A DNA stretch of 52,947 nt, filler included, from Dirinaria sp. TL-2023a (taxonomy: Eukaryota), in NCBI GenBank assembly GCA_051941275.1. It is 3 parts of 3 records of this genome, joined end to end, with 100 filler letters (N's around TTAATTAATTAA, not from the genome) between each part and the next. Parts side by side here need not be neighbours in the genome. Positions count along the whole stretch, not along the records: positions 17,690 to 35,274 come from JAVEBF010000424.1; 2 more parts are not named here. One strand, 5' to 3'. The notes under the pieces are model-generated. The model made no database searches. It was given only the letters and a program-made list of their open reading frames with translations, and was not told where the DNA came from. This document shows, in pieces, positions 1 to 52,947 of the stretch. The position numbers were made by a program, and so were the translations under genes. Every line of letters begins with the position of its first letter. The stretch's first letter is position 1.

Positions 1-199
1 GTCTATACAGTATCTACACGGTAACTTTCGACTAATAAGGGTGTCTATACTGTTTTTCAGGAGCCACCGCGCCTTCTTGGTCCCAGGGAATCGTATATCT
101 TCGCTAAGGTAAGGTACAAGTCTTCCCGCACCAATTCAACCCCAGCCCCTCTACCTCCGCTTCTCCTGAAAGAGATTGCTGAGAGCAGGGCGGTGGTTG

Positions 200-775
200 T
201 GAGGTACTTACTCAGAAGGCTCATCAGATTGCCCACCAACGGCGTTGGGTCATTGTCCTTCACGATACAGGCGAACAATTGGACGTGCACAATATCATAC
301 TTGCCCACCATAGATTCTGGGAACGGTCGAAAGGCATCGTGGGCAAGAAGGGTGATGTTTTTCGGAAGCCACGCCTTCGGTGGACATTGCGCCAGTGACA
401 AATCGACAGACGTCGATGCAAGTGGCCGATGGGAGCTGGCGGCTGAGTTCAATTGGTCAGATGCTGAGGCCGAGTCTTTTGTATTAGCATACCCGATTGC
501 TCCAAATTGAGGAACTGGTGCAAGGCGTCGCTCTTACCAGGTACCAGTGCCCATGTCTGCAATCTTCAGATCTTCTTTGCCATCTACTTGTATTTGTGGA
601 TGGAGAAGACCGCCATATTTCTTCTTTCATTAGCTGGTGCTGGTGAGTGAGTCTGTTGGTGGTCAACTGTTGAACTATTGCTGTTTGAGCGGTACAAATG
701 ACTCTCATACCTCACGATGGAGCCGTAGTCTCGGCCTAGGATGTAATCGACTCGAGTATCATCTGAATTGGCCAT
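200..775 (-). pseudogene. Class I SAM-dependent methyltransferase (fungal LaeA-like/Methyltransf_23 type), disabled; 3' part not recognisable in window
   Basis: Spliced reading gives MANSDDTRVDYILGRDYGSIVR/LTHQHQLM..YGGLLHPQIQVDGKEDLKIADMGTGT/CI*PIELSRQLPSA..DLSLAQCPPKAWLPKNITLLAHDAFRPFPESMVGKYDIVHVQLF. This contains SAM motif I (ADMGTG). It needs a +1 frameshift near 625, an in-frame TGA at 457-459 (expected Trp of IWxxEL) and another +1 frameshift near 410. Confidence 0.75.
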
Positions 776-1631
776 TGCTACAGAGCTATAAGGGGTTTTC
801 GATATTTATGCCAACATCGGAGAATTTAGTGAGGACAGGTAAGTATGTTTTCTTGATGTTTCTGTTGACAAGAGCTACGAAGCCACCATGTGGGCGGAGA
901 GTTTCTCAAGGGGAATTTGCGGGGAGGGCGCGGAGAGAGTAAGCTCCATCGAGAAAAAAAAAAGTTAAAAAATCTGAATAGAATTTTAGTAATTGCAGAT
1001 GGGGATGGAGATGGAGATGAAGATGGAGATGAAGAAAGAAAAAAAGGAGGGAGTATTTCTAGTATGTACCCCGGCCCCCCCAGCTCTATCATCGCATCCT
1101 CTGCAAAATTTCGAAAAACCTTTCCCCATCATGTTCTTTGAAACCAATAGTAGGATTACCTTAATGTAGTATCCTATGAGTGCGCACGACTCGAAGTCGG
1201 ATTCACTGAGAAAACTCAGCTAGCTATTAGCTATGTGCAAACGAGAGCAAACAAAAGTGTGTGTGTGTGGCGACGACAATCTTCGGCGGCCGCGCCCAAA
1301 ATAAAAAAGCACACACAGTGAACTTGTCCGAAGAAATCTATATTCTTGACAGGTCTAGTAGATCCACATAGGCTGATGAATGAATTACCTTACACATTGA
1401 GTCTCTTCCGCTTTCTGTTTTCCTTCTATTCAGTAAATCAATCGCTCCGGCCATATACAAGCTTAATCTCTTATGGCTGGTTAAATGAGAAAAAAAGAGA
1501 GAAACCAGGAACTCGGCTGTTCACTGCGTACGAAGCACACAGCAAGAGCGAAGCGCATTCTCTGATGAGTAGTTGTGATAAAGGAAGCACGGTATGGAAA
1601 CAATTCATTTTCCACCACACACCTCTAAATT

Positions 1632-3368
1632 TCAAACCTTCATCCCCACTAACTGCTCCGACGCAAGTACTCTCGCGCCGTAGACGGCCTTGAAAAGCCT
1701 AGTCCATTCCCCTGCAGGCAAATGCAGCCCCAAGGTACAATCTTCCAAAAGGGTGACGTAGAACCCTTTCTGGAATGCCGTCCTCGCAGTCGCGTCGACG
1801 CACACATCGGAGTACAGGCCGAGCAACACCAGGTGCTCGTATCCGCGCTCCTTGAGATACGCTTCGAAGCCAGGACACAGGAACGCGTCGAAAAGGGCGC
1901 GCTTGTCAAAAACGCGCTCGCCAGGAGCGGGCTGCACAGGAGCGATGAAGTCGGCGCCGGGGGTGCCGGCGAGGCAGAAGGGCTTCCGGTTGAGGATGCG
2001 GTTGCGGTATTGCCAGCTGGGAGATTGGTACTCCACGTCGCCTAGGAAACGGAGAAAGATCACTTCGCGGTGTTGCGCGCGAAAGGAATTGATCACACGA
2101 GATGTGTTGGCGGCCAGCGAGGCGGTGCGCGATACAGCATCTGGATCTGCTTCATTTGGAGGCGGGGCGAAGTCGTTTTGGAAGTCGATGACCAACAAAG
2201 CAGTGCTCATTCCCATGGCCAGACGCGCTGCATCAGGTACGTAGCGTTTTTCATCGTCTGGAAAAGGGTGGTCCATTTTGTCGGTACTCGATGGCGACAA
2301 CTCATCTGCTAGGTGTGCAAGGGCCGCGTCGACGAACTCCGAAGTCGTCATGCTGCCTCCTTGATCAGGGGTGGCATTGTCCTGCCTGAGCAAGGTTTCA
2401 ATCGTTCGGTTCATGGCTTCTTCGACCCCATTACAAGATCCGTGGCGTTCGAGAATTGCAGCGGCGGCTTTCATAGTCGCAGAAGGATTCACTTTCGCTT
2501 TACCCACGAGGTCATCGGCCGAACCATGAACTGTCTGATATTCGCTAAGATTATGCATTTCAGGATGGAGGTAGACGTTCTCTGCGTAAGAGGTTTCCTG
2601 GACTCCTTGACCAAAGGTGTCCAAGAGAACGGCTTGCATGATATCCGCATACCCGTTGCTCGCGATAATTAATCGATGGCCTTGAACACCGAAGGCGAGC
2701 AGATTCCTGTTCATTGTGTCTGGCTGGATAAATTCGATTCTGACACCATGCTCGTCGGATAAGTCCCTAGCCTAGAAGTCGAAAATGCCATCGAAGAGAT
2801 GATGCTTATACACCATCGTTATATAATCTATGGTATTTTCACCCCAAATTCCACGAGCTCGCCTCAGTGAGTAGGACACGATGCGACTAATCAATTGCTT
2901 GCTGGATTGGCATGTACGAGCCAATGTCTCATTTACCGCGTCGTATTTATTTGATCCGGTATAAAAGCCTTGTGCCTGGTCACGGACGAGCAGCACAGAG
3001 GCAGATCCTTGACGCAAGCTGAAGTATTCTACCTTAACAGCCTCGAGATGCTGCCGTACCAGATATAGGGGTTGCGCAGTGATCGCTGTTCTAAAAATGG
3101 CACGAGTGCCACGTAGAGCTTCTTCTCTACAGAAACTCTCGTAGTCTGAGGCATCGTTCATTGTTTCTCCGTAGATGTGCTGGTGGTCGTCTCCGGCGGA
3201 GAAGAGCGAGGAATAAGAGTGGTATATTCTGGAGGAACGGCTAATCTCAACTTCCACAGAATAATACCTCGCTATGTTGACCAAGACTCTCTCGAAGACT
3301 TCTGCTAGCTCCATTCCCGTACCTTGACCGATGGCGAGGCCCACTCTGAGAGCTCCTACTCCATCCAT
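1632..3368 (-). pseudogene. Fusion of an isocitrate/isopropylmalate (beta-decarboxylating) dehydrogenase-like domain and an isochorismatase-family cysteine hydrolase, about 578 codons, intronless, interrupted by one in-frame TAG at 2772-2774 (pseudogene, recoded gene or sequencing error)
   Basis: ORFs 2772..3383 and 1632..2714 are in the same frame: ...DGIFDF-TAG-ARDLSDEHGVRIEFIQPDT-MNRNLL. IMDH/IDH-like motifs: AIGQGTGMELA, LLVRDQAQGFYTG, IASNGYADIM, QTVHGSADDLVGKAKVNPSA, TPDQGGSMTT. Isochorismatase motifs: ALLVIDFQNDF, FDK, GLYSDVCVDATARTAF (D-K-C triad). First ATG is at 3368. Confidence 0.8.
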
Positions 3369-5125
3369 CCTTGCAAGTTGCACTAAGAACCTGAGTCAAG
3401 ACCAAGATCTGTGGGAGAGATATCAGTGAACAGGTCGGAAACTGACACCGAAATTTAGAGAAAGAACTGCCTTTGAAGGCAGACGAATATTATTAGGCTC
3501 TGATCGAGCTTTACTCGTAGAAAATTAGCAAAACTATAGGAATACGGGATTTGAGCGATTCAAGTCACAAGAGATGGTGGGCAGAGAGCAACCTCGACCT
3601 ACTAGCAGATTCTGTGGCATATCTCACGGTATTTATCACATGCAAGGCAAATTCGATGATAACGGCGAAGTCAAGTCCGTAGATAATCGGGGGTCATGAT
3701 GTTTTCGTATGCGTGCGTGCATGCATGCAGGATCCCTAAGAGGAAAGCATGCACCTGACGTGTTGTTGCCTAGCATATAATACGTAGGTAGAAGAGCATA
3801 ATAGGTGCGGTGAGCCTAGAACGGATGCTATTTTTCAAGGGTTGTAGGTGGTAGATGCGGAGGTCTAGGTAATAATCATTCAGGCGAAGGTACCTTAGAC
3901 TGCTGCACATCGTGCTTACCCTCTAAGCCCTGCACTACGGAGGAATCTCTGTCCGTGGTGGAAGCGAGTTGGTGGGTCAGTAGATAGACGGCTAAAGGGA
4001 GCTGCATCATGAAAGCCCAACTTGAAACAACCTCATGGCAAGGTAAAATGGGAAATCCGATGTAGTTCACCTCATCATTGACCCTTAAAACGCGCCAAAA
4101 ACGGGAACCATTGAGTGGTTGAAGACGGCAACAGACCTCTAGACGTAATGGATAATAATGTCAAATCGCGAGTGATGCTATGAGCGGAAAAAATGCCTTA
4201 CCGCCTGGCATCGCTTTATTCAAGCTAGATGGGCGAGGGAATCATGTAAGACCAAAACACCCACAGTCGCGCGGTCTTAAGGCGGCGCTCACCCGAGGCC
4301 TGAAAAGAAATTGAGGTGTGGGGTGGAAGGGGGGGGGGAAGATTCTTGTGTTCTTCTTGTGCCAGGCCCGAGCTCAGTCAAGAGCTTTCACGAGGTGGCC
4401 GCCGCTTTTAACGAGTCAGCTGAGTGACCAGAGGTAAGTTGACACCTCATCAAGTAGGCACACAGTCAATGCCTGTTGGAGCACGAAAACCCTACGCGGT
4501 AGACCACGTCAAAGCAATCTTCTCCATTTCTGCACACTGCAGCACGAAGGTTCGCGAGCTCAATGAGGCTGAAATGCAGAACATGATTGGAAGAACCAAA
4601 TCAATGTTCGCTGAAGAGATTGTCATATATCCCAGGATGAGAGAAGTCATACACCAAGTCTACAGTACACCGATGGGATTATCGGTTGCTTCAGGACCGA
4701 GAAAGGTCTATGCAAGATTGATGACCAGCATCCATACTGCGAATTCAAATGTCTGCGCGATCAACAGGTAGTAAGTTCCTTAAGGTGCTCAAAGCGGAAG
4801 AGAGGGTTGTGCATGATGAGAAAGGCGTTTCTCCGTGTTAAGGAATTATGGGTCAGGTAAGGTAGATGAAGTAGGGGTGGGTGGACAGTGTGGCCTGCTT
4901 CATTGACGGACAGGCTTTCGGCAATATGTATTTCTAGATATTGGGAGAATAGTCTTTTTCGGCACTTCTCATCCATCTGCTAGCTCGTCTGAAATGCTAA
5001 GGCTGCCTAAGAGAACGCTGAAGCTGTCCATGAACATGAAGAGAGGTTTTGGAGACTTATCTTAAGTACTAGTCGTCCTATTTCTTCTGGTAGATTTTAA
5101 TTCAAGAGCTACATTATGTCTCTGC

Positions 5126-6550
5126 TCATGTCGTCTTAACAACAGCCCCAATCGCGCTTCGTAACGGCGTATTATGCTCTGGCGACGGATTATACATTCC
5201 CCCCTTTCCCTGCGGCTCCTGCACAAACGCCACCTCCACTCCCTTCCGAAACAACAAGCAATGCGTACTGCCTCCAAAATGGAACATTCCCAGCTGTTCT
5301 CCCGCCTTGATGTGCTGCCCCTCCCTGACCGTAATCTCATTGGAACTAACCTCACACATACCGAATGCCACGAAGCCCATCAGTCCGATATCCGGGTTAT
5401 CTGCTTGAATTAAGATAACCGCGCGGGCAGCTACGGAGGTAATATACGCCTGGGAATTGGTCGGCGCCAGCGGGTCTGGGCCGCCTTGATCTTTGGGGTT
5501 GGCAAACCCCTCGAAGTAGTTGGCCGAGTAGTACGTCCCGGGGACGTTAAAAGCGCGAACGATGGTGCCGTCAACAGGGCTGTGCCAGCGGTGATAGCTC
5601 AGTGCGCTGAGAAAGGCTTGATAGACGGTGCCGTGCTCGAATTGCGGAGTAAAGGAGTCATTGTCTAGCATGCGGGAGAGGGAGTAGGGCTGGTTTTTGA
5701 ACCAGAATTCAGCATGGGTGTGGACGTCATTGTGGCGGCGAAGGAAGACAGGCGTGGATTCGCAAGCGTTGTAAATTAAGGCAGAAGAGTCAAGGTTGAT
5801 GGGAGGGATGAAGCTGGGAAAGTCGGGTCTTTGCTGATTTAGTTGGTTGAGGAAGTTGTCGTCGATTGCTGTTTGAAGGGGGCGCTTGTCCGCTTGGAAC
5901 TCACGGATAAAGAAATCATCCCAAGATTTGTAGCCATAGTGTGGGGCAGACTTATCGCAGACATAGAGCTGATCAAATGTGTAGGAGGTTACGCCATTAT
6001 TTCCTATGATAGATAGTTCATTCAGTGCTACACTGCTTAACCAGCCGTCATCACGATCCGTGAGGACATTCGTGGAATCCGGCGAGCCCATGTAGACCGC
6101 CCATCGCCGAAGAATCTTGGCCCACTGCTCATTGACATCCGGGCGGAGGAAGAAGGCGTTGCCGGAACTCGTACACATAGGCCATTCGATGATAGCACTA
6201 ATAGGAAAACCAATGAGCCCAACTTTGTTAGCTATCTGGCTCCATTTTGGTGCACTGTCCATGATATGGTCCAGAAGCCGAAGCATGTGCCTGAAGTCGC
6301 GGACTTGAGGATCGAATTCTGGATCATGGTTGTACGGCGGCTTTTCAGGCACTTCCGTAAACATCAAAGATGCGAGTATCTTGAGAGTAATATCGTCCTC
6401 TACCAGCTTCTCGAAATCTTGAAGTTCCCGTTTCAGATGCTTGTCTGGTAGGTTATCAATATGATCAATTGAATTACCCAGCCATTGTTGGACCGCTTGA
6501 AGGTCTTTCGGTAGCCAATGACCAAGACTATGTTTGTGAACATCCATCAT
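5126..6550 (-). CDS. Phosphatidylserine decarboxylase-like protein, PsiD (L-tryptophan decarboxylase) family, pyruvoyl-dependent; intronless
   Basis: ORF contains GLIGFPI, YKSWDDFFIREF, NACES, FKNQPYSL, YQAFLSALSYHRWHSPVDG, GMCEVSS and the self-cleavage motif GMFHFGGSTH. First ATG is at 6550. Confidence 0.9.
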   Translation of the reverse strand: MMDVHKHSLGHWLPKDLQAVQQWLGNSIDHIDNLPDKHLKRELQDFEKLVEDDITLKILASLMFTEVPEKPPYNHDPEFDPQVRDFRHMLRLLDHIMDSAPKWSQIANKVGLIGFPISAIIEWPMCTSSGNAFFLRPDVNEQWAKILRRWAVYMGSPDSTNVLTDRDDGWLSSVALNELSIIGNNGVTSYTFDQLYVCDKSAPHYGYKSWDDFFIREFQADKRPLQTAIDDNFLNQLNQQRPDFPSFIPPINLDSSALIYNACESTPVFLRRHNDVHTHAEFWFKNQPYSLSRMLDNDSFTPQFEHGTVYQAFLSALSYHRWHSPVDGTIVRAFNVPGTYYSANYFEGFANPKDQGGPDPLAPTNSQAYITSVAARAVILIQADNPDIGLMGFVAFGMCEVSSNEITVREGQHIKAGEQLGMFHFGGSTHCLLFRKGVEVAFVQEPQGKGGMYNPSPEHNTPLRSAIGAVVKTT

Positions 6551-9131
6551 AGGAAGAGACAGCCGCAAAAGTTCTCTTAGCGAGTCAGGTTTTGTGATTT
6601 TCGAAAAGTTTAAGGGGGAAAAGGTCACGGTGGACCGGGTTTATATGCATATTCGCAGAAGTAGACTGAAAGCGTAAAACATTTCATGCTAGCTGAGTGG
6701 ACTCCAAGTGTCAGTTGATTATTTGACGTATGAAGCGCTCCGGTAACCGTCATTGCCACGTCTTCAAGCTTCGTATAAGGGGCGCATATGTGACATGTCG
6801 AAAATGTCAGTCATCTCTAGAAAGCCGTTTACCTTGTCTTGCTTCTTCACGCTTCCACGTAGCATGCAAGTTCTGCGGCGTATGCTGATCAAAGTCCCTA
6901 TTATGCATCACCTTTTCGTGGTGGAGAGTTGATAGAGCATAGGTACTATTCAGATGACTCTTAAATCCTGCTGCATGACGAGAACAGCGGCAGACGCTTG
7001 AGACGATCTAAAAACATTCGAGATAAACCTAGTCTAGTTTCTCCGCTGTACTCGCGGAAAATAACATGACTGACGATTGAAATTGAGCTAGCTCTACGTA
7101 TGATGTTCAAATCGAAGGGTGCGACTCTATGCATACCTTAGTAACCAAATTGACTTGCGGGAGAGGTGGGGCATGGATGCTAGAACCGAGCGATCTACCG
7201 TGGATAAGCCAATGTGTTGGAAATCATTGAACGCCATGATGATTTCTGGGGCGTCATTGACCCCCTATATACCTTAACTTTGACCCCTAATAACGGGTCG
7301 CCAATAGGTAGGTACCTTAGTATCTGACCACTTACCTCATTAATACCAAATGGGTAAGGTGCACCGAGCGAGAGAATGATTTCGATGATCTGTTCGAAGC
7401 GAGAAGGTTACATAGATGAGAAAAGGACGCACCTGAGTTGGCCCTTATGATTCGAGCTAGGTCAAGGACCTGATCGAAGTGTCATTGCGGTGAGGTTGCA
7501 CTAATTACCTTAGTCATAAGGTCGTACCCGCTTGCTACACGCCGGCTAGATAGTGTGAAAGACTTGGTAGTGTAGTAGCCTTGCTTGCTATCTGATACTA
7601 TAGCCCTTGCTAGAAAGAATCACAAGGAACTCTCAGGAAAGGTGAATGATCTATATAACTGCGAATCTCAGCGCTGTCTTATTATGATGTCTTATCATGA
7701 CGAGCTCCGCGCCAAATAATCAGAAGGATCAGTCAATACAACAATCTATAAGCGTCGATTTTTCACTGGCTTTTATGGAACAATAATACCATAGATGGCC
7801 ATGCACACGATGTAGTGGGTAATAAAAAAGGTAAATGCTGTGGAATCAAGAGGTATCTAGGATACAAAGAATGATAGGTGTGGGAGCCAGGGACCTAAAT
7901 CAGATTTAGACCCCTCGGACGTGCCTCCGCAAACACCCTAGTCGTAAACCTACATTATTAAATAGGTACAATCATCCTCCACTTTTATAGGCCCTGCTCT
8001 GGGATGGTCAAATCCATAGCCTAACGCTTACTCAGCTTTATTCAGTCTTGACTTCGGCAGTTTACCTATCTCTTCGAAGACGCTATTCTCGTGCATTCGC
8101 TTTAAGACGTCTATATTTTAAGCTTAACTTCTTTCTAGTAGCTAATAACTTGACGACGTTAATTCGTACTGATTAATATACATTAGTATCTCAAGTATTA
8201 CCATCATGTCTTTCTTCTTTTCTAAGCACTGATCTTCGGTGTATACAATCGATATCTCGTATTTCGAAGCTGATCAAAGTCTCTATGAAATCTTAAGAGA
8301 GATACCGAGCTCTGCACAGCAAACATGGCATGAGAGTTAGGGTCCAAACAGACTGGAAATCTAACTATAAGGCAAAAGAAGGAAAGGAGTCTAAGTACCG
8401 AAGGCGCAAGCAATGATAAATAAGGAGATCGAATCGATCATGAGTCCCGCGCGCAATTTCGATCGAATAAAAATAAAATAATCTCGTTAATAGTTAACTT
8501 GATACCTTATACTTAGATATCTCACACGTGTGATGTTATGCGGCGCTGGTTGGAATAGGTGGTAATAGTAAATAGCGATCCCATATGGGATTGGTCTTTT
8601 GATCCAAGTGAGCTTCCAAAAACGATCACGTTTGGCTAGGCCTTACACAGAATCACTTGAAGTCATCTCGGATTCCTCAGAGTCGCGACGTTAAAGCGAC
8701 GTTGACCCGAGGCCCGAGGTGAGGTTGGGGCAGATCTTTGCCTTCTTGGCTCTAAGAGTCCACTCCAGTCCTGGCTACTTTACCTTAGCTCGGGCGTGGT
8801 CAGTGCCCCTAAAGTGGTTGGTTACCTCAACTGAAGGAGCCCCAGGAGACCACCCGAGATTATCACCCGGACGCGCCCACTTGATACCTAGGATGCAGCT
8901 GTGCTCGCCAAAAGGCAACTGTAATCTAGACGACACAAATTTGGTGTTCATACGCCAGCCAGGACTTATGGTGTTAGTCGTCCGTACATTAGCCCTTCTC
9001 GCCCTTCTACCGTAACTCAAACATATATTGATTTCCTCAATACGCTGTAGTAAATTATCAAGGCGTCTACTTCTTCAGTCAAGCCACGCCCCGCAAATGT
9101 CTCCGACAACTAAAGGATCGCAATATCAACC

Positions 9132-11467
9132 ATGGCTCGCTTGCAGATCGTTGTCGCTCTCGCCACGGCGACCTTGGCTCTACTCTTTACCATCCACCTG
9201 ATTTCAACTTTTGGCTTGCCCGAATTAAAGTTCCTGCTGCTGGAGCACACGGATAAAAACTATGCTGCTTCAAGATCTCAGCAGCTGCCTTTGCATCCGA
9301 TACAGGGGAAACATGGGAGTGAACAGCACAGGACGGAATATCTACTGGGCGTTGGAAAGGCGGACATAACAGGGTATGCCGGTGTTGCATAAGATCTAGT
9401 GAGCTAAACTAAAGCATTTACTGTAGACCTGTGGTCGAGATAAATTTGATGGGATATGCGGATCCGAATCAAGTCGGTACTGGACTACGCCAACGCCTCT
9501 ACTCTCGTGCCTTCATTGTGGGGAGTATAGACAGGCCCGAAGATAGATTTGTCTACCTTGTCCTGGACACCCAATCAGGAGATACTGCGGTACGGGATGG
9601 CATACTTCGAGGACTTTCTGAACTTGGATCAGAGTATAGCCAATATACGAGTACGAATGTTGCCGTAACGGGCACGCACTCCCATTCAGGCCCTGGTGCC
9701 TGGCTCAACTATCTGTTACCTCAGATCACAAGCAAAGGCTTTGATAAGCAAAGCTATGCAGCCATCGTCAACGGTGCTCTACTTTCAATCCAACGAGCTC
9801 ATGAAAAACTTGGTCCAGGTTATCTAAGCATCGGCTCGGTCGAATTAGACCAGACGAACATCAACAGAAGTCCCTACGCCTACCTAGCGAATCCTGCCGA
9901 AGAGCGCGCGAAATATAATTATGATGTGGACAAGACCATGACTATGCTCGTATTCCAGAGCGCCACGAGCAGCAAGGATGTTGGCATCCTGACGTGGTTC
10001 CCTGTCCATGGAACATCTATGCTTGGTAATAACACGATGATTACCGGAGACAACAAAGGTGTTGCTGCACACCTGATGGAGAGAGCTTATCGAGATGGCA
10101 CTGGAGATCGAACGGATGCTACATTTGTAGCTGGCTTTTCCCAAGCGAACGTGGGCGATACTTCGCCGAATGTATTGGGTGCTTTTTGTGAGGATGGGTC
10201 AGGACAAAAGTGCAACTTCGAGGACAGCACCTGTAGCGGTCGCAACGAGCCTTGCCACGGCAGGGGCCCCTACTTCCGAAACAAAGATCAAGGAGCCTCT
10301 AGTTGCTTTGAGATTGGCCGTCGACAATTCAAAGCTGCGGCTTCCCTCTACGATGCTATGCACTCTAGTGGAAAATCAATCCGGGGTTCGGCGGTCAAAT
10401 CCTTACACACGTTTCATGATTTCTCTTCAATGAATTTCGCTCATCCCAACGGCTCCCTTGTCTCTACGTGTCCTGCAGCATTAGGCTACTCATTTGCCGC
10501 TGGAACGACTGATGGTCCTGGCGCTTTCGATTTCAAACAGAACAACACCGGCTCTCCAAACGCCAATCCAGTCTGGTCCGTCGTCCGCAATTTTCTGCGC
10601 GAACCAAGCGAGGAACAGAAGGCTTGTCACCACTCAAAACCTATACTGCTTGACGTAGGCGAGATTCATAGTCCGTATGCCTGGGCTCCCAACATCGTGG
10701 ACGTACAGCTATTGCGCGTCGGTCAATTGATTATCATCATTAGCCCGGGTGAAGCGACCACTATGGCGGGTCGTCGTTGGAAGGATGCCATCCACAAATC
10801 TGCCATTGCTGCTTCTATTACTGGCTCGGAAGAGCCAATAGTGGTTTTAGGTGGTCCTGCTAACAGCTATACGCATTACATTGCCACCGAAGAGGAATAT
10901 GGTATTCAGCGTTATGAAGGAGCTTCGACCATCTATGGCCCGCACACTCTCAACGCACATATCAATCTCACAACTCGCTATCTACCATATCTTCATTCGC
11001 ATAATAACGCTGAACCGGACCCTGGGCCACAGCCCCCGATTCACACCGACAAGTCACTTTCCTTCATTACTGGAGTTGCATATGACCGTGCTCCATTCTT
11101 TAAATCCTTCGGCGACGTACTCGAAGACGCCAAGCCGATCAGCGCGCGTGGCGAGACGGTGGAAGTCACCTTCGTGGGCGCAAACCCTCGCAATGATCTC
11201 AGACTAGAGGATACATATGTGGCTGTTGAGCAGCTTGTGGGTACGACCTGGGAGAAGGTCAGAGACGACGCAGATTGGGAACTGTTATTCCGCTGGCGAA
11301 GAACGAGTAGTGTGCTCGGCACCAGTGAGGTTCAGGTCGAGTGGGAAACTACTGAAGCGACTTGTCAAGGGAAGTACAGGATAAGGTATTGGGGTGCCAG
11401 CAAAACCCCGGTAACGGGGTCAATTGAGCAATTTGAAGGCAGAAGCGGAGAGTTTGAGATTGTTTGA
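9132..11467 (+). CDS. Neutral/alkaline non-lysosomal ceramidase with N-terminal signal anchor; intron 9374-9426
   Basis: Motifs YLLGVGKADITG/PVVEINLMGYA, GLRQRLYSRAF, GTHSHSGPG, NVGDTSPN, GTTDGPG, PGEATTMAGRR, QRYEGAST and GANPRN. The GT..AG intron restores the frame. Confidence 0.95.
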
Positions 11468-12057
11468 TAGAATCAGATTTTATATCTCTCAACACCACCG
11501 AGGCTTTCGAAATTCGAACAAGCCAAGCCTAATTGTCTTTCCGAATTAGCAAAGGATGCCTTAATTCTGAGACTTTACCTTGCCCCTAAAGCGACCAAGA
11601 ATAGACATTTCAAGGCTAAGGTATTAGTTCACTTACATAGGTACCCATAGGTACCTAAGCAGGTGTCTTACCCACGACCTCGCTAAATGTCCCTGATGCT
11701 GAATATAAAGCCAAGCTAGGCCATTCCGGCTCTAGCGGCCGATCATTCTGCTGAGCTGGTGCATCATCTTGGACAATGATGGGCGCACATCGCAGAGGCT
11801 CAGCATCATCTTCTTTCTGTGTACATACGAAGCTGAGCTGGCTCATTGCTCATTGCTCATGGCTGTAACTCCAGCTCCGGCCATTACATATTCTACTTTT
11901 TCAATCTTCAGATAAAGCTTTCTTTGTCTCCCATACCATTGCATTAGCCCATACTAAAGAATAAGGCTGGCTTTGTGAAAGAGTTCAGTAGCAAATCTCC
12001 GTTTGAGGACTAGCACTGGGAGCTTCCTTTGCGGAAGAGCTCCCGAAAGTCCAATGA

Positions 12058-14638
12058 ATGGCGAACAATCGTGCAACTTATGTTCCTGGAGGCAACGATG
12101 ACTTCTACCTACCGGAACTCGTTTCTCCAGCACCGAAGCGGTCAGTATCATCACCCACTATGCGCTGTACAGCATCTTTGTAAAAAGAAGATCCGTCTCT
12201 AATTGCATTGTACAGTGTAATGCCAGAAGTTCCTGACAATATCCAAGAGAACCTCGCACGCCTAGAGCTAGACGGTGGTCCCATAAAAAGTCGGCTTTCT
12301 GGGTTGCAATCACCTCCTCCGGTGCCCGAAATGCCAGCATTTGGTGAACCATCTTTCCCAAGTCGGACCTCATCCATATCTACATTGGCCTTCGAACAAG
12401 GCCAGAATGGCTACCAGGGAAGAGAGAACAGTACCGCAGTGGACAATCCGACATTTTCTCCCTTTCCCAAGCTCAAGAAACGCTCGCCCAATGTACCCCC
12501 ATCCGACGAAGACCGAGAGGCGATTCTGGAAAAGGCTCGAGAGCCAGTCTTGAACTCAAACGACCCCGAAATGCAACTAACCTGGGCTCAAGATGCCTTG
12601 GCATATGTCGAAATAGCAGTACAGAACAACATGCGAAATTCCGACCATCCTGGCTCGCGATCCCAGACCCCACAAGTGGAGCATCAGCTGCGCGTCGACG
12701 CGGTGAACATAGTCACCTTCTTAGCAGATCAACACCATCCAAGAGCCGAGTTCATAAGGGGAATGTGGCTAGAGTTTGGGAAGTTCGGCTTCCGTCTGGA
12801 TCGCAAGGAGGCCTATCATTCTTTCACCAGAGCAGCGCAAAAAGGCTATGCAAGAGCAGAATATCGAATTGGCATGCAGTTCGAGACCTCGAATGACCCT
12901 GAAAATGCTATCAGACATTACAATTATGGCGTACAGGCTCGCGACTCTGCATCTAGCTATCGTATGGGAATGATGCATGTCCTGGGGCAGCATGGGCAGC
13001 CACTTGATCAACAACGTGGAGTCCAGCTCATACGATTCGCTGCGGAAACAGCCGATGAGAATGCACCGCAAGGAGCGTACGTATTCGGAATGTTACAAGC
13101 ACGAGAGCTTCCTCAGGTCGATGTGCCGGAGAATTTTTTACCTTTTGACCTTGGTGCTGCTCGGCTCAACATTGAGAAGGCTGCCTACCTGGGCTTTGCA
13201 AAAGCGCAAACCAAAATGGGTGCCGCTTACGAGCTATGCCAGCTCGGCTGTGATTTCGACCCTGCGCTATCGTTGCACTACAACGCACTGGCGGCCAGGC
13301 AAGGCGAGCCAGACGCAGATATGGCTATCAGTAAATGGTTTTTGTGTGGCTATGAGGGGGTATTCGAGAAGAACGAAGAATTAGCTTTCACATATGCTCG
13401 CCGAGCAGCCCAGACAGGGCTTCCGACTGCTGAATTTGCGCTGGGATACTTTTATGAGATTGGTGTATACGTTTCCGTCGATGTGAAAGAAGCAAAGACT
13501 TGGTACGAGAAGGCCTCTGAGCACGGCAACAAGGACGCTGCAGGACGACTCGAGGGCATATCACGTTCAAACACTTTGTCGAAGAAGGACCACCATGGTG
13601 CCGCCATAGCCAAGATTCAGTCGCAATATGGTTCTCACAGAGGCAAAAGGCCCGAGCGCTTTAAAGCCCCTAGTACACCGATGCCCACAATAGTCGACCC
13701 GCCAGACCCTGGCCAGTATGAAAGACGAATTGGTACCACTCAACGGCCTCCGTCCACAGCTCCATATCCTGATGACGATGCTGTGCCTCACCCCCGACCA
13801 CAATTGCCTTATACATCTAGTAATTCGGCTCTAGATGTTCGATCGCACTCAAGCGCTTCGGGTAGGCCACTTTCGGATAGCACATACCGTGCGCCTTCTA
13901 CAGCCTCCCCAGGCCCTCCCAGACCCTACTCGCACCTGGATAATGTAGGGTCCGGTAGAGGAAGAGGCGCACCATCAGGTGCCGTTCCTGGATCTCTAGG
14001 GTCACAGGGTTATAGACAGCCCAGCTCCGGCCAGCTTGCTGCCCAGAATCCGGCCGTGGCCGTCTGGGAACCGACTCGGCCGCAGTCAGCAGGAGTTTCA
14101 ATCGGGTATTCGGCTCCTCTAGATCCTACCGGGCCTGATGGAAGAAAGAAGATTCAAAAGCGAGGCCCACCGAGCGGAAGTGCCAACTCCAGCACCCTCC
14201 GACCTTTACCCCCGCACACAAACAGTAGCGTACTGCCAGATCGGACTGCTGGCCAAAGATTATCAAGCCTTCCCCACTCGCAAACCTTTGCGGGAGATGG
14301 CCGCCCACAGAATGGGAGGCCGGTTTCTGCAGGGCTGCCGGGAAGCCCGTCGCCCAATATTCCAGGACCGAGGCCAAGCACCACAATGCAGAACCCGGGA
14401 GTACCACCAGTCCGTCCTAACACTGGTGGCCCGTTACCACAACCAAAGATAACCGCCAACAGCAGGCCCACTGCAACTCCGCCGCCAAACGTCGCCCCAG
14501 CCAAACCTCCCGGTAAAGGACCGAAGACTTTCGAGGAGATGGGCGTTCCTCAAGCCAAACGGGATGGTGACTGTGTAAGTAGCTTGGGAACTCAAATCGT
14601 AAATATCCATACTAATCAGTGTCCAGCTCATGATGTGA
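12058..14638 (+). CDS. Sel1-repeat chitin synthase activator (Chs4/Skt5/Ack1-like) with Pro-rich tail and CaaX end; introns 12141-12215 and 14575-14626
   Basis: Exon 1 reads MANNRATYVPGGNDDFYLPELVSPAPKR. Sel1 repeats include ARAEYRIG, AKAQTKMGAAYE and PTAEFALGYFYEIG. Splicing gives the C-terminus GPKTFEEMGVPQAKRDGDCLMM*. Confidence 0.85.
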
Positions 14639-14992
14639 AAATGCAAGAGATTTTCGTTGCATAGCGTTGGGCGTAGATTTTGAAGTTTATTGGACATAAC
14701 GCGATGATTCCATCATTCCGTCCCACTGGACTGGGATGAGCCCATGTACAATAAAATTTTTTCGAGACGCATTGTCTGCGTGACGTGCTCGGTGGAATAT
14801 GAAGCACATGTATTTTGACGCCTTGGCGATTTGACGCTGGCGAAAAGAAAACCCTCGCCGAGCAAGCGAGGAAGATTCTGCATGGATACTTGTACTTTAC
14901 ATGAACGATTTGAGCTCATTCTGTAGACGTTCATTCTAGTAGAAAATCCAGTCATCCAGCGATTGCTCAGGCGGATCAGATCGGCGGTTAGT

Positions 14993-16055
14993 ATGGCTCC
15001 TCGGAAGGATAAATCAGAGAAGACCGGTTCCGATCAAGGTCATTCAGAATGCCAACTACCAACTGAGTCTTCTCTACTGATCCACAGGCATCAGGCTCGA
15101 CTTTGATCATCGAGTATTTGAGTCTGTGAACCCTGTCCTGCTCCCAGACAAGCACTAATATTTCCACACTTCTATAGAGAAGCAAAAGTTTGTTCCAACC
15201 ACCAAGTACTTGTGTCAAAAGTGCTACTGACAAAGACGGTGTTCTGTGTTCCAGTCGCCCTTACTCGGTTAGCAGCACTCTGCGTTCTTGGTATTTATTG
15301 CTGGGTTGGGAAAGCTGCTGAACCTGCATCTTGCCCAAGGCTATCGAAATCTCCGCGAACCTCCACAACAAAGTCACCAAGTGTATGTCCAGCATCCTGG
15401 GAAATGCAATGATGTACTGGCTCACACGACCAAAAAGCTTACGCTGTGAAGGCGCTGAAAGAACTGCACGAGCAAAATGCTATCGCTGGCAAAGTCTCCG
15501 GTAGCAGCCACATAGAGTCCTCTCGGAGAGTAAATGACTTACTGGGCCGCTTTTAGGAAAGCAGGCTGTCTACCATGCCGTTCAAGAGTCCAACGGCGCA
15601 GCGAGCACCGAGGACTTGGCCGACATGGTCAGAGAGATTGAAGGGCTTCGAGAATCCGTCGCTGCAGCCAAGTCCTATGAAAAGCTTCTAAAAGCAAGTC
15701 TCGCTACGGTGAACGCAACGCTGTCCTCGGAAAACCTCCGCGCCAGCATAACCGCACTCGAGTTGGAGCGGACGGAGATTCTTGCTCGCCTGGGTCCACT
15801 GCTAAAGGGCAGTGTCACACCAGTGGCACCTGAAGACAAGGAACAGGCAGAGAAGCTTTGGAAGCAGTGGTCCAGGAAAGCAGCTTCGCGGAAGCGATAC
15901 TGCATGGAATTGTGGAGCTATTGCACCGAGGTGTTGCCAGAGGGTCAGAGCAAGGAGGAACTTTGGGTATGTCTAACCGACACAAGTGGACGCGAAGCAT
16001 TCATGCTGACCTGGGATCAAACAAGGAGGAACTAGGTCTTGAAGGAGATGAATGA
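14993..16055 (+). CDS. HOP2: Homologous-pairing protein 2 (Hop2/TBPIP/Meu13), 8 exons including micro-exons
   Basis: Spliced product MAPRKDKSEKTGSDQGSTLIIEYLKKQNRPYSAIEISANLHNKVTKSYAVKALKELHEQNAIAGKVSGKQAVYHAVQ... followed by a coiled coil and ending ELWEELGLEGDE*. YLxxQNRPYS and GKQxVY are Hop2 winged-helix hallmarks. Confidence 0.85.
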
Positions 16056-16840
16056 AACATCAGAGAATGGGTCAGAGCGATGATGGTAGAAAGAAAGATT
16101 ACTTCCGCATAGTGCTGAGCTTATCTACGGAAATTTTCATTGGAGCACGGTATTGTCTGTATTCAGTAGCCAACTAGCATTAGAGCTGAAAGTGGATACG
16201 CATATAAAAAGTGATGATCGTAGCCTTTTTCGGGTTTTGTTGGTTGGTTGAGCAATGGACTACTGAGGCTCTAATTGAAGGAGATAAGCCAGGATTTTGG
16301 CATATCGGAGCTTTTTTCAACACGTTGCTGTGGCCTGTGTCAGATGAAGCAGTCATCTGCTGCGGGGGAATGAATGACCTATTTAAGCTATCCTCACCAT
16401 AAATCCTATCTCACGCCGATCTACTACTACAAGTAGTACCTTAGGTATCATAGCGCCCGTGGTTCCCTAGCGCATGTTTATCTATTGACATTTACTAAGG
16501 TATTAGGTATCTTTTGAATACTGTCTCACCCAGATCTCTGGTAGAACAGGTTCCTTGAAGCTACATGTACCCGTCCTTTACACGGAAAGAGGGAGGGGGA
16601 ATTTCCGGCTACTGCGAGTTTTCCTGCCTGACGCCGACTTGGGACCTTTAGGGAACCTTCACTCGGCCCACTCAATTCATTTCTCTCCGCCATTCGTTCT
16701 TCCACACTCGTCCAGGTACAGAAGGCCAACTCGATTTGTGACTTCTATCTCGACTCGGTAGTAGTATCGGATTGTGCCAAAAACAAGAAAAGCAACAACC
16801 ACATCTTTGGGTTCTATTGATTCAGGCCAACCCCGCCATC

Positions 16841-17589
16841 ATGGCGACCTTCCTGACTCGACCGTCGCAGCCACAGCAAGATCAACCTCCTTCTCCCCCA
16901 GATCCGGCTACGTTCCACATGAGCAACGTTCCGCAAAGACCACCGCCGAGCAATTACCGACCACACAATCGTCCCTCCGCGGATTACAGAGGCAACGGTA
17001 CTCCAGGCTCGGTCAACGGCGACGGCCCCTCACCTATCCCCTCAGCGCCTCCGCCTCACATGCCCAATGGAGGACCCAGACACCGAGCTACAGTCAGTGG
17101 TCCCATCTTTGATGGCCCAAGGAGTCCGCCAAATGCAAAGAGTACGTTCACTCGTTTGCAGAAGACAAAAAGCACTTGCTCACTCATTCATCCCTCAGAC
17201 ACTGCGCACGTCCCCTGCAAATTCTTTAGGTCCGGACAATGTCAAGCCGGCAAAGCTTGCCCTTTCTCTCATTCTACCGACATCTCGACCGTTGATACCC
17301 CGTGCAAGTATTTCTCCAAGGTACGGCATTGTGACATGGAATACGAGAGGTTATGGCATTACAACTTCGCGTGCTAATCGACCTGCCAGGGCAATTGCAA
17401 GTTCGGCGCAAAGTGCGCGCTAGCTCATGTCCTGCCCAATGGACGTAGAGTCAACAGGCCGAGTGGCGCTCATCTCAATCTGGGTGGACGAGTGGATCCA
17501 CAAACATCACGTTACCTTCATCAAGACTCCGCGCTTGCGAACTCTCTGCTAGCTCAGCAAGCGAATGGAAACGCACAACCTTTCGGCTA
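16841..17589 (+). CDS. Tandem CCCH zinc-finger protein (Cps3/Scp3/Lee1-like), 3' truncated by the gap
   Basis: GPRSPPNAK/(intron)TAHVPCKFFRSGQCQAGKACPFSH...PCKYFSK/(intron)GNCKFGAKCALAH gives two C-x7-C-x5-C-x3-H fingers. Confidence 0.85.
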
Positions 17590-17689
17590 NNNNNNNNNNN
17601 NNNNNNNNNNNNNNNNNNNNNNNNNNNNNNNNNTTAATTAATTAANNNNNNNNNNNNNNNNNNNNNNNNNNNNNNNNNNNNNNNNNNNN
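17590..17689. other. Assembly gap with artificial contig linker TTAATTAATTAA (17634-17645)
   Basis: 44 N + TTAATTAATTAA + 44 N. The linker gives stops in all six frames, and genes on both sides are truncated. Confidence 0.97.
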
Positions 17690-17705
17690 GAGGAAACCCA
17701 ATCAC

Positions 17706-19246
17706 CATCTTTGATAAGCCACGCGTTGTGGTTATATAACGGGCATGTACTAAACCGTAGAGATGCCGCGCAGACTTCTCAATCTGCTCCCGCATCTCAT
17801 CGTCGCAGTCGAGATCGAAGACGTCGGTCACAAGATCCAGCGCGTATTGGTAGTATTGCACATCGGTGTTGAGACCGGTCAGGTTGAAGCGGTCGGTGAG
17901 GTAGTCTTCGTCGATCTCGCAGAAGTATTCGTTACCGCGCGAGGATATGAACTGCAGTACGAAGTTGTCAGCCATTGTTCCCCAAGCGTCAAGGAGGAGC
18001 GCAAAAACTAAAAACATTCACGACGATAGTACAATAAGGAGTGAGTCAAGAGATGTAAAGGAGTTGGGACTGGTGGTTTTATTCGATGTAGTCCTTGGGT
18101 GCTGATGGTCAATAGCTGGCCGGATGACGTACGGTCTGTACATCCCCAAATGGAAGTTCTTCCTCTGATGCATAGTAGCTATCCACATCAGAGGCCTCAT
18201 CAGTCACTTCCATTTCATCTGTGTCATACGCGATCGTGGAGTCCTCAGAGCCAAAGTCCTCGTTCTCAATCCAATCAAGATCGTCGGCATCAATCCAGCC
18301 CCCGCGTAAGCGTGGAGCGCCGCCTTTGTTGCTTGCTTCTTCCTCCTGATTGCTTGGAGAGGCTTCAACATCCGAGTCACGCCTATTGCCCAACGCTGGA
18401 GGACGCCAGCCGCCTTTGCCGAAACGAGCTGTAGGCCTGTTGTTCCACATATCGTAGGGGTGGTTTTCCAGAGGCGGTCGCTGGCCAGGGTCCCATCGTT
18501 TGATGTCCTTCTCCCAGCTTTCCCTTGAGTCATTCGATCCATTGTCCGAGGAGTCATCCAATCCGCTGTCCGAGGAGTCATTTTGGATTGAAGCGGAGTC
18601 GTGCACACTGTCCACATTTTGATCTTGAGTATGCTCCGCTTCGGGATCCGAGGATGACGAGTCTTCAGATGCAGAACTACTCGCTGGTGAGGGTGTAGGC
18701 GGAGACGGCTTCCATCCCATTGTAAGCGGTCTTGGAGGTCGCAGCACAGGAAGGGGAGTCGCTTGAGCCGCATCTGAGCTTCTCGGACGAACCGTGGATG
18801 TTGACCTGCCTCTCGGGCTGGACTTTGGACGAGCGCTGGATGTTGGCTTGCTTCTCCGCTTGGACGGCGCTTTCGATGCCACGACTTTCTTCCCAGGTTT
18901 CTTTGCTGCTGTCATAGATCTTGTGGTTCTTTTCTGGCTCTCAGCCATGGCTCTAGTGGTAGGCATTATGATGATGAGGCGTAACTTTGCTGATCATAGA
19001 GTCCGAAGTAAAGTGTAAAGCCTCGGATGGATGTGATAAACAAATGAACATATTCACACTCGATGATAATGAATACCGCAAAATGAATGCCTGATAGTGT
19101 TGTGTTTTTCACGCGACTGTAATGCCGAATGACAAGAAAATGATGTTGCAGGTGTTGAGGGCAAGAGAAATCAAGGCAAGACCTACCCAGTCTCTCCAAT
19201 AGCTGGTGTAATCACTGTCGGTTTCACTGTTGAATTCCTCCATCAT
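17706..19246 (-). CDS. CKB2: Casein kinase II regulatory beta subunit (CKB2-type), 5' part; exon 1 19187-19246, intron 17952-19186 (1235 nt), exon 2 17706-17951
   Basis: Exon 1 is MMEEFNSETDSDYTSYWRDW, followed by a GTAGGT donor. Exon 2 follows a CTGAC branch point and CAG acceptor and reads FISSRGNEYFCEIDEDYLTDRFNLTGL...ARHLYGLVHARYITTTRGLSKM. The rest is lost in the gap. Confidence 0.92.
18109..18966 (-). CDS. 285-aa low-complexity ORF (basic N-half, acidic/Ser-rich C-half) nested in CK2-beta intron 1; nested gene or alternative first exon
   Basis: ATG-initiated 858-nt ORF on the same strand as CKB2. A phase-0 donor ACC|GTACGT at 18133/18132 matches the phase-0 CKB2 acceptor at 17952. Confidence 0.6.
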   Translation of the reverse strand: MPTTRAMAESQKRTTRSMTAAKKPGKKVVASKAPSKRRSKPTSSARPKSSPRGRSTSTVRPRSSDAAQATPLPVLRPPRPLTMGWKPSPPTPSPASSSASEDSSSSDPEAEHTQDQNVDSVHDSASIQNDSSDSGLDDSSDNGSNDSRESWEKDIKRWDPGQRPPLENHPYDMWNNRPTARFGKGGWRPPALGNRRDSDVEASPSNQEEEASNKGGAPRLRGGWIDADDLDWIENEDFGSEDSTIAYDTDEMEVTDEASDVDSYYASEEELPFGDVQTVRHPASY

Positions 19247-20042
19247 GACAACGATCGCGTTGTGCTGTCTATGAGCTAGCTCTTTTCACAGTTGACACGC
19301 GTAGATCAGCATCATGTAGACATTTCATTCATGAAAATATCAACGATCTCGTATATACATCCATTCACATCAAGGTAACCGGGGACTGTAATTAATACTC
19401 AAGTACATATTTTTCCATCGTCACAGTCTGTCATGTGAAGACTCGATAAGGCTGGAAATAAACTTCCGGCACTAAACCCTCGAAAAAATGACTAACCGAC
19501 TGCAGTTAGCCGCAGATCTCTGCCCAGCCCCAAAAAGCTCAGAACCCCGTGGGTGCGTTGATTGGCTCAAATCCATTTGTATTTTTCCCCAAAGGGGGGC
19601 CACGCAAAAACGCCAAATCCGAGACATTATGACTGCAAGACCTGCAATTTCAACAAAGATCGACCAACTGCAAGCGTCAACCCGTAGCACGCCATCCCAG
19701 TAGTAGGATATCCTCAGCTGTGGGTCGGAGCGCATCATTTCTTAGTATTATTGTTGAGATACGGGAATGCTTACCTTTTTTTTGTTTTTACTTGGCGAGC
19801 CTACCTTACCTTAGTAACTAAAGTAACCCTTGTCCTTGATGCTGATGTCTTACTGCTCTTTACGAGATTATTATTGCATTCTTCATGTTGACCAGTTGAC
19901 CACCCTCGTTCATCCCCACATCCTCATCCGAGTTCGTATTCGGGCCTTTCCTCGCTCTTGATGCTTTCTTTTTTTTTTTGTTTGTAAAAAGATATCGAGC
20001 TGTTTCCTGCTTTCCTATTATTCACACAGTTCATTCTCCAAC

Positions 20043-20464
20043 ATGCATCTTTCCGCCATTACCCGCTTGTTGCCTCCTTGCCTACTCGCGCTTCTCTTGT
20101 CGAGTACGGCTTACGCGCGTCCAACCGACGCCGCACACCAGAGACGGATCGATGACTTTTTTGCCCAAAAGCCTATGCACACTACCGCTCTACTGGCTGG
20201 TGCCGCCGCCACCGAAGTCGCCAGACCAGCGATGCCGACAATAGCTCTGCGAAGTAGAGTTCTCAATCAGCGCTCGTCCGAGCATGACGACCGGCCTGTT
20301 GTCGTTTCAAGGCCCGATGGGTCCCAGGAGGTTTTGATGGATCCAGATAGGGTCAAGAAGCTGGTCGAGGAGTATGTTCATCCCCTTCACGTGCTACTGT
20401 GACACGGGTGCTTAGATCTCGCAGACACGTCAGAGATATCGAAGCGCGGGAATTGAAGATTTAG
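20043..20464 (+). CDS. Small predicted secreted protein (about 125 aa), intron about 20373-20415
   Basis: Signal-peptide-like MHLSAITRLLPPCLLALLLSSTAYA-RP. Splicing GTATGT...CTGAC...TAG gives the end KKLVEESRRHVRDIEARELKI*. Confidence 0.55.
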
Positions 20465-20770
20465 TGTTCGCAACTTGTCACGTTGGGGCGTTGGTGGACG
20501 GATCTCCTGGGCGGAATGGCGAAAGCTTGGGATCACTATGGGACTTCGATTCTAATGTGTAATCCTGTATGGGTAATACGAGTGGCTCCGGCGCGGCCTC
20601 TTGGAGTCGTTGCGAGCTTCTGCGCCAAGGCCAACATCAATGACCGCATCATGTTCGCAGATCATCTATCAAATAATACTCACAGACGCGATAAAACCGT
20701 CGCAGAGCATGCCGTGGCCGGGTGATTGTAGTTGATGCGACCGTTCAGAGCTTGTAGGCATACAAAGAGA

Positions 20771-22864
20771 CTATGCAACCCCATTCTCGCCCTGTGCCTG
20801 CTTCCATTGATGGGCCATAGCCAGCAGCTTCGACATGTTGGCAGCTGATTGATCGTCTGCAGGAAAGACGTAATCCATATACTCCTCGAAGCTGTCGTCA
20901 TCCAGCTTCCTCCGCTTCTTCACTCGTCGTGGCATCTGTTTGTCGACCTTCTCAATATCTGTAGCCGAGCCGTGGGTGCTTTCGAACGACTTCCAGGCAT
21001 TGAGAAGTGCGACGCGCTGGAAGGTTGTTAGTCTACTTCAACGATGCTAGATCAGATAGGATCAAATGCTTACCTCTTCCTTCAGGTCTTTCTCTTTCAT
21101 GCTCTTGTAAGCGCGCTCAAAGATCGCCCGAGCACGCTTCTTCGCTTCCTCGCTCACTGGCTTCTCTTCATCTTCATCCTCTTCCTCCTCTTCTTCACCT
21201 TCGTCCGGAACGTTGATCTCGAAATGCGCGAAGCTTATCCATACCTTTACGTGATCCGTCTTGTCAAGCAAGCGCTCGTAAAGTGCTCTTGTGCGGTCAT
21301 ACTCGCCTTCCTCCTCTTCAAAGTCGATGTACGCTTTCCACAACAGTTCGGGCATATCTAGCGATGACTGGTTTACTGCAAGCTCAAATATTGCTCTTGT
21401 CCGTTCAAGGTCATCCAGTGCCCTCTCCAACTCCGCGAATTTGATCCAAGCTTGACAGTTGGCCGGGTTCCACTCGATATGCTTTTCATACAGCGTGCGA
21501 CATCTTACGAATTCGTGCAACTTCTCCTCGAGCTGTATGTAACCTTTGAACAATTTGTCCTTCGGACACATGCCGATAGCTTGGCCCATCGTCTTTCTCG
21601 CAGCTTGCAATTGCATCTGCCGGACTTCGAATTGTGCCTTCATGATCCAGATCTTGGCGAATGTGAATTTCTTGTGGGGCACGAGCTTCAGACATTCTTG
21701 ATAAATCTGTCGCGCGCGATCGGTATCTCTGTTGTCCATCTCCTCCCAAAGGGCGTAGAATATCCAGAGATAGATATAACGCCGCCAATGGCGCTTTTCC
21801 TGCGTAGGTGGAATTTGGGCGATTGCTCGTTCGTAAATCTCTCGTACTCGCTCCGGATCTCCGGACGCTTCTTCAAGCCTGGCAAAGTCGAACCACACGT
21901 CGTAATTCTTGGGATTCTCCTTGATCTGCTCTTCGTACTGAACTCGGCGCTTCGATAGTATGACATCTTCTACACCTTCACGATCACCAAATTGTTTCTC
22001 AAAGGTTGTGTAAGCTTTGTGCAGGGTCATAGCCTTAGACCTAGGTAGGCGGTCCAGGGCGTATTTGTAGATAGCTCTAGCGCGCTCATATTCCTTGAGC
22101 TTCGCTTCGTAGCGTGCATAGGCAACGAAAAGCTTTTCATCCATAAAATCGTCTCCCAGAGTCTCAATCGCCATGCCAAAGACTTCCCTAACCAGGTCAC
22201 TCGTACCGTTTTCTTCTTCGAACCTGGCCCACTTGATCCAATTCCGTGGCTCAGGATGAACGAAAACAAATCTCTCGAAGATCGCCCTCGCTCTTGAAAA
22301 CTCGTTGTATCGCTTTTCGAGCTTAATGTAGGCACTCCATGCCGCTTCGTCTGGCTCCCATGACATCCACCTTTCGAATACCTGTCTCGTGCCAGCAATG
22401 TTACCAAGCGTCTCTTCCATGTAGACATATTTATACCATAGCTTATCTATGCGCGGTAAAATTGTCACGGCTCGGTCCAATAAATTCCTGGCGTGGTTTA
22501 TATTCCTGGTCTTCATCTCCGCTTCGACATAGCGAATCCACAAGACGACCGCCGTGGAATCCACATCCAAAGCTCTCTCAAAGATGGACCTGGCTCTTCG
22601 AAACTCCTTTTGTTCCAGTTCCCACTGAGCATACCGCATCCAATTATTCATGTTTATCCGATTCCTTCGCACATAGTCTTCGAACTCCTTTCTCTTTCTC
22701 CCTTGGAATTCATGGAGCTCTTCGAGATCTGCGAACCTTTGAGTTGGCGCTTGCAATCCGGGTTCCTGTCTGTCGACAGCTTCACGCAGTAGTTGCTCCG
22801 CGCTGATCTGGGTTGGTGCTGGGGCTTTATTCTTGACCCTTGGGGGTCCCCTAGAGGCCTCCAT
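20771..22864 (-). CDS. CLF1: Pre-mRNA splicing factor Clf1/Syf3 (crooked neck, HAT repeats); intron about 21017-21073
   Basis: [29 protein letters not shown] followed by HAT repeats. The last exon reads [12 protein letters not shown]...[12 protein letters not shown]...[17 protein letters not shown]. Confidence 0.97.
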
Positions 22865-24085
22865 CGTTGGAAAAGCTGAGGGTCTATGTACGCAAAATCT
22901 GCGTTAGGCTAATAGATCAAGCTGTTGTATTGAAAGCCTCCAGGTAATATCGAGGGATAGGTAGGTCGTCAGTGTGGTCTGTTAGCAAGCTAGAATGAAT
23001 TCAAAATATAGTGAGGTACCATCGCAGACCTGAGGGGAGGTGTCCCAACAACAAGGGCTACTTTAGGGTTAGAAAGTTTCTTTCAACCTCCGAACTCAAG
23101 ATGTGGTCAACCATCTAATTTCTTCAATCCTGCGTCACGCAAACACGAAAGTGCCCAAAAAAAAAAGGTAGTAACAGACTAAGCCCTACCTTAGCTCCTC
23201 CTCCTTCTATAATAACCCATCCCAAATTCATTCTAATCAACCCGAATTCTAATCAAAGTAACCAAGAACCAATATTCAACCCAACGCAAAACCCAAGCAT
23301 GATTTAATCCCCAACGCAATTCAAATCGAATTATTACCAGTGTCTCTGAATTCTACTTCTTCCCGTCACGCTGGCTCTCTCTCTTTCTACTCTTTCACCT
23401 CTTTCCCATCTCCCCCTCTCATCCCAAAGCCTAAACATCTAATCAAGCACTCAGCCAAAGATTACAAAGAAATCTGATAGTAGGAGAAAAGAAACCCTTC
23501 AACCTTATCGAAAGGAGATGTTTCATTCTGAAATTTATCTGGGAATTGATTATGCAGCTTAACAATTCTAGCTTCCTTTTTCCTTGCTTGGGTTATAATT
23601 TTCAGAGATAATTTGCTTTGTTGAATACTATTTTGAAAGTCTATGCGAGAGATTTATACGAGTATGCAGACGCCGCGCTGGCTTTCTCTCTTATTTCATC
23701 TTTCAGGTGACCTATATTGTTGCTAATTTTTTTTGGGGTTGTGGAGGTGGTACTCACGTCTGAGAATGGATTTATGTTATCTTTTGCCCGATGGACGAAG
23801 ATTGAAGATTCTACAAAGAAGGCTAAGGACAGGGTTAGGGGCGAGATAAAACAAGGAGAGAAGAAAGCTTGCAGTGACAAATACCTGATAATAGATCTAA
23901 AAAGCTAGTACTGTTGGTCATTACTACTGATGGAATAAAAGAATAACCATCGATTCATCCACTCAAACAGTCAATCTGTAACCAAACTACCCAATCGCCA
24001 ACATCACCCATCGCAGGAAACCCCCACACTGTCCCTCTCCTTACCACACAAACCCCCTCCGTTCCCCTCCGCTGCAAAGCCTCGC

Positions 24086-25018
24086 TCAACAGCAAGGCTC
24101 CTTCACCCCCGTTTTAATCAACCACCAGTTGACCGGGAAGGCCGTGCAGAACCCCAACATCATCCCCACCTGCATCATCCACCAATACGTCCAACTTGTC
24201 ATACCGAGTTTGTATCCCCAAATCCCGACCTGATAAGCCACCATCCAGCCAAAGGCACCCACTTCAAAGCTGGTCAAGCTAAGGATATCTGCCTTTGCGG
24301 CGCGCCAGAGGGTCCGGGGCCCGTACGCTCCGCTCATAGGCGCGATGCTGAAGTACTGAAATACGATGCCGAAGAGGAGCGCGAAGGCGTAGTCAATGAG
24401 CAGAGCGGGCCAGAGGGTTTCGTGGGAGATGGTGGCGGAGGTGCCGTACACGAGCCATTCGCCTACGAGATCGCCGAGTACGCAGCCTGCGCCGCAGTGG
24501 GAGACGCCAGAGGCAACGGTCGCCCACATCGGGCGCGAAGAGGAGGAGGCGTGGCAGTGCGGCATGTTGCTTGGGCTTGGGGTGTCACAGGGTTGTTTCT
24601 CTACATCCTGGGAGATGTTCGTGGATGAGGAGTGGTCTGACGCAGACGCTTGGTGGGGGTGATGTGCGCAGTGGGCCGCGGCGGGTGGAGGGGATAAGTC
24701 GTCGCTGTGCACGTGGCCGGTGGGTTTGTGCTGCGATTGATCTTGTTTTGGCTCTGCATGGCAGCTAGGTGCTGCCTTCTGGCTTGATTTCGGAGCGCTG
24801 GCCCTCCCAAAGCGAAAATACAAGTACAGAGCAATAGGCCCCATGTACGTTGCATTGATGATCCAGACAGGGATCATGATGAGCATCATCGATCTCCATC
24901 CCCGGCGCCAGATAATATCTGCTGTGACGATGAGGGCACATATCGCGCCGATCACGAGGAAGATGCCCGCGAGGACGGTCAAGGCGGTCGGAACGTGGTA
25001 GCTGCTCTCCATATCCAT
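24086..25018 (-). CDS. DUF4396-type integral membrane protein with His/Cys-rich loop
   Basis: Motifs MIPVWIINATYMGPIAL, GVSHCGAGCVLGDLVGE, FGIVFQYFSI, KADILSLTSFEVG and YWWMMQVGMMLGFCTAFPVNWWLIKTGVKE. Confidence 0.85.
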   Translation of the reverse strand: MDMESSYHVPTALTVLAGIFLVIGAICALIVTADIIWRRGWRSMMLIMIPVWIINATYMGPIALYLYFRFGRASAPKSSQKAAPSCHAEPKQDQSQHKPTGHVHSDDLSPPPAAAHCAHHPHQASASDHSSSTNISQDVEKQPCDTPSPSNMPHCHASSSSRPMWATVASGVSHCGAGCVLGDLVGEWLVYGTSATISHETLWPALLIDYAFALLFGIVFQYFSIAPMSGAYGPRTLWRAAKADILSLTSFEVGAFGWMVAYQVGIWGYKLGMTSWTYWWMMQVGMMLGFCTAFPVNWWLIKTGVKEPCC

Positions 25019-25664
25019 TGCAGAATGCGAAGGTGAGTAGGATGAGGGTTGGAGCGGGTAGTAGATATGTGTCTGGAGAGGAGCGACATGGTGGGCGAAT
25101 GCAGGACTTTTAAGTGCTGGGTTCGTTGTTGCGCGTTTTGTGCGTACTTTAGTATCGGAGCTTCGTGCAGAATGTGACGTGCTCAGTTAGGTTGCGCCAA
25201 GCATTTCCAGGTAAATTACCAGACCGAGCTAGTCCCCGTTCGGAGGCGCGGCACATGCGACTGCCTGAGGGTCCCTCGACTGGTCCGTGCCTTTCAGTGT
25301 ACTGTAAAGGGCAACTGCGGAGGAGCGAGAGATCCCTCGATGTAAATAAATCCCATAAGCAACATTGTGGGACGGAGACATGGCGTACTGTAGATGCCAT
25401 CCGTTTTGTGTCGGCCAACATGCACTTTGCTTTCAGCCATGGAGTATGACATCTAGGGAACGTGAACGGTAATCGCCCGTTAGGGCTTCCAGCAGTAGGG
25501 CCTTTTACCGATGACGGAGCGCACCTGTTAAACCGAAGAATATTCACTTTTTCGACCTCGCCAGATCAATCGCTTTGATCCAATAGAGTCTATAAAATCC
25601 GGTGCCCAAGATTACGTTCGGAGAAAGTCTTTTATTACAAAGTCACCGGTGGCTTTGAGCAAAA

Positions 25665-27587
25665 TCAGTCCAACAAAACGCGACAGCCTTCGGCGCTAGA
25701 AACGACTATTGTAAGTGACTGCTTCTCCTGCCCTGTGGGCTCCACTGGCTCCCCGGGTGGTAGTCTCAAATTCGGGAAAGTCTGAAGGATGCGTATGAGG
25801 CCGTACGAGGCTTCCAGGAGTGCAAAGTCCTCTACTAAGTTGTTAGTGCAACGATATTCGATCAAATTGGACAGCTGCGAAATTCACATACTACCAAGGC
25901 ATAGTCTGGGGCCGCCGTGAAATGGCATGAAACCCCAGCCAACATGATCAAGTTTGCCCTCTTGCCATCTTTCGGGACAGAAATCGTCGGCATTCGGACC
26001 GTATATATCTTTACGTCGATGCATGTGGTAGACTGAGTATGCCACGCCGGTCCCGCGGCGCATGAGAACGGGAGACTCTCCATCCGAGCCACCACCTTTG
26101 GGAAGGAGGGTTGTCTTCATCGCCACGCGGACATTGACTGGGAGTTGAGGATAAAGTCGCAGAGCTGTATATATCAATATACGTGCTAGATTTCGACGTT
26201 CAGCGGGGTAAGAGAAGCTCACTTTCATTAAGAATACACCTCAAGTATGTCATCTGCTGGATGTGACTTCTAGATATTTGGTCCGCGTCCTGGAGTACGT
26301 CTTGAATCTCCTGCCGTAGCTTGTCTAGGACCATTGGGTGCCGAACAAGGAGATATCTGTCGGAATCAGCAGCCGAAAGAACGAAATTCAAAGGAAATAG
26401 CTCACAATGTCCATGACATGAGACACGCCGTTGTGTCTCTGCCAGCTATAAGTACATGCATGAGCTGGTCGCGGACGAGTAAAGGGTCCTTGAGCTCGTC
26501 GTAGAGGTCGAGGATCAGTGCGTGGCTCTCAGACAAGGAGCCTTCGCTATTGTGGTTCTTGGATCTCAGAGCTTCCTGGACAAAGTAATTTGCGTATTCA
26601 TGGACCACATCACATGCTTGCACATATTTCTTGGGCTTGTAGACCCAGCAGAGGTCAGCCAACCGTAAACGGAGCGCGGATATCAATGACGCATAGTCGA
26701 AAGATTTGCCGAAGTTGTTGTGGTCCTCGTCCCCAAGATCACTAACAGGTTTTCCAAAGATAAGTGCAGTAGTGGTAGCAAGAGTGAAGCGGAAGAAGAC
26801 AGGTTGGAGATCTACGATACCCTTTGCCGACGAGAGAGTAGCTAGCATCTCGTTGACGTGCTCTTCGAAGATGTTCGGGTCGCGCAAATTAATTCGGATG
26901 AATTGGCGTCGAAGCATGTCTCGAGAATGTCTCCAAGCTGCTCCGTCTTGTGTGAAGATGCCCTCCCCGAGGAGTGGACGAAGGCCGTCACTTCGAGATC
27001 CCATGCCCCAATCTACCCGGCAAGCAAAGAATGATTCAGCGCACGCAAACCCGAGGTCCTTCGAGCAGACGAACTCACCTTCAAAGCGTGTGGAGAGCAG
27101 CGACTCGACATTCCTCGGGTCAGTTACAAGGTAGCCCTTTGCGCCAAAGAGGGCCAGCTCCATGTTCGGCATCTTTTCGATGTACTGAGTCTGGAATGCG
27201 AGTAGACGCTGGGAGGGGAGCGCGTCGTATTGCCGTTTGAGGATATCGAGCGCCAATGGCCATTTGTAGGGCAGCTTCGTCTCCATCGGTAAGCAGCCAT
27301 GTTGCTTTGCGAACGCCTTGTCGGCCTACGATCCGATTACGAGTCAGTATTCCAAACACCAGCTTCAGAATCACTGCAGGCACAACGGTTGCAGTATGAA
27401 ATGCAGAGCTTGGCGAGAGTCTGGACGCTACGAAGGCGGTGCTGGCTTCATTTTGTTCACATACTTGATTTTCCTGCCACTTCTGATAGTACTTGTATAT
27501 GCCGTAGGCAAATGCTAGAGATAGAAAGCTCAGCCACAGGCTCGATCGCGCATTTTGGGCCGAGTACTGCTCAGATTCCAGCTGCAT
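25665..27587 (-). CDS. Cytochrome P450 (CYP52-clan-like), multi-exon
   Basis: N-terminal TM anchor, LLGEGIFTQDGAAWRHSR, I-helix IAGRDTTA, ExxR (NE/LRLYP), PERW and heme motif FHGGPRLCLG. Confidence 0.92.
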
Positions 27588-28780
27588 CGGAGACGTGCAA
27601 ACAGTCACCGGCGAGACGCATGTATAACCAAAGCAGAGAAGGACAGTCGAATCCTCCAAATCCGACAATTACACAAATATTCTGAAACGATCAAAACCTT
27701 GAGGCTGGATCAGAGCCTTTTCTTCGCAACGCCGAAGATGGCGCGGTAGCTGCGAGTTCAAGACACAGCCTCGCAGATCTTCGTGGTGACACCCGATGCA
27801 GAAAGTAAAATAAAGTAATTCATAGCCTCAAAATGCCAAGATATGCAGCCGCTGACATAGAGAGAGAGAGAGAGAAGGAGGCGGAATGCCGATCTCTAGA
27901 CTTGCGCTACGTTACGGAGTATCGGTATTTGAGATTATGAAATGCAATTATTATTATTAAGGTAGTATTATTAGTATTACAAGGTACCTTCAGGGAGGTA
28001 TTGCAAGAATTACAAACACAACTTCTTGGCAACGACTCCGATCACAATAAGGCACTGCAAGTGCAAGCTCTCTGGCCAACCGAGGTAACTAAGGCAATCC
28101 GTAGTAGGTACTCGTACCTTAGGGGATCGGTACTTTACTTAAGGTTAACCAACTATCAATTTGGCCAATGACCGTTGAGCCCGAAATCGTTCATCCCATG
28201 AAGTTGGGCATGTTTCGACTCACCCGTCACCACTGTCCCACACCTCGCCGATAAGTGGACTGCCGTTCATCCCGGGTTTTAGCGTACGTCAAGACCTCGC
28301 CACCCAAGGCTATAAGCGGCGTTCTAATAGGGATGTGTGACTATCGGCGGGCTCGCGGGTTACCCCACGGGTTACGCGGCGATCATCCCTACCGACCTAA
28401 GACAAGTCATTGGCCTTGGAAGCGTCATAGCCTGAGGGTGGGACTGGGACAGCTTGCAGCTACCACTGCAGCGCGTACTCGAAGCTTAATAAACATGAAT
28501 ATCGTGGCCTATGGGACAGTGGGAGAAGCACTACCAGTACAAGTATGTCCTAGCGCCGACGCTTTTCTCAAATATCTCCCTGCATGCTGCTGGTTCGTGA
28601 ACGAGGCGAGCGAGGCTCATACTGTACATCGACCTTAACTCCGGTATCTGTTGAGCCGCATACCCTGTTTTTTATAGCGTTGCGCGCGGGGCCTGCCATG
28701 CTCTCCTCGTGGGGATGAAAGACGTCCATATGAGGGACACGTATTCCCAGTCCCACTCTTAACATATTGTGCCAGCAGAT

Positions 28781-31700
28781 ATGGCTGATCCTTTTTCCAT
28801 TGCAGCCGGTACAGTCGGCGTCTTGGACGTCTGCTGGCGCGTGGGTAGCTATTTGACTTCGCTGAATTCTTCGAGAGGGAAAATTGAGCAAGAGCTTGCG
28901 CACTTGTCACGAGAAGTGAACACCATAATATCTGTCAATAACTCTATCCAGGCATTATGGAACGCCCAGAAGAAGACGCAACCCTTGAGCCAGACGATGC
29001 CGGATGGCAGTCAAATAACAACCCTCTGGCAGAATGCTGGGACTGTCTTGGAAGGCTGTCGTTTGACGATGGAAAAATTAAATACTTTGGTGAAAGAGAT
29101 TATCGGTAAAGATGCTCTTGAAGTCACAGGGAAGCGTGATGGTATCAGAAAGGTGCTCCGCAAGCAGTCGAAAGAAAAGGATGTCCATGAAATCCGACAA
29201 CAGCTTTTGAACTACCAAAGCAGTCTTCAGATTCTTCTCACAGCCCTCAGCTTTGCCTATGCTCGCAGCTCCCAAAATTCGACCGACGTGTCCTTGGAAC
29301 ATTTGTCCGACAAGTTGGAGTCGCTAGGCTTCCAACTGCAGACAGAGGTTGCTTCTTTACGTTTTGGCCTCGAAACGGCGGGCGAAGAACATCTTCGCGA
29401 CTCCATCACGGCTGCTAGTAGTCTAGCATCCAAGGCACCACTGAACAAATACTTCCATATTCCCCGCGCTGTCAGCAGCATCTTTACCGGCCGAGATGAA
29501 TTGTTGAAGCAGCTCAAGGATGACTTGGATTCGTCGTCACTGGAAGACAAGCACCAGCAGAGAAGATTCATTATCTACGGCTTAGGGGGATCTGGGAAGA
29601 CGGAGTTCTGCTGCAAGTTTGCACAAGACAATCGGCAAAGGTGAGCGTTGTCGCCATAATGCTTTACGTAATTCTGGATTTGACCATTCCTTAGCTTCTG
29701 GGCTGTGTTTTATATCAACGCCAGTTCGAAAGAAAATGCGAAGTATACTTACGCCAGCATTGCCAAAAACGTTGGTAGAGATCCCAATGAGCTGGAGGCG
29801 AAATCGTTCCTAGCCGAACTCGACAAACCGTGGTTACTCATCATTGACAACGCGGATGACCCCAAGATGGATCTTGAGGATTATTTTCCCGAAGGTGAGA
29901 GAGGCGTAGTACTGGTTACTACCAGGAACCCGCATAACAGGTGGCATGGTACTTTCGGCCAACGGTACTACGAGTTTGAGAAACTTGAGAAAGAAGCAGC
30001 TGGCGATCTAGTCCTCAAATCAGCTTGCGAGCCAAGCCCTTGGAAGTCGTCCGCCGTCGCCGCAGCAGCAAACATTGCGGAGGCTCTATGCTTCTTGCCG
30101 TTGGCACTTATTCAAGCGGGAAAGGCCGTCATGAAACGCTTGTGTACTCTCGAGACCTACCTTGACTTCTACCACAGGAGTTGGCAGAGGATTCGTCGAG
30201 CACGCAGCGCGTCCCGTGATCCTACAGTGAGGGATGAGATGTTCAACATGAATGTCTACTCAAGTTACGAAATCCTATTCCGAGGTCTTGAGAGTACAAA
30301 TGCGACTGCAACACAAGATGCTGTGGAGTTGCTGAAGATGTTTTCATTCTTATCGAACGACGAAATTCGCCTCGACTTCCTAACAACGGCAGTGACGCAT
30401 ACACGTATAAAGGACCAACATGACAAAGAGATCGCCGCGAAGAACCCAAAGCAGTCATTTGGAGAACAGCTACGTACGCGTCCCATACAGCAATCTCTGA
30501 AAGAATGGACTATATGGGCTGTCGGTGAGATTCAGACGGACCACAGTAGGCCTGTTCTACCAGCAGTGCTAAGAGAGGACGGCCGTGAAAAGTTCGACGA
30601 GGATCGTCTAGCCGACGCTTTAGATCAGCTCACGCAGGTATCGCTGATCAGCTACCATCAGGATATCAACAGCTATTCGATGCACCCACTGATCCACACC
30701 TGGGTGAGGGAGAGGCCGCAGATGAGCACGGGAGATCAAGCAATATGGTGTCAAGCGGCCATCACGACATTGACCCAATCAATATTACTGCCGCCTCTTG
30801 ATACCACAGCGTCAGCCGAATCATTAAGACGGCATCTCCTACCTCACGTTCGTCACGTGCAAAAGTGTCAGAGCGGCATATATGTTCGACTACAAGAGAA
30901 CCGCACACTTCGCAGAAAGCCCTTGCCCGTTCCTTCACCTTGCTTTGGTAGACGGCATGTCTGGGAACTTGCCAAGTTCGCCTGGGTCTACTTCCAGAAC
31001 GGATTCTTTGATGAAGCAGAGCCCTTGCAGCTGAAGGTGCAGCAATTTGTCTGCGGCAACCTCGGAATGGGCCATCCTTCCGGCAGGATTACAACGCTCT
31101 TCCTTGCTGCCACTTACTGGCATCAAACGCGCACAAATAAAGCCGCTCAATTGCAGGAAGAGGTCTTGAAAGCATGCGAGTCCTCACTTGGGCCGGATCA
31201 TTACCAAACGCTAAAAGACATGGATACACTAGGCGCAAGTCGATGCTTTCAAGGCCGATTCCGAGAATCCCGGCAATTGCATGAAAGGGCTATCACGGGA
31301 ATGAATAAGCTACTAGGGTCTACCCATGAGGACACACTCACCGCCATGGATAACCTTGGAAGAGTGATGTGGCGGTACTTTGAATACGACGAGGCCAAAG
31401 TTTTGCACGCAAAAGCTGTCGATGGCCTGACCAAGGCCAAGAATATCGGCCCGACTCATGAGAAGACTCTCATTGCCAAAGAGGGCCTAGCAATAGCACA
31501 TCTGGACTCAATGGGCAATCTCGTACACCCGACCGACGAGCGACCCCATCCGGCACACGAGCTGATGCTGGAGGTGCTTGATGAACGCACAAAGAAGCTT
31601 GGCAAAGATCAGCCGTACACTCTTCTGGCGAAGTGCGATCTTGCGCGAGTCAAAAGCGCTCTGGGTGACTACATCGAGGCGGAGCGACTGCTGCGTGCTA

Positions 31701-32290
31701 CCTTGCCCATCGCCCAACGAAAACTGGGCGAGAACCATTTCGGCACGCTTATGGGCAAGACATACCTAGCGCAGGTCCTCGTTCGCCAAAAGCGCTACGA
31801 CGAAGCCGAAAGGATGTTCACGGAGATCACTGAACAGTCACGGTACGCAACCGCTGCGCGGGACGACGGCGAACATCCCGATCGGATCCTGGCAATGTGG
31901 TATCTCGTCACATGCTACGAAGCGCATGGCAAATACCCAGAAGCGATTCGTGTTTGCGGCGAGCTGGCCAAGGCTGTCGTGACGATCGGTGGTGAACGAT
32001 TAGGCCTGTTGCATCCCTTTGCGAAACGACTGGAACGAAAAATCGAAGAGTTGAAGCTGGTCGTGAAAAGAGGAGAGGAGGTGCCTACCATGAAAACTAT
32101 TCTCGAGAGCAACAAAGGAATGGCTGATCCAGTAACTGCTGCTGCTGCGAGCACCGAATCCGAGAATGGACTTTCGGCGGCAAGGGTCCTGCCGAATAAG
32201 AACGGACACGAGATCAGATACCGTGTCCAGCGAGTCCAAGAAGAAGAAGAAATGAGCCCGCCACCGACTTATGAAGCTTCAATGCGGTAA
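28781..32290 (+). CDS. Fungal NLR-like STAND protein: N-terminal helical (HeLo-like/SesA-type) domain, NB-ARC-type NTPase, TPR repeats; intron about 29641-29694
   Basis: Starts MADPFSIAAGTVGVLDV. NTPase motifs FTGRDELL, P-loop GLGGSGKT, Walker B WLLIIDNADD, VTTRN, LPLAL and MHPLIH. Kinesin-light-chain-like TPRs (LGPDHYQTL, LGSTHEDTL, LGENHFGTL). Confidence 0.9.
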
Positions 32291-32723
32291 CCCACATACC
32301 TATGGTATATGCGTGCTGCATGCTACGAAATTTCCTAGGATCCGTGTATCAAAACACCATTCATCCATCTTCACGACATATCCATCAAAAATTTCAATGA
32401 AATAATGACATAAATAAACGCATATCCAGGCCAGGGTGGGAAAAAAGAGCGAAATGGTCTTTACGAACGGAGTCATCGGGAACTTCATCTGGGCAGGGGT
32501 CAGTCAGGTCATTCATCTTTCAAAAGCGGACGGTTGGGAAAAGTTTGTGGCATATGTGATACCCCCTCTTCCTCTCACAATTTTTGAGCGTTGATTTGCA
32601 TAGTGTTAGTATAGCATAGCATAATTGGAAAAAAGGGAAAGAAATACATATATCGATATTCAAAGCGAGAACGAGGATGATTCAACCTGTCTATCATAAG
32701 TTTCCCTTCGCCATCTTGGTAAT

Positions 32724-32763
32724 CTCACTCACTCACTCACACACACACACACACACACACACA
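32724..32763. repeat. (CTCA)n/(CA)n microsatellite
   Basis: Directly visible ctcactcactcactcacacaca... Confidence 0.9.
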
Positions 32764-33038
32764 AAATTCGTCTAAAACAGAGCATCATATCTATTTTAAT
32801 TATACCTAGCCCCATAAAGCTGAGGGGGGTAGGGGGGTGTTTTTTGAAGTTGCTTATTATTTTTTATGCGCTATGCTTAATCGGTCACTAGATATCCGGT
32901 ATTCCATTGCCTGAGATTCCCTGCGGGGATCAAATGAAGCTTTGATCAGTCCTCTTCGGCACCCGACCGGCCAATGTTATGAATTTTCGAAATTTTCGAT
33001 ATAAGAAGATAACCCATCCCTCTACGGAATGGGTTCAC

Positions 33039-34644
33039 CTAGAAGCAGACCTGGGCCGCAATCTCCTTCACTTGTGCAACTTCATCTTCCAGCGTTTTCC
33101 CATCCGGTGCGCCGATCAAAACGTTACCATAGCTAACTCCAGACTCTGAATCCTCGTACCACGAGACGATAACCATACGACCTTCACAGAACCGGCGCTC
33201 GAACTTCGACATGAATGTGTCCCTCGACATCTCCGCAGTGATGGAGAACGAGCTTGCTTTGTGCAAACCTCTTTGCTCGGAAAAATGCGTGCGCATAAGC
33301 CCAAGAACGAGGGATCCGGATGTCCGGACGTTCAGATCCACAATGTTCAATTCCGTTAGCCCGCTGCTATCACCTTCCCTAGGCGCCGACTCGAGGATAT
33401 CTGCTCCACAAGGCCCGTAGTAGCCATACCCGGAGAGCCAGGCCCCGATTTGATTCATGATCGGGGTGAACCTTTTCTTGAAGCTTTCTTGCTCCGTGTA
33501 GGAGATTGTGGATCCTATCCACGCCTTGGTAGAGTCGACGACTTGCTGCGTCAAGGACAGGAACACACACTCGCCTGATTTGGTGACGAAGAATGTAAGG
33601 CCACAGTCGCTGATAGGATTAATGATCATATCACTCAAGATCAGTGTTGCCGGTTTTAAATGAGCATTGGAGGAGTTAACTTGAGATAGCAGCTTGGGAA
33701 GGATTCGAGCAGACAATGTGTCTTGTAGTTCTCGCAGATCCTCTGGAGAAGAAACCAAAAATGTGCCTCCTCCGCCTAAGGTCTGCTGGTTTTTCAATAC
33801 AAAGGGCAGTCTTTGCGAAGAGATTCGGGATATGATCCGAGCGATCTGCTTTTCCAGCCATTTACCTCGAGATCCTGTGCAAGCTGACGGGATGGCGATT
33901 CTGCCAATTCCAGACCTGCAAATGCTGCAACACTTTTCGGGTTCGACACTGTGATCTTCCAATTCTATCAGTGTGGCTTTGGGGCTGACGAGCAAGTCGA
34001 GTCAGCAAGCTCCTCTCTTAATATCCGTCAATGCCGTCAAGCTCGAAGTACGCATTACCTTCGAAGATGACGTACCTTGGCAGACCCGAATTGCATAATG
34101 CGGCTTTCGAATTGAGAAAATAATGCGTATCAAGGTCGAGTGCAAGGGGGAGTCCTTCCACTTCGTCGAATGCCGTCTTCGTAGCCAAACAATTGATTCC
34201 ATGTTCCTCCATGGAGATCTGGGAGGGAATTGAGAAGAACAACATTTTTGGTCGTTGTGCGGCAATCAAGTTACTAATTGTTCTCTCAGCCTCTTTCTTG
34301 CTATGGTTGAAGGTTTCTCCCGAGCTGCCCAAGTCAAAGAGTATGACAGGCATATTACCCGCGGCAAAAGCGTCATGCTGTGGTATAAGTGATAAGTATT
34401 TGACAGCCACATTTTTCTCTATCTCCTCTTGCTGCTGAGGAGCTATTTCCTCCGGTGTTTTGCTGAATGTGCTATCTTGGTAAAGGAATTTCGTGTTCCT
34501 AGCCAGCTTCGAGGTCGGCGCAACCTCCGAGTTGGCGACGCCGAGCAGAAGCGCAAGCTGCCCATGACTATTATCTACGGGACCGTCGCGATTGTACAGC
34601 TCTGCCAGGGTGGTGTCCAGGGTTATCTGGGGCAGTTCTTGCAT
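33039..34644 (-). CDS. ATP-grasp-fold protein (fungal 'solid-state culture specific' type); intron 33985-34075
   Basis: HYFLNSKAALCNSGLP/SPK, LPFVLKNQQTLGGGGTFLV, GYYGPCGADILE and IVDLNVRTSGS match ATP-grasp signatures. The GTACGT..CTGAC..CAG intron joins the two ORFs in frame. Confidence 0.8.
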
Positions 34645-35274
34645 GTTGATCAAAGAAACCGGACTAACACCGTTAGATTGGGGGCCGTGACGCTAGACCA
34701 TTATCTGTTCAAGTGAGCTCAGGTACTTTGTGGTGATACGAGTACTGCTGTTCACCGCATGGAAAAACGAGAACCTGATTCCTATGCGCTCAGCCGCAAA
34801 AGCTTAGCCAAACAGGCATATGCATCTATCAAGCATGGTTGCAGTCAACATAATCGAACTTCCATTCATCTGCCGGTCCAATCTGTTCTTGGCATTTTCT
34901 ATCCCTAAACTATCAGATCCTTGCTTGCCAGTTCCCACAATACAGTAGTACATCATGTATGCACGAAAGATAGCAGTGTAAATCCCTCTCAGAAAAAAAT
35001 CTAAGAAACATCACAAACCTTCCATGCCGCTCCACCTCCTATGCAGATTCCACACGTATTCCATAATCGCAGTCATCAACCACAGTCGTCCAAAATACCT
35101 TAGCTTAGCCCTAAGTATGTAAGTACTGTGCTGAGAGTCTGAGAGACTGTAAATGCTTCTGCACTTCTGTGGATTTCCCCTGAAAAGGACGATAAAAATC
35201 GTAAGATCCGAACTAGAGAAGAACGTCATTTCTATATCAAAATATCAAAAACTCGTTAGGATTATCCCGTATCT

Positions 35275-35374
35275 NNNNNNNNNNNNNNNNNNNNNNNNNN
35301 NNNNNNNNNNNNNNNNNNTTAATTAATTAANNNNNNNNNNNNNNNNNNNNNNNNNNNNNNNNNNNNNNNNNNNN
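35275..35374. other. Assembly gap with artificial contig linker TTAATTAATTAA (35319-35330)
   Basis: Same 100-bp N/linker structure as at 17590. Confidence 0.97.
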
Positions 35375-36305
35375 ACGTGTCAGAGATGGGGTTTTATAGT
35401 TTCGGATTGGATTGGGAGAGGGACAAGAGCTTTGTGATGACAGGTACTACTGCGTGAGGATTGTTTTGTTTTTTTTATCCCCCGCATATTCATTGACTAT
35501 GCTTGTTTGAGAATGCTGGTCTGATGTTTCGTCTTGATGGATCCCTTGAGCTGGATGGATATGGATAGCCGACAGTTCACTCTGCAACAGGATGTTTGAA
35601 CAGGGTGACGTAGATTCGATGTGTTCAAATGTGAGTATGTGCGCTCTCGAGAAAACCACTTTCTCACAGATGATAGAAATTTTTTCAAGACAAAAATTAC
35701 GACAATGCTATTGTCGGAGATAGGTCTTCTTTGCTCTCGCTTGCACGTCACAGACTCCACATTTTTGACAAAAAAGGAAATAGCTTGCTCGAAGCTAGGT
35801 GTGTGCAGCGCATCTCATGTCTTTTAGGTATTAGAGATTGAGGGACTCATGGAGGCCAAATCCTGCATCGTAAGTCTGCGAGTCAGAATCGACGAGAAAT
35901 ATACCTACTGCAAACCAGACATCTCTTCTGCCACTAGCTGAACAGTACTCTGAAGATTTTTTCCTGTAATAGGAGAATGTAGAAAATGTTTCGAGTCATA
36001 TAACAAACGAGATCATCCTATACTCTGACATGGTGCCAATTCCAAGCGCACCAGCACCTCGTGTCGGGCATAAAGATTTTAATCCAATGATAATGAAAAT
36101 GTGAATCAATCAAGAATCATCGTGATTTTGACGACTCATTAAAAGTGTATTTGGTCACAGTAAGAGCATCGAAGGAGCGATCTCATTCCTGCCAGGACGA
36201 GCGGCGATAATTAGAGAGCAATATTCTGAATGGATAACATATCCCATGGGAAGCCGAGATGCAGGCCGAGTCGGCACAGTCAGACTTCCCTTCCCAATAC
36301 TCTAC

Positions 36306-37653
36306 TCAGAGCATAGCTTCAATGAGACTCAGATTGCCTACTCCTTTGCTCCAGATGCCAGTGACAGTCAGCCCCACGCTGCTTAGCAGCTCCCTCCACT
36401 CGCGCTCTGTTCGCTCCTGCGCCGCAAAAGCCGCCATCATATAAATATCCAGCGCCGTGTGCTGCCACGCGGCGTCGCGATCCGCCAAGACGCATTCGTG
36501 GATCAATATCTTCGAGTATCCAGGCTCCAAAGCGTTTTTGAGATGTCGCAGGATAGTCCGACATTCCTTGTCGGGCCAATCGTGGAGTATGTGTCGCATG
36601 TAGTAAGCGCGGGCCCCTTTGAGCGACTCTGGCTTGAAGAAATCGTGCACGATAGGCTCAATGATTGAAGCATGGCTTTGCACCTTGGCAATCTGCACCA
36701 CCGACTCCTGCTCTTGCAACACCAGTCGCCCTTTCCACGCCGGCACTTTCTTTTTGAACTCCGCAAGCGCTTGCCCGTATCCACCACCGACGTCGACAAA
36801 GGCTGCAGCATCGCCGTCGTAGCGAAGACCCTCGAGCAGGTGTTCCTCGACAGGATAGAAACCTGGGTCCATGAAATTGGGCCGATCCTCGCGACATCCG
36901 GCTATAAAGTCTTGAAAGGCTTGCAAGACTCGTGGATGCTGCTCGAGCCACGCCCAGTGGTTTGGCGTTTTGTGAGCGTACTGAAACGGACCGTTGTTGG
37001 TGTCCTCAGGATTCTGGTACTCAGTACTCGAGAGAAACTCCGGCATCTTATTCAAAGTGGGGCCTCCGGCATCAGAACTACATACCGCGAAACCCCTTAA
37101 CAAAGAAAGTTTGGCACAAGAAATGCTTTTAGGGTCTTACAGGTAACAGATACCTTCGCGGTACTTGGGATGTTCCAGATATTTTGACATCTCATTTTGA
37201 GCGTATTCTTCATCTCCGGTCTGACGCACCATCTTCGTAGCCGCCAAATGACGAAGCACTCGGTTGAGAAGCTTCGGTGAAGCGCTGCTTGGGGCAGCAA
37301 GCTCGGTCACTGATTTGGGACGCCCATTATCTGCCGCCAAGGTATCAAAGAGCTTGAGATCCAGCGCCATGCGAGCAGCGAAGAGCCGAGTAGGCTAACG
37401 GATATACCATCAGCGTACATTCGCCATGGAAGGTATGAACTACCTCGCCCATCGTAAAGCCATAGATTCTTTCCAGTGGACTTTCCAGCGCGGTCACCAG
37501 TGCTGTAGCCTGCTCCAAGAGTGCCTCGTGGGAGTCCGGCTCATTTTGCTCTAATCTCTGGCCTTGAGTAGCGACAGCTTTCAGGATTTGTTTGACGGTA
37601 TCTGCATCATAAGGCCTGCTCGGTGTCGCAGTAGCAGCGTTAGGGTTCGACAT
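36306..37653 (-). CDS. Fungal O-methyltransferase (Methyltransf_2 with winged-helix dimerisation domain), 3 exons
   Basis: LVTALESP, ALDLKLFD, LLNRVLRHLAA, FVDVGGGYG, HDFF, AYYMRHILHDWPD and ERTEREWRELL. Confidence 0.92.
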
Positions 37654-37824
37654 GATCAAAGGAATCGAAAGGACTTTGTATCGATGAGAGGAGAGGCCAT
37701 AGGCAAGACTTGGGGGCCAGGACTGTTTTGTCCATTATACCTTACCACGTACAGCGGCGCTAGCCGGTTTCAACGATGCGCAGGCCGCAGACGGCGTTGA
37801 AATCTCATAAGGAGGGGTGTTGTC

Positions 37825-38485
37825 GAGGATATGTTTATCATGGGCCAGTTTTAGTGTCATGCCGTTTATGATGTATCACCCCTCTCTGCATGCGAGTGGT
37901 ACATCATAAACGGCACTACCTACGTCACGTTATCTCGCAAAATATTTTATTCTTCATGTTGCTCGTCATCTCATCGTCGCATCTCGTTGTCGCATCTCGT
38001 TGTCGTCGATAAATAGAATAGATCTCTTCAAAAGTCATGTGCTAAAGCTGAATGAGTTGACTTCAGACTTCTTTGTTTCAGCTTGCTCATCGCTTCTAAG
38101 TAGCGAATCATCAACGCAATTGTGTGCTCGTGTGTTCTGTTTCTGCTTCAATTGACGCTGCATCAGAGCTCTGAGTATGTCAGAATCAATGGATGTTGAT
38201 GATGTCTATGTGAAAAATCGATCTGACAAAATCGACTGTGTTAATAGAAAGGTCAACTTGATTCAGATGACAAAATGTTTTAATAGACGACGACGAGGTA
38301 TTTTAGTGTTAGTGAGTGACGGCAAGATCAGCAGGGTCAGTATGATAGGGCGTCATAGAGGGTAGGATAATTTGCCGGTGAACTAGCATAGATAGTGCTG
38401 TTTATAATATATTATCATGATGCATGGAGGGTAGTATATCATAAACCGCATGACACTAAAATTGGGTCATGCTAAACATATGCTC
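37825..38485. mobile_element. Non-autonomous Mutator-like (MULE) DNA transposon, 661 bp, about 100-bp imperfect TIRs, 9-bp TSD
   Basis: Left end GAGGATATGTTTATCATGGGCCAGTTTTAGTGTCATGCCGTTTATGATG... matches the reverse complement of the right end GAGCATATGTTTAGCATGACCCAATTTTAGTGTCATGCGGTTTATGATA.... Flanks are GGTGTTGTC (37816-37824) and GGTGCTGTC (38486-38494). Confidence 0.8.
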
Positions 38486-39678
38486 GGTGCTGTCTGTTTT
38501 GATTGTCCACCCTTTCTCGCAGGAGCGCTAGTAGTGCTATCTTCCTCCATCTTGCATTCTTGGCTGCCATGGCTTTTGTACGTACCTTACATGTGGAGGG
38601 AGCTACGGTGTCCCGAAGGATGAGCAGCTGTACATCGCGTTTCCTCGTGTTGTCCCTTCGACGGACAGAGTAATTGGAACGGTAAGCCGGACCAGGATGT
38701 CCTCATCAAACTTGGATATGCAGCCCCTTTAGGGCACTGTACGAGTACCAACGATAGTTGGAGTCTCAAAGCTCCTTTGAGTGTTCCAGCATGCCATTCT
38801 CGGCCTGTCACCAAGTTGAATGTTCCTCGTCGCAGTTTCAAATTTCATGGATGAGATTCTCACGGTCAGGATTACTGTGCCAGGTATTAGGATATGTCAT
38901 CTAGATAAGCTCGTTCGATCAGCCCGAAGCCCGTCCTCTCGGTTCGCCTCGGTCCTACCCGCAATCGGTCCTACCCACACTTTTCCGCCCCTGGTTCTCC
39001 CCCTTCGACCTATGATTTGCCCTGATGGTACGAATTCCACTAATCTACTTTATGGAATGAGATCAATCTGTGTGCGTGGCTCCGATGATGGCTTGGTGCT
39101 TTGCATGAACCCCGACCCGCTCCTGCTAATGATCGTCGACACCAAAGCGCTTAGCAAAAGCAATTCCGCTGTGGCTGCCTGAAGCAGGGCAATCGGTAAC
39201 GAGCGAAATGCTGATCATCCTGCATCAAGTGATGTACGGATCATGGGTTCCTGACACCCATCAGAGCCTCGTCTTGAATGTTTGCAGCAGGTCTTACGGA
39301 TCCTCCACTGCCCATTCAGAAGCATCGCCATCAAAAGCCACAGCGCCTGGCCCATGCACCTTGATGCAGCTGACCAAGCCCCAATTGCCTTTGACTGGCA
39401 ACTCTTGGATTGAACGATGATTGCTTCGTCAGGAGCAGATGCTGTGCCGCAGATACCAGATCATGGCGTAGTTGCCCTCTATCCACAGACCGTTATAATG
39501 ATGGGTTCTCTTCCTGGCAAAGTTTTAGAGTTAGAGATCCTTGGTGACCAATCTCAATTCTCTCCCGAAGCTTGTGATATACACCGTATCGGAGTTGAGT
39601 TTGGCTTGACTCGCTTTCTGCCGAGAAGTGTTGGCAGATTGGAAGTCATACATCAACCCTACCGCGACTTCCATCAAA

Positions 39679-40980
39679 ATGCGTGGTGACAATTATGCCG
39701 CTGTGCTATTAGGCCTCGCATGGACCTTGACCTGCCTTTCCGCCTTGCTTGTCGCTGGCAGGATCTTTTGCCGCGTTCACTGCCACATCAAGGTTGGCTG
39801 GGACGATGCCTGGGTCACGATCTCGCTCGTATGTCAGTGCTGGGCGAGGTGACATGTTCGAAGCTTGCGTCCGCTAAACTTGAGTTACAGGCCATGAGCA
39901 TCACAATGAGCATCAGCTGGACAGTGTATGCAAGCCTGGGCGGGACGGTCGACGCTCCGCTGCCCTACGACCAAAGTGTAAAAATCACCTTCGTCAGCTG
40001 GCTGTCCCAAACAGCGTGCATCGTGGGTATCGTCTGTACCAAAAACGCAGTCGCTGCTTTGATCAAGCGTCTTCAGGCGCCCTCAAAATGGCGCACATCC
40101 GTTCTCTGGTTCTTGTGCTCGGCCTGTGCGGCTTTGGGGGTCGTTCAGATTGGGATTGTCTGGGGTCAGTGCCGTCCATCCAGTACATTGTGGGACCCGC
40201 GGCGCCATCCTGCCGGCAAATGCTGGAGCCGCACTGTCTTGGTTTATAGCGGGATTTTTTCCAGTGGTTCGTTTTACCTCCAATCGAAATCGACATATCG
40301 GTAAATGTTAATCTCACATAGCCTTTTGGGCACTCACGGACATTATTTTCGCCATCCTACCGGTGCATATGGTCATGAAACTCAACATGGCTTTATCACG
40401 AAAAATTGCGATATGCGCTTTGTTGAGCACAGGTATATTGTAGGTCTTATTCGATATCATCGCTATCTGCTTATGACTGATGTTGCCCTCCTGTAGTGCC
40501 GCTGCCATGACAATCGTGCGTTCTACAAGGCTTTCAGTAGATCTTCATACGAACTTGGATCCTGTCTATCAGTATGTGTTGTTTTTCATATGGAACGCTG
40601 TCGAAGTCAATGCCCTCATTATCAGCTCCTGCATCCCAACGTTGATGCCTCTCTGGGAGTTTGCAAGAGTTCGTACGGTATCGTGGTATAAGACTGTTCA
40701 GCCTACCACAATCAGCCGCAAGTACCATAGTAGAAACGACGCTCTTACTCCACTTCCTTTTCAAATCGGACGACAAGATCAAAGTCTTAAGCGTCAATCG
40801 TATTCAAAGCAAACGTACACCAACCTCGACGGGGAAAGTGATAGCATGGGCTTTGGTGTAAAACGTAACAATAAGTCCTCCGCGTTCGTCTCAGCGCAGG
40901 GCATCATTAAAGACATCGAGCAAGGCATTCATGTTACGCGAGAAGTAGATATTATCAACTATCACCGCTCAAGTCTTTGA
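39679..40980 (+). CDS. PTH11-like (fungal rhodopsin-domain) integral membrane receptor without CFEM, multi-exon
   Basis: LVAGRIFCR...VGWDDAWV, CTKNAVA, WGQCRPSSTLWDP..GKCW, TDIIFAILP, WNAVEVNALIISSCIPTLMPL and C-terminal GIHVTREV. Confidence 0.85.
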
Positions 40981-43780
40981 TATCATTATAAGAGATCATC
41001 CTAAATAGACAGGGTCTGCTCCGCCCCTGATGATATAAGGTGTGCGCGTAACACATTTGGCTCTTACTTGATGTGCTTGATATTAGATTTGAGCAACTCA
41101 ATCGCTGTTCGGCGGACAGAATGACGCTGCTCCTCGGTTTGCCAATTCTGTGCTACTGAGAAAACATAGTCACTGAAACTTCAAGGCAACGCAGCTACCT
41201 AGATCATTACGAGAAGGAGTCTTCTGATTGGCAAAAACATCGCCAAGTCCCTTGGGAATTCACGCATGCAAAATAAAGCGATTTGCGGTCTCTCGGCTAA
41301 ATCAAATCAGGTGATCCCAGGACGAGTGCATTGTTCAGTATCGACAAGGAAGCGCCATAGAACTGAGAATTGACGTTCAATACGCTTGAACTACATCTGC
41401 AGTAGTGGAGGAACATGGTTGAGTGCTTGTTGCCGATGCTCTTGAGTCTCGGATCCAAGCCTGAATTTAGTCGTCAAATAATACGAAGAAACGTTTTGGT
41501 CACTGATTTCGATGGGAGTACCATAAGATGGGAGGTACAAAGGATACCGTCAGGTCTTGGCCAGGATAATCAGCGCCATTAGTGTAACTGCCTAGAGGCC
41601 GCGCGGGGAGCATCTAAGAATTTCACCTGGGATTCAGTTTGCTACCCACGCTATCTTGGGTACTCATAAGGACGCTCGTCAAAGCGGACCTGCTAGCGGC
41701 ATGTATGACATGCAGGCTCATGTTAAGACGACGGGAACTTCTCGGAGACGGAAGGGGGTCATGATGAGGCCTACCAACATAAGTATTGTATGACGATCAG
41801 CATGTCATCTTGTGTCCTTATCATCGTCCCACGCAAATGACAGTAGTGAGAGCTATTACGATTATGCCTGTCTATTCGCTCCATTCCCCGATTGCTGACG
41901 ATAGGAGAATTTGGGCTGGGATCTAGGCAGCACCGATGGCCCCTCTCACGAGATCCCAGCGCTCATTGGCATTGCCATGATGGCGAGTCTCTTTTGCCGT
42001 ACCAAGTGGGGCATGGAGCACCGCATGCTGGCTTATCGCACAAAAATATTCATGGAAGTACGAGATACTTGTTGGCGGTACCATCCAGTGTATATAGACA
42101 TGGATCGCGAAGAGACGGAACGTTAGCGCATGATTGAAGCAGGTCGGCACTTACAACAATAACATGCCCGATGATGCCTGGAACAATAAGATGGGTTCTA
42201 TCAAAGTTTACCGTTTGGATTTTCAGAGGGCAAAAATATGCATTACCAGTCATGGCGCTGGTGAGCTTCATGCGCTATCCCATGAGAGGACTCTCCGATT
42301 TCCCAGGGATCCGCCAAAGCATACCCGGCAACTCATGACAACGTATATCAAGGGAGCGACGATTGATTGACGTTTCAACGGAGAATCATCCGCGAGTAGA
42401 CAGGTTTTTGGAATGTGTATCTATATCATACGAAGAGAACCCAAAGGTTAATCAGTACATCAAGCAATTGATAAAAAGAACGAGCCCTCTTTTTTGCTCG
42501 GGCATCCAATATGAACGCCGAATCTAACGTAACGCACTGCCTGCTTAATAATATCCCAAAAAAAAAAAGAAGAAGAAGAAGATGAAGAAGAAGAAGGGAA
42601 CAAAATATCTCTTCCCGAAACGGAAGCAACACAGAAGCACAACGCAGGCTCCTTCCCAAGTCGATAATAATCCAACCAAATATTTGGCTGACCGTAATTG
42701 GTTTATCCTTGTTTACGGCCAACAACGGCGACTTATATCTCCCAAATCAAGGCCTGGTCATCATACTATAAACCTTTGCGGGGGATGCAATTTTACCAAT
42801 ATATGATAACATGGCAGCGTCAAGTCGATCGGACAGCCGCCCGTGAGCGGTTCCTCTTCCCATTAAAGATCCGTAGCCAATGGTTCATTACCGAGGCCCC
42901 CAGCCTCAACCTGGCAGCATGCGGTGACTTTAGAGACCGTAAAACCGAATTTGAAATCTCTCACAAAGCGATGCTGACTGCGATAAGGGAGCATTATGCC
43001 TAAGCTGGCGATCGTGATGAAATGGAACCCTTTCCATCGCTGGGGTTGAAATGAAAGGAATCTACAGAAAAGCAAGCGGAAAGTGTAAAGCTGAACAGCC
43101 TGGGGTTGAAGAAGAAAGTGAACTGGAAAGCGAAATCTTAATACTCAAATTTTAAGTCAAGAAGTTCACCTAACCTTCGCCTATAATGAAGGGCATCGCT
43201 GAGATAAGGAACACACGAGATCCAGCTCGTATAAATTAAGTAGATATTGAACCCACAAATCTCAAAAAGAGAATCCTGTTGTACGAATAAAGCAAACATG
43301 CAATACCATTTCAAAACCCAAAAAAATCAGCACCCGTAGATTCCTCTCCAAAATAAAGACTACAAAACCCATGAGGACATATCGAACGAAAGCATGTATA
43401 CGAAGAAGAATTCATGATGAATTAGATATGAATCTATCTCTATAACGGGAAAATTAAGGAGTAAAATCCATAACTTACTTTATCGTTGAGTCGGTGAGTA
43501 TGAAGTGCACTTTAGAATGTAGAAGTTTACCCTTTCCTGACACGAGCGAGGAGTGCGGGAAGATGTGAGTCATTCGTCTGAGATACTACCTCTTTCAATT
43601 AAGTCGATATACTCCACAAACCAGCTAGCTAGCTAGCTACACGATAAAGCGTCTCCAAGCTCCTATCTTCCATCCATAGACCATCTCGCCAGCACATCTC
43701 ACATCGCCAAACCATCTCGAAGCAAAACCTAGAGAATCCGAGGTCATCTCAGCCAATAATCATATTCTATCTGAACTCCG

Positions 43781-43817
<37 letters not shown>
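43781..43817 (+). repeat. Poly(A) tract (37 nt)
   Basis: Directly visible. No target-site duplication or element body was recognised. Confidence 0.9.
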
Positions 43818-43821
<4 letters not shown>

Positions 43822-44433
43822 GCATTAACTAATAATATGTATGCAATCTCATCGATCGATCTAGCGTGCACTATACTCTCAATGATCAATCCTCGAATCT
43901 TCGCCATCCGCCAAAAAGCCATGACAATGATGCCATCTAGTACATGAACTCAGAAATCTATAACATAATTCTTATAAAAGAAAACTCGACATGCAAATTT
44001 CCAAGCGAAAAACGTGAAGCCATTATTTTTCAAAGAAGAGTGACAATTATGATACGCTCAATACAGCGAACGATGGATGAGTCTCACGTTTCGACGAGGA
44101 GGTTATTAGGGCAGTTAACTGAAGGAAGGTGCGTGGATGCGGAACAAGATATTCTTGGATGGGTATCTTTGTACTTTGGCATGGTATAGAGAGATGAGGG
44201 ATAGAGCGGGTTTTGGGTGGCTCTTTCTGTTCTGTTCTGTTCCCACCCTCCAAGAGGGCCTCGGAGCGCGATGCTAGCAAATCTTAAATTTCGTTTTTTC
44301 ACGAGTAAGAAGTTTAGCATTACTTATAAGGGCATCTTTACAGCAAGCGCATGCATAAACGGTTCCGAAACTATGAATCATAAACTAGTAGTCCACTGTA
44401 CGTACCTCTCCAATCAACAGTCAAAAACGTAAA

Positions 44434-45393
44434 TTAGCTTGACGCTTCCAGTATCCTCATAGATTTATGGACAGTCTTTGCGATCTCAGTACCTTTCTCA
44501 TATATTTCCTTATGGTCACCGTGTAATTCCATTACCATGCCTTGCTGGCTGGAGTCCATGCGGTCCAGTACATCCGACATGATACATGTTTGCTGCCAGT
44601 CCACTAGACTGTCCGTCTTGCTATGTGCCAGCACCAGCAATTTGACCTCCTTGCGGATGGCATCTTTGGTCGTAAGCCCCTGGACCCATCCACCTTCTGC
44701 CTCTGGCCCAAAAGCTCCGTTGGTGAACTCATCATAGACTTTCCGATTGGGTTGGTGAGCATCTCGAAGCGCTGTAAAATCGTAGATTCCGCAGAGACTG
44801 AGGGCCGCAATTGGGTATGCGAAAGGAGGGGCAAGCGCTTGACAGATCTTAAGCGTCATAGTCCCGCCCACACTGTGGCCTGCCAGAATGTAGCCTTGGG
44901 GAATTTGATCCTCTTCCACGTCTGGCCTCCGTCGAGGATCATGATTGCGACCGTGCTGCAGCGTCCAGCTTATACCCGCTCTGACATCTTCCAGATGGTC
45001 TGGCCACGTCGCCGTACGGCTTGGGTCATCTTCCCTGCTAGGTAGTGTAGGGTGCGAAGGATACGGAGAGAGGCGGTAATTGATTGATGCAACGGCAAAG
45101 ATCCCCGGAGTATAGTACGAGGAAGTAGGGTCGAAGAGAGTGGGGAGCGTAGCGAGGATGCTCGTCGAAGTCTGCAGTGGATCGCGGAAAGCCCCACCAT
45201 GTATGAAGCTTTTGCCATTAGCAGCGAGTCTGGGCTAGGAAGTCAGGGAATTTTTGCACATTAACCAAAGTGGGGATGATGAAGCAGCATCCCCAGGAAA
45301 ATGCAGATCGAGGGTATTGAGGGTGGAGCGATCCGAGTAACGGATATTGAACTTCGAGGTAATCTGATACCCTCTGCTCAGCTGTGTTGCCAT
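44434..45393 (-). CDS. Alpha/beta hydrolase, kynurenine formamidase (Bna7)-like; one intron about 45210-45259
   Basis: Spliced product MATQLSRGY...NTLDLHFP...LWLI/FIHGGAFRDP...ASINYRLSPYPSHP...WPDHLEDV...ILAGHSVGG...GIYDF...HSKTDSLVD...GDHKE contains HGG, GxSxG, Asp and His. Confidence 0.85.
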
Positions 45394-45713
45394 ATCTCAC
45401 GGCACCGTTAGAAGTTCAGTTATGTGCCAACCACACCCCCCCACCAGTAGTCGAGTTCTTTTCTTACTGCTCCCAAAACAGGAAGGTGTGCCGCTCGATC
45501 TAGAACAGCCTTTTCTTTTGGTGAATGTACACCCATCAAGTCTACTCTTCGAAACGCACACTAACCAAATGGATTTGAAATTCCAATCATGCGTCAATGG
45601 AGAGTCGAAAAGGCCTCAATAGTATTAGTCCCCGCGCTTCCGCTATATGGAAAGCCCAGCGTAATAGCGTGTAATGGTTAAAATCTTTGGCACAGTTCGT
45701 CATCCCACAACTT

Positions 45714-46867
45714 TCAATTGAACCTGATCAATTCCATCAATTTTTTCACTTTTCGAGAAATCGGGCTGAATAAACCGTGGTGGCCAGGTTGGGTCTGAGG
45801 GTTGTGTGCGGACTGATTAACTTCCTTCTCAGACTCACTTGTCACAGCAGCTGGCTCTGGCGTGCCATTCTCCTCAACTTGGGCCTCAGTATTGCAAGCC
45901 GACCGCCGAGCTATCCTTTGTCGTCGCTTTTCGTCTTTGCGTACAGATTCCTCGTGGTCTGCAAGAGCCTGTTCTTTATCCCGGATTACGCGTAGCTTCT
46001 CCATCATCATTTCCTCCTTATGCCTGTGCCGCACAGCAATAGCATTGATTTCGTAAATCTCCTTTATAGGTGCTGTGGCCCATGATGTCCCTCGACCTGA
46101 CACGTCTTGTCCAAGTCCGCAGAAACGCTCAAGGGTGCGGTCCCAATCATCCTCAAGCAGTCCCAGATGCTCCAGGTTCTGCATGTCATAGTAGCGAACC
46201 CACCTGCGTTCGTCTGCTCTCTGCTTGTTTGCTATGATGTTGGAGAGAACAGAAGGTTGCGGCTTCTTGTAGCGTAGGAAGGGAAAGCCAGCCGCGTTGA
46301 TCAGGTGAGGCACGCTGCGGCGGCCTGAGAGTGTAGGATATGGCCTATCGAAGATTGACGGGAGGTTCTGCGGTCCGTCCTTTACTTCCTTGATTGTCGG
46401 AGACCTTGAAGCAAGGCCCTTAGACTTCTTAGGCGCCGTCAGCTTCCTGGGCGGCTTTGCTCTGAGATGCTCTAGTATTTCAGGACCAAGGCTGAAAGCC
46501 TTATGTCCTTTATCAATAGCGGCTTGAAGGTGCTTTAAACCCTACTTCCCATTGAGCTTTGTTCAGCACTCACAGAGGGCGGGATGCTCCAACATTGTAT
46601 CCTTTGCGCAGGGCATTCGCCACAGCGGCGGGCTGCTGGAGCCTTGCGTTCCATTGGAACGTGTATGAAAGCCTCTTCTCAATTTCGCGTCGGGAAGTAG
46701 ACCCAGGAACGACAGCTAAAGAAATCTTGCGTGTACGCCGAAGTAAGGCACGATACAAGGCAAAGCCTGGGTTGTGCACCGATCAGCAACGACTCATTGA
46801 AGAAGGGGAGACTCTTACATGCGGCTCGGTGAACACCCGAGATCTGGGGGACGAAGAATCGGGGCAT
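45714..46867 (-). CDS. Putative mitochondrial LYR-motif protein, multi-exon
   Basis: MPRFFVPQISGVHRAAC/(intron)ALYRALLRR...LRKGY/(intron)...RPYPTLSGRRSVPHLINAAGFPFLRYKKPQPSVLS. The LYRxLLR motif lies near the N-terminus. Confidence 0.65.
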
Positions 46868-49800
46868 TCCATTCCGACCAAATCCAGCACTGGGGACAAT
46901 ACTGGCCAGGTTAAGAAACCTCGAGCAACTTTAGCTTTTTCGCAAGATGATGACTAAGCGCTGCCAAGCTAAGGTGCGAGGGGCTGAACATGGCCATAAC
47001 CTTCAATGAAAACTTTTCTAGGTATTATTATTATTTGTATGAGAGCATAAAGGCTATTGCGCTTCAAATACTTTATGTCAGTGGAAGCTGTCTACTGCAG
47101 ACCTCGTTCGATGTCTAGCCATTGCAATACAAAGGCAATCTTTTTTCACCTAATATCATGTCAGAGATCAGCCATCACACTACCATTTTTCATTCCTTCT
47201 TGATTGGTGATATCTAAGCCAGTGAGACTTGGCTCACCAATGATTTTCCCAACACTGGTCCATTCTTGCAACAAGCAAGGTAAAGCCTTCACATGATTTC
47301 TTTCTTTTTCCCCCCTTTTTTTAGGGGGCCGTCGTTACTACATACAATATGAGGATCAAAGCTCCTGCTGCTTTTTTTAAATCCATAATCAAGGTGGTTG
47401 AATCTCTGCTTCCATCGCATTTGTGTTTGCTGTGAGGGACCTTTTTCAACTCCATTGCCTCCCTGTTCTATGGGCGGCTGAGCTTCTACGACCTTTTAGA
47501 ATCTGCAACTATCACAGCACCGTGAATCCAAGGCTCTTAGATGGAGAAGCCCAGCTCGTTGGGGATTTCAAACTAGGCTCCCAAATTACAAGAGAAGAGC
47601 CAACTAAAACCATTGATTGGCACTAAACTTTCAATCCCGAGATAATTAAGGAGACTGGTGTAGAAAAAACTCTATACTATTTGCACCTCTGTGTGGGTCT
47701 CACTCGTTAATCAATTAGGCTCAGGGTCATATAATATCATCACCTTATGAACGCCAGAACTTGCTATGGCTTTGACCTTGGCTGTGGCGTCTTAGCTTTC
47801 ACTTCCCATGAGCATTAGCATGCATTACTCACAGCGCATAGAGGTTCTGATGGAAATGATCATGCGCCTTGGAACCTAAATGATGCTTAATTAATTTTCG
47901 GCAGTTCTAGTTATCTTATTTCTCATGCCGCATCAATTGCTCCCTGCCTTGCCTAGCGCCTCATTCTGGTGGACACATCGGGATTTAGTTTGCAGGTTCT
48001 TGACCATCGCCTCAAGGGAAAACGGAGAACGCTCGCTAGACTGCCTGCAGAGGATTATGCAGTTGATCAGATGTTCGCTCCCATGGCGACCGAAGAAAGG
48101 AATTACTTCTGAGAACAATATTTACTTATCACTTGTTACTTGTCACATTCTTCTCATTACTCCCTACACAAACTCTCTGCTTCGCTGCATATAAAAATCC
48201 CTTACTTTGCTTCGAGCAAGTCATTTCACTAGACATCCCCCTCATACGATTTCTCTGCCATGAGCTAAAGCTTTTCAATTGCACGTGGATTCGACTCTCC
48301 ATGTTTGTCGCGTTCGTGAGCTTTGTGTATTTTTACCTAAAGACCTCCAACCCCAGAGTCTCTTTTAACCTTATCAATCGGTTAGAGGAAATTAGCAATT
48401 GATATCCTCTCAATGACTTCTAGGTCCTTACGTATAAACCTCTCCTTGCTTATATTTTGAGAATCCGTAACAACTACTTCAAAGTATCTTCCTAAGTCTT
48501 GGGTGCGAACATTTCTCAACAAGTGTGTCTTGTTAGCATCCAGCCGGAATTGAAGCGCAGAATATTTTCAGATTCGAAAGATGCTGAGTGTTCAACAATC
48601 TCTGACTTTGCAGAAGTTTATCATGCCTTCGTAAATCAAAACTTCAACCTCTTTAAAGTCGTCAATATCATCATATAAGTCGTATACCTGAAGATAAGTC
48701 TTCATCGAGAATTTCATGGAACTAATTCTAGAACACGATCTTCTGCGTTTGCTCCAAAGCATCTTCTATAAATAATTCAAACCCAATTCTTGGTTTCGGT
48801 CAAAAAGAAACAGTCATAGATTCGCAGAACCCGAAGAGCCAAGACCCTTTTTAGATTAAAGCAAATCTGCGACCCAAATTGCAGCTCAGATCGGACGCCC
48901 GACTCCTCACCCTAAACAAGAATATCTTCAATTAAAAATCTATGGACTTACCTACTCATTCACCAACAGATTTCAGACAGCCTTATTTGGACTCATATCA
49001 GCAAAAACAGTTTTCACAGAAGAGTCCACCGTCGTTCAAGGCTTACCGAACAGGTAGTATCTCAGTTGATCAGGTCTATTCCCCCAAAGAACTTATGTCC
49101 TTAAAAAGGTCTGTCACTCAGGTTCTGAGACCAATATCTTCCTCCAAAAATCTTGTTGTTCTTTTCGACGAAGAACATCATTCATCAAATAGTCCTACTT
49201 TCTGAAATTGCTCCGGTGTAGCAGAAGCTTCCAAAGGTATTTAGAAAACTCTGCTCCCCGTCATGGCTAGCTTGAGGAATCCTCCCAATTTTACAACCGC
49301 TGAAATAAGGACTCTACCAACTGACTTCGCTTCGCAGTATGGGAAAGTTAATTTCACTCAAATCGGTCAACAGTAAAAGCTCTCAGAAAAACTTCACCGC
49401 TAAATTTTTGCTGGGTTGCCGGCAAAAGACAGCAGAGAGAGTCTCCACTTCGCTCATCTACAACCTGACGGTTTACGGAAGAGTCAAAAATGCCGGCACA
49501 TCCCCAACTCTTCTATATGTTTTTCATCATCTATCACGTTCAAGATATATATTCGCTCCGCCACCATCAATCATCTAATCACATTCTCACTCCTCAATGA
49601 AATGATCTGATCCTTGAAGTTTCACGTTTTTTTTGGAGCGAGAAGCTCAGCTCGTGGTCGTGGTTTGGGACATTGGAATCTGTTCGCATGTTAGCAAACA
49701 CCCAGAAAGAGACCCTCGATACGGAGAAGAATTCTCAGGAAGAAGTTTTCTTTGGGGACATTTGGGACAGAGTAAAAGACGCATAAGCATAGATCTCTGG

Positions 49801-50739
49801 GGTTGATTCGTTCGGTAACGAGGAGCCCTTGAAAGACAATTGAAGTAAAGTAACATCAATTAACAATTGGGACCAATGAATCTTTCGGACCAACGTTCGA
49901 CATGCTAGACAAATTGAAATATGGCGAACGCCTAGATTTTGGCGTAGATACGTTCGGGGATGATTAAACTCAAGAATCACCATACATTTGTGCAAGCCAT
50001 ATGAATTAAGACGGGGAAAAAAAAGGGGGGGAACAATACTACGAACGAAAATGACAACTCCGAATTAAACAAAAAAGCCCATTTTTCGAATCCATCACAT
50101 ATCCGAACCTCCATTTATAACCCCATCAAAATATCAAAAACCAATTCTTTCTTACCTTACTCAGCAAGTACCCCTACATTACTAACACATATACATCTTG
50201 AAACAAGAATCGAAAAAAAGAAAATCGAGGAAAGAAATGTCTACACGACCCAAGAGGACATGTCCCACGAAAAATCGGGATTGACAAATTGAGCGAACGC
50301 AATTCAATGAAATCAACTGCATAGAGGACCAGAAAATATTGAAACGATACTTAACAGAAGCGAGCGATAATTATCGTTTCTAATTTGTCATCATCGACTT
50401 CTGCACAGAATCCTAGTTGTTCTTACGAAGAAAGATTCTGTCATTATCTCCTTCTTTCCTCCTTCTCAGGCTTATCTTCAAAAAGCCGGAAACAAAGCCT
50501 ACCTATACATAATTGAAGATAAACATGATTCAAAAAAGGATTAAGAAGCTAAGATATGGCTGACTCGCTGGGGAAAAAATCTTAAGCCTAAAATATGAAA
50601 TATATTTCCAAGAATGCCAAATCGAGCCGCGTACAACCCTGGATTCCACGAGTAACAGCAAAGTACGGACAAACAAAACCCTCGAATTCAAATACAATCG
50701 AGAATACATGATCATACATCAATCTCAACCCTATCAAAG

Positions 50740-51645
50740 AATTTCGACACTGTGTGACTTGAAGTTCAAAAATTCTACTCGAGTCGTGCTCGAGTCATCT
50801 TCACAACAGCATTTATCGCGAGCTCAAAAACATGTCGAGTAGTGTCAATACAAACAATGACTCATATCGAGATTCACTCATTGAGAGAGAGTATAAGATA
50901 CCCGAATTGAATTTAAAAACAGAGACTGCATTTGACTGAAAGTGCAAAACTTCTATCTGAGTCGTGTCTCGAATCATTTTCGTCACAGCATGTACCGCGG
51001 GCTCGAGGGCATGTAGAGTAGTGTCAGTACAAGAAATGACTCATATCGAGATTCATTTATTGAGAGAGTTTTTGTTCGCTATTTCAGCAAATCAGATTGA
51101 GAGTATAAAATAATCGAATTGAAATTTAAAACGAAAAAATTATCTGAATCAAGATTCAAAAATTTTATCTGTGTCGTGTTAAAACCATTTTCACGACAAC
51201 ATTTATCACGAGCTCAAAGACATGTCGCGTGATATCAGTACAAAAAATGACTCTCATCGAGATTCACTTATTGAGAGAAGTTTTCCTCACTACGTATCTA
51301 ATCGAATGAAAAGTATAGGATAGCCGAATTGAACCCTGACTGAGAGTCTAGAAATTCTAATTGTGCCGTGCTAGAGTCATCTTTGTCACAACATTCATTG
51401 CGAGCTCAAAAGCATACCGCGTGATACCAGTACAAAAAATGACACTCATCGAGATTCACTTATTGAGAGAAATTTTGCTCGCTATATCTTCAGTCAGATT
51501 GAAAGCATAAATTTTCCGAACCAAATCAGAAATTTCGACACCGCATGACTGGAAGTGCAAAAGTTTTATTTGAGTCGTGCTAGAGTCATCTTCACGACAG
51601 CATTTACAGCGAGCTCAAGGGCATGTCGAGTTGTGCCAGTACAAG
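50740..51645. repeat. Degenerate tandem repeat, 5 units of about 180-210 bp
   Basis: Core AAAxTTxTAxxxGAGTCGTGxTxGAGTCATxTTCAC..GCGAGCTCAA..CATGTCG..CAGTACAA..ATCGAGATTCAC. The GTCGTG anchor recurs at 50783, 50961, 51173, 51365 and 51574. Confidence 0.88.
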
Positions 51646-51889
51646 TAACATCCATAAAAGCATCCACAGCATCCCTTCAAACCCCGAAAAAAGTTAAGAT
51701 GACTCCTACTACACTAAAAAAAGACGAGCAGCTACACTATCCAAAACTAGACCACGACCCATTTACAACAACATCAAAAGCGCCAATATATAAACAGAAA
51801 AATATCTGAAGGTGGAAGCACAAGATGGGAAATATACGAGTTCAACGAAGAATTCCACGGTACCCAGACCCCTTATATCGGAAACGATT

Positions 51890-52855
51890 CCTACCAATTG
51901 AAGACGGAAGAGAAATATATTTTCTCATTGTTGTTTCAAAGAATCAAAGACAAAGATCGATGGCACTCGCCTCCCTTTAGTCAAGACTATCAAATTATAT
52001 GTATTCGAACTAAAAAGAGCGTTAGAGACGTTACGAGAAGTTATGAATTCTCTCCGCGAGAATGCATATGAGCGAGCCAGCGAGACATATACTAAAGGGT
52101 ATGCAACCATGGCGGAAGCTGGAAAATTGCTACGAGAGCAAAAGCTTCAAAGAATCATCTGAACCGAGATGAATATTAAAGAGACGATGATATCTCAATT
52201 ACAACAAAATCCTCTGTACATACGCAGTTAAAAGAATCATCAATGACAAAGAATCAGTCATTGTCTATTTTATCTCAGACTTCGCTCGCATCGAGATCAT
52301 TGGAATCGCTTTCACCTGACTCTAGTGAAAACTCTGAAAAATCATCTGCATGTGAGTCAGTTTTAGAAGAGTTATTGCAATCAGAACTGCTCGTGAAGTC
52401 ATCACGCATAAAATTGTCAACGTTGTCATTGATCATCGTTAACGAAAAGATATCTGTGTCTAAATCGATATTTGAAAATCTGTCTAAATTTGAGTTATTT
52501 TCGAAATCATTCAACGCCCCGACATCTGACCATTTGAAGAGGCCTATTTCAGTTGGAGATGAGAGAAATATATTCTCTTATTGTTGTTTAAAAGGATCAA
52601 AGAAAAAGATCGATGGCATTCGCCTCACATCACCCTAGTCAGAACTACCAAATTATACGAATCGAGATTTAAAAAAAGCGTTGAGAATGTTAAGGGAAAT
52701 AATGAATTCCCACCTCCGCGAAAAGACATACAATCGTATCATCTCACGACGTCAAAAAATACACTACCATGAAGAAGCCAAAATCCTACTACAAGACCAA
52801 GGTCTACAAAGGATCATTTGATCAGAGCTGAACATCGAAGAGACGATGACTCACG
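51890..52855 (+). repeat. Diverged direct duplication of about 300 bp (about 51890-52200 and 52545-52855)
   Basis: Both copies share blocks GAGAAATATATT.TC..ATTGTTGTTT, AAAGATCGATGGCA.TCGCCTC, TAGTCA..ACTA.CAAATTATA, ATGAATTC..CTCCGCGA and AAGAGACGATGA. Confidence 0.8.
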
Positions 52856-52947
52856 AGATGAAGTGGAAGGAAGATGCGAGATTTCATCACGGTTCCCTCA
52901 TTTTGTTAGTTAGCAAATAGCTATTTAGCTAGCCAGAGCTTTTGCTC

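Follow-up and report, generated by a model that had tools for sequence, protein, structure and literature searches.

A conserved coding exon in the first intron of a CK2-beta gene from a lichen-forming lineage, a candidate alternative first exon

The kinase CK2 is pleiotropic, and its beta-subunit has a regulatory segment at the N-terminus, which bears autophosphorylation sites. The regulatory subunits also contain a zinc-binding four-Cys motif and a C-terminal part that binds CK2-alpha. Alternative first exons and intronic promoters that give rise to N-terminal isoforms are a general eukaryotic mechanism. In plants, CK2-beta carries a lineage-specific N-terminal extension, which is part of a single constitutive protein and is added to the normal N-terminus. 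In the full-text literature, judged from result listings, we found nothing on an intron-borne exon or a nested gene in CK2-beta. In the present study, we analyzed a stretch of 52,947 nucleotides, filler included, from Dirinaria sp. TL-2023a (hereafter, the window), which was composed of three contigs joined via N44-TTAATTAATTAA-N44 linkers. The window contained a CK2-beta gene that was a typical member of the CKB2 type of Pezizomycotina (PF01214), with a canonical protein of about 250 aa, and the first intron of this gene held a conserved open reading frame (ORF) on the same strand.

The host CK2-beta gene and its long first intron

The coding part of exon 1 (MMEEFNSETDSDYTSYWRDW) was located by translation at 19187..19246 on the minus strand, with a GTAGGT donor starting at 19186. 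The exon 1 peptide was identical to the N-terminus of P0022, a protein from an intron-free RNA contig. The 5'UTR was at least 145 nt, because an RNA contig spanned 19187-19391. A preliminary description of this locus had reported a 1.2-kb first intron, and our results agreed with it. The canonical intron 1 (17952..19186, minus strand, GTAGGT...CTGCAG) was a GT..AG intron of 1235 nt, and RNA contigs joined 17951 to 19187. This joint, which skipped 1235 nt and had the ends CT..AC on the plus strand, was observed in all three RNA runs; the contigs came from a relative 95-99% identical to the window, and the three runs were small and belonged to one sample of one study. A long first intron was also present at the orthologous locus L002, where CK2-beta intron 1 measured 1107 nt versus 93 and 124 nt for introns 2 and 3.

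Exon 2 (FISSRGNEYFCEIDEDY...SKM; 17706..17951, minus strand) began with a phase-0 acceptor and was covered by RNA contigs over 17706-17951. Its peptide matched Pfam CK_II_beta (PF01214) with 90 bits and an E of 2.2e-25, against a gathering cut-off of 27 bits, and the 120 best CK2-beta entries listed, including named ascomycete ones, were 89-99% identical to it. An RNA contig continued past 17706 as a loose end, and its translation there matched LEKYKRLDFG of P0022, that is, the next exon. Of intron 2, the initial 16 nt (GTGATT..., 17690..17705, minus strand) preceded the contig end, which cut the gene at 17690, and the adjoining positions 17590..17689, to which no strand applies, were an artificial N44-TTAATTAATTAA-N44 linker between two contigs, with the remainder of CK2-beta outside the window. 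The motif CPRVAC...CGKC was present in the L002 orthologue as well as in P0022, whose RNA contig came from the 95-99% identical relative. P0022 aligned with human CK2-beta structures at an E of 4e-70. The canonical N-terminus of 20 residues was acidic and contained two Trp, which aligned with W9 and W12 of human CK2-beta; these two residues belong to the first helix of the CK2-beta fold.

The nested open reading frame and its protein family

The 285-codon ATG-initiated ORF named in the preliminary description was found in intron 1 at 18966..18109, on the same strand as the host gene. When the intron was shuffled 5000 times, the longest same-strand ORF reached 225 codons, and none of the 5000 shuffles yielded 285. 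Codons 1-278 (18133..18966, minus strand) constitute the nested coding exon, a member of an orphan family of predicted disordered proteins. Besides a basic N-terminus, this exon encoded a conserved core (SWEKDIKRWDPGQRPPLENHPYDMWNNRPTARFGKGG), an RLRGG motif and, C-terminally, an acidic part. The Lys/Arg-rich N-terminus (AAKKPGKKVVASKAPSKRRSK) was as previously described; residues 1-40 carried a net charge of +12 and residues 241-280 one of -13. The ORF had further been described as full of CK2 sites, a claim that did not hold. It contained nine [ST]xx[DE] sites, which was not above the expectation from composition (mean of 10.4 in shuffles of the ORF, with 773 of 1000 shuffles reaching nine), and enrichment in CK2 sites, at or below 13/1000 shuffles, was seen in just one of the 11 family members tested.

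No Pfam family matched the ORF at an E of up to 1, and an ESM Atlas search with the ORF protein returned no usable match. The AlphaFold2 model of the ORF protein, built with 16 sequences, had a mean pLDDT of 50.4 and a pTM of 0.17 and showed three short helices only, and the product is thus predicted to be disordered. Modelling of ORF residues 140-285 in complex with the CK2-beta P0022 gave a score of 0.00 and no verdict; it was run without controls and has no bearing either way. We also considered a ubiquitin-like protein because of the RLRGG motif and rejected it, since there was no Pfam match, the model was disordered and the motif was internal, at residues 219-223 of 278. The likeness of the motif to the ubiquitin tail extends over five residues only.

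The preliminary description had named conservation of the ORF in relatives and a dN/dS below 1 as checks, and both were observed. Ten homologues with 30-58% identity were found, in which the indels were in frame, and 12 matches, the longest of 355 aa, came from a profile search against 1.84 billion representatives. The dN/dS was 0.27 between L002 and L006 and 0.33 between L005 and L006, and Fisher tests of synonymous versus non-synonymous changes gave p = 3e-9 and p = 7e-7, respectively. Between the window ORF and those of L002 and L006, synonymous sites were saturated (pS 0.76-0.84), yet the frame remained open and only in-frame indels occurred. The RLRGG motif did not vary in alignment A1 (13 sequences) and hardly varied in A4 (16 sequences); the invariant motif core persisted at overall identities as low as 23%. 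The nucleotide identity between L002 and L006 was 87% in the ORF and 87% in the flanking intron; the constraint was visible only as a dN below dS and as the motif core. These results indicate that the ORF is genuine coding sequence, an exon belonging to a small orphan family. All sequences in which the family has so far been seen come from lichen material or metagenomes.

The position of the ORF was constant. It lay between CK2-beta exons 1 and 2 in all nine cases with visible flanks; exon 1 was found upstream in six of six related loci, and exon 2 downstream in four of the six, namely those whose contigs extend that far. The sequence P0017 had the exon 1 peptide at its start and then read on into the ORF, and P0016 continued in the +1 frame from the ORF into exon 2, with 11 of 15 residues identical. 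The upstream neighbours were syntenic. One additional match of the locus scan, L007, appeared from its translated frames to be a bacterial contig (alanine-racemase-like and DnaB-like) and gave no CK2-beta match at E<=10; it was left out of all counts as a chance match.

Boundaries of the exon, transcript cover and gene models

At the 5' side, the non-coding stretch between the exon 1 donor and the ORF start (18967..19186, minus strand), which may harbor an internal promoter and a 5'UTR, was 50% identical between the window and L002. Conservation began exactly at the ATG (CA[TC]AATGCC...), with none upstream. Between L002 and L006, this stretch had 27 mismatches in 202 positions, which was below the synonymous divergence of the ORF (pS 0.28). 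The ATG and the following MPTTRAMAESQKR were conserved in the window, L002, L003, L005 and L006, as well as in P0004, P0008 and P0014; in P0017, the first Met was replaced by Ile and the second Met was retained. In our reading, splicing of exon 1 to the nearest upstream AG would leave the ORF out of frame in both the window and L002, which favors a separate transcription start for the ORF.

At the 3' side, the preliminary description had placed a phase-0 GTACGT after codon 278, and we confirmed it: the codon ended at 18133, the candidate donor (18127..18132, minus strand) started at 18132, and the exon 2 acceptor lay 181 nt further on. The evidence for this donor is its conservation. GTACGT was present in phase 0 in all seven DNA copies (the window and L001-L006), and the corresponding column of the protein family read Val-Arg (19) or Val-Cys (5) in all 24 sequences. 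The exchange of Arg and Cys is a radical change, but it fits a C/T difference at donor position +4 (CGT to TGT), and we infer that the Val-Cys sequences carry a GTATGT donor. Past the donor column, the tails were 1-68 residues long and unrelated among the 24 sequences. In the window, the full read-through tail was VRHPASY, with its Val-Arg lying in the donor hexamer 18132-18127; the remainder (HPASY and the stop, 18109..18126, minus strand) is best read as intron, being non-conserved as coding sequence.

The proposed alternative intron, from the internal donor to the exon 2 acceptor, would thus comprise 181 nt (17952..18132, minus strand), and it contained CTGAC 18 nt before the CAG. The corresponding stretch in L002 was 164 nt (donor 6613, acceptor 6776+6), and the two were 49% identical over the alignment, with 61 gap columns and large indels. 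From the donor onward, 10 of 12 nt were identical between the window and L002, compared with 49% for the remainder of the stretch. A stretch this short and variable is unfit for a private terminal exon. The donor and the exon 2 acceptor were both in phase 0, so their joint would be in frame. Collectively, the conserved column and the unrelated tails fit a splice donor that feeds exon 2, rather than a free-standing gene.

The RNA contigs (three runs from one sample, 23 million letters each) contained the canonical junction only and nothing on 17995-19153, and no contig had an intron-internal start, an 18133->17951 joint or a joint of exon 1 to the ORF; these runs were tiny libraries kept as contigs, so they are silent on the expression of the ORF and unable to show its absence. 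A protein fusing the ORF with CK_II_beta was found neither in a near-length search (10 matches) nor in the profile search (12 matches), and a local profile scan of 140 proteins revealed none joining the ORF family to CK_II_beta. Longer forms of the ORF protein were absent among 6336 candidates, which is weak evidence. Annotated relatives, such as the Heterodermia and Physcia entries, carried the canonical CK2-beta of about 250 aa only. In the scan of 140 proteins, the long CK2-beta models all stood at an E of 3 or more with the ORF profile, and the candidates P0131 (Sticta, 413 aa), P0058 (Circinaria, 396 aa), P0110 (Umbilicaria, 652 aa) and P0127 (401 aa, a Logan ORF call) were accordingly rejected. 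In P0131, P0058 and P0110, the N-terminal extension was directly followed by F[IT]SSRGNEYF, with which exon 2 begins, and P0110 appeared to read through the 3' end of the intron.

The NCBI annotation places a separate protein of 223 aa here, KAL8826821.1. In our reading, this model requires a 31-nt intron at 18132-18102, and 31 nt is shorter than usual fungal introns. The model also starts at the internal Met83 and thereby loses the conserved N-terminus, and its tail (HPRTTSNK...) had no counterpart in L002. The public model of the locus, with its 223-aa protein, 31-nt intron and internal start, is therefore probably wrong. In metagenomes, ORF callers present the exon as a free-standing protein to which spurious tails are attached.

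Interpretation and comparison with known systems

The preliminary description had proposed that the ORF acts either as a nested gene or as an in-frame alternative first exon. The conserved ORF, its start, the phase-0 donor and the unconserved tail supported this proposal in part; no transcript starting in the intron was seen in the three RNA runs, and no fused model in the protein collections searched. Conserved coding sequence together with a conserved start and donor, followed by an unconserved tail, favors an alternative first exon over a separate nested gene. On this sequence evidence, we give about an even chance to the reading that the ORF is an alternative first exon which yields a CK2-beta of about 500 aa and probably has a promoter of its own. 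Transcription would start inside the intron, upstream of 18966, and the nested exon would be spliced from 18133 to the ordinary exon 2 acceptor at 17951. The resulting mRNA would encode a long isoform of about 500 aa, in which a disordered region of 278 residues, basic at its head, acidic at its tail and furnished with short conserved motifs, would replace the canonical N-terminus of 20 residues; skipping of the whole 1235-nt intron gives the canonical short isoform. The internal promoter, the use of the donor, the joining to exon 2 and a function of the long isoform are what we infer here. Against the long isoform, the residues aligning with human W9 and W12 would be lost, the RNA contigs and predicted proteins lend it no support, the ORF is no better conserved in nucleotides than the intron around it, and NCBI annotates the ORF as a gene of its own.

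An independent nested gene would explain the same ORF by an intronic promoter of its own and a free-standing disordered product of about 280 aa, perhaps a substrate or regulator of CK2. This product would end either at the first stop reached by reading through GTACGT or after a short intron and a terminal exon of its own, the latter being the arrangement of KAL8826821.1. The separate 223-aa NCBI protein, the conserved start, a canonical CK2-beta mRNA without the ORF and the lack of a fused model in every collection searched are all consistent with this explanation. However, the C-terminus was not conserved to a stop, and the tails were unrelated in 24 of 24 sequences while GTACGT, or the presumed GTATGT, was kept. 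The annotated protein itself depends on the 31-nt intron, the Met83 start and a tail without an L002 counterpart, and a same-strand polyadenylation site at most 181 nt from exon 2 would be expected to cut the host pre-mRNA as well. We thus regard an independent gene as rather unlikely. The ORF could instead be a cassette exon transcribed from the normal CK2-beta promoter, with exon 1 spliced to an acceptor shortly before the ORF and the ORF exon in turn to exon 2; the exon 1 frame would serve as a short upstream ORF, and translation of the long isoform would rely on leaky scanning or re-initiation. The window does contain an acceptor-like GATCAG 23 nt before the ATG, in our reading, and its use would end the exon 1 frame at a TAA overlapping the ATG of the ORF (TAATG). 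This acceptor was missing in L002, L003, L005 and L006, and in L002, too, use of the nearest AG would place exon 1 and the ORF in different frames; no RNA contig of this kind was seen, at a cover too thin to count. A cassette exon therefore appears quite improbable to us.

A functionless ORF, that is, a chance or decaying frame in a long intron that is similar among the loci only through kinship, would account for the equal identity of ORF and flanking intron between close relatives (87% vs 87%), for the predicted disorder of the product (mean pLDDT 50) and for the lack of a known domain match. It would leave unexplained why none of the 5000 shuffles yielded such an ORF, why the frame stayed open with in-frame indels only despite saturated synonymous sites (pS 0.76-0.84), why dN/dS was 0.27-0.33 with p < 1e-6, and why the motif core was invariant at 23% overall identity. 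This reading is disfavored, and we assign it hardly any likelihood.

Returning to the alternative first exon, such an exon, if expressed, would amount to a conserved and optional swap of the regulatory N-terminus for 278 residues, and hence to a new mode of CK2 regulation. If the reading is true, the locus would also illustrate clearly how a young, fast-evolving disordered exon becomes fixed within an intron. One may speculate, though we think it doubtful, that the basic head and the acidic Ser-rich tail form a built-in targeting or pseudosubstrate module, that RLRGG is a processing or recognition site, and that exon birth in an intron has thereby rewired a master kinase in a symbiotic (lichen-forming) lineage. 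The nuclear or chromatin targeting and the autoinhibition suggested for the long isoform are guesses.

Among described systems, the locus resembles alternative first exons in having a second coding 5' exon in intron 1, with its own ATG and a donor whose phase equals that of the exon 2 acceptor. It differs from typical cases in that it is known from sequence alone, has 278 codons versus 20, which is unusually long for this gene, and is a member of an orphan family seen nowhere but at this position. Same-strand nested genes share with it a conserved ORF that has its own start and lies wholly within a host intron, but the present ORF family ends at a conserved splice donor, without a conserved C-terminus or stop. 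Compared with the ordinary CKB2-type CK2-beta, the proposed isoform would have about double the length and would be without the conserved SYWRDW N-terminal piece. Plant CK2-beta is similar in idea only, as a lineage-specific, non-conserved N-terminal addition to the core; unlike the plant extension, the one proposed here would be an optional isoform and would replace the N-terminus.

The CK2-beta gene and its first intron

The 52,947-base window, from a lichen-forming ascomycete, was joined from three contigs of ~17.6 kb each, with N44-TTAATTAATTAA-N44 linkers at 17590-17689 and 35275-35374, so features should not be read across these positions. CK2-beta lies at the left margin of the middle contig (17690-35274, 17,585 nt), whose boundary truncates the gene after the first 16 nt of intron 2. 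The coding part of exon 1 occupies 19246-19187 on the minus strand; it specifies MMEEFNSETDSDYTSYWRDW and precedes a GTAGGT donor. Exon 2 (17951-17706) encodes FISSRGNEYFCEIDEDY..., with CTGCAG directly before 17951. The exon-2 peptide matched the Pfam family CK_II_beta (E 2.2e-25) and was 89-99% identical to the best 120 CK2-beta entries listed, including named ascomycete (Pezizomycotina) proteins of ~250 aa. We then considered RNA contigs from three public runs (one sample of one study, labelled lichen metagenome; 23 million letters per library), which were 95-99% like the window. In all three runs, contigs joined 17951 to 19187; the 1235 nt left out between these positions have the minus-strand ends GT..AG. 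They departed from the window at 17706, and their onward translation matched LEKYKRLDFG of P0022, an intron-free CK2-beta; thus exon 2 was placed at 17951-17706. P0022 is a full protein of 248 aa that starts with the same 20 residues as exon 1 of the window; its source is a Logan contig of 1057 nt, and one of the junction-bearing RNA contigs also measured 1057 nt. Intron 1 of the L002 orthologue measured 1107 nt, and its introns 2 and 3 measured 93 and 124 nt, so that the first intron is approximately ten times longer than its neighbours.

The genes upstream of CK2-beta were syntenic between the window and its relatives. A pre-mRNA splicing factor with HAT/TPR repeats (Syf1/CLF1/PRP39 type; 21065-22903, -) showed 93% identity and was syntenic in L002 and L005. 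Divergent from CK2-beta, an ORF of 119 aa with a hydrophobic, signal-peptide-like start (20043-20402, +) had no Pfam match; it was 51% identical in L002 and is therefore probably a small conserved gene. The Physcia stellaris protein P0046 is a 248-aa CK2-beta by sequence, yet it is named 'pre-mRNA-splicing factor CLF1', a name probably carried over from the adjoining splicing-factor gene. On the adjoining contig, a CCCH zinc finger ORF with a Pro-rich N-terminus (16841-17377, +; PF00642, E 2.7e-5) seems to form exon 1 of a longer gene and has no connection with the intron finding.

A conserved coding sequence between exons 1 and 2

The preliminary description had reported a 285-codon ORF at 18966-18109 (-) in intron 1 of CK2-beta, and it was found as claimed. 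Shuffling the intron 5000 times gave same-strand ORFs of at most 225 codons, and none reached 285. The product starts with a basic head (net charge +12 over residues 1-40 and +7 over 41-80), carries tracts rich in Ser and Asp, and finishes in a strongly acidic segment. Searches of Pfam (E up to 1) and of the ESM Atlas gave no match. AlphaFold2, run with the 16-sequence alignment, predicted a disordered protein (mean pLDDT 50.4, pTM 0.17), in which three short helices span 147-156, 170-175 and 227-232. The ORF had also been described as full of CK2 sites; its nine [ST]xx[DE] sites equalled the expectation from composition (shuffle mean 10.4), and the description adds nothing beyond a richness in Ser, Asp and Glu.

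A word-indexed search retrieved 10 relatives of 179-285 aa; identity was 33-58%, except for the entry of the window itself at 99%. Among 1.84 billion representatives, an exhaustive profile search yielded 12 proteins in total, 10 of them below E 1e-30. Besides the window's own entry, these proteins and the listed cluster members came from ENA, JGI and Logan assemblies and were labelled at most 'hypothetical protein'. The family shared the core SWEKDIxRWxPGQRPPLxHHPYDMWxNRPTARxGKxG and the motif RLRGG; outside these the sequences were variable, and indels were in frame. RLRGG (residues 219-223, window 18298-18312) lay within the predicted disordered region and was invariant in the first, 13-sequence alignment and nearly so in the 16-sequence alignment. 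It is identical to the C-terminal tail of ubiquitin; neither a ubiquitin fold in the predicted structure nor a family match in Pfam was found. A Ser/Asp-rich insertion with an internal repeat, NDSSDSGLDDSSDNGSNDS (residues ~126-151, window 18513-18590), was specific to the window and missing in L002, L003, L005 and L006, where the alignment gaps were 18 and 9 nt. This insertion exemplifies in-frame low-complexity growth of the exon.

The ORF occupied a fixed position. A scan of JGI metagenome contigs gave seven loci, of which six were counted; the seventh (L007) was left out as a chance match, and its translated frames suggest a bacterial contig. The exon-1 peptide of CK2-beta lay ~200 nt upstream of the ORF in all six loci (L001-L006), and exon 2 lay ~165 nt downstream in L001, L002, L003 and L005, while the contigs of L004 and L006 ended sooner. 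Two family members were ORF-caller read-throughs: in P0017, MMEEFNSETDSDYTSYWRDW stands first, VG from the GTAGGT donor comes next and the ORF follows, whereas P0016 extends past the ORF and translates exon 2 in the +1 frame, where 11 of 15 residues are identical. Wherever flanks were visible (9/9 cases), the ORF was located between CKB2 exons 1 and 2.

The coding constraint was evaluated between related loci. For L002 and L006, dN/dS was 0.27, with 47.3 synonymous changes over 171 sites and 47.7 non-synonymous changes over 552 (Fisher p 3e-9); for L005 and L006 it was 0.33 (p 7e-7). Against the window, synonymous sites were saturated (pS 0.76-0.84) and dN was 0.58. The nucleotide identity of L002 and L006 was 87% both in the ORF and in the non-coding stretch upstream of it. 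With 27 mismatches in 202 positions, this stretch was less diverged than the synonymous sites of the ORF (pS 0.28); it could itself be constrained, or the Nei-Gojobori dS could be somewhat inflated.

The internal donor and a putative long isoform

A phase-0 GTACGT donor had been noted near the end of the ORF, and in the window and L001-L006 alike (7/7) the first base of the hexamer coincided with the start of a codon. Across 24 aligned sequences, made up of 19 database proteins and 5 translations with several near-duplicates among them, the donor column read Val-Arg in 19 and Val-Cys in 5. Both GTACGT and GTATGT fit the fungal donor consensus, and the Arg/Cys difference, a radical amino-acid change, would fit a C-to-T change at donor +4, with Val-Cys known as protein only. 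The family aligned up to the donor column, and the tails beyond it were 1 to 68 residues long and unrelated. From the donor on, 10 of 12 nt were identical between the window and L002, and the whole stretch to exon 2 showed 49% identity with 61 gap columns. These observations suggest that the ORF ends in a splice donor rather than a C-terminus. In summary, the ORF is a genuine coding exon that is restricted to this lineage, keeps a fixed place in CKB2 intron 1 and terminates in a conserved phase-0 donor.

The best-supported mechanism was an alternative first exon that would yield a long CK2-beta isoform, and we consider its chances about even. Both the end of exon 1 and the start of exon 2 coincide with codon boundaries, so a joint from 18133 to 17951 would be in frame, in the window as well as in the four loci whose contigs reach exon 2. 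The isoform would carry 278 new residues followed by the CK2-beta body from FISSRGNEYF on, ~506 aa if the remainder resembles P0022. It would lack SYWRDW, the piece aligned with S8-W12 of human CK2-beta, which forms the first short helix of the fold. An aromatic residue was conserved 5-7 positions before the joint (LPFGDVQT, FYFGDVQT, LPYTPT, LPFALI), and we speculate that it might substitute for this piece. A complex prediction of the C-terminal half of the ORF product with CK2-beta gave no verdict.

A rival reading, that the ORF is a cassette exon of transcripts from the normal CK2-beta promoter, depends on an acceptor before the ATG. An acceptor-like GATCAG was present 23 nt upstream of the window ATG and missing in L002, L003, L005 and L006; splicing of exon 1 to the closest AG before the ORF would leave the two out of frame in the window and L002 alike, and conservation among relatives started at the ATG (CA[TC]AATGCC) rather than before it. 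We consider a cassette exon improbable, and for these reasons a separate transcription start within 19186-18967 would be the simplest route to the ORF exon. The relatively low divergence upstream of the ORF between L002 and L006 is compatible with such an internal start and does not prove it. A free nested protein is rather doubtful, and less likely than the long isoform. Against the long isoform, no protein fusing the ORF family to a CK_II_beta domain was found in the protein collections searched, and named relatives had the CK2-beta of short length alone (Heterodermia speciosa, 250 aa; Physcia stellaris, 248 aa). Against a free protein, donor and exon 2 are separated by 181 nt in the window and by about 164 nt in L002, scarcely space enough for a private intron together with a conserved terminal exon, and no such exon was visible in the alignment of the window with its relatives. 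That the ORF is without function seems very improbable beside its dN/dS values. The only RNA runs found were the three libraries from one sample; their contigs contained the canonical mRNA only, with zero cover on 17995-19153, and cannot speak to a rarer isoform.

Public gene models and known arrangements

The public entry KAL8826821.1, 'MAG: hypothetical protein Q9191_003558 [Dirinaria sp. TL-2023a]', was 99% identical to part of the ORF. It begins at the internal Met83, exits at the same GTACGT, and continues after a 31-nt intron (18132-18102) with HPRTTSNKTTSPNSFTSLDSLLIVLSS. This model is unlikely to be correct, because the dropped N-terminus was conserved in relatives and the added tail was not. 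Long N-termini joined exactly at exon 2 were also present in CK2-beta models of three other lichen fungi, Sticta (P0131, 413 aa), Circinaria (P0058, 396 aa) and Umbilicaria (P0110, 652 aa). These extensions of 150-425 aa were mutually unrelated and did not match the ORF profile, and at least that of Umbilicaria looks like intron read-through. Either gene predictors routinely overlook the 60-nt exon 1, or CK2-beta of Lecanoromycetes commonly has a long first intron with an open frame. The result listings of a full-text literature search revealed no such intron-borne arrangement in CK2-beta. Alternative first exons and nested coding sequences are both known kinds of arrangement.
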